Shown here: piece after piece, positions 1 to 64,000 of the stretch
Layout: every line of letters starts with the position of its first letter
Position numbering within the stretch: position 1 is the first letter of the stretch
Assembly: GCA_048500355.1 (NCBI GenBank)
Contig: JASNYD010000004.1
Span: forward strand, 64,001 to 128,000
From: Kofleriaceae bacterium
GTDB taxonomy: Bacteria; Myxococcota_A; Polyangia; Haliangiales; Haliangiaceae
Direction: 5' to 3'
DNA: 64,000 bases
Program-made: the position numbers and the translations under genes
Notes under the pieces: generated by a model
The model's database searches: none
The model's input: the letters and a program-made list of their open reading frames with translations, nothing else
What the model was told of the DNA's origin: nothing

Positions 1-387
1 GTGGAGCGCCGCCACCGCCGCGGTGAGCTGGTCGAAGATCGCCAGCGCCTGGCCGACCGCCATCCGCCCCATGAGCAGGCGCTCGGCCAGCGCCGCCCCG
101 GTCAGCCGCTCCATCGCCAGGTAGGGCCGACCGTCGGGGAGGACGCCGCTGCCGAAGACCCGGACCACGCCCGGGTGCTCGACCCGGGCCAGGAGCCGGG
201 CCTCGCCGAGGAAGCGCTCGCGCTCCTTGGGCGTGGCGGCCTCGTCGGGGCGCAGCACCTTGAGGGCGATGGCGCGGTCCTGCCAGCGCGCGGCGTAGAC
301 CACGCCCGAGCCGCCGCGGCCGAGCTCACCCTCGATGGTGAACTCGCCGAGCTGCTGCGGCACCGGCTCGACGGCGGACGCGGACAC
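1..387 (-). CDS. Ser/Thr protein kinase, N-terminal part (5' portion of gene; rest lies beyond window start)
   Basis: Reverse-complement translation gives VEPVPQQLGEFTIEGELGRGGSGVVYAARWQDRAIALKVL... (Gly-rich loop GRGGSGVVY and the AxK lysine). Candidate GTG start at 385-387. Not in the ORF track because it runs off the window. Confidence 0.7.
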   Translation of the reverse strand, partial: MSASAVEPVPQQLGEFTIEGELGRGGSGVVYAARWQDRAIALKVLRPDEAATPKERERFLGEARLLARVEHPGVVRVFGSGVLPDGRPYLAMERLTGAALAERLLMGRMAVGQALAIFDQLTAAVAALH

Positions 388-499
388 GCCGCGCCAGTAT
401 AGCGCCCGCCCGGCCCCCGAAAACGCCCGCGGGCGCGACCGGGTCGCGCCCCGCGGAGGGAGGGAGTCGTGTCGCCCGGAGGGCGAGGCGCGAGTCAGA

Positions 500-2194
500 T
501 CAGAGGGAGAACACCAGCTTGAACAGCTTGATGGTGCCCACGTCCTGGGCCGCGCCGTCGGTGACCTTGAGCGTCCAGGTCGCCTGGCCGGCGTCACCGC
601 CGAGCTGGGACGGGGTGAAGGTGAAGGTACCGGTCACGTCGTCGGCCGAGCCGCCGGTGCGGTCGTGCAGGGTGGCGACCGTCGCGCCGTTCTTGAGCAG
701 CTCGACCCGGAGGTCACCGCGCCAGGTGTGGGCGATGTCGACCGACGCCGAGAGGCTCTTGAAGGTGAAGCTGTCGGTGACGGCGAGCGAGACCGAGGCC
801 CCGGCCGGATCGTTGTCGGGGATGGCGGTGGCGGTGGTGGTCTCGTAGGTCTTGTCGCTGGCGCCGCCGCCGCCGTTGTCGTCGGCCTGCAGCGACAGGT
901 TGATGAGCGTCCGCACCTTCTCGAGGCTGACGTTGGGGTTGCGGCCGTACGACGAGGTCGACACGCCCACCGGCGCCCACAGGAAGTCGGGGTGATCGTC
1001 GACCGACTCGGTGCAGTAGCGCCCGCCGATGATCTTGCCGGTGGCGCCGAGCTCGAGGATGTAGTGGTAGCTGTCGTGGTGGACGTAGCCGTTCATCCCG
1101 AGCGGCCGGGCGCTGGCGTTGCCCTCGACCAGGTAGTCGGTGGTGACCTCGACCTCGACCAGCTTCTTGGCCTGGCGGTTGTAGGTCCAGGTGTCGCCGG
1201 TCGCGCCCACGCACTCGTTGGCGCGGGCGGCGGTGACCTCCTCCTGCTTGGTCACGTTGTAGCCGACGAGCGGCTGGTTCCAGACCTCACCCGAGGCGGT
1301 GCGGTCCTCGACCAGCGCCATGTCGTTGATGCCGAGGAAGTTGCCGAGGATGACGTGGAGGGCGCCGGGGTTGACGTCCTGGCACTCCTCGTTGGCCGAC
1401 GACATGCCGTCGTGCTCGATCGTCATCGCGTTGCAGCGGCCGCCCAGCATCATCGCGTCGGTGCGGTCGTAGACGGTCTGGATGAGGCCCTTGATGTCGG
1501 CGACCTCGAAGCGCTGGCCCCCGTAGGTGACCGCCTTCAGCGGCTCGGGCTCGAGCAGCGCGGCCGGCGCCCAGGCGTGGCACAGGCCCCACCAGCCCTG
1601 CGGGCCCTCGTCATCCGACGAGCTGCAGGTGTCGACGCCGTCCTTGTTGTCGTTGTCGATGCCGTCGAACATGTGGCGGATGGTCTGGAACGACGTCATC
1701 TGCCACCTCGCGGCCGGGCCGGCGCAGGCGAGGTACTCGTCCCACTTGGCCTTGGCGGTCGGGCCGCAGGTGGTGTCGGGCTGCGCCTCGCAGCCGGGGG
1801 CGTTGTTGAAGGCGGCGTCGTACTTCTCGAGCGGCGACTTCGTGGTGCGGCCCATCCAGCGGTTGTTGGTCGAGAGCTGCGCGCTCGGCCAGTAGGTGTC
1901 GGCCCAGGCGATGGGCGCGCGGCCGACGGCGCCGGGGTAGCGGCTGGCCCACACCGGCTTCTCCATCTTGCCCTGGCGGGGCAGCTCGGCCAGGCGGTAC
2001 TCGAGGTTGCGAGCGAGCCGCGCCGGATCGTTGGTGTAGTCCCAGGCGTCGCCCTTGCCGCCGTCGCCGTCGGGGTTGTTGTCGCGGTCGCCGGGCAGGT
2101 CCGCCTCCGGATCCTCCTCGTCGGTGACGTCGAGGCAGGCGGCCGAGACCAGCGGGAGGGAGAGCAGGCAGGCGGTGAAGAGGGTGCGCTTCAT
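500..2194 (-). CDS. Secreted (lipo)protein, transglutaminase-elicitor-like domain with C-terminal proprotein-convertase P-domain
   Basis: Internal Met start MKRTLFTACLLSLPLVSAAC (signal peptide / lipobox). Central region has GWWGLCHAWAP and EVWNQPLVGYNV, which resembles the oomycete GP42 Pep-13 motif VWNQPVRGFKVYE. C-terminus has HTWRGDLRVEL...TFTFTP, typical of a P-domain. The upstream 130 aa of the ORF is judged spurious. Confidence 0.65.
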   Translation of the reverse strand: MKRTLFTACLLSLPLVSAACLDVTDEEDPEADLPGDRDNNPDGDGGKGDAWDYTNDPARLARNLEYRLAELPRQGKMEKPVWASRYPGAVGRAPIAWADTYWPSAQLSTNNRWMGRTTKSPLEKYDAAFNNAPGCEAQPDTTCGPTAKAKWDEYLACAGPAARWQMTSFQTIRHMFDGIDNDNKDGVDTCSSSDDEGPQGWWGLCHAWAPAALLEPEPLKAVTYGGQRFEVADIKGLIQTVYDRTDAMMLGGRCNAMTIEHDGMSSANEECQDVNPGALHVILGNFLGINDMALVEDRTASGEVWNQPLVGYNVTKQEEVTAARANECVGATGDTWTYNRQAKKLVEVEVTTDYLVEGNASARPLGMNGYVHHDSYHYILELGATGKIIGGRYCTESVDDHPDFLWAPVGVSTSSYGRNPNVSLEKVRTLINLSLQADDNGGGGASDKTYETTTATAIPDNDPAGASVSLAVTDSFTFKSLSASVDIAHTWRGDLRVELLKNGATVATLHDRTGGSADDVTGTFTFTPSQLGGDAGQATWTLKVTDGAAQDVGTIKLFKLVFSL

Positions 2195-2440
2195 GGCGGG
2201 GAGGCTCCGGGATCCGTGATGAGGGAGGAGGAGGGAGGGTGGCGCGGCGGTCATCCCGGCCATGAGCAGAGGTCGTGCCAGCGCCGGACCGGCGGCGGCG
2301 ACGACGACCCGGGCCTGATTCCGTGCCATTGGCGCCCGCGGGGCGGTGGGCGCCGGCTCCTCGACCTGCCGGCGGCCGCGGGGTCGCCGGTTCCGGTCGC
2401 CGGCTGATCGATCTGCCAGCGGCCCGCATCGCCCCACCCC

Positions 2441-2505
2441 GGACCGCCTCGGACCGGACCGCCTCGGACCGGACCGGACCGCCTCGGATCGGACCGCACC
2501 GAGGT
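2441..2505. repeat. Short tandem repeat, ~15 bp unit GGACCGCCTCGGACC x3-4, in the pheA upstream / divergent promoter region
   Basis: Direct reading: ggaccgcctcggacc ggaccgcctcggacc ggacc ggaccgcctcggatc ggaccgcaccgagg. Confidence 0.5.
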
Positions 2506-2604
2506 TGCAGCGGACGTGCGGCGTGCCGCGAGCGCCGACCGATCGACCAGCCCGTGAGAGTCCGTCGCACGCGCTGAGCACGCCTCGCCACGTACAATGC
2601 CGCC

Positions 2605-3762
2605 ATGTCCGATCCGCCCGCGCCCCTGCTCGGCTCGCTGCGCGAGCGCATCGAGGACCTCGATCGCCAGATCATCGCGCTGCTCGCCCAGCGCCTGCGC
2701 ATCGTCGAGGACGTGGCCGAGGCCAAGCTGGCTGCGGCCAGCCCCTTCCGCGATCGCGTCCGCGAGGACCTCCTCCTCGAGCGCCTGCGCGGCGAGGCCG
2801 CCAGCGCCGGCCTCGATCCGCACCAGGTCGAGCGCCTCTACCGCGTGGTCATGGACATGTCGGTGGCGCACCAGGAGGCGGCGGTGCGGCGCCGCGACGA
2901 CACCCCGCTGCGCGTGACCTACCAGGGCGTCGAGGGCAGCTACAGCCACCTGGCGGCGCAGCGCACCTACGGCGGCCGACCGGGCGGCGTGCTCCTCACC
3001 GGCGCCGACAGCTTCCGCGCCGCCGCCGAGGCCGTGGTCCACGGCGCCGCCGACCTCGCGCTCCTGCCCATCGAGAACACCACCGCCGGCAGCATCAACG
3101 AGACCTACGATCTGCTGGCCGAGGGCCTGCTCACGATCACCGGCGAGGTGGTGAGCGCGATCGAGCACTGCCTGCTCGCCGTCCCCGGCACCCGCCTCGA
3201 GGATCTCCGGGTGGTGATGTCCCACCCGCAGGCGCTGGCCCAGTGCCAGACCTTCCTCGCCGCCCACCCCCACCTGCGTGCGCAGGTCGAGCTCGACACC
3301 GCCGGCTCGGCGCGCAAGGTCCGCGAGCTGGGCGATCCGACGCTGGCCGCCATCGCCAGCGCGTCGGCCGCCACCACCTACGGCCTCGAGATCGTCGCCC
3401 GCGGCATCCAGACCGAGCGCGGCAACGCCACCCGCTTCGTCGAGGTCGCGCTGCGGCCGGCGCCGGTGCCGGAGGGGCGGGTCGCCAAGACCTCGCTGGT
3501 GCTGGCGCTGGCCGACCGCCCCGGCGCCCTGGGCGAGATCCTCATGCGCTTCGCCGCCCGCGGCATCTCGCTCACCAAGCTCGAGTCGCGGCCCATCCCG
3601 TCGGCGCGCTGGAGCTACCGCTTCTACCTCGACGCCCTCGGCCACGCCGCCAGCGAGACCTTCCAGGCCACGCTGGCCGAGGTCGGGCCGCTGACCACCG
3701 AGCTGCGCGTGCTGGGCACCTACGCCGCCGATCCTGGCGGGCTGCCGCCGGCGGCCGGTTGA
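2605..3762 (+). CDS. pheA: Bifunctional chorismate mutase / prephenate dehydratase (P-protein)
   Basis: N-terminal chorismate mutase helix region (LRERIEDLDRQIIALLAQR). Prephenate dehydratase core (VTYQGVEGSYSH...ENTTAGSINETYDLL). C-terminal ACT domain (SLVLALADRPGALGEILMRFAARGISLTKLESRP). Confidence 0.9.
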   Translation: MSDPPAPLLGSLRERIEDLDRQIIALLAQRLRIVEDVAEAKLAAASPFRDRVREDLLLERLRGEAASAGLDPHQVERLYRVVMDMSVAHQEAAVRRRDDTPLRVTYQGVEGSYSHLAAQRTYGGRPGGVLLTGADSFRAAAEAVVHGAADLALLPIENTTAGSINETYDLLAEGLLTITGEVVSAIEHCLLAVPGTRLEDLRVVMSHPQALAQCQTFLAAHPHLRAQVELDTAGSARKVRELGDPTLAAIASASAATTYGLEIVARGIQTERGNATRFVEVALRPAPVPEGRVAKTSLVLALADRPGALGEILMRFAARGISLTKLESRPIPSARWSYRFYLDALGHAASETFQATLAEVGPLTTELRVLGTYAADPGGLPPAAG

Positions 3763-3780
3763 GCCGAGGCCCAGCCGAGG

Positions 3781-3846
3781 CGATCTGCTCCGACGCAGGT
3801 CGGCACCGGCGTCCTCGCCGGGACCGACCGATCGACCAGCGCGTGT
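3781..3846. repeat. REP-like palindromic intergenic element (copy 1), possible terminator hairpin after pheA
   Basis: GATCTGCTCCGACGCAGGTCGGCACCGGCGTCCTCGCCGGGACCGACCGATCGACCAGCGCGTG contains a 14-bp stem GGTCGGCACCGGCG / CGCCGGGACCGACC around a tcct loop. Near-identical inverted copy at 45336-45410. Partial copy at 2531-2560. Confidence 0.5.
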
Positions 3847-3917
3847 GATTCCTTCACCCGCGCTGAGCCGAGCCAGGCGAGCCGGCGCAGGCACGGAGAA
3901 CCGTGCGGGGCGGTGCG

Positions 3918-5363
3918 CTAGGGGCTGACCTCGAGCACGCCCTCGCAGGCCAGCTCGATCATGCCGCTGGCCGCGTCGCGGGCGCCGGTCACCGGCGCGC
4001 CGTCGCAGGTGGCGGTGAAGGTCGCGGCCCGGGCCTCGGGGACGAAGATCTCGTGGGGCACGCCGCGCGCCGAGCCGCGCGCGATCTCGAGGCGCAGGCG
4101 GCCGGTGGTGCGATCCCAGCGGTTCTCGACGACGGTGCCGGCGAGGCGGCTGGCCCGCACCCGCTGGAACCAGCCGACCACCTGCGGCCGCTCGGTCCAG
4201 GTCGCCGCCAGCGGGTCCCAGTCGAACAGGCCCCACGCCCCCTGGCTCTCCTCCTTCCACAGCCAGAACGCGTTCGACGCCAGGTAGCGATCGTGGAGCT
4301 CGTGCTGCACGCCCATCCACAGGTCGGCGTTCGGCGTCCGCGGCCCCACGCCGAACTCGCCGATCCACAGCGGCGTGCCCCAGGCCTCGGCCTCGACCCG
4401 GGCGAGCGCGACGCTGGGCTCCAGATCCGCGGGCGTGAGCTGCTCGAGGGCGGTGGGGTCGGCGCGGAAGACGAAGGTGTAGACGTGGGGGGCGTAGACC
4501 GCGCCGTCGACCGGGAACGGCGCGTCGGCGGTGGGGACGCCGTCGGTGAAGTTGCGGATCGCCGACGGCTCGAAGAACACCAGCTTGCGCGGGGCGGCGG
4601 CCCGCAGCGCGGCGGCGGCGGCGATGTTGAACGCGTCGACCAGGGCGAAGCCGACCGTGGGCTCGTTGAAGATCTCGAAGCCGATCACCGCCGGGTGGTC
4701 GGCCCAGCGCCGGGCCACGTGCTCGAGCATGGCGAGGAACTCGGCCTGCAGGCCGTGAGGATCGCCGGCGGCGAAGAAGCTGTCGAAGGCGCGCGTGACC
4801 TGGGTCGAGGTGCGGCGCTGGTCGAGATCGGTGAGCGGCCCCTCGAGCAGCATCTCGGGCGGCGGCACGATCGCCCACAGCGGCGCGCCGTCCTCGCCGA
4901 TCTCCTTGGAGTAGGCGTCCTGGTGGAGGTCGATCACCACCAGCAGGCCGGCGTCGGCGGCGCAGGTGACCGCGGCGTCGACGCGGTCGAGGTAGGCCTC
5001 GTCGAAGACGTCGCGCTGCGGCTCGACGCCGCTCCAGTTGATGGGCAGGCGCAGGTGATCGAACCCGAGCGCGCGCATGCGCCGGCAGTCGTCGGCGGTG
5101 AGCGGCGGGATGTCCTCGACCGGGGTGCGGCCGTCGTCGAACGTGACGTCGAACACGCCCTGGACCCGGGCGTTGACGCCCCGCAGGAGCGCGATGCGCC
5201 CGCGCTCGTCGCGCAGGTGCCGGCCGTCGGAGTCGAGGGGTGAGGTCGGGGTCCGCCCCGGCGGCTCGCTGCAGGCGACGAGGCCGGCGGCGGCGACGGC
5301 GAGGGTGGCGGCGCTGGCGCGGACGGTGGCGCTGGCGCTGCGGCGGACGATGTGGCGGACCAT
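3918..5363 (-). CDS. Glycoside hydrolase family 5 (cellulase-family) lipoprotein
   Basis: Start [31 protein letters not shown] (lipobox). GH5 hallmarks: IGFEIFNEP (acid/base Glu), [15 protein letters not shown], and later WIGEFG (nucleophile Glu). The part of ORF 3918..7112 upstream of 5363 is overlapped by a clear MBL gene in another frame and is considered spurious. Confidence 0.8.
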
Positions 5364-5364
5364 C

Positions 5365-6231
5365 TCAGGCCTCCAGGTCGCGCACGGCCGCGCGCTCGTC
5401 GACGGTGTGGAAGCGGCCCCGATCGTCGCGGGCCACCGCCGCCAGCGCGATCTCCGGATCGTGGGTGAAGAACAGGCGCCCGCCGCGGGCGACGAGATCC
5501 GCGAGCAGCGCCGCCTTCTCGTCGATGAGGCGCTCGGGGAAGCGGTCGTAGCCCATCGTGATGGGGACGTGGACCCAGGCCCGGCCGGGGATGAGGTCGG
5601 CGGCGAACACCACCGGCCCGGCGGCCAGCTCGAGCTCGGCCAGGAGGAGCCCCGGGGTGTGGCCCTCGCTGTGGTGGAAGCGGTAGCCGGGGCCGAGCAG
5701 CGCGCTGGTCGTGCCCGCCACCCGCTCGACCCGGCCGGTGGCGTCGAGCAGCGCCGGCAGCTCGGGGATGAAGGAGGCGCGATCGCGAGCGTGGGGTGCC
5801 AGCGCCCGCGCCCACGCCGCCTCCCCCACCACCCAGTGGGCCCGCGGGAACGCCAGCGCCGGCGCGCCGCCGGCGCGCCACGGCAGGAGCGCGCCGCCGG
5901 CGTGATCGAAGTGGAGGTGCGACAGGACGACGACATCGACGGCGTCGGGGGCCACGCCGAGCGCCGCCAGCTCGTCGAGCAGGACGTGGCGGTCCTCGAC
6001 CACGCCGTAGCGCTGGCGCAGCTCGGGCGAGAAGAACGCGCCGATGCCGGTCTCGAACAGGATCGTGCGCGCCCCGTCGCGGACCAGCAGGCAGCGACAG
6101 GCCAGGGGGATGCGGTTGTCGGCGTCGGGGGCGATCCAGCGCTCCCACATCGGCCGCGGCGCGTTGCCGAACATCGCGCCGCCGTCGAGGCGCTGGCGGT
6201 TGCCGAGGACCGACGTGATCGTGCGTGCCAT
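5365..6231 (-). CDS. MBL-fold metallo-hydrolase
   Basis: [11 protein letters not shown] (HxHxDH motif). Start [23 protein letters not shown]. Stop lies 1 nt from the GH5 start, so probably co-transcribed. Confidence 0.8.
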
Positions 6232-6278
6232 GGCCCGCGCATTGTACGCAGCCGGGTCGCCGCGGCTACCATCACCGG

Positions 6279-8114
6279 GTGCCACGACCTGTCCTCGCCT
6301 TGCTCGCGGCCTCCGTCGTCGCCGCCTGTGGCCCGACGCCGGCGCCGACCGCGCCCGCGCCCGCGCCCCCGATCGTCGCCGCGCGCCTGGCCGACGCCTC
6401 GCCGGTGGTGATGGCGGCGGCCGGCGACACGGTCTTCCACGCCGATCTCGAGGGCCTGTGGGCCGTGCCCGCGACCGGCGGCCGCCCCCGCCGCGTGGCC
6501 GAGCCGCGGCAGATGATCTCGCGCCTGCTCGCGCACGGCGACCAGCTCTACCTCGGCGTGGCCAGCGAGCTCCTGGCCGTGGCCGCCGCCGGCGGCGAGC
6601 CGCGGTCGCTCCACCGCGGCCCGTGGTGGGCGTTCACCGTCGACGACGACGGCCTGTGGCTGCTCGACGGCGACGGCCTGCACCTGGTGCCGGCGGCCGG
6701 CGGCCCCCGCCGCACCGTGGCCACCGACCTCGGCCACGACGGCTCGCTCCTGGCGAGCGACGCCGACGCGCTCTACCTGACCACCGCCGTGGAGCTCGGC
6801 GCCGAGGACGGCGGCGGCGACGCGACGCCCGCCGCGATCTGGCGCGTGGCCAAGCGCGACGGCGCCCGCGCCCGGCTCGCCGGTCGTCAGCACGACGTCG
6901 CCGGCCTCCTGCGCCGCGGCGATCGCCTGTTCTGGACCAGCGCCGACGCCGGGCTGCGCAGCGTGGCGGTGACCGGCGGCGCGATCCGCACCCACCTCGG
7001 CGGCGGCGGCGTGGCCCTCGCCGCCGACGAGCACGGCGTGATCGTCCAGACCGCCACCGGCCTGTTCGTCGAGGTCCGGGGCGGCGAGGCCCGCGTCGCC
7101 GACGGCGCCCACGATCGCGTCCCCGAGCGCGCGCCGGGACCGGTGCTGGCCGGCGGCGCGCTGGTCGCGCTGGTCACCGATCCCGCGGCCGGCGCCAGCG
7201 CGCTGTGGCGCCTGCCGCGGCCGTGGACCTCACCGATCACGGTGGCGGGCTGGGTCACCGACCACCTGTTCGGCCTGGCCGTGGTCGGCGACGACGTGGT
7301 GGCGCTCGACCGACCGCGCGACGACGAGCGGCCGGGCCGGCTCCTGCGCATCGACCGGCGCGGTCGCCGCCGCGTGCTGGCGACCGGCCACGGCCTCGAG
7401 CAGCTCGTGGTCGCCGGCGATCGCGTCGTCTACCGCGGCGGCGACGGCCTGTGGCGCCTCGATCCCGGCGCGGCGCCGGCGCGGGTGGCGTCGCTGACCG
7501 ACGACGACTGGGTGCTGGGGCTGACCGCGGGCGCCGACACCCTCTACTGGTCCGACACCGGCGTGGTCAAGGCGGTGCCGCTCGCCGGCGGCGAGGTCCG
7601 GATCGTCCACGATCCCGACTACCGCACCGCCGGTAGCGGCCGCCCCGAGGCCGCGCTGGTGGTCGCCGACGGCGTCGTCTACGTCACCCAGCTCGGCTGG
7701 GGCGCCGGGCCGCTGTGGAGGCTCGGCGCCGACGGCCGCGCCGAGATCGCGTTCGAGCCCGAGGACGGCGCCTTCGAGCGCCCCCTGGCCCGGGTCGGCG
7801 ACGCGCTGTTCGTCGTGGTCGAGGCCGCGATCTGGCGCGTGCCCCTCGACGGTGGGCCGGCCGCGCCCGTGCTCCAGCTCGGCGACGCCTACCCGTCCGC
7901 CCTGGCCGCCGCCGGCCGCCACCTGGTGGCGGTCACCTCCGTCGACGATCGGCCCCAGGTCGTGCGGATCGATCCGGTGGGCGGCGCGGCGACGCCGCTC
8001 CTGACCGTGCCCGACGAGGCGGCGCTGCTCGTCGCCGGCGCCCTGGCAGGCGACGCCGTCCTGATCGGCCTCACCACCGCCGATCTGATCGTGCGCGTGC
8101 CCCTGCCGCGCTGA
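6279..8114 (+). CDS. Lipoprotein with repeated LYW/LFW/IWR-type blades (beta-propeller-like), unknown function
   Basis: GTG start [20 protein letters not shown] (lipobox). Repeated motifs GDxLYL / ALYLT / RLFWTSAD / TLYWSD / AIWRV suggest a repeat fold. Confidence 0.5.
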
Positions 8115-8140
8115 CCTGCGCGTCGGCGCGCGGGCCCGGA

Positions 8141-8554
8141 TCAGCCGCGGGCGAACCGGCGCTGCGCGAGCAGCCCGACCAGCATCGCAGCCACGAACGC
8201 CAGCCCGGTGGTGGCGCCGCCGCCGGCGGCGACCAGGCCGGGCCCCGGGCACAGCCCGCCCAGGCCCCAGCCGACGCCGAAGATCGCGGCGCCGCCGAGC
8301 AGCCGGGCGTCGAGGTCGCGCCGGGTCGGGAGGTGGAAGGCGGCGTCGAACCATGGCTCGCGCCGGCGCGCGCGCACCAGCCGCCAGGCGAGGCCGTAGA
8401 CCACGACCGCGCCGCCCATGACGAAGGCGAGGCTCGGATCCCAGCCGCCGGCGACGTCGAGGAAGCCGATGACCTTGGCCGGCTGGGTCATGCCGCTCAC
8501 CAGGAGCCCGGCGCCGAACAGCGCGCCGACCACGCCGGCCATCACCAGCGACAT
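8141..8554 (-). CDS. YeeE/YedE family membrane protein (C-terminal-half type)
   Basis: MSLVMAGVVGALFGAGLLVSGMTQPAKVIGFLDVAGGWDPSLAFVMGGAVVVYGL... ~138 aa, 4 TM. Pairs with the upstream half gene. Confidence 0.75.
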   Translation of the reverse strand: MSLVMAGVVGALFGAGLLVSGMTQPAKVIGFLDVAGGWDPSLAFVMGGAVVVYGLAWRLVRARRREPWFDAAFHLPTRRDLDARLLGGAAIFGVGWGLGGLCPGPGLVAAGGGATTGLAFVAAMLVGLLAQRRFARG

Positions 8555-8592
8555 CACGCGGCAACGCCGACCGCACGCCGTCACCCCGGCGC

Positions 8593-9006
8593 TCACGACA
8601 CCACCCCCGCGACGAACGCCGTGGCGGCGCCGGTGGCCATGAACGTCATCACCGCCGCCAGCGAGCGCGGCGAGCCTCGCGACAGCCCGCACACGCCGTG
8701 GCCGCTGGTGCAGCCGCTGCCGAGGCCGGTGCCGAAGCCGACCAGGAGCCCGGCCGCGATCACGGCCAGGAGCGGCCGCACCGACGCCCCGATCGCGCTC
8801 GGCGCGACGACCGCGCCGGCCACGCCGGCGGCCACGAGGCCGACCAGGAAGGCGAGGCGCCAGGCGCGGTCGGGCGCGGCCGGCGGCAGGAGGCCGCCCA
8901 GCACGCCGCTGATCCCGGCGATCCGGCCGTGGGTGAGGAAGAGGAGCGCGGAGGCGGCGCCGATCAGCGCGCCACCTCCCAGGGCAAGCAACCAGCTCGT
9001 GGGCAT
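8593..9006 (-). CDS. YeeE/YedE family membrane protein (N-terminal-half type, CTSGHG motif)
   Basis: [20 protein letters not shown] matches the diagnostic GxGxxCTSGHG motif of YeeE/YedE thiosulfate-transport-related proteins. ~138 aa. Confidence 0.75.
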
Positions 9007-9141
9007 GGCCGCGGGCTGTTGCAGCCACGATGCCAGGGCGCTCGACCGCCCGTCATCTGCCAGCACGGCGCGTTCGACGCGCCCGATCGCGGGCCACCGG
9101 CGCGCCAGCAGCGCCGGGCAACGAACGTCGCCGTCGCGGAC

Positions 9142-9157
9142 GTTTCAGGGTGTTTCA
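9142..9157. promoter_or_regulatory. Direct repeat GTTTCA-N4-GTTTCA in the divergent yeeE / tauE intergenic region (candidate activator site)
   Basis: cGTTTCAgggtGTTTCAc with 10-bp periodicity. The same motif with the same spacing recurs at 11524-11539 upstream of the persulfide dioxygenase gene. Confidence 0.35.
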
Positions 9158-9267
9158 CCGCGGCCCGGCGCGCACCGGCGCGCTCGGGAGATCGCGGTGC
9201 GGAGGCCACCCGGGCGCGCGCCGCGGCCGCCGCGCGCGGTGGCATCGCGCTTGAAAGAGGAGCGGCC

Positions 9268-10017
9268 ATGCTCGCACCTGCCCTCGCCCTGGCCCTCCTG
9301 GTCGGCGTCGCCCTCGGCCTCCTCGGCGGCGGCGGCTCGATCCTGACCCTGCCCATCCTCACCTATGTCGTCGGGATGGAGACCAAGGCCGCGATCGCCG
9401 CCTCGCTGTTCGTGGTGGCGGTGACCAGCGCCACCGGCGTCATCACCCACGCTCGCGCCGGCCGGGTGCGGTGGCGCACCGGCGTCCTGTTCGGCGCCGC
9501 CGGCATGGTCGGCGCCTACGGCGGCGGACGGCTGGCCGCGTTCATCCCGGGCAAGCTGCTGATGCTGATGTTCGCGGCGATGATGGTCGCGACCGCGATC
9601 GCGATGCTGCGCGGGCGGCGCGACGGCGCCGCCGCGCCGGTCCACGACCTGCCCATCGCCAAGGTCCTCCTCGAGGGCGTCGTCGTCGGCGTGGTGACCG
9701 GCATCGTCGGCGCCGGCGGCGGCTTCCTGGTGGTGCCGGCGCTGGTCCTGCTCGGCGGCCTCCGCATGGAGCACGCGGTCGCGACCTCGCTGGTCGTGAT
9801 CTCGATGAAGTCGTTCGCCGGCTTCTACGGCCACCTCGCCCACGTCGGCGACCTCGACTGGACCGTGACGCTGTCGATGACCGCGGTCGCCGTGCTCGGC
9901 TCGTTCGCGGGCGGGGCGCTGGCCGGCAAGGTCTCGCCCACCGCCCTGCGCAAGGGGTTCGGCGTGTTCGTGCTGGTGATGGCGGGCGTGGTGCTGGCCA
10001 GCGAGCTGCTGGCCTGA
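9268..10017 (+). CDS. TauE/SafE (TSUP, DUF81) family sulfite/anion exporter
   Basis: ATG preceded by aaagaggag RBS. 249 aa with two TSUP halves (LLGGGGSILTLPIL... and GIVGAGGGFLVVPALV...). Confidence 0.85.
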   Translation: MLAPALALALLVGVALGLLGGGGSILTLPILTYVVGMETKAAIAASLFVVAVTSATGVITHARAGRVRWRTGVLFGAAGMVGAYGGGRLAAFIPGKLLMLMFAAMMVATAIAMLRGRRDGAAAPVHDLPIAKVLLEGVVVGVVTGIVGAGGGFLVVPALVLLGGLRMEHAVATSLVVISMKSFAGFYGHLAHVGDLDWTVTLSMTAVAVLGSFAGGALAGKVSPTALRKGFGVFVLVMAGVVLASELLA

Positions 10018-10115
10018 GGGCCCGAGGGCGCGAGGGCCCGCCGGCGAGAGGCTCGGCGGGTGGATCGACCCGAGCGCGATTGAGTTCCCCGGTCGCGGGC
10101 CCTAAGGTAGCGGCG

Positions 10116-11462
<1,347 letters not shown>

Positions 11463-11523
11463 CGGGCGGCGAGGACCGCGCCGCGGCGGGGAGACGGCGC
11501 GAACGTCGCGCGGGGCGGCGCCC

Positions 11524-11539
11524 GTTTCACGGCGTTTCA
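11524..11539. promoter_or_regulatory. Second GTTTCA-N4-GTTTCA direct repeat (candidate upstream activator site)
   Basis: cGTTTCAcggcGTTTCAg, ~60 bp upstream of a -24/-12 element. Confidence 0.35.
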
Positions 11540-11598
11540 GCCCCGCGTCCCCGGTGTCACCGCCGCCGTGGTGTCGCCCACTTGGAGCCGCGGGTGGC

Positions 11599-11614
11599 TG
11601 GCACCGTCGATGCA
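11599..11614 (+). promoter_or_regulatory. Candidate sigma-54 (-24/-12) promoter for the persulfide dioxygenase-rhodanese-usp unit
   Basis: TGGCACcgtcgaTGCA: GG and GC with canonical spacing (consensus TGGCAC-N5-TTGCW). Confidence 0.4.
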
Positions 11615-11632
11615 ATGGCCCCTGCCATCATG

Positions 11633-12322
11633 ATGATCCGGCAGCTCTTCGACCAAGAGACCTCGACCTACACCTACCTGATCGCGGATCCCGCCGCCGG
11701 GGTCGCGGCGCTGGTCGACCCGGTGCGCGAGCACGTCGAGCGCGACCTGCAGCTCGTCCACGAGCTCGACCTCACCCTCACCCACGTCCTCGAGACCCAC
11801 GTCCACGCCGACCACGTCACCGCCGCCGGGCTCCTGCGCGAGCGCACCGGCGCCCGCACCCACGCCAGCGCCGCCGGCGCGCCGTGCGTCGACGTCCAGC
11901 TCCGTCACGGCGACGTGGTCCGGGTCGGCGACGTCGCCATCACCGCCCTCGCCACCCCCGGCCACACCGACGACAGCCTGTCGTTCCTGGTGCCGGGTGC
12001 GGTCTTCACCGGCGACGCCCTGCTCATCCGCGGCTGCGGCCGCGCCGACTTCCAGAACGGCGATCCCGGCCAGCTCCACGACTCGATCACCCGCGTCCTG
12101 TTCGCGCTGCCGCCGGAGACCGTGGTCTACCCCGGCCACGACTACAAGGGCCGGACGTCGTCGACGATCGGCGAGGAGCAGCGGTGGAACCCGCGCCTCG
12201 CCGGCAAGAGCCGCGACGAGTTCATCGCGCTCATGAACCAGCTCGGCCTGCCGCCGCCGCGCCACCTCGCGGTCGCCGTCCCCGCCAACCGCGCCTGCGG
12301 CGCCACCCCGGTGGCGTCGTGA
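11633..12322 (+). CDS. Persulfide dioxygenase (ETHE1-like MBL-fold sulfur dioxygenase)
   Basis: MIRQLFDQETSTYTYLIAD N-terminus characteristic of ETHE1/PDO. Metal motifs THVHADH and ATPGHTDDS. Alternative starts at 11615 or 11630. 11633 is preferred because it sits downstream of the -12 element. Confidence 0.85.
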   Translation: MIRQLFDQETSTYTYLIADPAAGVAALVDPVREHVERDLQLVHELDLTLTHVLETHVHADHVTAAGLLRERTGARTHASAAGAPCVDVQLRHGDVVRVGDVAITALATPGHTDDSLSFLVPGAVFTGDALLIRGCGRADFQNGDPGQLHDSITRVLFALPPETVVYPGHDYKGRTSSTIGEEQRWNPRLAGKSRDEFIALMNQLGLPPPRHLAVAVPANRACGATPVAS

Positions 12323-12375
12323 CCCCGCCGACCCTCGAGCCCCCCGAGCCCCCCGAGCCCACGGAGCCCGCGACC

Positions 12376-12735
12376 ATGCGCAACCCCAGCCCCTTCGAGC
12401 GCGGCACGCCCATGCCCGGCGGCTACCGCGACGTGTCCCCGGCCGCGACCCTCACCGCCCGCGGCCGCGCTCGCCTCGTCGACGTGCGCGAGCCCCACGA
12501 GTTCCACGGCGAGCTCGGGCGCATCCCGGGCGCGGAGCTGGTCCCGCTGGCCACGGTGCCGGCCCACGCCGGCGCCTGGGACCGGGACGCCGACATCATC
12601 TTGATCTGCCGCTCGGGCGCGCGCTCGGGGCGCGCCGCCGAGTTCCTGGCCCGCGCCGGCTTCCGCCGGGCGATGAACATGGCGGGCGGGATGCTCGCGT
12701 ACAATGCGGCCGGCCTGCCGGTCGAGAAGAGCTGA
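12376..12735 (+). CDS. Single-domain rhodanese-like sulfurtransferase
   Basis: Rhodanese domain with active-site loop ILICRSGARS. An alternative GTG start at 12319 overlaps the dioxygenase stop (GTGA) and would add a Pro/Glu-rich linker-like segment. Confidence 0.8.
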   Translation: MRNPSPFERGTPMPGGYRDVSPAATLTARGRARLVDVREPHEFHGELGRIPGAELVPLATVPAHAGAWDRDADIILICRSGARSGRAAEFLARAGFRRAMNMAGGMLAYNAAGLPVEKS

Positions 12736-12737
12736 CG

Positions 12738-13547
12738 ATGACGCCACCCGTGATCGCCCACACCACCGACCTCGGCGGCGAGGACCTGCCGGCGTTCGTG
12801 CATGCCGTGGCGCTGGCCGCGGCCAGCGGCGCGCGCCTGGTCACCGTGCACGGCAACGCGCCGCCCGAGGTCGCGGCCCGCCTCCCCGACGCCGCGCCGC
12901 TGGCCACGCGCTGGGGCAAGCAGGTGCGCCACGAGCGCCATTGCCACGAGTGCTGCGACGACGTCACCGACACCCTGCTCGACGCCCTGCGCTCGTTCGC
13001 GCCGGCCCTGGTGATCACGGGCAGCCACGCCCGCCACGGCCTGGGCGCGCTCCTCCACGGCAGCGTCAGCGAGGCGCTGGCCCGCAACCTCACCGTGCCG
13101 ACGCTCGTCGTCCCCAACCGGGCGCGCGGGTTCGCCGACGAGGCGACGGGGCGCGTCGACCTCGAGCGCATCCTGATCCCGGCCGCCGACGCCGCCACCG
13201 CCGAGATCGGGGTGGCGGCCGCGCGCACGCTCCTGGCCCTGGCCGGGGTCCGGACCGCCGAGCTCCTGCTCCTGCACGTCGGCGACGACGACCTGACCCC
13301 GCCGGCGGCCGGGGGCCTCGCCGTGCGCTCGCTGCGCGGTCGCGGCCGGCTCGAGGACGCGATCGTCGCCGCCGCCCGCGACCAGCATGCGTGCGCGATC
13401 GCGATGGCCACCCACGGCCACGACGGCCTGCTCGACTCGCTCTTCGGCTCCCACACCGAGCACGTGATCCACGACGCCCGATGCCCGGTGCTGGTGGCGC
13501 CGGTGGTGCCCGGCGCCGGGAGCGACGTCGCGGCGACGGTGCCGTGA
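12738..13547 (+). CDS. Universal stress protein (tandem UspA domains)
   Basis: Two Usp domains, each ending with GSHARHGLGALLHGSVSE...VPTLVV / ATHGHDGLLDSLFGSHTEHVIHDARCPVLV. Confidence 0.8.
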   Translation: MTPPVIAHTTDLGGEDLPAFVHAVALAAASGARLVTVHGNAPPEVAARLPDAAPLATRWGKQVRHERHCHECCDDVTDTLLDALRSFAPALVITGSHARHGLGALLHGSVSEALARNLTVPTLVVPNRARGFADEATGRVDLERILIPAADAATAEIGVAAARTLLALAGVRTAELLLLHVGDDDLTPPAAGGLAVRSLRGRGRLEDAIVAAARDQHACAIAMATHGHDGLLDSLFGSHTEHVIHDARCPVLVAPVVPGAGSDVAATVP

Positions 13548-13607
13548 TCGGCGCCGCGCCACGGTGACCGCCGCCGCGGCCGGCCGGGCTCTGCTAGGCT
13601 CGGCGCG

Positions 13608-14042
13608 ATGGTCGCTCCCGCCTGGTCCCGGATCGCGCTGGGCGCGGGGCTGGCGGCGTGCGGTGGTCCCGGCGCGCCGGCCACGCCGGCGCCGGCGGCC
13701 GCGCCCGACGCCGGCGTCCGCGCGATCGATCCGGCGCTGGTGCCCGAGCTCGCGGCCGGCCTCGAGGAGGTCCTGGCGACGATGGCGGCGATCACCGACG
13801 GCGCCGCCGACTGCCCGACGATGGCGCGCCAGCTCGGCGAGCTGTTCGACCGCAGCGCGCCGCTGTTCGAGCTGGCGCGTGGCCACGGCCAGGATCCCGA
13901 GGCCGGTCCGGCGCTGGTCGCCGCCCTCGACGCCCGGGCGGCGGTGGTGCAGCCGCTGGTCGAGCGCATCGCGCGCGGGCTCGGCCGCTGCCAGCTCGAT
14001 CCCGACGTGGCGGCGGTGATGGAGAGGATGCCGACGCTGTGA
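13608..14042 (+). CDS. Small lipoprotein, paralog family (DCP..A..L..L...PLF.ELARHG.DPE)
   Basis: Signal/lipobox ALGAGLAACGG. Shares conserved core (TDGAADCPTMARQLGELFDRSAPLFELARGHGQDPE) with the ORFs at 14039 and 18587. Confidence 0.5.
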   Translation: MVAPAWSRIALGAGLAACGGPGAPATPAPAAAPDAGVRAIDPALVPELAAGLEEVLATMAAITDGAADCPTMARQLGELFDRSAPLFELARGHGQDPEAGPALVAALDARAAVVQPLVERIARGLGRCQLDPDVAAVMERMPTL

Positions 14043-14557
14043 GCGCGAAGGCGACGATCGTCTCGCTGACCCTGAGCCTCGTCACCGGCGCGGCGCTCGC
14101 CGCCTGCCAGCCGCGCGACGACGCCGGTCCGCCGCCGCCCGCCTCCGGCGGCGCGCGCGACGACCGCGGGCCCGCGCCGCCGGCGGCGCCCGGCGCCGGC
14201 GCGGACGACGACGGTGGCGCGGCGGCGCCCGCCCCCGCGCCGGTCGACGCCGTGCTCGATCGCGCCCTGACCCTGGTCGAGCGCGTCGCCGAGGTCGCGG
14301 TCGGGCACGCCGACGACTGCGGCGCCCTGGCCGCCGCGCTCGACGCGCTCCTCACCGAGCACCAGCCGCTGTTCGACGAGCTCGCCCGCCACGGCGCCGA
14401 TCCCGAGGTCGAGCGCCGCACCCAGGCGTGGATGGCGACGCAGGCCCCGCGCCTCGACGGCGCCATGACCCGGGCCCGGCCCGCCCTCGAGCGCTGCCGC
14501 GGCGACGCGCGCCTGCGCGCGGTCTTCGACCGGCTCGCCGGGGTCGCGGCGCGCTGA
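14039..14557 (+). CDS. Small lipoprotein paralog (GTG start overlapping upstream stop as GTGA)
   Basis: VSAKATIVSLTLSLVTGAALAAC lipobox. Core HADDCGALAAALDALLTEHQPLFDELARHGADPEVE. Confidence 0.5.
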   Translation: MSAKATIVSLTLSLVTGAALAACQPRDDAGPPPPASGGARDDRGPAPPAAPGAGADDDGGAAAPAPAPVDAVLDRALTLVERVAEVAVGHADDCGALAAALDALLTEHQPLFDELARHGADPEVERRTQAWMATQAPRLDGAMTRARPALERCRGDARLRAVFDRLAGVAAR

Positions 14558-14632
14558 CCGCCGCGGCGCGCGCTCGACCGCCGCGGTGGCCACGCGGCCC
14601 CGCGGCGGCGCCGGTCGTGCGATGATGTCGGC

Positions 14633-17600
14633 ATGCACCTGGGCGAAGTCGTCGCAGGGCGCTTCGAGCTGCTGCGGCTGGCCCAGATCGGCGGCATGGG
14701 CGCGGTCTACCAGGCGCGCGACCGCATCACCCAGCACGAGGTCGCGGTCAAGCTGCTGCGCGCGCCCGGCGGCGTCCACGACGCCCGCTTCCTGCGCGAG
14801 GCCGCGCTGCTCGCCGAGCTCCGCCACCCGGTGATCGTCCGCCACATCGCCCACGGCCGCACGCCGTCGGGCGAGCTGTACATGGCGATGCAGTGGCTCG
14901 AGGGCGAGGACCTCGCCCGCCGCCTGCAGCGCGGCCCCCTCGCGCCGGCCGACGCCATCGACCTGGTGCGGCGGGTCGCCGACGGCCTGGCGCTGCTCCA
15001 CGCCCGCGGCGGCGTCCACCGCGACCTCAAGCCGTCCAACCTCTTCCTCGAGCATGGCGATCCGACCCAGGTCAAGATCCTCGACTTCGGCATCGCCCGC
15101 GCCACCGCCGCCCTCGCCCTGACCTCGACCGGCACCGTGCTGGGCACCCCCGGCTACACCGCGCCCGAGCAGGCGCGCGGCGCCCGCGACGTCGACACCC
15201 GCGCCGACGTGTTCTCGCTCGGCTGCGTGCTGTTCGAGTGCCTGACCGGCCGCGCGCCGTTCCGCGGCGACCACGTGATGGCGGTGCTGGCCAAGGTCCT
15301 GCTCGAGGATCCGCCGCGGCTGGTCGATGTCGCCCCCGACGCGCCGGCCGAGCTCGAGAGCCTGGTGGCGCGGCTGCTCGACAAGGACCCGGAGCGGCGG
15401 CCGCGCGACGCCGGCGAGGTCCGCGACATCCTCGACGCCGTGGTCCGGGCCACGCCCGGCCACCGCGTCCTCGGCCCGCTCACCCCCCGCCCGCTCGGCC
15501 TCGGCTCCGACGAGCAGCGCTTCATGTGCCTGGTCATGTGCGCGCGCGCCGGCGCCGGCGAGGTCAGCGTGGCCACGCCGGAGACCGTGTCGCTCGCCGC
15601 CCCGGTCGGCGACGACCCCACGCTCTCGCCGACGTCGCCCGAGCAGCTCCTCGACGGGCTGGCCGCGATGTGTCGCTCCCACGGCGCGCGGCTCGAGCCG
15701 CTGGTCGACGGCTCGTGGGTCGCGTTCGCCGCGCGCGGCGGCGCCCGCATGCCGCCCACCGATCAGGCGGCGCTGGTGGCGCGGGTGGCGCTGGCCATGG
15801 CCCAGGCCCTGCCCGACGCGCGGGTCGCGATGGCCTCGGGCCGCGGCGTCCAGGCCGGGCGCGCGCCGGTCGGCGAGGTCATCGATCGCGCGCTCGGCCT
15901 GGTCCGCGGCGGCACCCCGGGCGCGGTCCGGGTCGATCCGCTCACCGCCGGCCTCCTCGGCGGCGGCTTCGAGCTGCGCGACGAGGGCGACGGCCTGCGC
16001 CTGGTCGCGGAGAGCACGGCGGTGGCCGCGCCGCGCAAGGTGCTGGGTCGGCCCACGCCCTGCGTCGGCCGCGATCGCGAGCTGAGCGCGCTGGTCCAGC
16101 TCTTCGACGAGGTCGCCACCGAGCCGTGCGCCCGCGCCGTGCTGATCCGCGCGCCCGCCGGCCTCGGCAAGAGCCGGCTCCGCCGCGAGCTCCTGGCCCG
16201 CCTGCGCGGCCGCGGCGTCGCCTTCGAGTGGCTGCAGGCCAAGGGCGATCCGGTGCACACCGCCGCCCCGTTCGCGCTGGCCGGCCACGTCATCCGCGGC
16301 GCCGCCGGCATCACCGACGGCGAGCCGGTCGAGGTCGGCCGCACCCGCCTCGCCGAGCGGGTGGCGGCGGTGATCGCGCCCGCCGAGCGGGCGCGGGTCA
16401 CCGCGTTCCTCGGCGAGCTGGCCCACGTGCCGCCGCGCGCCGGCGATCCGGTGCTGGCGGCGGCGCGACGCGACGCCGTGGTGATGGGCGACCAGCTGCG
16501 CCGGGCCTGGGACGACTGGCTCGCCGCCGAGACCGCGCGCCGGCCGGTGGTGCTCGTCCTGGAGGACCTCCACGCCGGCGACCTGTCGAGCGTGAAGCTG
16601 TGCGACTCGGCGCTGCGCAACCTGCGCGAGCAGCCGCTCCTGGTCCTGGCCCTGGCCCGTCCCGAGGTCGACCTCATGTTCCCCGGCCTGTGGGCCGAGC
16701 GCGGCCTGGTCACGATCAACCTGTCCGAGCTGTCGCGGCGGGCCTCGACCCGCCTGGTCCACGAGCTGCTCGGCGAGGAGCTGCCGGCGGCGACGGTCGA
16801 CCGCGTCGTCGAGCAGGCCGGCGGCAACGCCTTCTTCCTCGAGGAGCTGTGCCGCATGGTCCACGACGGCGGCGACGAGCTGCCGGGCACGGTCCTGGCG
16901 GTGGCCCAGGCCCGGCTCGGCGGGCTCGACGCCGGCGCCCGCCGGCTCCTGCGCGCGGCCTCGATCTTCGGCGAGCGCTTCCCGCGCGACGGCGCGCTGG
17001 CGCTGTGGGGCGACGGCGACGACGGCGCGGCCCTCGATCGCCTGCTGACCGACCTGGTCGAGCGCGAGCTGATCGAGCCGGCGCCGGCGCGGGTCGCCGG
17101 CCAGGCCACCTACAGCTTCCGCCACGGCCTGGTCCGCGAGGCGGCCTACGCCATGCTCACCGATCGCGATCGGGAGCTCGGCCACCGCCTGGCGGCCGAG
17201 TGGCTGAGCGCGGCCGGGGTCAGCGACGACATCCTGCTCGCCGAGCACTTCGCGCGCGGCGGCGTCCCCGAGCGCGCGATCGACGGCTACCTGCGCGCGG
17301 CCCGCGACGCCCTCGAGGGCAACGACCTGGCCGCGGTCCTGGCGCGGGTCGAGCGCGGCCTGGCCTGCGGCGCGCGCGGCGCCGCCCTCGGCGAGCTGCT
17401 GGTGCTGCGCGCCGAGGCCCACCGCTGGCGCGCCGACTACACCGCGGCGATCGAGTCGGCGCAGCTCGCCCTCGCGGTCCTGCCCGCGGGCACGAGCGGC
17501 TGGTACACGGCGGCGACCCAGGCCATCACCGCCCTGGCGGCGGTGGCGGCCCACGATCGGCTCGACGAGCTCCTGGTGCGGGTGGCCGACGCCCCCGCCA

Positions 17601-18544
17601 CCGATCCGGTCGAGCGCGTGCGCGCGCTGGCGCGCGGCGTCGTCAACCTCTACCTCAGCGGCCGCTACGACCACGCCGACCAGCTCCTCGCCCACATCGA
17701 CCGCGAGGTGGCCGAGCACGGGCTCGAGCGCGAGCCGCTGGCCCTGGCCCGGGTGCTGGAGGCGCGCGCCTTCAGCGAGGGCGCCCGCGCCGAGCAGGGC
17801 CGCGCCCTCGCCCTGCTCGAGCAGGTGCTGGTCGAGCACGAGCGCGCCGGCGACCTGCGCTCGGCCTGCCTCGCCCGCAACAACCTCGGCTACACCTTCG
17901 TGCAGCTCGGCTGCTACGCCCGCGCCGCCGCGCTCCTCGAGGAGACCCTGCGCGACGCCGAGCGCATGGGGCAGCCCTTCATCTCGGTCCTCGCCCAGCA
18001 GAACCTGGGCGTGGCGCTGGGCTGCCTCGGCCAGCACGAGCGCGCCACCCGGGCCCTCACGTCCTCGCTCGCCGACTTCCAGCGCCAGGGCGATCTGCAC
18101 ATGGCCGCCGTCAGCCGGGTGTACCTGGCGGCGATCCACCTTCGCACCGGCGACGTCGCCGCGGCGCTGCGCGACGCCCAGCTCGCCGCCGAGACCCTGG
18201 TGCACACCCCGCCCTCGCACGCGCTCGCGCTCGCGGTGGCGGCCCAGGTCCACCTCGCGCGCGGCGAGCCCGGCCCGGCGCTGGCCGCGGCGCGCGAGGC
18301 CTACGCCATCCTCGAGTCGCTGGGTGGCCTCGACGAGGGCGAGCTCCTGATCCGGCTGGCGCAGGCGAGCGCGCTGGCCGCCGCCGGCCACGACGACGAG
18401 GCGCGGGCGGTGACCACGGTGGCGGTCCGGCGCCTGGACGAGCTGGCCGGCAAGCTGCCCCCCGCGCTGCGCGCCGACTACCTGGAGCGGGTGGCCGAGA
18501 ACGCGACCCTGCGCGCCCTCGCCCGCGAGCTCGGGGTGGCCTGA
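14633..18544 (+). CDS. Ser/Thr protein kinase fused to AAA/STAND NTPase and TPR-like repeats
   Basis: Kinase subdomains GMGAVYQA, VAVKLL, HRDLKPSNLF, DFG, TPGYTAPE. Downstream P-loop LIRAPAGLGKSRL. Long alpha-helical TPR-like C-terminus. The antisense 1931-aa ORF is spurious. Confidence 0.9.
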   Translation: MHLGEVVAGRFELLRLAQIGGMGAVYQARDRITQHEVAVKLLRAPGGVHDARFLREAALLAELRHPVIVRHIAHGRTPSGELYMAMQWLEGEDLARRLQRGPLAPADAIDLVRRVADGLALLHARGGVHRDLKPSNLFLEHGDPTQVKILDFGIARATAALALTSTGTVLGTPGYTAPEQARGARDVDTRADVFSLGCVLFECLTGRAPFRGDHVMAVLAKVLLEDPPRLVDVAPDAPAELESLVARLLDKDPERRPRDAGEVRDILDAVVRATPGHRVLGPLTPRPLGLGSDEQRFMCLVMCARAGAGEVSVATPETVSLAAPVGDDPTLSPTSPEQLLDGLAAMCRSHGARLEPLVDGSWVAFAARGGARMPPTDQAALVARVALAMAQALPDARVAMASGRGVQAGRAPVGEVIDRALGLVRGGTPGAVRVDPLTAGLLGGGFELRDEGDGLRLVAESTAVAAPRKVLGRPTPCVGRDRELSALVQLFDEVATEPCARAVLIRAPAGLGKSRLRRELLARLRGRGVAFEWLQAKGDPVHTAAPFALAGHVIRGAAGITDGEPVEVGRTRLAERVAAVIAPAERARVTAFLGELAHVPPRAGDPVLAAARRDAVVMGDQLRRAWDDWLAAETARRPVVLVLEDLHAGDLSSVKLCDSALRNLREQPLLVLALARPEVDLMFPGLWAERGLVTINLSELSRRASTRLVHELLGEELPAATVDRVVEQAGGNAFFLEELCRMVHDGGDELPGTVLAVAQARLGGLDAGARRLLRAASIFGERFPRDGALALWGDGDDGAALDRLLTDLVERELIEPAPARVAGQATYSFRHGLVREAAYAMLTDRDRELGHRLAAEWLSAAGVSDDILLAEHFARGGVPERAIDGYLRAARDALEGNDLAAVLARVERGLACGARGAALGELLVLRAEAHRWRADYTAAIESAQLALAVLPAGTSGWYTAATQAITALAAVAAHDRLDELLVRVADAPATDPVERVRALARGVVNLYLSGRYDHADQLLAHIDREVAEHGLEREPLALARVLEARAFSEGARAEQGRALALLEQVLVEHERAGDLRSACLARNNLGYTFVQLGCYARAAALLEETLRDAERMGQPFISVLAQQNLGVALGCLGQHERATRALTSSLADFQRQGDLHMAAVSRVYLAAIHLRTGDVAAALRDAQLAAETLVHTPPSHALALAVAAQVHLARGEPGPALAAAREAYAILESLGGLDEGELLIRLAQASALAAAGHDDEARAVTTVAVRRLDELAGKLPPALRADYLERVAENATLRALARELGVA

Positions 18545-18586
18545 TCGCCGGCTCGATCCAGGTCGACGCAGGCGCTAGACTGAGGC

Positions 18587-19039
18587 GTGCCGCGCCTCCT
18601 CGCCGCCCTCGCCCTCACCCTGCTGGCCCTCGCCTCGTGCTCGAAGCCCGGCCCCGCGCGGCCGCTGGCGCCGCTGCCCGAGCCGGGCGCGGGCCCCGAT
18701 CCCACCCCGGCGGCGGTGACGATCTCCGACGACGAGCTCGACGCGCTGATGCGCGAGACCGTGGCCTACCTGGGCAAGGTCGCGGCCGCGGTGCAGGGGG
18801 CGGGCACCGACTGCCCGGCCATGGCCGCCGGCATCGAGCGCGTGGTCGACGACCACGCGGCGCTGCTCGAGCGCGCGCGCACGCTCGACGACCCGTCGGT
18901 CGAGGACCGCTCGGAGAAGTGGCTCGACGCCCACGCCGCCGAGGTCAAGCCGATGTTCGAGACGCTGTTCCAGGCGCTCGAGCCCTGCGGCCAGGATCCG
19001 GCGGTGCAGGCCGCGGTCGAGAAGATGGGCGGGGCGTGA
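18587..19039 (+). CDS. Small lipoprotein paralog
   Basis: MPRLLAALALTLLALASCSK. Core GTDCPAMAAGIERVVDDHAALLERA...DPAVQAAVEKM. Confidence 0.55.
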   Translation: MPRLLAALALTLLALASCSKPGPARPLAPLPEPGAGPDPTPAAVTISDDELDALMRETVAYLGKVAAAVQGAGTDCPAMAAGIERVVDDHAALLERARTLDDPSVEDRSEKWLDAHAAEVKPMFETLFQALEPCGQDPAVQAAVEKMGGA

Positions 19040-19542
19040 GCCGGCGCGCGCCCCTGGCGTTCGGCGTGGCGTGGGTCGTGGCGTGCGGCGGGGCGCGCCC
19101 CGCGACGACCGCGCCGCCGGAGGCGCCGCCGGTCGCGTCCACGACCCCGACGCCCGCGGCGCCCGACGCGTCGGCCGCCGAGTCTCCGCCGCCGCCGCCC
19201 GATCCGCTGCTGGCCGCGCTCGACGCCCAGGTCGCGCTCTACGAGGCGATCGCCGCCCTGCCGTCCGGGGCGCCGTGTCGCGACGCCGCCGTCGCGATCG
19301 AGCGGCTGGTCGGCGAGCGCGCGGGCGCGCTCGCCGAGGTGCGGGCGGCCGCGATCGGCGAGCGGCGCGGCGAGGTCGATCGACGGTTCGAGGCGCTCTC
19401 GCCGCGGCTGGCCGCGGCCGCGATCGCGATCGACGCGCTGGTCCAGCGCTGCGCGGGCGAGGCCGCGGTCGCGATCGCGCTCGGTCGGCTGGCCGGCGAG
19501 GCCGCGCCCGGCGAGGCCGCGCCCGGCGAGGCGACGCGATGA
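19036..19542 (+). CDS. Small lipoprotein (GTGA-coupled to upstream gene)
   Basis: VSRRAPLAFGVAWVVACGG. Pro-rich linker, then helical region with ALPSGAPCRDAAVAIERLVGERAG. Confidence 0.5.
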   Translation: MSRRAPLAFGVAWVVACGGARPATTAPPEAPPVASTTPTPAAPDASAAESPPPPPDPLLAALDAQVALYEAIAALPSGAPCRDAAVAIERLVGERAGALAEVRAAAIGERRGEVDRRFEALSPRLAAAAIAIDALVQRCAGEAAVAIALGRLAGEAAPGEAAPGEATR

Positions 19543-20120
19543 GGCCGGGCGGACCGGACGCGGGGCGGGCGACGGTGGTGGCGATCATGATCGCCGTGGC
19601 CGCGGCCAGCGGGTGCAAGCAGCCGGCGGCGCCGGCCGCGCCGCCGCCGGGGCAGGAGCGCGGTGACTGCCGCGGCGACGGCGGCTGCGATCCCGGGCTG
19701 GAGTGCCGCTCCAACCTGTGCGTGCGGCCGCCGCCCGCCGACTGCGGCGCCATCGCCCGGGAGCTGTCGTACCTCCTCCTCGACAACTACGCCCCGCACG
19801 AGCGGCGCGACGCGTTCATCGCCGCCACCCGCGCCCGGTGCGAGGCGATGCAGCTCGGCCGCGACGACGGCGCGTGCCTGCTCGCCGCGCGCAGCCGCGC
19901 CGACCTCGCCGCCTGCCCGCGGCCCCTCGGGCTCGGCGACTGCGGGCGCGTGACCGCCCACCTCGAGGCGATGCGCGCCACCAGCGGCGTCGACGCCTAC
20001 CTGGTGACCGAGGCCGACCGCATCGTCGGCCGCTGCCGGAGCGAAGCGCCGTCACTCGCCTTCGAGCAGTGCGTCCTCGCCGCGCGCTCGTTCGACGACG
20101 TCGAACGCTGCGCCTGGTGA
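19539..20120 (+). CDS. Cys-rich small lipoprotein (ATGA-coupled to upstream gene)
   Basis: MRPGGPDAGRATVVAIMIAVAAASGCK. Many paired Cys (DCRGDGGCDPGLECRSNLC ... DCGRVTAHLE ... RCRSEA...ERCAW). Confidence 0.5.
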   Translation: MRPGGPDAGRATVVAIMIAVAAASGCKQPAAPAAPPPGQERGDCRGDGGCDPGLECRSNLCVRPPPADCGAIARELSYLLLDNYAPHERRDAFIAATRARCEAMQLGRDDGACLLAARSRADLAACPRPLGLGDCGRVTAHLEAMRATSGVDAYLVTEADRIVGRCRSEAPSLAFEQCVLAARSFDDVERCAW

Positions 20121-20157
20121 ACGACGCTGGGCGGGGCCTGGGTGTAGAGTCGTCGCC

Positions 20158-22037
<1,880 letters not shown>

Positions 22038-22041
<4 letters not shown>

Positions 22042-23342
22042 TCGCGGTCTTCGCGCTCCTCGCCCTGGCCGGCCTGATGCAGGCGGCGCGCAGCTTCGCC
22101 CCGGGCACGGTGGCCGCCGGCGGCACCGAGCTGGCGTTCGGCTTCCTGCTCCTGACCTCGTACTTCACCGGCAGGCTCTTCAACCGCATCGGCCTGCCCA
22201 AGCTCACCGGTTACATCGCCGCCGGCATCCTGGCCGGCCCCCAGGTCCTCGACCTCGTCGACAAGCCGATGATCGGCCAGCTCAAGCTGGTCGGCGGCGT
22301 CGCCACCGCGATCATCGCGCTCCAGGCCGGCGCCGAGCTCAACTTCCGCGCGGTGCGGCCGCTGTTCAAGGTGGTCCGCAACATCACGGTGCTGGCGATC
22401 TTCGGCACGATGGTGGCGCTGGCCGCGGTGCTGGTGCTCGTGCGCCCGCTGATCCCGTTCCTCGCCGAGCTCCCCTTCACCCACGCCCTGGTCGTGGCGT
22501 GCGCGCTCGGCATCGCGCTGTCGGCGCAGTCGCCGGCGGTGGTCATGGCGATGATCGGCGAGACCCGCTCCGAGGGCGTGCTCACCCGCACCATCCTGAC
22601 CCTGGTGATCGTGGCCGACCTCGCCGTGATCATCTCGTTCGGCATCGCCTCGGCCTCGGCGACCGCGGTCATGGGCGGCGACGTCGACGTCGGCGCGACC
22701 ATCGCCGGCATCGCGTGGGAGGTGCTGGGCTCGATCGGGGTCGGCACCTTCATCGGCCTCCTGCTGTCGGCCTTCCTGCTCTACGTCAACAAGGGCGTCG
22801 GGCTGTTCGCGGTGATGGTGTGCTTCGTGGTCGCCGAGATCGGCCACGCCGTCCACCTCGATCCGCTGATCATCGCGCTCACCGCCGGCGTCTGGCTCGA
22901 GAACGTGTCGCGCGCCGACGCCAAGCAGCTCCTGCGCAGCTTCGACGCCGCGTCCCTGCCGGTGTACCTGGTCTTCTTCGCCCTCGCCGGCGCCAAGCTC
23001 GACCTCGGCGCCCTCGCCGTCCTGGCGCTGCCGGTCGCGATCCTGGTCGTCACCCGCGCCGGCAGCTTCTTCGTCGGCTGCCGGGTCGCCACCGCCGGTC
23101 CCGACGTCGATCCGCTGGTCCGCCGCATGGCCTGGATGGGGCTCCTGCCCCAGGCCGGCCTCGCCCTCGCCCTCGCCGAGCTCGTCCGCCGCGCCTTCCC
23201 CGCCTTCGGCGACGCCGCCTTCGCCCTGGTCGTGGGCGTGGTCGCCACCAACGAGCTGGTGGCGCCGGTCATCCTCCGCATCGCGCTGCTGCGCAGCGGC
23301 GAGGCCGGCCGCCGCGAGGGCGGCGACGCGTCCGCCCACTGA
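22038..23342 (+). CDS. Cation:proton antiporter (CPA/Na+-H+ exchanger family)
   Basis: GTG start overlapping upstream stop (GTGA). LFNRIGLPKLTGYIAAGILAGPQVLDLV is the classic CPA N-terminal motif. ~12 TM. Confidence 0.8.
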
Positions 23343-23383
23343 CGCCGACCCGACCCGTGGCCTGAGCCGCCCCGCCGCGCGGC

Positions 23384-24274
23384 TCACTCGCCCGCGAGCT
23401 GACCGCGCAGGGCCTTCATCTGCGCGCGGTCGGCGTCGCTGACCTCGGGCCAGCGCAGGGGGAGCTGCTCGAGCGTCTGGACCACGACCTCGGCGACGGC
23501 GCGGCGCATGAACGGCTTGTTGTCGGCGGGGATCGCGTACCAGGGCGCCCACGGTCGCGAGGTGGCGTTGAGCGCGTCCTGGTAGGCGAGCATGTACTCG
23601 TCCCACCGCGCGCGCTGGGTCAGGTCGTCGGGGTTGAACTTCCAGTTCGACTCCGGCTCGTCGATGCGCTCGATCAGGCGGTCGCGCTGCTCGTCCTTGC
23701 CGACGTGGAGCCAGAACTTGAGGATGATCATCCCGTTGCGCGCCAGGTGCCGCTCGATGTCCCGGATCGAGTCGTATCGCTCCTGCCACAGCGCGCCCAG
23801 GTCCCCGGTGCCGCGAGGCAGGCGCTGGCCCTTCAGGTAGCCGGGGTTGACCCGCACCACCAGCACCTCCTCGTAGTGGCTGCGGTTCCAGATGCCGATC
23901 CGGCCGCGCTCGGGCAGGCGGCGCATGCAGCGCCACAGGAAGTCGTGATCGAGCTCCTCGTGGCTCGGCGCCTTGTAGGCGAAGACCTGGCAGCCCGCCG
24001 GGTTGACCCCGCTCATCACCGCGCGGATCGTCCCGTCCTTGCCCGCCGCGTCCATGGCCTGGAACACCAGCAGGAGGCCGTACCGGTCGTCGGCGTAGAG
24101 CTTCTGCTGCAGCTTGGCGAGCCGCCCGATCTGATCGTCGAGCGCCTTCTGGTTGTCCTTCTTGCCCGGCGCGTCCTCGGGCGGCCGGGTCGGCGCGCGA
24201 TCGACGCGGAAGCTGCCGTCGAACGGGACGAGGTACGGGCTCGGGGCGGGCGCGAAGCCGGCGTCGGTCACCAT
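23384..24274 (-). CDS. ppk2: Polyphosphate kinase 2 family (polyphosphate:nucleotide phosphotransferase)
   Basis: Walker A-like FQAMDAAGKDG. Lid and PPK2 motifs (WNRSHYEE, ILKFWLHVGKDEQRDRL, FNPDDLTQRARWDEY). Confidence 0.85.
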   Translation of the reverse strand: MVTDAGFAPAPSPYLVPFDGSFRVDRAPTRPPEDAPGKKDNQKALDDQIGRLAKLQQKLYADDRYGLLLVFQAMDAAGKDGTIRAVMSGVNPAGCQVFAYKAPSHEELDHDFLWRCMRRLPERGRIGIWNRSHYEEVLVVRVNPGYLKGQRLPRGTGDLGALWQERYDSIRDIERHLARNGMIILKFWLHVGKDEQRDRLIERIDEPESNWKFNPDDLTQRARWDEYMLAYQDALNATSRPWAPWYAIPADNKPFMRRAVAEVVVQTLEQLPLRWPEVSDADRAQMKALRGQLAGE

Positions 24275-24436
24275 CGCGAGACGATACGCCGATCGCCCCG
24301 CCGCCGCCCCCGACGAGGGCTCCGGATTGACGGCGCGCCGGCGTCCCGACGCACCCTCTGTGACATTTCGTTCGCAGCGCACCGAATCCTCGATGACGAG
24401 ACGAGATCGTCGGGGCGCGCTTGCTATGGTGCCTAC

Positions 24437-25543
<1,107 letters not shown>

Positions 25544-25571
25544 GCCGCGCGGACCTGCTAGGTTCCGCGCC

Positions 25572-26773
25572 ATGGCCAAGGTCCTCATCATCGGCGCCGG
25601 CGGAGTCGGCGGCGTGGTCGCCCACAAGTGCGCGCAGGCGCGCGACGTCTTCGACGACGTGCTGCTGGTCAGCCGCACCCTGTCGCGGTGCGAGAAGCTG
25701 CAGCGCGAGATCGCGGAGGTCCAGGGCCGCGAGATCCGCATCGGCCAGGTCGACGCCGACGACGTCGCCGCCACCACCCGCCTGCTCGAGCGGGAGCGCC
25801 CGGCGGTGGTCATCAACGTCGCCCTGCCGTACCAGGATCTCCCGATCATGGACGCCTGCCTCGCCGCCGGCGTCGACTATCTCGACACCGCCAACTACGA
25901 GCCGCCCGACGTCGCGAAGTTCGAGTACAAGTGGCAGTGGGCGTACCGCGAGCGCTTCCGCGAGCGCGGGATCATGGCGGTGCTGGGCTCGGGCTTCGAC
26001 CCCGGCGTCACCAACGTCTACTGCGCGCACGCCCAGAAGCACCTGTTCGACTCGATCCGCCACGTCGACATCCTCGACTGCAACGGCGGCTCGCACGGCA
26101 AGGCCTTCGCCACCAACTTCAACCCCGAGATCAACATCCGCGAGATCACCGCGCGCGGCCGCTACTGGGAGCGGGGCGAGTGGAAGGAGACCGATCCGCT
26201 ATCGGTGTCGGCGGTCTTCGACTACCCGGGCGTCGGCGAGCGCAAGAGCTTCCTGCTCTACCACGAGGAGCTGGAGTCGCTGGCGCTCAACCTGCGCGGC
26301 CTCGAGCGCATCCGCTTCTGGATGACCTTCGGCGAGGCCTACCTCAAGCACCTCGAGGTCCTGGGCAACGTCGGCATGACCCGGATCGATCCGGTCCTGT
26401 ACGAGGGCCACCCGGTGGTGCCGATCAAGTTCCTGAAGGAGCTGCTCCCCGATCCCTCGTCGCTGGCCGCCGGCTACACCGGCAAGACCTCGATCGGCTG
26501 CCTGATCGAGGGCGTCAAGGACGGCAAGCCGCGCAAGGTCTTCATCTACAACATCTGCGACCACGCCGCCTGCTACCAGGAGGTGCGGGCGCAGGCGGTG
26601 TCGTACACCACCGGCGTCCCGGCGGTGACCGGCGCGGTGATGATGGTGACCGGCCAGTGGCCGAAGCAGCCCGGGGTGTGGAACATGGAGGAGCTCGATC
26701 CCGATCCGTTCCTCGCCGACGTCGCCCGCCGCGGGCTGCCGTGGGTGGTCGAGGAGCGCGCGGTGGCGGGCTC

Positions 26774-26777
<4 letters not shown>
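25572..26777 (+). CDS. Carboxynorspermidine/carboxyspermidine dehydrogenase (saccharopine dehydrogenase family)
   Basis: MAKVLIIGAGGVGGVVAHK Rossmann motif. Family-typical regions GSGFDPGVTNVY and NGGSHGKAF. Followed by nspC. Confidence 0.8.
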
Positions 26778-27970
<1,193 letters not shown>

Positions 27971-28039
27971 GACGTGACCGGGGCCGCGCCGTCGGTCTTC
28001 CTCGCACTTTCCGAGCAATTCCCCGGGCCTGGCGAGGCC

Positions 28040-28075
28040 GTGTCAGCGCGTTGTTATTGACTCCCCGTCAACTTC
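28040..28075 (+). promoter_or_regulatory. Promoter-like region with TTGACT and an inverted repeat TTGACtccccGTCAA upstream of the lipoprotein gene
   Basis: gcgttgttattgactccccgtcaacttccttgcc, ~40 bp upstream of ATG 28106. Confidence 0.3.
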
Positions 28076-28105
28076 CTTGCCAGGCTCCGGCCCGGGAGGA
28101 GCCAC

Positions 28106-29056
28106 ATGTTCGATAGCCTGCACCACAAGTTGTTCCTGGCGAGCCTCGTGCTCGCCGCCGCGTGTAACGGGGGTGGCGGCGGCGGGAGCGACGACGACGG
28201 CACCGATGTCGACGCCGGCAACCAGCCTCCGGCGGAGGGCTTCCGCATCCAGACCCCGCCCATCACGATCAACGCCGGGCAAGAGGTCACCTACTGCTAC
28301 TACACGACGCTCGACCTGCCGCGCGCCATGGGCGTGAAGCGCTGGTCGTCGACGATGACCCCGGGCAGCCACCACCTGATCCTGTTCTTCGCCGATCACG
28401 GCAAGGCCGACGGCACGATCGATCAGGACTGCGGCATCGGCGGCAGCGGCCTCAACCTGCCGGTGTGGACCTACTCGGCGCAGACCCCGACCGCCGAGTT
28501 CTCGATGCCGGCCGGCGTCGGCATGCAGGTCAACCAGGGCCAGCAGGCCTTCGTGCAGATGCATTACTTCAACGTCAGCGACGGCCCGATCGAGGCCAGC
28601 GTGACGATCGACGCCGACGCCTACGCCGCCGCCGAGACCTTCACCCCGGCCGCCGCCTACGTCACCTACAACACCAACATCAACATCCAGCCCAACTCCA
28701 CCGGCATGGCCCAGGGCACCTGCAGCGTGCCGGCCGGCACCAAGTTCTTCACGATGTCGACCCACGCCCACCGCTTCTCGACGCTCACCCGCGTCACCGA
28801 CGGCGGTCAGATGGTGTTCGAGGCCACCGACTGGGAGCACCCGGGGGCGCGCAGCTGGATGGCGGCGCCGTTCTACGAGTTCGGCTCCGGCCAGCTCACG
28901 TACCGCTGCGAGTACAACAACACCACCGGCAACGTCGTGCGCGAAGGCGACAGCGCCGAGACCGACGAGATGTGCATGGCGGTCGGCTACTACTTCATGG
29001 ACGGCGCCACCACCGCCCGCTCGCGCTTCTGCATCAACGACTTCCTGGTGCCCTGA
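28106..29056 (+). CDS. Secreted lipoprotein, candidate copper type II (PHM/DBH-like) monooxygenase fold
   Basis: MFDSLHHKLFLASLVLAAAC lipobox. His/Met pattern reminiscent of Cu monooxygenases: SHHLILF, VQMHYF, STHAHRF, ETDEMCMAVGYYF. Locally lower GC than neighbours. Confidence 0.45.
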   Translation: MFDSLHHKLFLASLVLAAACNGGGGGGSDDDGTDVDAGNQPPAEGFRIQTPPITINAGQEVTYCYYTTLDLPRAMGVKRWSSTMTPGSHHLILFFADHGKADGTIDQDCGIGGSGLNLPVWTYSAQTPTAEFSMPAGVGMQVNQGQQAFVQMHYFNVSDGPIEASVTIDADAYAAAETFTPAAAYVTYNTNINIQPNSTGMAQGTCSVPAGTKFFTMSTHAHRFSTLTRVTDGGQMVFEATDWEHPGARSWMAAPFYEFGSGQLTYRCEYNNTTGNVVREGDSAETDEMCMAVGYYFMDGATTARSRFCINDFLVP

Positions 29057-29075
29057 TCGCGGTAGGCTCGCGCCG

Positions 29076-29759
29076 GTGACCTTCCGGCGCGCCCACGACC
29101 GGCTGTGGCGATGGCTGGCGGGTCGCGACGGCGCGGCCCGCCCCGGCTTGCCGTTCGACGAGGCCCTGGCGCCGGTGCCGGTGCTGGCCCTGATCGCGCT
29201 GGTCGTCAACGACCGCGTGCTCAAGGCCGAGGTCCCGAGCTGGTTCACGGGCAAGCTGTCGGACGTCACCGGGCTGGCGGTGGCGCCGCTGGTGCTGACC
29301 GCCGCCGCCGACACGCTGGCCTACGCCGCCGCGCGTCTGGGCGCGCCGCTCGACTGGACCCTGCGGCGCTGGAAGCTGGCGGTGGCCATCGCGCTCACCG
29401 GCGGCGTGTTCGCGCTGGTCAAGCTGTGGGCCCCGGCGGCCGACGCCCTCGCCGGGCTCCTGGCCGGCGTCTTCGGCCAGGCGCGGATCGTCGCCGATCC
29501 GACGGACCTGCTCACCCTGCCCGCGCTCGCGGTCGCGTGGTGGCACGGCCGGCGCACCCTGGCCCAGGTCCCCCACGGCCGCGTGGCGTGGGCCCACCGG
29601 CGCGGACGGCGACCGGCGTTCGACGACGTCGCCGCCGCCGGCGGCGATCCGGCGCGGGTGGCGGCGCTCGAGGACGCGGTCGCCGCCTGGCAGGACGGGC
29701 CGCCGCCGCCCGCGGTCGATCGCGCGCTGGCGGCGCTCCGCGGCCTCGATCGGCCCTGA
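29076..29759 (+). CDS. Hypothetical membrane protein
   Basis: Several predicted TM segments (VPVLALIALVVN; VTGLAVAPLVLTAAA; AVAIALTGGVFALV; LLTLPALAVAWW). No recognised motif. Confidence 0.4.
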   Translation: MTFRRAHDRLWRWLAGRDGAARPGLPFDEALAPVPVLALIALVVNDRVLKAEVPSWFTGKLSDVTGLAVAPLVLTAAADTLAYAAARLGAPLDWTLRRWKLAVAIALTGGVFALVKLWAPAADALAGLLAGVFGQARIVADPTDLLTLPALAVAWWHGRRTLAQVPHGRVAWAHRRGRRPAFDDVAAAGGDPARVAALEDAVAAWQDGPPPPAVDRALAALRGLDRP

Positions 29760-29815
29760 GCGTTCGTGGCACCGGCGCTCGGCGCGCGCGCCCCGGCGGA
29801 GCGTAGACTCGAGGC

Positions 29816-31462
29816 ATGGGCCTCGACGACCCGGCGGGCGACGCGCGCGATCGCGTGCCGGCGCCCCTGCGCGACCTCCTCGCGGCCGAGGACCTCGACC
29901 CGCGCTTCCCGGCCGAGGTCGTGGCCGAGGCCGCCGCCCTGGTCGCGGCCCCGGGCCTCGACGATCCGGCCCTGGTCGACGAGGAGGACGTCCCCTACGT
30001 CACGGTCGACGGCGCCGGCACCCGCGACCTCGACCAGGCGCTCCACCTCGAGCGCGACGGCGACGGCTACCGCGTCCGCTACGCGATCGCCGACGCCGCC
30101 CACTACGTGCGCCCGGGCACCGCGCTGTTCGCCGAGGCGCTGCGCCGCGGCACCAGCTACTACCTGCCCGGCCTGTCGGTGCCGATGCTGCCGCGCTCGC
30201 TGTCCGAGGGCGCGGTGTCGCTCGCGCCCGGGGTGCCGCGACGCGCCGTGATCTTCGACCTGCGGCTCGCCGGCGACGGCGCGTGCCGCGCCGCCACGCT
30301 CCACCGCGCCCGCATCCGCAGCCGGGCCCAGCTCAGCTTCGACGAGGTCCAGGCCTTCCTCGACGCGCCGGCGACCTCGGCCCTGGCCGCCGCCGCCTTC
30401 GCACCGAGCCTCGCGCTCCTGCCGGTCATCGGCGAGCTGCGCCAGCAGGACGCCGCCGCCCGCCAGGTCGTGCGCTACCACCGCGAGGAGGTCCACGTCG
30501 GCATGGCGGGCGAGGCGTTCACGATCCTGGCTCGTGTCCGCCACCCGGTCGAGCGCCACAACGAGCAGCTCTCGCTCCTGTGCAACGCCGAGGGCGGACG
30601 GCTCCTGTGCGCGGCGGTGGGCGACGACACCTCGCGCGCCGCCCACGGCATCTACCGCGTCCACCCGGCGCCCCGGCCCGCGCGCCTGGCCGAGCTCGAG
30701 CGCCAGGTCGCGGAGCTCGTCGCGCTCCACCGCCTCGACGCCGCGCGCTGGGGCTGGCACCCCGACGCCTCGCTGGCCGAGTGGGTCGACGGCCTGCGCG
30801 GCCTCGACGGCGGCGACGACCGCCTGGGCCGCATCGTCCGCGCCGTCGAGCGCCAGGCGGTGATGGTCAACGTGCGCTCGGTGTTCAGCGCCGAGCCCGG
30901 CGAGCACTTCGGCGTCGGGGCCGAGCCCTACGCCCGGTTCTCGGCGCCGATGCGCGAGATCGTCGGCGTCTTCGTCCACAAGGAGGCGGTCGAGCTCCTC
31001 GGCCTGGCGCCCGCCGGCGCGGCCGCCGCCGACGCCGCGCTGCGCGATCGGGTCCTGGCCGCCGCCAACGCCGCGCGCGAGCGGCAGCGGCGCCTCACCG
31101 ACCTCACCAACCGCCGCGTGCTCGATCAGCTCTTCGCCCCCGACCTCGAGCTCCCCCGCGACCGCCGCCCCGCCCGCGCCGGCACGATCATGGGCGTCAC
31201 CGCGTCGAAGATCCACGTCACCCTCGACGAGCCGCCGATCGACGTCAAGCTCTACGTCGGCGACGCCGGGCGGGCGGTGGGCGGCGCCTGGCTGACGCTG
31301 TCGGCCGGCAAGGCCGCGCTGTGTGACGAGGACGGAGCGGCGCGCTTCGTCGTCGGCGATCCGGTGGCGCTGCGCGTCGCCGGCCGCGATCCGCGCCGCG
31401 ACCGCTGGGTGCTGGAGCCGGTCGGCAAGGTCAGGAAGCGGCGACCGGCGCCAGCATCGTGA
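29816..31462 (+). CDS. RNB-domain (RNase II/R-like) protein with non-canonical catalytic motifs
   Basis: VPYVTVDGAGTRDLDQALHLE...YRVRYAIADAAHYV matches the RNB motif I region, but reads DLDQA instead of DxDDA. Later EHFGVGAEPYARFSAPMREIVGV corresponds to HFGL...YTHFTSPIRRY with PMRE for PIRR. No obvious CSD/S1 domains. Confidence 0.7.
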   Translation: MGLDDPAGDARDRVPAPLRDLLAAEDLDPRFPAEVVAEAAALVAAPGLDDPALVDEEDVPYVTVDGAGTRDLDQALHLERDGDGYRVRYAIADAAHYVRPGTALFAEALRRGTSYYLPGLSVPMLPRSLSEGAVSLAPGVPRRAVIFDLRLAGDGACRAATLHRARIRSRAQLSFDEVQAFLDAPATSALAAAAFAPSLALLPVIGELRQQDAAARQVVRYHREEVHVGMAGEAFTILARVRHPVERHNEQLSLLCNAEGGRLLCAAVGDDTSRAAHGIYRVHPAPRPARLAELERQVAELVALHRLDAARWGWHPDASLAEWVDGLRGLDGGDDRLGRIVRAVERQAVMVNVRSVFSAEPGEHFGVGAEPYARFSAPMREIVGVFVHKEAVELLGLAPAGAAAADAALRDRVLAAANAARERQRRLTDLTNRRVLDQLFAPDLELPRDRRPARAGTIMGVTASKIHVTLDEPPIDVKLYVGDAGRAVGGAWLTLSAGKAALCDEDGAARFVVGDPVALRVAGRDPRRDRWVLEPVGKVRKRRPAPAS

Positions 31463-34400
31463 CCACGCGCGCCGGATCGCGCACGCCCTCGGCCGCCAGC
31501 GCCGCCGCCGCCGCCGCGCGCAGGGCGGCGCCCTCGTCGCCGCCCAGCAGCTCGCCCAGCCGCCAGCGCGCGGCGAGCTCGACCAGCGCCATGCGGGTGG
31601 CGGCGAAGCCGTCGACCGCGGCCCGGTAGTGGGCCCGGGCGCCGTCGAGGTCGCCGGCCAAGACCGCCAGCTCGGCGGCGACCAGCGCCGCCGCCCCCGG
31701 GTTGCCGCCGTCGGCGACGAGCTCGCGGCCGAGCGCGGCGGCGCGCCGGCGGTGCCGCGCCGCGTCCGCGCCGCCCGCGGCGGCGGCGCCGAGCACGGCG
31801 GCGGCCTCGACGTAGGCGCTGAACATCCGCACCGCGCGCACCCGGAAGATCAGGCCGCGGCGCAGCGCCCCGCGCTCGTCGGCGATCGCCGCCGCCGCCG
31901 CCGCGCAGTCGCCGCGGTAGATCGCCACCAGCGCGCGGGCCTGCAGGTGCTGCCAGTGCTGCAGCGTCACCCCTCGCCGCGACAGCCCGGCGGCGGCCCA
32001 CGTCAGCTCGGCGGCCGCGGCGTCCGGTCGATCGTCCACGAGCTGGACCACCGGGGTCAGCACGGTCCGGAGCTGGAGCGCGGCGTAGAGATCGTCGCGG
32101 CGGGTCGCCTCCTCGAGCGCGCGGGCCAGGCGACCGCGCAGCGCGACGAGCTGCCCGGTGTGCCACAGGCAGGTCAGCGACATGCGCTGGGCCGTGCCCA
32201 CCTCCCAGGCCGCGCCCACGCACTGGTCGCGCCAGATCCGCTCGGCGGCGTCGCAGCGGACCAGCGCCTCGTCCCACTGCCCGCACAGGAACGCGACCGT
32301 GCCGCGCGCCAGCTCGAGGTAACCGTGGACGGCCGGCTCGTCGACGCGCGCCGCCCACGTCGCGGCCTCGGCCAGGAGCGCGTGGGCGCGGCGGGCCGGC
32401 GGCCCGCCGATCGCGGCGCCGCCGGCGTCGAAGGTGAGGCCGAGCACGATGCGGCGCAGATCGCCGGTGTCGAGGGCGAGCCTCAGGTGGCGCGCCTGGA
32501 GCTCGGCGCCGCGGATCGGCGACACCATCCACGAGCCGACCGCGGCCGACCAGCAGCAGGCCATGCGTACGGCCTCGGTGGCGGTGGGCGCGCGCGTGGC
32601 CGGCGGGCGGCGACGTCGCCACCACAGGCGGGCGCGCTGCACCGCGAGCGCCGCCAGCGGCCAGCGGCGCGCGCCGAGCGCCGGCAGCCCGGCGGCGGCC
32701 AGGACCGCGTCCATCAGCTCGAGACCCTCGTCGACCCGGCCCGCGCGCAGGAGCTGCTCGGCGGCGCGGCGCCGCAGGTCCAGGGCCTCGTCGGCGACGC
32801 CGACGAGGTCGGCGGCCGCCGCGAAGGCCGCGCCGGCCTCGGCGCCGCGACCGGCCGCGGCGCACGCCGTCCCCAGCGCGGCGTGGAGCGCGGCGCGGCG
32901 CGCGGGCTCGCCCGGGCCGGTGGCCTCGGCCAGGGCCAGGGCCCGGCGGTAGAGGTCGGCGGCCCGCTCGAAGGCCAGGCGCTCGGTGGCCTGGCGGGCG
33001 GCGGCCTCGACGTACGCGATCGCGCGCGCGCCCTCGCCCGCCCCCTCGAGGTGGTCGGCGACGAGCTCGGGGCGGATCGACGCCAGCGGGTCGCGCTCGA
33101 GGGCGGCCGCCAGCGCGCGGTGCGCGTCGGCCCGCGCCGCGGCGCCCATCGCCCCGAGCACGGCGGCCCGCACGCGATCGTGGTAGGGCTCGACCGGATC
33201 GTCGGGGCGCGCGCCGTGGCTGCGCACGAGGTGGGCCGAGCGCAGCGCGCCCAGCGCCGCCCACCACGCCGCGCCGTCGAGCCCGGCGGCGGTCGCATGC
33301 AGCGCCTGCGGCAGCGGCGCCCCGGCCAGCGCCACCAGCCGGAGCAGGCGCGACGGCGCCGCCCCGACCGCGGTCAGGCGCGCGGCGATGGCGTCCTCGA
33401 GCCGCGGCGCCCCGCCGCCGGCGCCGCGCCAGCGCGCGGCGGCCAGCTCGGCGAGGTGCAGCGGGTGGCCGCCGGCCTCGTCGACGATCGCCGCGGCGTC
33501 GCCGCCGCCGGCGCCCTCGAGCAGCGCCCGGCCGAGCGCGGCGGCGTCGTCGCGGGCGAGCGGCCCGACGGCGAGCGTCTCGGCGGTCGCCGCCCACGCC
33601 GGATCGACCGCCGCGCCGTCGGGGGCGGTGGCGACCACCAGGAGGCCGCGCCGCGCCCGGGTGGCGACGTGGGCGAGGAGGGCCAGGCCGTCGCGATCGG
33701 CCCAGTGCACGTCGTCGATCGCGAGCACCAGGGGCGTCCGCGCCGCCAGGCGGTCGATGAGGTCGGCGAAGGCGTCGAACACCCGCGCCCGCCGCTCCAC
33801 CGGATCGCGCACCGGCGGGGCCTCGCGCGCCGCGCGCTCGAGCTCGCCGTGCCCGGCCAGCGCCGGCAGCGCCGCCGGCAGCAGCCCGACGTCAGGGCCG
33901 GCGAGGGCGGCCACGCGCGCGTCGCGGTCCTGGTCGAGGTGACGGGCCAGCCCCGCCGCCACGCCGTGCATGCCCTTGAACGGCACCGCGACCCGCTCGT
34001 AGCAGCGGTCGCGCAGGACCAGGGCGCCGGCGGCCTCGACCTCGTCGGCGAACGCCGCCACCAGCGCGCTCTTGCCGATGCCCGACGGGCCGCGCACCAG
34101 CACCGTCCGCGGCGCGGCGCGCGCCGCGGCCAGGCGCTCGACCAGCGCCGCGCGCTCGGCGACCCGACCGACGAAGCGCGGCATCGGCGGCGTCGGCGCC
34201 GTGACCGCGCCGATCACCTCCGCCACCCGGGCGCCGTCGGGGCGGCGGTCCGGATCGACCGCGAGCAGGGCGCGGGCCAGGTCGACGAGGTCGCGATCGA
34301 CCGCGGCCGGCAGGTCGGCCGGGACCGGCGGCGGGCCCCGCCGCTTGGCCGCGACGATCTCGGCCACCGGGCCGACGAACGGCAGCCGGCCGACCAGGGT

Positions 34401-35123
34401 CTCCCACAGCAGCGCGCCGAACGCGTACCAGTCGGCGGCGGGCCCGACGGCCACACCCGTCGCCTGCTCCGGCGCCATGTAGCCCAGCGTGCCGGCGCCG
34501 GCGCCGGCGCCGGCGCCGCGACCGCCCGCGTCCTGAGCCAGCCCGAAGTCGAGGAGCACGACGCGATCGCGATCGACCAGGACGTTGGACGGCTTGACGT
34601 CGCGGTGGACCTTGCCGGCGGCGTGCAGGAAGGCCAGGCCGGTGGCGAGCTGGGCGGCCGCGGCCCGCGCCCGCGCCGGATCGAGGGCGCCGCCCGGCCG
34701 GGCGTAGCCGGTGAAGTCGGGCCCGTCGACGAGCTCCATCGTGAAGAACCAGCGCCCGCCGTCCTCGGTGAGCTCGCCGAGCGCGACCAGGTTGGGGTGG
34801 GAGAGATCGTGGAGGGTGACGAACTCGCCGCGCAGGCGCTCGAGCGCGTCGAGGGTGGCGGCGGCCAGGGTCTTGAGGGCGACCTCGCCGCCGCGCAGGT
34901 GATCGCGGGCGGCGTAGACCACGCCCATGCCGCCCTGGCCGAGGGTGCGCACCAGCTCGAAGCGACCGCCGCCGAGGCGGGTCCCGGGCGCCAGCGGCGG
35001 GGCCGCCACCAGCGGCGCGGCGTCGGTGACGCGCGCCGCCTCGCGCAAGAAGGAGTCGTAGCCGTCGCCGGTGTCGGCGAGCGCGCTGGCGCCGGTCTCG
35101 TCGTCGGACCCGGGACGGGTCAT
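31431..35123 (-). CDS. Ser/Thr protein kinase fused to AAA/STAND NTPase and TPR-like repeats
   Basis: Start MTRPGSDDE. Kinase motifs GQGGMGVVYAARD, VALKTL, HRDVKPSNVLV, DFG, TLGYMAPE. P-loop VLVRGPSGIGKSAL. Long helical C-terminal region. Confidence 0.9.
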   Translation of the reverse strand: MTRPGSDDETGASALADTGDGYDSFLREAARVTDAAPLVAAPPLAPGTRLGGGRFELVRTLGQGGMGVVYAARDHLRGGEVALKTLAAATLDALERLRGEFVTLHDLSHPNLVALGELTEDGGRWFFTMELVDGPDFTGYARPGGALDPARARAAAAQLATGLAFLHAAGKVHRDVKPSNVLVDRDRVVLLDFGLAQDAGGRGAGAGAGAGTLGYMAPEQATGVAVGPAADWYAFGALLWETLVGRLPFVGPVAEIVAAKRRGPPPVPADLPAAVDRDLVDLARALLAVDPDRRPDGARVAEVIGAVTAPTPPMPRFVGRVAERAALVERLAAARAAPRTVLVRGPSGIGKSALVAAFADEVEAAGALVLRDRCYERVAVPFKGMHGVAAGLARHLDQDRDARVAALAGPDVGLLPAALPALAGHGELERAAREAPPVRDPVERRARVFDAFADLIDRLAARTPLVLAIDDVHWADRDGLALLAHVATRARRGLLVVATAPDGAAVDPAWAATAETLAVGPLARDDAAALGRALLEGAGGGDAAAIVDEAGGHPLHLAELAAARWRGAGGGAPRLEDAIAARLTAVGAAPSRLLRLVALAGAPLPQALHATAAGLDGAAWWAALGALRSAHLVRSHGARPDDPVEPYHDRVRAAVLGAMGAAARADAHRALAAALERDPLASIRPELVADHLEGAGEGARAIAYVEAAARQATERLAFERAADLYRRALALAEATGPGEPARRAALHAALGTACAAAGRGAEAGAAFAAAADLVGVADEALDLRRRAAEQLLRAGRVDEGLELMDAVLAAAGLPALGARRWPLAALAVQRARLWWRRRRPPATRAPTATEAVRMACCWSAAVGSWMVSPIRGAELQARHLRLALDTGDLRRIVLGLTFDAGGAAIGGPPARRAHALLAEAATWAARVDEPAVHGYLELARGTVAFLCGQWDEALVRCDAAERIWRDQCVGAAWEVGTAQRMSLTCLWHTGQLVALRGRLARALEEATRRDDLYAALQLRTVLTPVVQLVDDRPDAAAAELTWAAAGLSRRGVTLQHWQHLQARALVAIYRGDCAAAAAAIADERGALRRGLIFRVRAVRMFSAYVEAAAVLGAAAAGGADAARHRRRAAALGRELVADGGNPGAAALVAAELAVLAGDLDGARAHYRAAVDGFAATRMALVELAARWRLGELLGGDEGAALRAAAAAALAAEGVRDPARVVTMLAPVAAS

Positions 35124-35180
35124 CGCACCCGATTGTACGCGCCCTGGCACCGGCGGCGCCGATCGTGGTCAGATCCGGCC

Positions 35181-35777
35181 ATGGACGACGAGGCCGAGCT
35201 CCGCGCCGCCTGCGAGGCCAGGAGCTTCGACCAGGCGACCACGCTCGCCCTCGAGCGCTACGGCCCGGAGATCCTCGGCCTGCTCGCCGCCCGCCTGCGC
35301 TCCGACGGCGACGCCGCCGAGGTCTTCTCGATCTTCGCCGAGGACCTGTGGCGCGGCCTGCCCGGCTTCGCCTGGCGCTGCTCGCTGCGGGCGTGGGCCC
35401 ACCGCGTCGCCCGCAACGCCGCCAACCGCTACGCCGTGGCCGGCGCCCGCCGCGCCGCGCGCAACCAGCCGCTGGGCGGCGAGCTGGTCGAGGCCGTCGC
35501 CGACCGCGTCAAGTCGACCACGCTGGTCTACCTGAAGAGCGAGGTGAAGTCCGAGATCCGGCGCCTGCGCGACGAGCTGTCGCCGGAGGACCAGCTCATC
35601 CTGGTGCTGCGCGTCGACAAGGGCCTGGAGTGGCGCGACGTCGCCATGGCGCTGGCCGACGAGGATCTGGACGAGGCCGCCCTGGTCCGCGAGGCCGCCC
35701 GCGTCCGCAAGCGCCTGCAGCTCGCCACCGCCCGTCTGCGCGAGCTGGCCGCCGAGCGCGGGCTGCTGGCGCGGTGA
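35181..35777 (+). CDS. ECF-type RNA polymerase sigma factor (sigma-70 family), divergent from kinase gene
   Basis: Region 2 (IFAEDLWRGLPGFAWRCSLRAWAHRVARNAA). Region 4 (LILVLRVDKGLEWRDVAMAL...VRKRLQLATARLRE). Only the last 198 aa of the long antisense ORF 31323..35777 are real. Confidence 0.8.
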   Translation: MDDEAELRAACEARSFDQATTLALERYGPEILGLLAARLRSDGDAAEVFSIFAEDLWRGLPGFAWRCSLRAWAHRVARNAANRYAVAGARRAARNQPLGGELVEAVADRVKSTTLVYLKSEVKSEIRRLRDELSPEDQLILVLRVDKGLEWRDVAMALADEDLDEAALVREAARVRKRLQLATARLRELAAERGLLAR

Positions 35778-35799
35778 GCCGGGATCGCCTCGGCGCGCG

Positions 35800-36174
35800 C
35801 TACTCGGGCTCGAGGTCTTCCGGGTCGAGCTCGATGACCTCGATCTCGACCTCGCCGGCGGGCGTCGGCGCTGGCGGCGGCGGCGCGGCCTCGCCGGGCG
35901 CGGCCGCGGCGGCCTCGGTCGGCGCGACCGCGGGCGCCGGCGGCGCCGGCGGCGCTGCGGCCACGGTCTTGTCCTCGGATCGCTCGATCGAGAGCACGTG
36001 CGACGCCTGCTGGGGCTCGAGGCTCTCGCCGCCGTCCTTGTCGGCGGGGCCGTCCACGCGGCCGGCGCTCCGCGGCCACGCCGGGCCCGCCGGCCCGCCG
36101 CCGCCACAGGCCGCGGCGGTCGCCGCCAGGACCAGCGCCATCGCCAGGATCACCGCGGTCACCGAGGTGCGCAC
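35800..36174 (-). CDS. Small acidic Ala/Pro-rich lipoprotein (hypothetical)
   Basis: VRTSVTAVILAMALVLAATAAACGGGG signal/lipobox, then low-complexity APPAPPAPAVAP...EVEIEVIELDPEDLEPE. Weak evidence. Codon usage consistent. Confidence 0.35.
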   Translation of the reverse strand: MRTSVTAVILAMALVLAATAAACGGGGPAGPAWPRSAGRVDGPADKDGGESLEPQQASHVLSIERSEDKTVAAAPPAPPAPAVAPTEAAAAAPGEAAPPPPAPTPAGEVEIEVIELDPEDLEPE

Positions 36175-36279
36175 CCGCCAGTGGTAGCACCCCGACGCCG
36201 CCGGCTCAACGCCGCCGCGCGCCGGCCGCCGACGGAGGCGCCGCGCCGCCGCCCGGCCGGTCTGTGATAGATCGACGAG

Positions 36280-36951
36280 ATGCCTCTCACCGTCGGCCAG
36301 CCCGCGCCCAGCTTCACGCTGCCGTCCTCGGACGGCGGCACGTTCGCCCTCGAGGATCTGCACGGCACGATCGTCGTCGTGTACTTCTACCCGCGCGACA
36401 ACACCCCCGGCTGCACGATCGAGGCGCAGGACTTCCGCGACGCGGTCCCGGCCCTCGAGCGGCTGGGCGCGATCGTCGTGGGGATCAGCAAGGACTCGAT
36501 CGCATCGCACTGCAAGTTCCGCGACCGGTACGGCCTCAGCTTCCCGCTGCTCAGCGACGCCGACGGCGCCGTGCTCGAGGCGTACGGGGCGTGGGGCGAG
36601 AAGCTCATGTACGGCAAGCCGGTGACCGGCGTGATCCGCTCGACCGTGATCGTGGGCCGCGACGGCGCCGTGCTCCGCCACTGGCCGAAGGTGAGCGTCA
36701 AGGGCCACGCCGCCGAGGTGGTGGCCGCCATCGCCGAGCTCACCGGCCAGGCTGCGCCGCGGCTGGCGGGCGGCACCGGGGCGTCACCGGCGGCGAAGAA
36801 GCCCGCCGCGAAGAAGCCCGCCGCGAAGAAGCCCGCCGCGAAGAAGCCCGCCGCGAAGAAGCCCGCCGCGAAGAAGCCCGCCGCGAAGAAGCCCGCCGCG
36901 AAGAAGCCCGCCGCGAAGAAGCCCGCCGCGAAGAAGCCGGCCCGGCGCTGA
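36280..36951 (+). CDS. bcp: Peroxiredoxin Bcp (thiol peroxidase) with C-terminal histone-H1-like (AKKPA)x10 tail
   Basis: PRDNTPGCTIEAQDF (peroxidatic Cys in the PxxxTxxC context), Bcp-type. C-terminus AAKKPAAKKPAAKKPAAKKPAAKKPAAKKPAAKKPAAKKPAAKKPAAKKPARR is encoded by a 15-bp in-frame repeat. Confidence 0.85.
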   Translation: MPLTVGQPAPSFTLPSSDGGTFALEDLHGTIVVVYFYPRDNTPGCTIEAQDFRDAVPALERLGAIVVGISKDSIASHCKFRDRYGLSFPLLSDADGAVLEAYGAWGEKLMYGKPVTGVIRSTVIVGRDGAVLRHWPKVSVKGHAAEVVAAIAELTGQAAPRLAGGTGASPAAKKPAAKKPAAKKPAAKKPAAKKPAAKKPAAKKPAAKKPAAKKPAAKKPARR

Positions 36952-37073
36952 CACGGCCGAGCGGGCGAGGGGATCGCACGCTCCTGAACGGCGCCGCGAG
37001 CGCCCGACCTCACGCGCGCGGCGGCCACGGCGTGTCGGCCTTCGACACGCCCTCGCTGGCGCTCGGGCGGCTC

Positions 37074-37887
37074 AGGCCGACCGGAGAGATGGGGCTCGCC
37101 GTTGGTTCCCGCGCTCGCCGACCGCGGTCGGTGAAGGGCTCAGGCCGACCGGAGAGATGGAGCTCGCCGTTGGTTCCCGCGCTCGCCGACCGCGGTCGGT
37201 GAAGGGCTCAGGCCGACCGGAGAGAGGGGCTCGCCGTTGGTTCCCGCGCTCGCCGACCGCGGTCGGTGAAGGGCTCAGGCCGACCGGAGAGATGGGGCTC
37301 GCCGTTGGTTCCCGCGCTCGCCGACCGCGGTCGGTGAAGAGCTCAGGCCGACCGGAGAGATGGGGCTCGCCGTTGGTTCCCGCGCTCGCCGACCGCGGTC
37401 GGTGAAGAGCTCAGGCCGACCGGAGAGATGGGGCTCGCCGTTCGGTTCCCGCGCTCGCCGTCCGCGGTCGGTGAAGGGCTCAGGCCGACCGGAGAGAGGG
37501 GCTCGCCGTTGGTTCCCGCGCTCGCCGACCGCGGTCGGTGAAGGGCTCAGGCCGACCGGAGAGAGGGGGCTCGCCGTTCGGTTCCCGCACTCGCCGACCG
37601 CGGTCGGTGAAGGGCTCAGGCCGACCGGAGAGATGGGGCTCGCCGTTGGTTCCCGCGCTCGCCGACCGCGGTCGGTGAAGAGCTCAGGCCGACCGGAGAG
37701 ATGGGGCTCGCCGTTCGGTTCCCGCGCTCGCCGTCCGCGGTCGGTGAAGGGCTCAGGCCGACCGGAGAGAGGGGGCTCGCCGTTCGGTTCCCGCACTCGC
37801 CGACCGCGGTCGGTGAAGAGCTCAGGCCGACCGGAGAGAGGGGCTCGCCGTTCGGTTCCCGCGCTCGCCGACCGCGGTCGGTGAAGA
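37074..37887. repeat. Tandem repeat array 1: ~12 copies of a 68-bp unit (GGCCGACCGGAGAGATGGGGCTCGCCGTTGGTTCCCGCGCTCGCCGACCGCGGTCGGTGAAGGGCTCA)
   Basis: Period 68 bp (occasionally 67/69) measured between successive CCGGAGAG occurrences. Each unit carries the 14-bp palindrome CCGACCGCGGTCGG. Copies differ by point variants (atggggctc / atggagctc / agaggggctc; gaagggctc / gaagagctc; gaccgcgg / gtccgcgg). ORFs on both strands here are repeat artefacts. Confidence 0.85.
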
Positions 37888-38072
37888 AGCCCGCCGCGAA
37901 GAAGCCCGCCGCGAAGAAGCCCGCCGCGAAGAAGCCGGCCCGGCGCTGACACGGCCGAGCGGGCGAGGGGATCGCACGCTCCTGAACGGCGCCGCGAGCG
38001 CCCGACCTCACGCGCGCGGCGGCCACGGCGTGTCGGCCTTCGACACGCCCTCGCTGGCGCTCGGGCGGCTCA
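37886..38072. repeat. Segmental duplicate of bcp 3' end: (AKKPA)x3 + stop + 120-bp downstream spacer
   Basis: gaagaagcccgccgcg x3 ...ccggcccggcgctgacacggccgagcgggcgaggggatcgcacgctcctgaacggc...ctcgggcggctc is near-identical to 36905-37073. Confidence 0.8.
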
Positions 38073-38640
38073 GGCCGACCGGAGAGATGGGGCTCGCCGT
38101 TGGTTCCCGCGCTCGCCGACCGCGGTCGGTGAAGGGCTCAGGCCGACCGGAGAGATGGAGCTCGCCGTTGGTTCCCGCGCTCGCCGACCGCGGTCGGTGA
38201 AGGGCTCAGGCCGACCGGAGAGAGGGGGCTCGCCGTTGGTTCCCGCGCTCGCCGACCGCGGTCGGTGAAGGGCTCAGGCCGACCGGAGAGATGGGGCTCG
38301 CCGTTGGTTCCCGCGCTCGCCGACCGCGGTCGGTGAAGAGCTCAGGCCGACCGGAGAGATGGGGCTCGCCGTTCGGTTCCCGCGCTCGCCGTCCGCGGTC
38401 GGTGAAGGGCTCAGGCCGACCGGAGAGAGGGGGCTCGCCGTTCGGTTCCCGCACTCGCCGACCGCGGTCGGTGAAGAGCTCAGGCCGACCGGAGAGAGGG
38501 GGCTCGCCGTTCGGTTCCCGCACTCGCCGTCCGCGGTCGGTGAAGTGCTCAGGCCGACCGGAGGGGCGTGGCCGACCGGAGGGGCGTGGCCGACCGGAGG
38601 GGCGCGGCCGACCGGAGCGATTGGCTCGCCGCGCGGTTGC
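38073..38640. repeat. Tandem repeat array 2: ~7 copies of the same 68-bp unit, ending in a degenerate tail with 3 copies of GGCCGACCGGAGGGGCGT
   Basis: First three units reproduce the order of variants in array 1 (atggggctc, atggagctc, agagggggctc). This is consistent with a tandem segmental duplication of a [bcp tail + spacer + array] block. Confidence 0.8.
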
Positions 38641-38645
38641 CGCGG

Positions 38646-39326
38646 TCAGTCGCTGGCGATCCGGAAGCCGACGCCGCGCACGGTCTGGATGACGTCGGGG
38701 CGGGGCAGCTTGCGGCGGAGGCGGAGGATGACGTTGTCGACCGCGCGCTCGCTGATGTCGAAGTTGCCGCTGCCCCAGGCCGCGTCGAGCAGCTCGCCGC
38801 GCGACATGGCCCGCCCTTGCGCGCGCATCAGCGTGCGCACCACCGATAGCTCGGTGGCGGTGAGCGCCACGCTCCGGCCGTCGATCCACAGCTCGTGGCC
38901 GTCGGTGTCGAGGGTCATGGCGCCGAACCGAACCCGCCCGGCGCGGCCGCGACCGGCCCAGTGGACGCGGCGGTGGACGGCGCGGATGCGCGCCGCCAGC
39001 TCGCGCGCCGAGGGCGGACCGACGACCGCGTCGTCGAAGCCGGCGGCGAGGGCGCGCTCGGCGAGGCCGCGATCGGTGGCGCCGGTGAGCGCGACCAGCC
39101 CGGGCCGTGGCTGGCGCCGCTCGGCCCAGGCCGCGGCCCGCTCGAACAGCCCGGCCGACTCGCGCTCGCCCAGGCACAGGAGCACGACCGGCCGGTCGAG
39201 AGCGTCGCCGTCGAACAGCGCCGGCGAGGCGACCGAGACCTCGAGCACCTCGCGCCGGAGCTCCTGGACGAGCCCCACCACCGACGCGGCGCCGTCGACC
39301 GCGACGATGACCGCGCCCACCGCCAT
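38646..39326 (-). CDS. Atypical OmpR-family winged-helix regulator with pseudo-receiver domain (Cys at phospho-acceptor position)
   Basis: C-terminal LTATELSVVRTLMRAQGRAMSRGELLDAAWGSGNFDISERAVDNVILRLRRKL...VQTVRGVGFRI is a classic OmpR/PhoB wHTH. Receiver-like N-domain has VAVDGAAS (one acidic residue instead of DD). It has VVLLCLGE where the phospho-Asp LxxLDLxLP is expected, and GPPSAREL where the conserved Lys is expected. Confidence 0.7.
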   Translation of the reverse strand: MAVGAVIVAVDGAASVVGLVQELRREVLEVSVASPALFDGDALDRPVVLLCLGERESAGLFERAAAWAERRQPRPGLVALTGATDRGLAERALAAGFDDAVVGPPSARELAARIRAVHRRVHWAGRGRAGRVRFGAMTLDTDGHELWIDGRSVALTATELSVVRTLMRAQGRAMSRGELLDAAWGSGNFDISERAVDNVILRLRRKLPRPDVIQTVRGVGFRIASD

Positions 39327-39470
39327 GGCGACGGGGGTCGGATCTGGCCCGGAAGTCTGCAACACACTTCACCGTATCGGCGGTGCGTGACCGATTGGCC
39401 GCAGCGACGCGAAGGTCCGGTGACGCGACGATGGCGGCCGGCGGCCGCGGCTGGACCGCGGCGCGCGCGG

Positions 39471-42935
<3,465 letters not shown>

Positions 42936-42940
42936 GGTGA

Positions 42941-42956
42941 CTGATCATATGTTCAG
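42941..42956. promoter_or_regulatory. Candidate LexA/SOS box CTGATCATATGTTCAG immediately upstream of dnaE2
   Basis: 6 bp upstream of the dnaE2 GTG start, flanked by the inverted repeat GTGACTG...CAGTCAC. Nearly identical to the box before imuA (47792-47807, CTGTTCATACGTTCAG). Contains the GTTCAG core reported for myxobacterial LexA boxes. Confidence 0.45.
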
Positions 42957-43034
42957 TCACGGATCGATCTCAAGCGCCGCCTCCCCCGTCGTCCCCGCCC
43001 TGGCCCTCGCGCCGCGCGCCGCGACCCCGCTCGC

Positions 43035-44339
43035 TCACCCGCAGAAGCGTCGCAGCCGGGCCTCCGACTCGGCCCGCAGCGCCAGGTGCTCCTCGTCGTA
43101 CCGGCGCCGCTCGGCCAGCCGGTGCAGGTTGGCGATGATGGTGTCGGTGCCGATGAGCGTGAGCACGAGGACGTTGGCGACGAAGGCCATGATCGACGTC
43201 GCGATCGACACCGCGCTGAAGTCGAGCCGGGTGACGAAGTCGAAGACGCCGAGCAGCATCACCCCGCCCGAGACCGCGAGCAGCCCGATGTAGGCCATCC
43301 AGTGCCGCGAGATGCGGCGCCGGGCGTCGTCGCGCGACAGCGGCATGACGAGCGTCCGCCCCGACAGCGCGATGAAGATCTGCGCGCCCATCACGCCCAC
43401 CATGCCGCCGACGAAGTAGAGGCTGGCGGTGATCTGGTACGGCAGGAGGATGATGATGTAGGCGAACAGGGCGTAGAGCGGCGCCGCCAGGATCATGAGA
43501 TAGCCGGGACCGGCGGTGCCCGGGAACAGGAGCTTGCTGACGATCGACGCCCGGATGAGCCCGGGCATGAGCGAGATGGCCTTGGGCGCGAGCACCAGCA
43601 TGGCCTTGACTCCGAAGGCCAGGCCCACCGCCATGTTGATGTGCTCGCGCTTGGCCGAAAAGTGGAGCTGGCCGAGCTTGGCCGCGTCGCGCGCCGCCTT
43701 GTACGACTCGAAGGTCTCCTGGAACGGGTACAGGTAGACGATGAACGGCCCGATGAAGTAGATGACCCAGGCCAGGAGCAGGATGCGGCGCTGCGACGCC
43801 CACTGGGTCCAGCGGCCGAGCATCCAGAACGCGGTCAGGCAGAACAGGGCCTCGGCGATGGCTGGGATGAGCAGCGCGGCGCGCGCGCCGTCGGGGACCG
43901 GCGGCCCCTCGAAGGCCTCGACGAAGCGCAGGAAGGTGAGCGGCACGAACGCGAGCGCGACGATGAGCAGGACCGAGCGCCGCCAGGCCAGGAAGGCCTG
44001 GTGCTCGGGATCGGTGATGTGGGCGGCGCTGGCGGCCAGCGCCCGTCGCTCGACCACCAGCACCTCGCTCGGCTTGATGGCGAGGCGGAAGGCGCGCTTG
44101 AGCGAGACCAGGAGGAAGCTGCCGGTCAGCGACTGGACGAGCTGCGACTCCGGCGCCGGCCGCTCGTAGGTGGCGACCGCCTCGGAGTGCGCCCACGCCA
44201 CCGGCTGGGGCGCGGCCGGCGGGCGCGGCCCCGGCGGCGCGGCGCCCGGCGGTACGGCGCCGGGCGGCGGCTCGGGTGGCGAACCGGGCGGCGCGGGCGG
44301 ACGATCGTCGTCGGTCACGGCGGGTCGGTGATACTCCAA
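43035..44339 (-). CDS. Hypothetical polytopic membrane protein inserted between imuB and dnaE2
   Basis: ~10 predicted TM helices. Pro-rich N-terminus. Somewhat more AT-rich codon choices than neighbours. No recognised motif. Confidence 0.5.
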   Translation of the reverse strand: MEYHRPAVTDDDRPPAPPGSPPEPPPGAVPPGAAPPGPRPPAAPQPVAWAHSEAVATYERPAPESQLVQSLTGSFLLVSLKRAFRLAIKPSEVLVVERRALAASAAHITDPEHQAFLAWRRSVLLIVALAFVPLTFLRFVEAFEGPPVPDGARAALLIPAIAEALFCLTAFWMLGRWTQWASQRRILLLAWVIYFIGPFIVYLYPFQETFESYKAARDAAKLGQLHFSAKREHINMAVGLAFGVKAMLVLAPKAISLMPGLIRASIVSKLLFPGTAGPGYLMILAAPLYALFAYIIILLPYQITASLYFVGGMVGVMGAQIFIALSGRTLVMPLSRDDARRRISRHWMAYIGLLAVSGGVMLLGVFDFVTRLDFSAVSIATSIMAFVANVLVLTLIGTDTIIANLHRLAERRRYDEEHLALRAESEARLRRFCG

Positions 44340-44429
44340 CCCGGCGGTCGGCGCACCGGTCGGGGAGCGCCGTCATCAACGGCGGCCGCCGCCTCGACAT
44401 TCCGGGGCGCGCCAGGGAATGATCGCGAC

Positions 44430-45254
44430 ATGCGCCCGCGTTCGATCCGCGTGACCTCGTCCGCCCCTCGCCGCCCCGCGGCCGCGTCCGCCGCCGCGCC
44501 CCTCGCCCTCGCCGCGCTGGCTGCCTGCGCCACGACCCCGCCGGCCGCCACGCCGCCGGGCGCGAGCGCGAACCGCGCGCCCGCCGCCGCCGCCCGCGCG
44601 CCGCTCGGCGCCGGCCGCGCCGCCGAGATCGCGCGCGCCCACACCCGCGAGGCCTACGACGCCTGGCGCGCCCGCCGCGCCGCCGAGGTCGCGCCGGCCA
44701 CCGTCAGCCACCGCGTCGACGAGATCTTCACGTGCCTCAACTGCGAGAACCTGATCGTGACCGAGCGGATCGAGGACGGAGCCACCTGCCGCCAGGGCCC
44801 GTGGGTGCTCGACAGCTGGCGCGACGACGGCCAGCCGCTCCACTTCGACGCCCGACTGATCGCCCACGACTGCTGCGATGGCGCCTGCCCCGATCGCACC
44901 CCGACGGCGTGGATGCTGGTGCTCGATCGCGCCCTGGCCACGCTCGATCACGGCGCCATGCGGGCGCTGGTGTCGCCGACGACCCCGCTCCAGCTCGCCG
45001 CCGGCTTCCGTGGCGAGGGCGACGAGGGCGGTCTGCGCGAGGCCCGGGTCGTCCGCGACGGCCCCATGGACGAGGTCTTCACCACGATCCAGCGCGTGCA
45101 GCTCTTCCACGACGACCTGCAGTGCCCGGCGGAGTTCGACGCCGCCGGGCTGGCGGTGTGCGCGGTGTTCGGCGGCGGCTTCGGCGCCTCGTACCACTGG
45201 CAGCGCACCGGCGCCGAGGTCCACCTGATCGAGGTCTCCCAGTCCTCGCACTGA
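44430..45254 (+). CDS. Cys-containing lipoprotein (hypothetical)
   Basis: MRPRSIRV...APLALAALAACATTPP lipobox. Cys motifs IFTCLNCENL, HDCCDGACPD, LQCPAEF. Confidence 0.5.
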   Translation: MRPRSIRVTSSAPRRPAAASAAAPLALAALAACATTPPAATPPGASANRAPAAAARAPLGAGRAAEIARAHTREAYDAWRARRAAEVAPATVSHRVDEIFTCLNCENLIVTERIEDGATCRQGPWVLDSWRDDGQPLHFDARLIAHDCCDGACPDRTPTAWMLVLDRALATLDHGAMRALVSPTTPLQLAAGFRGEGDEGGLREARVVRDGPMDEVFTTIQRVQLFHDDLQCPAEFDAAGLAVCAVFGGGFGASYHWQRTGAEVHLIEVSQSSH

Positions 45255-45335
45255 CCCCCGCCCGGCAGCGGGCCCTCGGCTCGAAGCGTGGGCAGGAGTC
45301 CCTGCGCCTGGCGCGGAGCAGGTGAAGGCATCCCA

Positions 45336-45410
45336 TGCGCTGGTCGATCGGTCGGTCCCGGCGAGGACGTCGGCGTCGACCGGAGTCGGAAGAGATCGTC
45401 TCGGCTGCGC
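45336..45410. repeat. REP-like palindromic intergenic element (inverted copy 2) between convergent lipoprotein and imuB
   Basis: Reverse complement GCCGAGACGATCTCTTCCGACTCCGGTCGACGCCGACGTCCTCGCCGGGACCGACCGATCGACCAGCGCATGG aligns with 3781-3846. Confidence 0.5.
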
Positions 45411-45416
45411 GCCGGC

Positions 45417-46967
45417 TCACTCCACCGCGCCGTGCTGGAACCAGCGGCGGCGGGCGCGATCGTAGAACAGCCACAGGCAGTCGCCGCGCCGGGTCTCGGC
45501 GAAGTGGTACTCGCGGTGGATCTCGCCGCTCCACCAGCCGCCCGACAGCACGTAGGGGCCGACGATGCGGGTGACCGCGCCGTGGGCGAGGCCGCTCAGC
45601 ACCCAGCCGTCGTCGCGCACGCTGGGCGGCTGCGGCGGCAAGCGCAGCGGCCGGGCCCACACCCGCCGCACCAGCCGGCGCGGACGATCGACGCGCGGCC
45701 GCGCCGCCACCACCGCGTCGAGGCGCTCCCAGCCGAAGCGGGCCTCGGGCAGGTGGCCGGGGCGGAGCACCGCGCGCACCACGGCGTCGTCGCCGAGCTC
45801 GGCGCGCAGGCGGGCCAGGGCGGCGTCGGCGGCGCGCAGATCGCGGCGCGGCCGCTCGGCGAACAGCGCGAGCTGCTCGCGGGTGGCGGCCACGTCGTCG
45901 GCCCACACCCGCACCTCGATCACGCCCGCCGCCGGCGGCAGCGCGCCGAGGATCTGGTGCTCGAGGCGCAGCCGCACCAGCCCGAGCAGGGCGCGGCCGT
46001 CGAGGGTGGGCGCCGCCGGCTTGATGCAGTCGACGCGGCGCTCGTGGCCGGCGCCGGGCCGGCCGTACACGCGCAGCGTCAGCCCGAGGTAGAGCGCGGC
46101 CAGCGCTCGCCGCCGCTCGGCCAGCCGGGCCAGCAGGCGATCGAGCGCGGTCTTGGTCGTGAACACCAGGCGCTCGGCGTCGAGCTCGGGGTCGTCGAGC
46201 GCGACCCGCTCGTCGGGCGCCTCCGGTGACGGCTCGGGCGCGAGCGGATCCCAGCCCTCGCCGGCGGCCAGCCGGTACAGGCGGTGGGCGGCCGGGCCGA
46301 AGCGCTCGAGCACGCCGCCGCCGGGCAGCCGCACCAGCTCGCCCAGGGTGTGCACGCCCAGCCGCGCCAGCGCGTCGCGCAGCGCCGGCTCGACGTCGAG
46401 GCGATCGAGCGGCACCGTCCGCGCCGCGGTGCGCTCGTCGAGATCGCGGGCGAACACCTGCAGGCGCGTGGCCGCGCGCTCGACGGCGAGGCCGTGGCCG
46501 AGGGCGCGCGCCACCGCGCAGGTGGCGAACCGCGAGAAGCCGACCACCACCGCCCCACCCAGGCCGAGCGCGGCCAGCGCCGCCACCATGGCCTGGCCCC
46601 ACCCCGTCGCCGACGGGTAGAGGCCGGCGAGGCCGGCACCGCCCAGCCAGAAGGTGCCGGCGGCGAGCTCGTCGCGGGTGAGCTCCGGCGACAGCGCGTG
46701 CAGCCGGCCGGCGAGCTCGTCGCGAGCCGCCGCCAGCTCCTCGGGCGGCACCACCGCCGCCCGCAGGCCGGGGGCGAGCGCCAGCGCGCTGCCGTACCGC
46801 TGACCGGGCAGCACCCCGAGCGCCCGCGCCGCCTCGCTGACCACCCGCACGATGCCCTGCGGCCGGTCCTCGTCGATGACCGCGGTGGGCTGCGCCCGCC
46901 ACGCCGGCTCGCGCCGCCACACGAGCTGCAGCGGCAGGGCCGGGAGATCGACGCAGGCGACCCGCAT
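45417..46967 (-). CDS. imuB: ImuB (Y-family polymerase-like mutasome protein)
   Basis: MRVACVDLPALPLQL N-terminus typical of ImuB. UmuC-like fold without full catalytic triad context. Directly downstream of imuA. 516 aa. Confidence 0.8.
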   Translation of the reverse strand: MRVACVDLPALPLQLVWRREPAWRAQPTAVIDEDRPQGIVRVVSEAARALGVLPGQRYGSALALAPGLRAAVVPPEELAAARDELAGRLHALSPELTRDELAAGTFWLGGAGLAGLYPSATGWGQAMVAALAALGLGGAVVVGFSRFATCAVARALGHGLAVERAATRLQVFARDLDERTAARTVPLDRLDVEPALRDALARLGVHTLGELVRLPGGGVLERFGPAAHRLYRLAAGEGWDPLAPEPSPEAPDERVALDDPELDAERLVFTTKTALDRLLARLAERRRALAALYLGLTLRVYGRPGAGHERRVDCIKPAAPTLDGRALLGLVRLRLEHQILGALPPAAGVIEVRVWADDVAATREQLALFAERPRRDLRAADAALARLRAELGDDAVVRAVLRPGHLPEARFGWERLDAVVAARPRVDRPRRLVRRVWARPLRLPPQPPSVRDDGWVLSGLAHGAVTRIVGPYVLSGGWWSGEIHREYHFAETRRGDCLWLFYDRARRRWFQHGAVE

Positions 46968-46973
46968 CGCGCC

Positions 46974-47768
46974 TCAGATCAGCCCGGCCGGGCCGATGAC
47001 CTCGGCCGCCTCGCTCCACCCCGGGCCGCGCCGCTTGTCCTTGAGCGCGCGCATCGCCAGCCGCCAGCCGCCGCCGGCCGGCCGCTCGCGCACCGCCTCG
47101 AGGCGCAGCGACACCATCGAGCCCAGCGACGCGGCGTCGGCCGGCTTCTCGGTGAGGACGACGATCGCCGCGTCGTGGCGCTGGGCGAGGCCGACCAGCC
47201 GCCCCTGCACCGCGGCCGGGATCTCGACCGGGCCCGGCGCGATCGCGCCGGCGCCGGCCCCGCGAACGCCGGCGCCGCGAACGGCGCCGCGAACGGCGAC
47301 GCCGCCGGCAGGGACGCCGGGGCCCGTCGCGCGCGCCACCAGGTCGAGCACGATCAGGCCGAACGCCGCCGAGCGCAGCAGGCGATCGGCCGCGCGTACC
47401 AGGGCGGTGACGTCGGGGGCGCGCACCACCACCAGCGCGTCGAGATCGACCCCGGCGTCGTCGAGATCCGGCGGGAAGAACGACGCCGACGGCAGCCCGA
47501 TCCACGCCGACGGCTCGCCGCGCGCCTGCGCCTCCAGCACCAGCACCGTGGTCGCCGACAGGGACGCCGTCGCGCCCAGCCCCGACAGCTCGGTGAGGCG
47601 ACCGACCGCCTCGTCGAGCTGCCAGCGCGCCGCCGGCGCCGCGCGCTCGGCGGCGACCTCGCCCAGCGAGATGATCCGCGCGCCGTCGACCTGACGGCTG
47701 TGGCGCGCGCGCTCGAGGAAGGCCTCGAGCGAGGCCGCCGCCGACCCCGACGGCGAACGCTCAGGCAT
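46974..47768 (-). CDS. imuA: ImuA (RecA/SulA-fold cell-division-inhibitor-like mutasome protein)
   Basis: 264 aa, 7 bp upstream of imuB in the canonical cassette position. ATGLGATASLSATTVLVLEA and GVDLDALVVVRAP regions resemble RecA-fold ImuA. LexA-like box 24 bp upstream. Confidence 0.7.
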   Translation of the reverse strand: MPERSPSGSAAASLEAFLERARHSRQVDGARIISLGEVAAERAAPAARWQLDEAVGRLTELSGLGATASLSATTVLVLEAQARGEPSAWIGLPSASFFPPDLDDAGVDLDALVVVRAPDVTALVRAADRLLRSAAFGLIVLDLVARATGPGVPAGGVAVRGAVRGAGVRGAGAGAIAPGPVEIPAAVQGRLVGLAQRHDAAIVVLTEKPADAASLGSMVSLRLEAVRERPAGGGWRLAMRALKDKRRGPGWSEAAEVIGPAGLI

Positions 47769-47791
47769 GATCGATCCCGGGCCGGCTCATA

Positions 47792-47807
47792 CTGTTCATA
47801 CGTTCAG
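47792..47807. promoter_or_regulatory. Candidate LexA/SOS box CTGTTCATACGTTCAG in the imuA / Pro-rich-gene divergent region
   Basis: 24 bp upstream of imuA start. Differs from the dnaE2 box at 2 positions. Confidence 0.45.
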
Positions 47808-47907
47808 ATGTAGCGAGCCCCTCTGTCAAACGATCTCGGTCCGGAGTGGGAGGTCCAGGGAGGGCGCTGGAGAGATCCCGGGCACCCGGTGATGTCATCA
47901 TCGCGAC

Positions 47908-48444
47908 ATGGCGCGCCGGCGACGTCCCACCCCTGCTCGCGGCCGCGGGCGTCCCGCGCCGCCGGCCCCGGCGCCCACGCCCGCGCCGTCCGCGCCCCCG
48001 CTGATCGCGCTGCTGACCATCGGCGCGCTGTCGTCGACGTCGTGCCTCCGCGATCGCACCCCGCCGCCGCAGCCGCCGCAGGTCTACGCCCCGCCGCCCC
48101 AGCCGCCGCAGGCCTACGACGATCGATCCGACGAGCCCGGACCGGCTCACCTCGTCGACGCCGGCGCGCCGCCGCCCGACGCGCCGGTGTTCGCCCAGCC
48201 GCCGCCCGACGCCGCCGTGCTCGCGCCGCCACCGACGCCGCCGCCGGTCCGCCCACCGCCGCCGCCGCCGCCGCCGCAGGTCCGCTCGCCGCCGCCCCAG
48301 CCGCCGCAGGCCCGCCCGCCGCAGGTCTACCGCCCGCCGCCGCCCCAGCCACCGCAGGCGCCGGTGCTCCCCGACCGCCACGCCGACGAGCCCTCGGCGC
48401 CGACCGCGCCGCCGCTGGTCGGCCCGCTCGATCGCATCGACTGA
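47908..48444 (+). CDS. Proline-rich secreted/lipoprotein with PPQPPQ(A/V)Y repeats
   Basis: LIALLTIGALSSTSC signal-like region. Repeats PPPQPPQVYAPPPQPPQAYDD ... PPPPPPPPQVRSPPPQPPQARPPQVYRPPPPQPPQAP. Confidence 0.4.
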   Translation: MARRRRPTPARGRGRPAPPAPAPTPAPSAPPLIALLTIGALSSTSCLRDRTPPPQPPQVYAPPPQPPQAYDDRSDEPGPAHLVDAGAPPPDAPVFAQPPPDAAVLAPPPTPPPVRPPPPPPPPQVRSPPPQPPQARPPQVYRPPPPQPPQAPVLPDRHADEPSAPTAPPLVGPLDRID

Positions 48445-48452
48445 TCGCCGCG

Positions 48453-49502
48453 ATGCCGCGCTCGCCCTCGCGCCGCCCGCGCGCCCGCCGCCCCGCCGAC
48501 GCCGACACCGCCGCGCTCGCCGTGGCGTGGCGCGGCTGGCTGGTCGAGAACCTGCTGGCCGGGGTCGCCCCGGCGCGCCTGGTCGACGGCCTGGTCGCGC
48601 GCGGCGTCCCGCCCGCCCGCGCCCGCCGCGAGGTCGCCGCCACCGCCGCCTCGCCGCTCCTGCCGGTGTGCGGCGAGCTGACGGCGCGCGCGCGCCGGCT
48701 CGAGCTCGCCCACGCCCTGCGCCGCGCCCACGACCGCCACGATCCCGCGCCGACCGCGGTCCCGCGCCGGACCACGCCGCCGGCCGAGGTCTTCTTCCGC
48801 GACCACTGGGCCGCCCACCGGCCGGTGGTCCTCACCGACGCCACCGCCGGCTGGCCGGCGCGGGCCTGGACCCCGGCGTGGTTCCGCGCCCGCTTCGGCC
48901 GCGTCCGCGTCGAGGTCACGACCGGGCGCGAGGCCGATCCCGAGTACGACGCCAACGTCGACGCCCACCGCACGTCGATGACGATGGCCCGCTTCATCGA
49001 CCGCGTGCTCGCCGCCGGCCACAGCAACGACCTCTACCTGGTGGCCAACAACCGCGCGCTGGAGCGCCCGGCGCTGCGCCCGCTGCTCGCCGCGCTGCGC
49101 CCGCCGCCCGACCTGTTCCATCCCCCCGGCCCCACCGGCTGCTCGCTGTGGATCGGCCCCGCCGGCACGATCACGCCGCTCCACCACGACACCACCAACA
49201 TCCTCTTCTGCCAGCTCCACGGCCGGAAGCGGATCGAGCTGGTGTCACCGAGCGAGAGCGCGCTGCTCGGCGCCACGACGCGCGGCTTCTACAGCACGAT
49301 CGATCTCGACCGCCGCGCCGACCATCCCCACCCGGCGGTGCGCGCCCTCCAGGTCCGTGAGGTCGTGCTCGCGCCCGGCGAGGCGCTCTTCCTCCCGGCG
49401 GGGTGGTGGCACCGGGTGACCGCGCTCGACGTCAGCATCAGCCTCTCGCTCCTGTCGTGGCGGCGCCCCAACGACTTCGACTGGTACCGCCCCGGCGCGT
49501 GA
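48453..49502 (+). CDS. JmjC/cupin-like 2-oxoglutarate-Fe(II) oxygenase family protein
   Basis: LWIGPAGTITPLHHDTTNILFCQLHGRKRIEL...PGEALFLPAGWWHRV (HxD...H facial triad context of the JmjC cupin-like domain). Confidence 0.75.
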   Translation: MPRSPSRRPRARRPADADTAALAVAWRGWLVENLLAGVAPARLVDGLVARGVPPARARREVAATAASPLLPVCGELTARARRLELAHALRRAHDRHDPAPTAVPRRTTPPAEVFFRDHWAAHRPVVLTDATAGWPARAWTPAWFRARFGRVRVEVTTGREADPEYDANVDAHRTSMTMARFIDRVLAAGHSNDLYLVANNRALERPALRPLLAALRPPPDLFHPPGPTGCSLWIGPAGTITPLHHDTTNILFCQLHGRKRIELVSPSESALLGATTRGFYSTIDLDRRADHPHPAVRALQVREVVLAPGEALFLPAGWWHRVTALDVSISLSLLSWRRPNDFDWYRPGA

Positions 49503-49543
49503 TCGCCGCATGATCGCCCCCCCGGGTCGAGCCTGGCGCGCGC

Positions 49544-50854
49544 TTGGGGGTATACTGGCGCGAGGTGGCTGAGGCACCCATCAACATCAAGCTGCGCTGC
49601 GCGTCGTGGCAGCAGCTCGCGAACATCTACAAGCGCGACCTCGCCCGGCAGGCGATCTTCCTCAAGTCGGGGTCGCCGCCGCCGCTGGGCACCGCGGTCC
49701 GCATCGACCTGACCCTGCCCACCGAGTCGATGATCGTGCTGACCGGCTCGGTCGCCGAGCACGTGCCGCCGGGCGGGCTGGGCGGGCGCGGCCCCGGGGT
49801 CGACATCCGCCTCAACACCGTGCCCGCGAGCGCCCTGTGGTTGATCGAGACCGCGCTGCAGTCGGCGCACAAGCAGCTCGTCCCCGCCGGCCCCGGCACC
49901 ACCGGCGTGCTGCCGGTCATGAACGACCGCGGCGAGCCCACGGTCGACGACGGTCACGACCTGGCCGCGGCCGAGGACGAGCTCCTGGCCGCGCTCGGGC
50001 AGGAGCTGGCCTCGTTGCGCCGCCTCAACCCGTTCCAGGTGCTGGGCGTGGGCTACGAGGCGACCGACGACGAGGTCCGCGGCGCCTTCGCCGAGCTGAC
50101 CCGGCGCTATCACCCCGACCGCTTCACCCGCTACACCTCGACCGACCTGCGCACCCTGGCCGCGGAGATCTTCATCCTCATCCGCGACGCCTACCGCAAG
50201 CTCGGCGACGACGCCAGCCGACAGAAGACGCTGGCGACGATCGGCGCCCGACCGGCGGTGCGGGTGCCGACCCTGCGGCCGCAGCCCCCCTCGTCCGCGC
50301 CGCCGCCGGCCGCGGTGTCGCCGTCGGGACCGACCGCGCGCGCCCCCGAGCCGGTCCGCGCCACGTCGCCGCGACCGGCCGCGCCGCCCCGCGCGGCCTC
50401 GGTGCCCCCGGCCGATCGCGAGCGCCCCGATCGCACGCCGGCGCCGCGCGCCGCCACCCCGCCGCCGCAGGAGGCGCCGCTGCCGCCGCCCGAGACCCTG
50501 CGCCGGCCGATGCAGGTCGCCCCGCCGCCGGTGACCGACGACGACGGCGGCGGCGGCTTCTCGGCCGCCGAGGCCCTGCTCGACGACGGGCGCTACGACG
50601 AGGCCCTCGCCCTCTACAAGATCTACGTGCGCAAGAACCCGGCCGATCGCCAGGCCCGCGCCGGCGTCGAGCTGGCCGAGGGCATGCGCGCGATCGCCCA
50701 GCGCGACCGGCTCGAGGCCGCGCAACGCTTCGAGGCCGTGCTCGAGCTCGATCCCGCCAACGAGCGCGCCGCGCGCGAGCTGGCCGAGATGCGGCGGCTG
50801 GCGACCAACGAGCGCAAGGGCCTCCTGTCGCGGCTCATGGGGAAGAAGGAGTAG
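49544..50854 (+). CDS. J-domain (DnaJ-like) protein with N-terminal PilZ-like/unknown domain and C-terminal TPR-like region
   Basis: J-domain NPFQVLGVGYEATDDEVRGAFAELTRRYHPDR. C-terminal TPR-like helices. TTG start in track; alternative GTG at 49568. Confidence 0.8.
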   Translation: MGVYWREVAEAPINIKLRCASWQQLANIYKRDLARQAIFLKSGSPPPLGTAVRIDLTLPTESMIVLTGSVAEHVPPGGLGGRGPGVDIRLNTVPASALWLIETALQSAHKQLVPAGPGTTGVLPVMNDRGEPTVDDGHDLAAAEDELLAALGQELASLRRLNPFQVLGVGYEATDDEVRGAFAELTRRYHPDRFTRYTSTDLRTLAAEIFILIRDAYRKLGDDASRQKTLATIGARPAVRVPTLRPQPPSSAPPPAAVSPSGPTARAPEPVRATSPRPAAPPRAASVPPADRERPDRTPAPRAATPPPQEAPLPPPETLRRPMQVAPPPVTDDDGGGGFSAAEALLDDGRYDEALALYKIYVRKNPADRQARAGVELAEGMRAIAQRDRLEAAQRFEAVLELDPANERAARELAEMRRLATNERKGLLSRLMGKKE

Positions 50855-50857
50855 CGG

Positions 50858-52579
50858 ATGTCGAAGATCATCGGCATCGATCTCGGGACGACCAACTCGT
50901 GCGTGGCCGTGCTCGACGACCGCGGCCCGCGGGTGCTGGCCTCGCCCGAGGGCGAGCGCACGACGCCGTCGGTGGTGTCGTGGACGGCCGGCGGCGACGT
51001 CCTGGTCGGCACGCCGGCGCGCCGCCAGGCGGTGACCAACGCCGCCAGCACGGTCCACGGCGCCAAGCGCCTGATCGGCCGCAAGGTCAACGCCGACGAG
51101 ATCACCGCGCTCGCCCGCACCGCGCCCTTCCGCGTCGTCGCCGCCGCCAACGGCGACGCCTGGGTCCGCATCGCCGGCCAGGCCCGCTCGCCGCAGGAGG
51201 TCGCGTCCCACGTGCTGCGGCGCATGCGCGCCATCGCCGAGGCCGCCCTCGGCGAGCCGGTGACCCGCGCGGTCGTCACCGTGCCGGCGTACTTCGACGA
51301 GCACCAGCGCCAGGCCACCCGTGACGCCGGCACGATCGCCGGCCTCGACATCGTCCGCATCCTCAACGAGCCGACCGCGGCGGCGCTCGCCTACGGCGCC
51401 CACCGCGTCGCCGATCGCCGGCGCACGATCGCGGTCTTCGATCTGGGCGGCGGCACCTTCGACATCTCGATCATGACCGTCGACGCCGGCATCTTCGAGG
51501 TGCTGGCCACCGGCGGCGACAGCGGGCTCGGCGGCGAGGACTGGGACCGGCGCATGGTCGAGCGCGTCGCCGACGAGCTGTTCGACCGCCACCGCGTCGA
51601 TCTGATGCAGAACCCGGTGGCGCTCGGCCGTCTGCGCGAGGCCTGCGAGGCCGCCAAGAAGGCGCTGTCGAGCGAGCGCGAGACCTGGCTGCGCCTGCCG
51701 TTCCTGGCCCAGGACCAGAACGGCGACCCGCTCAACCTCGAGCGCAGGCTCACCCGCGACGAGGTCGAGGCCTGGACCGCGGAGTTGCTCGACCGCCTGA
51801 GCGGGCCGTGCCGGCGGGCGCTGGCCGACGCTGGCCTGGCTCCGGTCGACATCGAGGAGGTGCTCCTGGTCGGCGGCATGACGCGGTGGCCGGCGGTGCC
51901 GGCGCTGGTCGAGCAGCTCTTCGGCAAGAAGCCCTCGCGCGGCGCCAACCCCGACGAGGTCGTGGCCTCGGGCGCGGCCCAGTACGCCGGCATCCTCGCC
52001 GGCGACACCGAGGACGCCACCCTCCTCGACGTGACGCCGCACGATCTCGGCATCAAGGTCGGCGAGTCGGGGTTCAGCGTCCTCATCCCGCGCAACTCGA
52101 TGCTGCCGGTGCGCGTGCGCAAGCTGTTCGCCACCACCATGGCCAACCAGCGCTTCGTCTCGATCGAGCTCTACCAGGGCGAGCACGCCGACGTGCGCAA
52201 GAACCGGCGGCTGGGCCAGGTCGTGCTCGACGGCCTGCCCGCGGGGCCGGCCGGCAGCGTCCGGGTCGAGCTGGTCCTGACCATCGACGTCGAGTCGATC
52301 ATGAGCGTCACCGCCCGCGAGCTGTCGACCGGCAAGGAGGCCGGGGTGACGCTGCGCCCGAGCGGCGGCCTGTCGCAGCGCGAGATCATCGAGATCATCT
52401 CGCGCCGCCGCGTCGAGGAGACCGCGGCCCGCGACCGGCCGCCCACCGACGGCTCGGTGTCGCGGGTGCCGACCGGCGAGATGCCGGCCCTGGACGCGAA
52501 CCGCGACGAGCCGGGCCAGAGCCGCGACCCGAGCGGCCCGACCGGCCCGCGGGGCGAGCCCGGCGAGAACGGCGACTAG
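50858..52579 (+). CDS. Hsp70-family chaperone (DnaK paralog)
   Basis: [37 protein letters not shown]. 573 aa. 4 bp after the J-protein gene. Confidence 0.9.
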
Positions 52580-53151
52580 TGCCCGCGCTCGATCCCGCCG
52601 TCGAGGCCCAGGTGCTCAAGGTCGCCGACGCCATCGGCGCGCTGATGGAGTCGTGGGGCTTCAAGCGCAACATGGGGCGGGTGTGGGCGATGCTCTACCT
52701 CGAGCAGGCGCCGCTGTCGGCGGCCGACATCGGCGAGCGGCTGTCGCTGTCGACCGGCGCGATGTCGATGCTCCTGACCGAGCTCCAGCAGTGGGGCGTC
52801 GTCCGCAAGACCTGGGTGCCGGGCGAGCGCCGCGACTACTACGAGGCCGAGACCAGCATCTGGAAGATGGTGTCGCGGGTGCTGCGCGAGCGCGAGCTGC
52901 GCTGGATCCAGGACGCCGCCGAGCAGTTCGCCGCCGCCGACCACGTCCTCGCCGACGCCGGCGCCGCCGCCACCGGCGACGACGCGGCGCGGGTCCAGGG
53001 CATCGCGGCCAAGGTCGCGGGCCTGTCGCAGCTCGCCCAGGTCGGCGCCCACCTCGTCGAGAACATCCTGTCCGGCGAGTCGGTCGACGCCCTGCCGATC
53101 AAGACCGTGGGCGAGCTGGCCAAGGTGGTCGGCGGCAGCAAGCCCCCCTGA
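52579..53151 (+). CDS. Winged-helix transcriptional regulator (GbsR/MarR-like)
   Basis: GTG start overlapping Hsp70 stop (TAGTG). wHTH region GRVWAMLYLEQAPLSAADIGERLSLSTGAMSMLLTELQQWGVVRK. Confidence 0.55.
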   Translation: MPALDPAVEAQVLKVADAIGALMESWGFKRNMGRVWAMLYLEQAPLSAADIGERLSLSTGAMSMLLTELQQWGVVRKTWVPGERRDYYEAETSIWKMVSRVLRERELRWIQDAAEQFAAADHVLADAGAAATGDDAARVQGIAAKVAGLSQLAQVGAHLVENILSGESVDALPIKTVGELAKVVGGSKPP

Positions 53152-53184
53152 CTCGGGTCGGCGCCGGCGTGCCCGCCGGCGCGG

Positions 53185-53547
53185 TCACCAGCCGCCGTCG
53201 GGGCCCGGCCACACCCCGCCGTCGAGGCCCGGGCCGACGCCGCCGTCGAGCTCGCCGGTCCACGGCCCGGCGTCCGGCTCCGGCCACGGGCCGCCGTCGA
53301 GCTCGCCGGTCCACGGTCCGGCGTCCTGATCGCAGCCGCCACCGCCAGGGCCGGCGTCCTCGCCGCCGCCGCAGGCGCAGCCGCCGTCGGGATCACCCGT
53401 CCACGGACCGCCGTCGGGCCCGGGCCAGGCGCCGCCGTCGCGATGCCCGGGGTCGGGCTCGGGGCCGTCGCCCAGGTAGAGGGTGCAGCCGGTGACCGCG
53501 GCGCCGGCCACGGCCAGCGCGAGGAGGGCGCGGGCGATTCGCTTCAT
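53185..53547 (-). CDS. Small lipoprotein with DGGPW(T/P)G(E/D)xDGG repeats
   Basis: MKRIARALLALAVAGAAVTGC lipobox. Repeats DGGAWPGPDGGPWTGDPDGG ... DAGPWTGELDGGPWPEPDAGPWTGELDGG. Confidence 0.45.
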   Translation of the reverse strand: MKRIARALLALAVAGAAVTGCTLYLGDGPEPDPGHRDGGAWPGPDGGPWTGDPDGGCACGGGEDAGPGGGGCDQDAGPWTGELDGGPWPEPDAGPWTGELDGGVGPGLDGGVWPGPDGGW

Positions 53548-53579
53548 GCCGTCGGAGTGGCGCGAGCGCGGCCAGGTGA

Positions 53580-53888
53580 TCACTGGAACGATCGCGGGGC
53601 CGCCGCCGTCGCCGCCGTCGGCGCGGACGCGGACCCGGCCGGGGCGCGGGCCCGGGCGAACCCGGCGTCGGCGCCGCCGTCAGCATCGGCGCCGCCGTCG
53701 GCGGTCACGTCGTCGCCACCATCGCGGGGTAGCTCCAGCGCGGCGTCGGCGGCGTCGGTGGCCGCACCGCCATCCCCGGCCTCGGCGTCGACCCGCGACA
53801 GCGGCACGTCGAGCTCGCACGCCGCGAGCGCGGCGGCGGCGACGGCGGCCAGCGCCCACCCGCCCCGCGAGGCGCCGCGGCGGCTCAC
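53580..53888 (-). CDS. Small acidic lipoprotein, GTGA-coupled to the FecR-like gene
   Basis: VSRRGASRGGWALAAVAAAALAACELD, then an Asp/Ala-rich tail. Its start overlaps the anti-sigma stop codon. Confidence 0.4.
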   Translation of the reverse strand: MSRRGASRGGWALAAVAAAALAACELDVPLSRVDAEAGDGGAATDAADAALELPRDGGDDVTADGGADADGGADAGFARARAPAGSASAPTAATAAAPRSFQ

Positions 53889-55039
53889 GGCCGCGCCTCG
53901 CCCTCGGCGCCGAGCAGGCGCTCGACGTCGGCGCGCCGCGGGCTGTCGGGGTGGCGACGGAGGAAGCCCCGCGCCTGCTCGACGCGGGCGTCGTCGAGGC
54001 CGAGGCGACCGAGCAGCGCCAGGACGCGGATCTCGGCGGCGTGCGCGAGCGCGCTGTCCGGCCAGCGGACGAGCCAGCGCCGCCAGGCGGCGAGGGCGTC
54101 GGCCGGGGCCGAGGCCTCGAGCGCGACCGCGGCGCGGTAGTCGGCGACCGCGTCGGCGAGCGGGTCGGGCGGTGCCGGCGACGGCGGCGCGACCGCGGCG
54201 ACCGGGGCCCGCGCCGGCGACCGTGGCGCGGCCGCGGCGACCGGGGCCCGCCGTGGCTCGTCGGGCGAGCCCGCCGCCGCCCTCCCGGCCGCCGGCGCCG
54301 GCGCGATCTCGTCGGGCGGCGCCGGCGCTGTCTCCTCGGCCGCCGGCGTCGGCGCGACCTCGCCCGCGGCGACCGGCGCGACCGGCGCCGCGCCGTCCCC
54401 GGGCCGGCGCGGCTCGCGCCCGGTCCGCCCCGGCGACGTCGCGCCCGGCGCGGCCGCGAGCTCGAGCTCGATGACCTCGCACGCCACCGAGGCCGGCGTC
54501 ACCTCGACGGCCCCGGCCAGCTTGCGCACGACCAGCGTCGCGCCCTGCACCGAGACCTCGGCGGTGCCGTCGATGCGCGCCTCGCACGTCGGCCCGGCGA
54601 CCGTGACCTGTCCCAGCACGTCGAGGGTGCCGTGGGCGAGGGTGACGCGCTCGCCGGCGATCACCGCCGCCGCCGGGCCGCGCACCGACACGTGGCCGTG
54701 GGTCAGCGGCAGCTCGACGCGGTCTCCCGGCTCGACCGCGACCGCGCGCGGGGCGGAGACGCCGGCGCCACCGCCCGGCCAGGTGACGACCACCAGCACC
54801 GCCGCCACCGCCAGCCCGGCCGCCACCGCGACCACCGCGCGCGGCCAGCGCCGCCCGCCGCCCGGCACCCGCGCACCGTCCACGGAGGCGGCGTCGCGCT
54901 CGCCGCGCCCGCGCGACGCCGACCGGCCGCGCGCGGCCAGCTCGCCGTCGAGCCGCGCCCGCACCCGCGCCCGCAGGCCAGCCGGGACGTCGACCTCGCG
55001 CAGCGCGGTCCAGGGGGGGAGCGGATCGCGGTCGCTCAT
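53885..55039 (-). CDS. FecR-like transmembrane anti-sigma factor
   Basis: N-terminal cytoplasmic segment. Single TM (AVVAVAAGLAVAAVLVVV). Periplasmic FecR-like beta region (VELPLTHGHVSVRGPAAAVIAGERVTLAHGTLDV). C-terminal helical region. Start ATG overlaps the sigma stop (ATGA). Confidence 0.7.
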   Translation of the reverse strand: MSDRDPLPPWTALREVDVPAGLRARVRARLDGELAARGRSASRGRGERDAASVDGARVPGGGRRWPRAVVAVAAGLAVAAVLVVVTWPGGGAGVSAPRAVAVEPGDRVELPLTHGHVSVRGPAAAVIAGERVTLAHGTLDVLGQVTVAGPTCEARIDGTAEVSVQGATLVVRKLAGAVEVTPASVACEVIELELAAAPGATSPGRTGREPRRPGDGAAPVAPVAAGEVAPTPAAEETAPAPPDEIAPAPAAGRAAAGSPDEPRRAPVAAAAPRSPARAPVAAVAPPSPAPPDPLADAVADYRAAVALEASAPADALAAWRRWLVRWPDSALAHAAEIRVLALLGRLGLDDARVEQARGFLRRHPDSPRRADVERLLGAEGEARP

Positions 55040-55674
55040 GGCCAGCCTCCGTGGTGTCGCTCCCACAGCCGCGCGAACTGGGCGCGCGCCAGGCCCCGCC
55101 GCGAGCGCACCGTGTTGGTCGGGATGCCGAGGATCGTCGCCACCTCGCCCGGCGGCAGCTCCTCCAGGTCGGCGAGCACCAGGACCTCGCGCAGCTTGGC
55201 GCTCATGCGCGCCAGGACGTCGGCGACGCGGGCCTGCTCCTCGCTGGCGCTCGCCCGGTCCTCGGGGGTCGGCGGGCGCGTCCCCTGCCGCGCCGCCGGC
55301 GCGGTCTCGACCAGCCAGTGCTTGACCCGGCGCAGCCGCCAGAACCGGTGGTGCTCCGAGGCGACCCGCACGGTGATCGCGCGCAGCCAGGCCAGGGGAT
55401 GCACGACCTCGGGGGTCTGGCCGAGCAGCTCGTGGACGCGCAGGAACACGCGCTGCGTCACGTCCTCGGCCTCGGCGGCGTGGACGCCGGCCCGGCGCAC
55501 CAGCCGGTAGACGTCCTCGACGTGGCGCTCGTAGAGCGCCGCCCACACCTGGTCCCGCGGTCCGGAGATCGCGGCGGTGGGCGCCGGCTCGCGGGCCGGG
55601 GTCGGGGGTAGGGACAGCACGGTGCCACCCGGTGGTGGCGCGAACGGGCCCGATCGATCACCAGCTTCGTTCAC
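55036..55674 (-). CDS. ECF-type RNA polymerase sigma factor
   Basis: Region 2 (VYRLVRRAGVHAAEAEDVTQRVFLRVHE). Region 4 (LREVLVLADLEELPPGEVATILGIPTNTVRSRRGLARAQF). Confidence 0.8.
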   Translation of the reverse strand: MNEAGDRSGPFAPPPGGTVLSLPPTPAREPAPTAAISGPRDQVWAALYERHVEDVYRLVRRAGVHAAEAEDVTQRVFLRVHELLGQTPEVVHPLAWLRAITVRVASEHHRFWRLRRVKHWLVETAPAARQGTRPPTPEDRASASEEQARVADVLARMSAKLREVLVLADLEELPPGEVATILGIPTNTVRSRRGLARAQFARLWERHHGGWP

Positions 55675-56755
55675 CGAGCGTCACCTCGAGGCCGAGGGCG
55701 GCCGCCACCGCCGCCCGCGGCGACCGCGCGAGGCGGTCGGGGGGCGCCGTGTAGCGGTCGCGCACCGGGAAGAGCTGGCCGTCGAGCTCGAGCCGCACCG
55801 AGACCCCACCCCCGAGGTGGACGCCGGCCGCGGCGCCCAGCCCCAGCATCGGGTGGAGGCGGAGCGGCTCGACCGGGGCCTCGACGCCGGGCGCGCGGAC
55901 GTGGCTCAGCACCAGGGCCAGCCCGGCCGCGCCTTCCCCCCACAGCCGGCCGCGGCGCGCCCGGGCGGCGGCCGCCAGGCCCACGCTCCACGCCTGGCGA
56001 TCGATGCCCGCCATCTCGCCGTCGCCGGTGAGCAGCTCGGCGCGCGCTCCCCAGTCGAGGCGACCACGCAGGCGGAGCACCGATCGCGGGGACGCCCACG
56101 CCAGGTCGAGCCGGGTCGCGGCCGCGCCGCCGGCCAGCGCGAGGTCAGCGCCGACGGTCCGCCCCGCCGCCCGCGCCACGCCGAGCGTCCAGCCCGACGA
56201 CGCGGCGGCGCCCGTCGGCCCGCCCGATGACTCGACGCCCGGAGACGGCGCGGGCGGCGCGGGCGGCGCGGGCGACGACGATGCCGCCGCGGCGACCCGC
56301 GGGGACGCGGACGGCGGGGGCGCCGCAGGCGGACGCGCCGCGCGCGACGGCGCGGCGGCCGGCGCGCCCAGCTCCACCAGCCAGGCGTCGGCGATCGCCG
56401 CCGCCGCCGCCGCCAGGAGCGCGCAGTCCCGGCCGTCGAGCGCGACCTCGAGCGCGACGCCGGCGACCGGCGCCAGCCGCACCGTCGCGCCCCCCGGCGT
56501 CGAGCGGATCTCGAGCGTGGCCGCGCGCGCGCGACCGGCGCCGTCCGCGCTCGCGGCCTCCGCCGCGTCGGCGCTCGCCACCTCCACCCCGGCCGGCAAG
56601 GCCGCGCGCACCTGCGCCGCGTCCGGGCACGCGCCGTCGACGCGGAGCACCAGCGCCGGACCGGGCACGGTCTCGACGCCGGCATCCTCGGCGGCGACGG
56701 CGCCGGCGAGCCCGAGCAGCCCGGTCAGCGCGAAGGTCGCGATCCGCGTCAGCAC
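55658..56755 (-). CDS. Secreted hypothetical protein (signal peptide), first gene of the ECF sigma operon
   Basis: MLTRIATFALTGLLGLAGAVAAED signal peptide. Ala/Pro-rich linker. C-terminal region with alternating hydrophobic pattern (possible beta-rich). Confidence 0.4.
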   Translation of the reverse strand: MLTRIATFALTGLLGLAGAVAAEDAGVETVPGPALVLRVDGACPDAAQVRAALPAGVEVASADAAEAASADGAGRARAATLEIRSTPGGATVRLAPVAGVALEVALDGRDCALLAAAAAAIADAWLVELGAPAAAPSRAARPPAAPPPSASPRVAAAASSSPAPPAPPAPSPGVESSGGPTGAAASSGWTLGVARAAGRTVGADLALAGGAAATRLDLAWASPRSVLRLRGRLDWGARAELLTGDGEMAGIDRQAWSVGLAAAARARRGRLWGEGAAGLALVLSHVRAPGVEAPVEPLRLHPMLGLGAAAGVHLGGGVSVRLELDGQLFPVRDRYTAPPDRLARSPRAAVAAALGLEVTLGERSW

Positions 56756-56862
56756 GGCGGCGACGGTAACAGGCCGGCGGCCACGGCGAGCCGCCCGTCC
56801 TTCGCGGCGTGGCCTGGCTCACGCCGGCGCGCGGCGTGTGCCGCGGCGCGGGCGCCGCACCG

Positions 56863-58704
56863 TCAGTCGTCGCCCCAGCACTGCTCGCGGCGGCAGTCGA
56901 GGGTCGAGATGAGCTGGCCCTTGTCGTCGAAGTACAGGTTCTCGCTGACCTTGCCGTCGGAGGTGCGCACCAGGCGGACCGCATGCCACGGGCGATCGGG
57001 GCAGCGGACCCCGGTGAAGCAGGCGGTGTAGCGCGCCGGCTGGCCCCGGCGATCGAGCAGGACGACGCCGAACAGGCGATGGCTGTCGTCGTAGAAGTTG
57101 CGACGGATCGCCATGCCGAAGGACTCGAGGAGCTGGCCGGCGGCGTCGAGGTTGTGGGTCTCGGCCAGGTGGTCGTAGTTGTCGTAGATGTAGCGGCGAC
57201 GCACCGTGCTCAGGTTGGTGGTGGGCCGACCGGCGGCGTCGAAGAACGTGCGCTCGCTGATGCGCCCGTGGTCGTCGAAGACGTCGAGGGTGCGGTGGAA
57301 GCCGGTGCCCCCGCACACCACGGCCTCGCCGTCCTCGTCGTGGCACGACTCGCCGACCTGGCGGCCCAGGGGATCGTGGCGGTAGCGGACCTCGGCGACG
57401 CCGTAGGCGGGATCGCCGCGGCGCTCGCCGTCGGTGCCGACGTAGGTGGTGGCGACGACGAAGCCGCGGCGATCGCGGGTGTGGCGGTAGCCGGCCGGCT
57501 CGCCGGGCGAGCACGCCACCGCCTCGCCGGCGCGGCCGCGGCAGTCGCGGGCGATCACGCGGCAGCCGCGGTCGACGCGATCGTGGTGCGCCGACACGTC
57601 CCGCCGCGCCGCGGGCCCACCGTGCTCGTCGAGGAAGCGGCGGACCACCGGGCAGCCCTTGTCGTCGTACTCGGTCGCCGTGACCGCCACGCCGTCGGCG
57701 TCGGCGCGCGCCGCGCCGCGCGCCGTCGTGCAGCGGACCTCGCGCTCCAGCCCGCGGACGTAGGTGTAGCCGAGCACCGCGCAGCCCCGCTGCAGGGCCG
57801 AGGCCGTGGGCGCACCGGCGATGTCGAAGTAGCTCTCGGACCCCACGCGGCCGGCGCCGTCGCGGACGCGGTCGACGCGGTGGACGCCGTCGCGGACCCC
57901 GGCCAGCGGCGCGCCGTCCTTGCCGAAGCGCTCCTCGCGGACGACCAGGCCGTCGCGATCCCGCTGGAAGCGGACCAGCGCCACCCCGTTCTCGTCGCGC
58001 ATCGGCTCGCCCAGCCACTGCAGGCAGCTCTCCGCGACCGGCCACCCGGCGGCGTCGACCGCGACATCGATCGCGCCGCAGCCGTCGAGCGCGTTGCCAC
58101 CGTCGAGCTTGCGCGCGGTGTAGCGACGGCCGGGCGGATCGTAGGTTCGCACCGACGTCACGTCGCCGACGTCGTCGAGCTGCGCCAGCTCGACCAGCGC
58201 GCCGGCGGCGTCGTAGGCGAGGAGCGCGGTCCGATCGACCCGCCCCGCCAGCCGCCACTCGACGCGCACCGGCCGCCCCGCCCGGCGCGCCACCCGGACC
58301 TCGGCCACGTCGCCGGCGTCCGGCGCCGCCGCGCCGCACGCCACCCCGGCCCCGTGCAGCTCGCAGTGGGCATGCCGGGTCACGGTCAGGCCGGCGCTCG
58401 ACGGCGGCCGCACCCGGGTCACGTGCGGCCCTCGCACCGGCTCCTCGAGGAAGAACAGGTCCTCGGTGCCGGCGCGCCGCGGCGTCGGGTACATGCCGTG
58501 CGGGCCGTCCTCGGGCAGGAGCGACGGATCGCGGCTGCCCCCCGGGCCGGGGCCGGGGCCTCCACCGGGCGACGGCGGCACCGTCGCCGACCCCGCGCGC
58601 GGCGGCGGAGCGCCCTGGCGCCGGTCGTCGGCGCGCTCGCCCTTGCAGCCAGCGGCGAGGAGCCCGGCCGCGCCCAGGACCAGGAGCGGGACCACGTACG
58701 TCAC
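56863..58704 (-). CDS. YD-repeat (Rhs-like) lipoprotein
   Basis: VTYVVPLLVLGAAGLLAAGCKGE lipobox. Repeated YD motifs (TYDPPGRRY, YFDIAG, RYRHDPLGR, YIYDNYDHL, FYDDSHRL, LYFDDKGQL). Confidence 0.65.
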   Translation of the reverse strand: MTYVVPLLVLGAAGLLAAGCKGERADDRRQGAPPPRAGSATVPPSPGGGPGPGPGGSRDPSLLPEDGPHGMYPTPRRAGTEDLFFLEEPVRGPHVTRVRPPSSAGLTVTRHAHCELHGAGVACGAAAPDAGDVAEVRVARRAGRPVRVEWRLAGRVDRTALLAYDAAGALVELAQLDDVGDVTSVRTYDPPGRRYTARKLDGGNALDGCGAIDVAVDAAGWPVAESCLQWLGEPMRDENGVALVRFQRDRDGLVVREERFGKDGAPLAGVRDGVHRVDRVRDGAGRVGSESYFDIAGAPTASALQRGCAVLGYTYVRGLEREVRCTTARGAARADADGVAVTATEYDDKGCPVVRRFLDEHGGPAARRDVSAHHDRVDRGCRVIARDCRGRAGEAVACSPGEPAGYRHTRDRRGFVVATTYVGTDGERRGDPAYGVAEVRYRHDPLGRQVGESCHDEDGEAVVCGGTGFHRTLDVFDDHGRISERTFFDAAGRPTTNLSTVRRRYIYDNYDHLAETHNLDAAGQLLESFGMAIRRNFYDDSHRLFGVVLLDRRGQPARYTACFTGVRCPDRPWHAVRLVRTSDGKVSENLYFDDKGQLISTLDCRREQCWGDD

Positions 58705-58740
58705 GCGGTCAGTATAGCTGGTACGCTGCCGCGCCCGCCC

Positions 58741-59727
58741 GTGATCGAGGTCCGCGACCTGAAGAAGCACTTCAAGGTGCACAAGCGTCCTCCGGGGCTG
58801 GGCGCCGCGCTGCGCTCGATCGTCCACCGCACCTACCAGACGGTCGAGGCGGTCGACGGGGTCAGCTTCCGCATCGAGCGCGGCGAGCGGGTCGGGTTCC
58901 TCGGTCCCAACGGCGCCGGCAAGACCACGACCCTCAAGGTGCTGTCGGGGCTCCTCCACCCGACCAGCGGGGAGGTCACGGTCGCCGGCCACCGCCCGCA
59001 GCGGCGGGCCGCCGACTTCCTGCGCCAGATCACCCTGGTCATGGGCCAGAAGCAGCAGCTCATCTGGGACCTGCCGCCGGCCGAGACCTGGACCCTCAAC
59101 CGCGCGGTGTTCGGGGTCAGCCCCGCCGACTTCGACCGCACCCTCGCCGAGCTCACCGAGCTGCTCGAGCTCGGCGAGCTGGCCCAGAAGCCGACCCGCC
59201 AGCTCTCGCTGGGCGAGCGCATGAAGTGCGAGCTGGCGGCCGCGCTCCTGCACCGGCCGACCACGCTGTTCCTCGACGAGCCGACCATCGGCCTCGACGT
59301 GTCGATGCAGGTCACGATCCGCGAGTTCATCCGCGCGTACAACCAGCGCCACGACGCCACGGTCATGCTGACCTCGCACTACATGGACGACGTCGTCGCC
59401 CTGTGCCCGCGGGTGATCGTGATCGACGGCGGCCACATCATCCACGACGGCGACCTGCGGGCGCTGGTCAAGGCCATGCTGCCCGACAAGCGGGTGTCGT
59501 TCTCGGGGGCGGTCGCCGACGACGTCCTGGCCCGGCTCGGCCGCCTGATCAGCCGCGACGGCGCGCGCACCACGCTCGAGGTCCCCGAGGCCCGCCTGCG
59601 CGAGGTCATCGGTCACCTGCTCGACGGCGACGGCATCGGCGACCTCGCGATCGAGGATCCGCCGCTCGAGGACGTCATGCGCAAGCTGTTCAAGGGCAAG
59701 CCCAGCGAGCCACCCGATGCGGGCTGA
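58741..59727 (+). CDS. ABC transporter ATP-binding protein (ABC-2 type)
   Basis: Walker A GPNGAGKTT. Signature LSLGERMKCELAAAL. Walker B LFLDEPTIGLD. H-loop. Confidence 0.9.
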   Translation: MIEVRDLKKHFKVHKRPPGLGAALRSIVHRTYQTVEAVDGVSFRIERGERVGFLGPNGAGKTTTLKVLSGLLHPTSGEVTVAGHRPQRRAADFLRQITLVMGQKQQLIWDLPPAETWTLNRAVFGVSPADFDRTLAELTELLELGELAQKPTRQLSLGERMKCELAAALLHRPTTLFLDEPTIGLDVSMQVTIREFIRAYNQRHDATVMLTSHYMDDVVALCPRVIVIDGGHIIHDGDLRALVKAMLPDKRVSFSGAVADDVLARLGRLISRDGARTTLEVPEARLREVIGHLLDGDGIGDLAIEDPPLEDVMRKLFKGKPSEPPDAG

Positions 59728-60517
59728 GCTACGGGCGATGCCGACGATGCTGCGGGTGGGGCTGGCCGAGACCATCGCCTACCGCGCCGAGATGGTGGTC
59801 TGGATCCTGACCACGACCATGCCGCTGGTCATGCTCGCGCTGTGGTCGAGCGTCGCCGACGAGGCGCCGTTCCGCCAGTACACCCAGACCGACTTCGTCG
59901 CCTACTACCTGGGCGCGCTCATCGTCCGCAACCTGACCAGCAACTGGGTGGCGTGGCAGCTCAGCGAGGAGATCCGGCTGGGGACGCTGTCGATGCGCCT
60001 CCTGCGCCCGGTCCACCCCTTCGCCAGCTTCCTCGCCACCCACCTCGCCGCCCTGCCCCTGCGCGCGCTGGTGGTGACGCCGGCGATCGTCATCCTCGTC
60101 CTGACCGAGGCCCGCGCCGTGCTCATCGACGACGCCGGGCGCGCCGGCCTGCTGGCGCTGTCCCTGGCCGGGGCCTGGCTCCTGACCTTCGGCGTCTTCC
60201 TCGCCATCGGCGCCCTCGCCTTCTTCCTCGAGAAGTCGCTGGCGCTCATCGAGGTCTACTTCGGGGTCTTCATGCTGATGAGCGGCTACATCATCCCGCT
60301 CGATCTGATGCCGGGCTGGATGCGCACCACCGCCGAGTGGCTGCCCTTCCGCTACATGCTGGGGGCGCCGGTCGAGCTCCTGATCGGCCGCTACCCGGAC
60401 GCCGCCGCCGCGGCCCCCCTGGTGGCGACGCAGTGGGCGTGGGCGATCGGCATGCTGGGGGTGGCCGGCCTGGCCTGGCGCGCCGGCGTGCGCCGCTTCG
60501 AGGCCTACGGGGCGTGA
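59717..60517 (+). CDS. ABC-2 family transporter permease
   Basis: 6 TM, start overlapping the ATPase gene end. Confidence 0.7.
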   Translation: MRAELRAMPTMLRVGLAETIAYRAEMVVWILTTTMPLVMLALWSSVADEAPFRQYTQTDFVAYYLGALIVRNLTSNWVAWQLSEEIRLGTLSMRLLRPVHPFASFLATHLAALPLRALVVTPAIVILVLTEARAVLIDDAGRAGLLALSLAGAWLLTFGVFLAIGALAFFLEKSLALIEVYFGVFMLMSGYIIPLDLMPGWMRTTAEWLPFRYMLGAPVELLIGRYPDAAAAAPLVATQWAWAIGMLGVAGLAWRAGVRRFEAYGA

Positions 60518-61314
60518 CCGTGCGCCCCGGCTACTACCTGCGGGTGCTGGCGGTGTCGATGCGCACGTCGCTGGTGACCGCGATGCAGTACCGCGCCGAC
60601 TTCCTCGTCCAGGGCGCGATGTCGCTCCTGTGGACCGGGCTGGCGCTGTTCCCGTTGCTCGTCCTCTACGGCGATCGCGACACCGTCGCCGGCTGGGACT
60701 TCGCCCCGGCGCTGGTCGTGCTCGGGCTGTTCACGCTCATGCGCGGCGTGCTCGAGGGCGCGATCAACCCGTCGCTGATGGCGGTGATCGAGCGCATCCG
60801 CACCGGCGCCTTCGACTACACCCTGCTCAAGCCCGCCGACGCCCAGTTCCTGGTCTCGACCACCCGCTTCGCGCCGTGGCACGTCATCGACGTCCTCGCC
60901 GGCGCCGGCCTCGTCGCCTACGCCTTCACCCGCCTCGGGCGCGCTCCGGGCGTGGCCGAGATCGCGGCGACCCTGGCGCTCCTGGCCGCGGCGGTCGCGG
61001 TCATGTACTCGCTGTGGATCCTGATCGTCGCCGCCGCCTTCTGGGTGGTGCGGATGGACAACCTGGCCTTCCTCCTCGGCGCGGTCTTCGACGCCGCGCG
61101 CTGGCCCATCCACGTCTTCAAGGGCGCCTGGCGCTTCGTCTTCACCTTCATCATCCCGCTCGCGCTCATGACCAGCTACCCGGCGATGGCGCTCCTGGGC
61201 ACGCTGACGGTCGAGGCCGCCCTCGCCTGCCTCGGCGGCGCCGCCGCCTTCTTCGCCCTGGCGCGCGCGGTCTGGCTCCTGGCCATCCGCAACTACACCT
61301 CGGCCTCGAGCTGA
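60514..61314 (+). CDS. ABC-2 family transporter permease (second)
   Basis: GTGA-overlapped start. 6 TM. Paralogous to the previous permease. Confidence 0.7.
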   Translation: MTVRPGYYLRVLAVSMRTSLVTAMQYRADFLVQGAMSLLWTGLALFPLLVLYGDRDTVAGWDFAPALVVLGLFTLMRGVLEGAINPSLMAVIERIRTGAFDYTLLKPADAQFLVSTTRFAPWHVIDVLAGAGLVAYAFTRLGRAPGVAEIAATLALLAAAVAVMYSLWILIVAAAFWVVRMDNLAFLLGAVFDAARWPIHVFKGAWRFVFTFIIPLALMTSYPAMALLGTLTVEAALACLGGAAAFFALARAVWLLAIRNYTSASS

Positions 61315-61436
61315 CGGCCGCGGCGCGCGAGGCCGCTCACGCTCGTCACGTCCAGGGACGAAGCGCACCGACATGTGCGGACGCCGGTGGTGTCGCAGCC
61401 GGAGGGATGCCGGTACAGTCGTCCCCGGAGGAGACC

Positions 61437-62357
61437 ATGGCCAAGGACGCACCCTCGCTGCCGAGCCGCGAGCCCCCCGCCAAGCCGGGCCGCCGCTTCC
61501 CGTTCCGCCTGTGGGCCTACGCGATCCTGATGACCGCGGCGACCGGGGGCGCCGGCTACCTGGCGTGGACGCTGCGCGCGGACAACCAGCACAAGGACCG
61601 CGCCTACCAGGCGTGCGCGGGTGCGCTGGCGCCGGCGCAGGCCGAGGCCCGCGCCGCCGGCGAGCGCGCGACCACGTGCGAGGGCGAGCTGGGCAAGGTC
61701 GCGGCCCAGGCCCGGGCCAACGACGAGCAGCTCGCCAAGATGCAGAGCAACCTGTCGGCGACCCGGGACGAGCTGACCGCGCTGCGCGCGCAGCGGGTCG
61801 AAGCCGAGAAGCGGCTGGCGGCGATCGCCGAGATCCAGGCCCAGTTCGCGAAGATGATCGACACCGGGCAGCTCAAGGTCGCGGCCCGGCGCGGCAGCCT
61901 GGTGGTCGAGCTGCCGGCCGAGGTCCTGTTCCCGTCGGGCTCGGCCGAGCTGTCGGAGAAGGGCCAGATCGCGGTGCTCGAGGTCGGGGTCGTGCTCAAG
62001 CAGTTCCCCGACCGCCGCTTCCTCGTCGTCGGCCACACCGACGCGGTCCCGCTCAAGAACAGCGTGTTCAAGGACAACTGGGAGCTGTCGACGGCGCGCG
62101 CCCTGACCGTCACCCGCTTCCTGGCCAAGGCCGGCATGAAGCCCGACTCGCTGGTGCCGGCCGGCGCCGGCGAGCACGATCCGGTCACCGGCAACGCCAG
62201 CGCCACCGATCGCCAGCGCAACCGCCGGATCGAGATCCAGCTCCTGCCGGCGATCACCGAGCTGCCGCCGCTGCCGGCCAACCTCGGCGAGGCCGCGCCG
62301 GCTCCGGCCGCGCCGGCCCCCGCCGCGCCGGCCCCCGCCGCGCCGGCCCCCGGGTGA
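61437..62357 (+). CDS. OmpA/MotB-family protein with N-terminal TM and coiled coil; C-terminal (PAPAA)n tail
   Basis: OmpA-like domain LVVGHTDAVPLKNSVFKDNWELSTARALTVTRFL...NRRIEI. Confidence 0.8.
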   Translation: MAKDAPSLPSREPPAKPGRRFPFRLWAYAILMTAATGGAGYLAWTLRADNQHKDRAYQACAGALAPAQAEARAAGERATTCEGELGKVAAQARANDEQLAKMQSNLSATRDELTALRAQRVEAEKRLAAIAEIQAQFAKMIDTGQLKVAARRGSLVVELPAEVLFPSGSAELSEKGQIAVLEVGVVLKQFPDRRFLVVGHTDAVPLKNSVFKDNWELSTARALTVTRFLAKAGMKPDSLVPAGAGEHDPVTGNASATDRQRNRRIEIQLLPAITELPPLPANLGEAAPAPAAPAPAAPAPAAPAPG

Positions 62358-62373
62358 CGGCGCGGGCCGCGAC

Positions 62374-63225
62374 GTGGCCGCGTACCGCCTGACGATCACG
62401 CGCATCGCGCCGGCGCTGCCGGCGCAGGCGTCGTCGTCGTATCGCCTGCTGGCGCCCGGCGACGGGCTCCCGGTGGCCTTCGCCGCCTGCCTGTTCGGCG
62501 ACGGCGACGGCCGGCGCGCCGAGCGCGAGGGCCGGGCCGCGGCGTCGCGTCACGCGCGCGGCCCCGTCGAGGTCGAGGTGACGTGGACGACGGTCGGCGG
62601 CGACCAGCCCGATCCCCACGCGGCGGCGGCGATCGCCTCGGCGCTGGCCGAGCTCGCCGCCCTGACCGCCGAGGTCGACACCCTCGCGGCGCGGGTCCGC
62701 GCCGCCTACCCGGACCAGGTCGCGTGCCGCCGGGGCTGCGACGCCTGCTGCCGCCAGCCGGTCGGGGTGTCGCGGATCGAGGCGGCGCGCCTGGCGGCGG
62801 CCGTGGCCGCGCTCCCCGCCGCCGCCCGCGCCGCCCTGGCCGCCACCGTCGCCGGCGCCACCGCCGCCCGCGCCGCCGGCGACGACGGCGCGCCGTGCGG
62901 GGCCCTGGCCGCCGACGGCGCCTGCCAGCTCTATGCCGATCGCCCGCTGGTGTGCCGCAGCCACGGCCTGGTCCACGCCCTGCCCCCGGCCGCGCCTTCT
63001 CGTCCGCATTCCGGACGTTCGTTGCCGGTCCTGGAGCGGAGCTGCACCCTCAACTTCGGCGGCGCGCTGCCGGCCGTCGAGCACGCCTACGACGCCGAGG
63101 CCTGGAGCCAGCGCTTGCTCGCCGCCGACGCCGCGCTGGCCGCCGCCCTCGACCTCGCCGCCGCGCCCGCCGTCGGTCGCGGGCTGGCCCTGGCCGACGT
63201 CCTGGCGGCGCTGGTCCCGACCTGA
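62374..63225 (+). CDS. YkgJ-family cysteine-cluster protein (putative Zn/Fe-binding)
   Basis: CRRGCDACCRQ and CGAL...GACQLY...CRSHG motifs. Confidence 0.5.
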   Translation: MAAYRLTITRIAPALPAQASSSYRLLAPGDGLPVAFAACLFGDGDGRRAEREGRAAASRHARGPVEVEVTWTTVGGDQPDPHAAAAIASALAELAALTAEVDTLAARVRAAYPDQVACRRGCDACCRQPVGVSRIEAARLAAAVAALPAAARAALAATVAGATAARAAGDDGAPCGALAADGACQLYADRPLVCRSHGLVHALPPAAPSRPHSGRSLPVLERSCTLNFGGALPAVEHAYDAEAWSQRLLAADAALAAALDLAAAPAVGRGLALADVLAALVPT

Positions 63226-63339
63226 CGCCGGGCGGATCGCGGCCCGCCGGCCGCAGGCGCGGCGGCGAGCCGGCCGCGGGCGCGGAACGCCGCCCCCGCC
63301 CTGCCCGGCACCAGATCCGCTGTGGTCGGCGCTCGATGT

Positions 63340-63610
63340 CGGCCTGAGCCGCCCGAGCGCCGTCGGAGATTGCGGGAAACGATCGGCGAGCCACTCTCTC
63401 CGGCCGGCCTGAGCCGCCGAGCGCGGTCGGAGATTGCGGGAAACGATCGGCGAGCCACTCTCTCCGGTCGGCCTGAGCCGCCCGAGCGCTAGCGAGGGCG
63501 TGTCGAAGGCCGACGAGCCGCGGCCCCGCGCGAGCGCTGTCCGGCGCTTGCCAGCGCCGTTCGTCAGGAGCCGTCCGAGCGCCAGCGAGGCGTGTCGAAG
63601 GCCCGTCCAC
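63340..63610. repeat. Inverted, diverged copy of the 37-38 kb repeat family (2-3 units of ~65 bp plus spacer homologue)
   Basis: TGAGCCGCCgagcgcggtcgGAGATTGCGGGAAACGATCGGCGAGCCACTCTCTCCGGTCGGCC is a reverse-complement relative of the 68-bp unit. The adjacent cgctagcgagggcgtgtcgaaggccgac...cgccgttcgtcaggagc matches the reverse complement of the bcp-downstream spacer. Confidence 0.5.
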
Positions 63611-63649
63611 CCTCGCTCGCCACCGCAGGGCGCCGCGGCCCCGGCGCCG

Positions 63650-64000
63650 CTACCGCCGCGACTGCCGCAGCCGCCACAGCACGGCCTGCAGCCGGTCCGC
63701 GAGCGCGAGCACCTCCGCGAGGTCCGCGGCGTCGACGTGGCCCCAGGCGGCGGCGATCCGCGCGTGTGTCACCGCCTCGGCGGCCTCCGCCGACGCGATG
63801 CGGAACGCGTGCAGCCGGTCGCCGCCGCTGCGCCGGCCGCCCTCGGCGGTGTTGGCGGCGGCGCTCGTCGCGGCGCGGCGCATCTGGCCGGCGAGGTCCT
63901 TGTCCCGCGGCGCGACCCGCTCGACGACGGGCCGGATGGCGGCGATGAGCTCCATGGCGATCCGGGCGACGAAACATGCTGGGTCTCCTGGTCGGGTGGT
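63650..64000 (-). CDS. Four-helix-bundle protein (23S rRNA intervening-sequence protein family), 5' end beyond window
   Basis: QMRRAATSAAANTAEG matches the family motif RRAA.SI..NIAEG. The frame stays open to the window edge. Confidence 0.6.
   Translation of the reverse strand, partial: TTRPGDPACFVARIAMELIAAIRPVVERVAPRDKDLAGQMRRAATSAAANTAEGGRRSGGDRLHAFRIASAEAAEAVTHARIAAAWGHVDAADLAEVLALADRLQAVLWRLRQSRR

Follow-up and report, generated by a model that had tools for sequence, protein, structure and literature searches.

A probable family of non-coding mosaic repeats in a Kofleriaceae bacterium, with a tandemly duplicated array of its modules between bcp and a convergent regulator-like gene

The BOX element of S. 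pneumoniae is organized as boxA-boxBn-boxC, with variants in S. suis that include boxD/E/F, and is present in about a hundred intergenic copies enriched between convergent genes; mobility is suspected, although its mechanism is unknown, and expansion to long forms yields spurious ORFs on both strands (PMC3049150). For REP and BIME sequences, roles in attenuation and mRNA stabilization have been proposed, while the NIMEs of Neisseria are composite intergenic mosaics of 70–200 bp (PMC3049150). The MIRU-VNTR of M. tuberculosis are direct tandem repeats of 46–101 bp found at tens of loci, with copy numbers that vary among strains (PMC3914561).

The window analyzed here was a 64,000-nucleotide stretch of contig JASNYD010000004.1 from a Kofleriaceae bacterium. 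Two arrays of 68-bp units separate bcp, which encodes a peroxiredoxin, from a convergent regulator-like gene, and these units are probably the U modules of an interspersed mosaic repeat element, lineage-specific and non-coding, which also contains a leading module, L. The locus was organized as follows.

36280–36951, plus strand: bcp (peroxiredoxin) coding sequence, an ORF of 223 aa with a histone-H1-like AKKPA tail
36793–36942, plus strand: 15-bp repeat (GCGAAGAAGCCCGCC) encoding the (AKKPA)n tail, 10.0 copies with 99% matches in Tandem Repeats Finder (TRF)
36885–37882, plus strand: copy 1 of a duplicated 998-bp block (bcp tail, stop, spacer, L and array)
36952–36979, plus strand: locus-specific 28-nt spacer from the bcp stop to the element
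36980–37068, plus strand: module L, copy 1, with head motif GCTCCTGAACGG, body and FD box CCTTCGACACGCC (37039–37051)
37069–37886, plus strand: array 1, 12 U modules of 67–69 nt (TRF, 68 bp × 12.0, 96% matches)
37883–37977, plus strand: duplicated bcp tail (3.9 × 15 bp; TRF 37883–37940), its stop (37947–37949) and the 28-nt spacer
37978–38066, plus strand: module L, copy 2 (nhmmer and motif coordinates)
38067–38563, plus strand: array 2, 7 U modules and a partial eighth (TRF, 68 bp × 7.3, 96% matches)
38552–38617, plus strand: 18-bp sub-repeat GGCCGACCGGAGGGGCGT derived from the U head, 3.7 copies (TRF)
38606–38648, plus strand: terminal partial U (GGCCGACCGGAGCGATTGGCTCGCCGCGCGGTTGCCGCGGTCA), extending into the regulator stop codon (38646–38648)
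38646–39326, minus strand: OmpR-type response-regulator-like gene, 226 aa, convergent with bcp (Pfam Trans_reg_C, 1.6e-18)

The TRF counts agreed with the roughly 12 + 7 copies that had been proposed from the letters alone. Allowing up to 3 mismatches, the window contained 22 occurrences of the head 20-mer of the unit, GGCTCAGGCCGACCGGAGAG (0.05 expected), and the palindrome within the units was perfect (CCGACCGCGGTCGG) in 15 units and altered (CCGTCCGCGGTCGG) in four. The first L module was covered by the nhmmer L model at 36987–37068, and BLAST matches to it from many sites of PRO4, a metagenome-assembled genome (MAG) of the same species (97.6–99.6% identity in aligned flanks, and 97.6–99.2% between the window and PRO4 contigs over 12 kb), started at 36986. 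Bcp matched the Pfam family AhpC-TSA (4e-36) and also Redoxin, and its tail was HC2-like at a score under the cutoff. The AKKPA-coding repeat was homogeneous in the window strain, with the left breakpoint of the duplication falling within it; Bcp in other strains was 238 aa long, with heterogeneous AKKPA/AKQPA codons. The exact regulator protein (ATG start) was present in seven other assemblies.

The 998-bp block of bcp tail, stop, spacer, L and array is tandemly duplicated, in line with the ~1-kb duplication of gene tail, spacer and array put forward by the sequence-only reading. Positions 36885–37229 and 37883–38227 were identical over 345 nt at an offset of 998 bp, an identity spanning 67 nt of bcp including the stop, a 117-nt spacer, units 1 and 2, and the start of unit 3. 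That reading had also described a duplicated 120-bp spacer, which was indeed copied (117 nt), but most of it turned out to be the conserved module L (36980–37068), leaving only 28 nt specific to the locus; the same 28 nt were found, with one SNP, in an array-less allele described below. At the junction (37882/37883), GGTCGGT is followed by GAAGAAGCCC, with a microhomology of only GAAG(A), or 4–5 nt, and the sequence marking this junction is GGTCGGTGAAGAAGCCCGCC. Array 2 corresponded to array 1 less five whole units, and across the 663 nt aligned there were 3 mismatches. When unit variants were coded by letter, array 1 read a b c a a' d c e a d e f, compared with a b c' a d e g for array 2, the opening a b c' following the a b c of array 1 as had been noticed earlier. 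Because the arrangement L-U-L-U is common in the family, a second L alone would be insufficient evidence of duplication; it is the copied bcp tail that demonstrates it.

The array is more than a local feature, being one site of a dispersed modular family, a context that the sequence-only reading lacked. An exact 19-mer scan recovered 111 stretches, 100 of them from PRO4, and nhmmer found 244 U and 164 L matches in 112 sites; PRO4 contained about 100 family sites. The loci analyzed alongside the window were fragmentary and totalled only ~0.7 Mb. Architectures were L-U, L-Un, L-L-Un and L-U-L-U, with n of 1–6 elsewhere, compared with 12 and 7 at bcp. All modules, whether L, U or other, started with a motif of about 15 nt, GCTC[AC][GT]G.CGA.CGG, which delimits them. 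The canonical element consisted of a head motif GCTCCTGACGAACGG with an L body of about 82 nt, a variable number of 68-nt U modules headed by GCTCAGGCCGACCGG, and a terminal motif GCTCAGGGCGA(A/G)CGG; the boundary motifs and a terminal GCTCAGGGCGAACGG were common across family sites. The terminal GCTCAGGGCGAACGG and CCTTCGAC boxes resemble the 'PFDKLRANG'-type repeats of many GC-rich genomes, a resemblance of value as a lead only. At most sites, including both in the window, the modules were all directly oriented, and the few 'mixed' clusters resembled adjacent elements. The second window site, and a third position carrying a boundary-like motif by itself, were as follows.

63338–63640, minus strand: second family element, with a partial FD box, L, 2.3 U of 64 nt and the terminal motif (TRF 63340–63489)
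27958–27971, minus strand: solo boundary-like motif CTCAGGCCAGGCGG; it overlaps the TGA of a gene that ends at 27970

The second element started about 10 nt past the stop of a 23S-rRNA-IVS-protein gene (63650–63973, minus strand). Identity among U modules was 94.7% within sites vs. 89.9% between sites, a difference consistent with local amplification or homogenization. The features expected of interspersed mosaic repeats in general were all present, namely non-coding modules of less than ~200 bp, many dispersed sites, a modular build, and a downstream or convergent bias. Many PRO4 contigs ended in modules, and these repeats are the reason why short-read assemblies of the organism shatter. Translations related to the arrays occurred in other 'Myxococcales bacterium' assemblies, and gene callers have annotated array-like ORFs elsewhere (MCL4227691.1). 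A blastn search of a plasmid collection gave no match, and a search of the literature found no description of the repeat family. Iterons and retrons were set aside because the anatomy did not fit. A MITE did not fit either, as the element ends are direct copies of one motif rather than terminal inverted repeats, and the one filled/empty pair compared had no clean target-site duplication.

That pair came from a reciprocal polymorphism at position 27971, where PRO4 carried a full element (L L U .. L U U U, minus strand) and the window and seven further assemblies were empty (GGGCACGG / GGTGACGG vs. GGTCACGT). Close strains also varied at the bcp site, with a spacer of 75 nt at one extreme and the 1.7-kb double array of the window at the other. 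The array-less allele, in which the 75-nt bcp–regulator spacer contains one degenerate unit, was present in four independent assemblies (L118, L119, L122 and PRO4 itself, L120), and it retained a 9-bp hairpin, CCGAACGGC/GCCGTTCGG, between both stop codons. Two of the three window sites differed in presence or absence from a strain that was 98–99% identical. The right end of the array was reproduced in six other assemblies at 98.8–100% identity, the right 257 nt of array 2 being matched base-for-base by an independent k141 assembly (L112), and the locus flanks were 100% identical over 4.1 and 7.7 kb. One flanking protein was indexed in 115 collection blocks. The 18-bp sub-repeat also varied, with 3.7 copies in the window vs. 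2.7 in another sample (L115 allele). The short bcp allele occurred in the more diverged lineages, a distribution that favours gain of the array at bcp; the bcp units were about 10% diverged from those of every other sampled site, which favours an old element and its loss in array-less strains.

Gene 3' ends made up 68 of the 88 callable element flanks (p = 1.4e-7), and convergent gene pairs 10 of the 17 fully callable sites (p = 0.003), both based on crude GC3-based gene calls. The TGA of the convergent gene lay inside the terminal motif at 12 of 28 sites, and none of the 28 had an ORF reading into the element. The commonest stop context was CTGAGC, used by 12% of genes far from elements and 32% of those near them, and the precise abutment of elements on stops arises in part because the boundary motif matches this context (C-TGA-GC). 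It is conceivable, but in our judgment unlikely, that an undescribed, site-directed mobilization uses the boundary motif for recognition or crossover and places L/U modules exactly at the TGA of convergent genes. If true, the family would count not as passive filler prone to slippage but as a new class of element in Myxococcota, anchored at stop codons and shuffling its modules, and the arrays could serve as fast-evolving 3'-end regulators.

Module number alters by the gain and loss of whole units, which may proceed through replication slippage or through unequal recombination between units and motifs. The bcp duplication could have arisen by template switching or illegitimate recombination across the GAAG[A] microhomology, after which copy 2 would have lost five units or copy 1 gained them. 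New sites may be seeded by recombination at the boundary motif, with its match to the commonest stop context. The DNA would be selfish or near-neutral 3'-end filler, at most transcribed as the 3' UTR of convergent genes; purely by analogy with REP and BOX, the GC-rich palindrome and the complementarity of the L head to the U middle might hinder read-through or 3' exonucleases. Overall, we consider it likely that the repeat expanded by slippage and microhomology-mediated duplication, while its route of dispersal and its function are putative.

The alternative that survives best, although improbable, is that the arrays exist but that the 12 + 7 counts and/or the bcp-tail copy were misassembled or chimeric, for example through concatenated haplotypes. 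Array 1, the left L, the junction and the copy numbers come from a single assembly of unknown technology, and independent contigs spanning array 1 or the junction were absent, all short-read assemblies breaking within the arrays or the AKKPA repeat. Several unit variants differ only in the length of a G-run, by one G, as is typical of long-read error, and length variants do exist in the population. However, overlap assemblers need long overlaps, and the junction shares only 4–5 nt, so that it must occur in a read. Moreover, the two copies are not identical loops, but differ by whole-unit indels and three substitutions in a consistent variant order, and both the exact reproduction of the right end of array 2 by L112 and the identical flanks argue against an artefact. 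Searches for the junction elsewhere were uninformative rather than contrary: its 25-mer was absent from JGI metagenomes, the chimeric 82-aa ORF across it had no match by exact look-up, and junction probes had no match in all related loci gathered.

We give little weight to the arrays being protein-binding DNA, in which 14-bp palindromes spaced 68 bp apart would bind a dimeric protein. This could be the adjacent regulator, a nucleoid protein, gyrase in the manner of BIMEs, or a recombinase also responsible for moving the modules. Within U, conservation is highest at the perfect 14-bp palindrome, the boundary motif lies at every module edge, and the exact abutment on stop codons hints at a site-specific process. 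Yet any partner protein is putative, and the genome-wide distribution of the family means that it is not specific to the neighbouring regulator. In addition, stop abutment stems partly from the commonest stop context, and the palindrome is broken in 4 of 19 units at the bcp locus.

A functional structured RNA, whether a tandem sRNA, a 3'-UTR regulatory array, or a multi-hairpin terminator or stabilizer under structural selection, appears marginally less probable still. The palindrome CCGACCGCGGTCGG was invariant or nearly so in 134 distinct units, the position at convergent-gene 3' ends fits terminators or stabilizers, the array-less allele keeps its 9-bp hairpin, and BOX and REP offer precedents (PMC3049150). 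Nevertheless, single-sequence folding, run on both strands, gave z-scores of -1.8 and -0.65, and RNAalifold on the 134 distinct units gave -8 kcal/mol with 8 invariant pairs and 0 compensatory changes; alifold of 69 distinct L copies found no compensatory pairs either. When the 5' and 3' parts of units were swapped, the real units folded no better than the chimeras (z +1.7/+1.7). The L head (ACGAACGGCG) was complementary by inspection to the U middle (CGCCGTTCGT) over 10 nt, and consensus folding gave no supported long-range helix. Rfam returned no match, either across the whole window at the gathering threshold or within 36900–38700 with the cutoff relaxed to E ≤ 1, and a scan for promoter and terminator consensus sequences found none, with no canonical or U-tract terminator. 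The array is, furthermore, dispensable in close strains. The unit had originally been called hairpin-containing, a description supported only by the invariant 14-nt palindrome.

There is almost no chance that the arrays code for protein, be it a repeat protein or an extended Bcp, or that they are a degenerate CRISPR array, both of which the sequence-only reading had also set aside. Long ORFs (174, 225 and 554 aa) do run through the arrays on both strands, and similar ones are annotated elsewhere, as mentioned above. However, DNA of 75% GC commonly contains ORFs this long, the frame shifts from each unit to the next with lengths of 67, 68 and 69 nt, the two array ORFs compared with Pfam had no match, bcp has its own stop ahead of the element as it does in array-less strains, and the 68-nt units abut head to tail, whereas CRISPR repeats are 23–55 nt long and separated by unique spacers.

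Taken as a non-coding mosaic repeat, the family offers ready VNTR-like markers with which to type strains of an uncultured Myxococcales lineage present in many public runs. The bcp locus documents unusually fast turnover, and a clean microhomology-mediated tandem duplication that carried the 3' end of a gene along with it. The abutment on stop codons, together with the shared boundary motif, provides a handle on how mosaic repeats spread, a question open for BOX, NIME and MIRU.

Compared with the described systems, the family is like BOX in having a 5' module, a variable tandem internal module and a 3' end piece, in its roughly 100 copies and convergent-gene bias, and in its long arrays with spurious ORFs on both strands. 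It is unlike BOX in its GC content (75% vs. AT-rich), so that, judged from composition alone, a sequence relation is not expected. Further, one and the same direct motif of ~15 nt opens every module of the family, L can repeat and alternate with U, arrays reach 12 units, and any A/C-type terminal stem would be putative.

The resemblance to MIRU-VNTR lies in the 64–69-bp units at about 100 loci, and in the whole-unit and 18-bp copy differences between strains. MIRUs were reportedly described by Supply et al. in 1997 as lying within operons, co-oriented with the genes, with small ORFs overlapping the flanking stop/start codons. The elements studied here differ in being mainly between convergent genes, in having a distinct leader module, and in unit lengths that are not multiples of 3; overlap with stop codons does occur, but on the opposite strand.

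Like REP and BIME sequences, the family is extragenic and high-copy, with a GC-rich palindromic core, mosaics of motifs and a preference for 3' ends. BIMEs alternate the orientation of REPs, and REPINs are inverted pairs; unlike REP/BIME and REPIN-RAYT, the modules here are direct at most sites, and the units are about twice as long. The repeat units of NIMEs are each bounded by dRS3, inverted repeats of ~20 bp that are targets of phage or recombinases. A short conserved motif similarly bounds different modules in the family studied here, although this motif is direct and any recombinase linked to it is putative. The family is therefore apparently an undescribed member of the BOX/MIRU/NIME/BIME kind and, as it stands, represents a familiar kind of bacterial repeat rather than a new kind of biology.

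The bcp gene and the gene of an OmpR-type regulator converge within the window (GC content ~75%), and the 1694 nt between their stop codons house three repeat tracts:

36280-36951, + strand: bcp (AhpC-TSA match, 4e-36)
37069-37886: 68-bp repeat x 12.0 (array 1)
38067-38563: 68-bp repeat x 7.3 (array 2)
38552-38617: 18-bp repeat x 3.7, GGCCGACCGGAGGGGCGT
38646-39326, - strand: OmpR-type regulator gene (Trans_reg_C), convergent with bcp

The measured counts agree with the two arrays of about 12 + 7 copies described in a sequence-only reading of this DNA. Units were 67-69 nt long in both arrays, and the window holds 22 occurrences of the head 20-mer, where 0.05 were expected. The 3' end of bcp codes for a histone-H1-like (AKKPA)n tail with ten near-identical 15-bp repeats. 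This tail (36793-36942) is a VNTR in its own right: the present strain has ten homogeneous 15-bp repeats and a 223-aa Bcp, while other strains (L119 7100-7816, L120 3437-4153, L122 2826-3542) carry a Bcp of 238 aa whose tail mixes AKKPA with AKQPA repeats and is encoded by varied codons, suggesting a recent re-expansion in this strain. Immediately downstream of the regulator lies dnaE2 (39471-42935, - strand; PHP/DNA_pol3_alpha domains), and the next minus-strand ORF (43035-44372) may belong to a cassette of the imuA-imuB-dnaE2 type. A plus-strand 1484-aa ORF (31323-35777), which nearly wholly overlaps a minus-strand 1239-aa Ser/Thr kinase-AAA_16 gene (31431-35150), is for the most part an artefact of stop-poor 80% GC DNA. 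Only the closing 198 codons (35181-35777) are genuine: they form an ECF-type sigma factor gene present in 115 collection blocks.

The 345 nt at 36885-37229 recur without a single difference 998 nt further on, at 37883-38227, bearing out the proposed ~1-kb tandem duplication of the bcp tail, stop, spacer and array. The second copy begins within the AKKPA repeat and carries another bcp stop codon (37947-37949), the complete spacer and, as also proposed, the first units in unchanged variant order (array 1, a b c a a' d c e a d e f; array 2, a b c' a d e g). Beyond the 345 nt, only indels of whole units and 3 substitutions in 663 nt tell the copies apart. The junction reads GGTCGGT followed directly by GAAGAAGCCC, and the bcp repeat (GCGAAGAAG) has only GAAG(A) in common with the end of the unit (GGTGAAG plus A/G), which argues against an overlap-assembly join, since such a join needs a long overlap. 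The pattern is the signature of a microhomology-mediated tandem duplication, probably by template switching, followed by unit loss or gain, for which slippage or unequal recombination would be the engine. Array 1, its copy number and the duplication junction are known from one assembly only.

A second, shorter element, which shares its head motif and its "spacer" sequence with the bcp locus, lies elsewhere in the window:

63338-63640, - strand: partial FD box, L, 2.3 x 64-nt U, terminal motif
63650-63973, - strand: 23S-rRNA-intervening-sequence-protein (IVS) gene, PF05635, with the second element directly after it

Here U denotes the ~68-bp unit module and L an 82-nt leader module ahead of U arrays. 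An exact scan for GCTCAGGCCGACCGGAGAG in 185,579 species-representative genomes returned 111 stretches, 100 from the MAG "uncultured delta proteobacterium PRO4", 1 from the co-assembled bin PLA2 and ten single hits elsewhere, none of which matched the unit or leader HMMs. The arrays are one site of a modular family dispersed through the genome. The window and PRO4 contigs belong to the same species, as they were 97.6-99.2% identical over 12 kb. Iterated nhmmer gave 244 U and 164 L matches over 112 sites, in the orders L-U, L-Un, L-L-Un, L-U-L-U and longer mosaics. Because BLAST matches from many sites start at window position 36986, 89 nt of the "120-bp spacer" of bcp belong to module L, leaving just 28 nt specific to the locus; the spacer was copied in the duplication, as claimed. 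One PRO4 locus (L109) aligned at 78% to 63417-63877; it may hold a paralogue of the IVS-protein gene together with an element.

All modules open with the same ~15-nt motif in variant form (U GCTCAGGCCGACCGG, L GCTCCTGACGAACGG), and the element terminus is GCTCAGGGCGA(A/G)CGG. Extra modules in PRO4 flanks were (CCCGAG)n runs, the CCTTCGAC "FD" hairpin box and the GTGTGAAGGAATCACAC inverted repeat; those adjoining L/U (e.g., L046, L097, L030, L025, L064, L106, L100) included CCCGAG-like hexamer runs, that inverted repeat and the box CCCCTTCGACTCCGCCCCTTCGGGGCTTC, with a GCCCC/GGGGC stem and a TTCG loop. Sites mostly held 1-3 U, and none in PRO4, a short-read MAG, exceeded 6; the 12 + 7 units of the window are the largest count seen, and short reads cannot resolve long arrays. 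Identity among U was 94.7% within sites vs 89.9% between sites, and L copies were ~90% identical.

Based on GC3-based coding-strand calls, gene 3' ends made up 68 of 88 callable flanks (p=1.4e-7) and convergent pairs 10 of 17 fully callable sites (p=0.003). No ORF read into an element among 28 callable sites. The convergent gene's TGA was the TCA inside the terminal GCTCAG motif, where U ends, in 12 of the 28 sites with a clear convergent gene (L009, L010, L018, L022, L036, L044, L051, L053, L057, L078, L079, L083), and at bcp the terminal partial unit also reaches into the regulator's stop codon. CTGAGC, the commonest stop context in this genome, was used by 12% of genes at a distance from elements and by 32% of those close to one. 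Since it is already the commonest, the boundary motif offers ready microhomology with gene ends, and new sites may be seeded through it.

The exact regulator protein was found in seven other assemblies, six of which extend past the gene into the right-hand end of array 2 before the contig stops. One (L112) held 257 nt of this end at 100%; another (L115, ERZ27309508) had 2.7 copies of the 18-bp repeat vs 3.7 in the window and one substitution in the last unit. In the seventh (L118; 99.7% identity over 5.4 kb), the stop-to-stop spacer was just 75 nt, as in three contigs reached through the neighbouring sigma-factor gene (L119, 57 kb; L120, from PRO4; L122). These 75 nt contain the same 28-nt spacer, the L-head motif and one degenerate unit, together forming a 9-bp hairpin CCGAACGGC/GCCGTTCGG. 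The situation is reversed at 27971: in PRO4, an element of several modules (L083 1-254, L013 1-203; minus orientation, contig break inside) is inserted right behind the TGA that closes the gene ending at 27970. The window and seven other assemblies show nothing there but a lone motif-like sequence at 27958-27980 (GGCCTGAG, ACGTGACC and GGGGCC in succession). No clean target-site duplication was visible in this filled/empty pair. Because the bcp and 27971 alleles differ, two of three sites in the 64-kb window vary between strains 98-99% identical. The short allele at bcp occurs in more diverged lineages, which favours an array gained there; the ~10% divergence of the bcp units from every other sampled site favours an old element and subsequent loss. 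PRO4 contig L120 matched the window at 99.6% identity on the regulator/dnaE2 flank of the array but only at 97.7% on the bcp flank, suggesting that a recombination event had its breakpoint in or close to the repeat locus.

In JGI metagenomes, the unit-junction 23-mer occurred in one project's assemblies only (JAANM[T,U,X,Y]), and plasmids gave no match. A protein-level search with an array ORF matched four spurious ORFs, one from PRO4. MCL4227691.1 (P0003, "Myxococcales bacterium") is a translated L-U-L-U-terminus element, and P0001 (808-kb contig) and P0004 (665-kb contig), like P0003 from other Myxococcales assemblies at NCBI, translate diverged arrays with the same LRPTGE head, different unit bodies and estimated units of ~86 and ~63 nt, respectively. 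This suggests that the L/U family belongs to a wider superfamily of motif-headed tandem modules in Myxococcales.

The arrays are not coding, as the sequence-only reading held, with frame shifts at every unit and no Pfam match for the array ORFs; nor are they CRISPR, whose defining features are absent, spacers included. An Rfam search, empty both at the gathering threshold and at E<=1, rules out a known RNA family, and no sigma-70 promoter or intrinsic terminator was found. The internal palindrome CCGACCGCGGTCGG was perfect in 15 units, with a one-base variant in 4, but its proposed hairpin is unsupported as a selected RNA structure: single-sequence fold z-scores were -1.8 and -0.65; for 134 distinct units, RNAalifold gave 8 pairs, all invariant and none with a compensatory change; native units folded no better than chimeras; and L showed no covariation.

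A new, lineage-specific interspersed mosaic repeat is the best-supported reading of the L/U family, whose membership, module grammar, 3'-end bias, whole-unit variation, duplication in this assembly and strain polymorphism are seen directly; its elements may be neutral or have a 3'-UTR role. They lack the inverted arrangement that defines REPIN/BIME, and the terminal inverted repeats and target-site duplication of MITEs. NIME and BIME mosaics are comparable, as are MIRU minisatellites, direct 46-101-bp repeats with copy-number variation at tens of loci (PMC3914561), a pattern also seen in L/U elements. Pneumococcal BOX elements (PMC3049150) share with them a modular build (A-Bn-C in BOX), convergent-gene bias, expansion and spurious ORFs.
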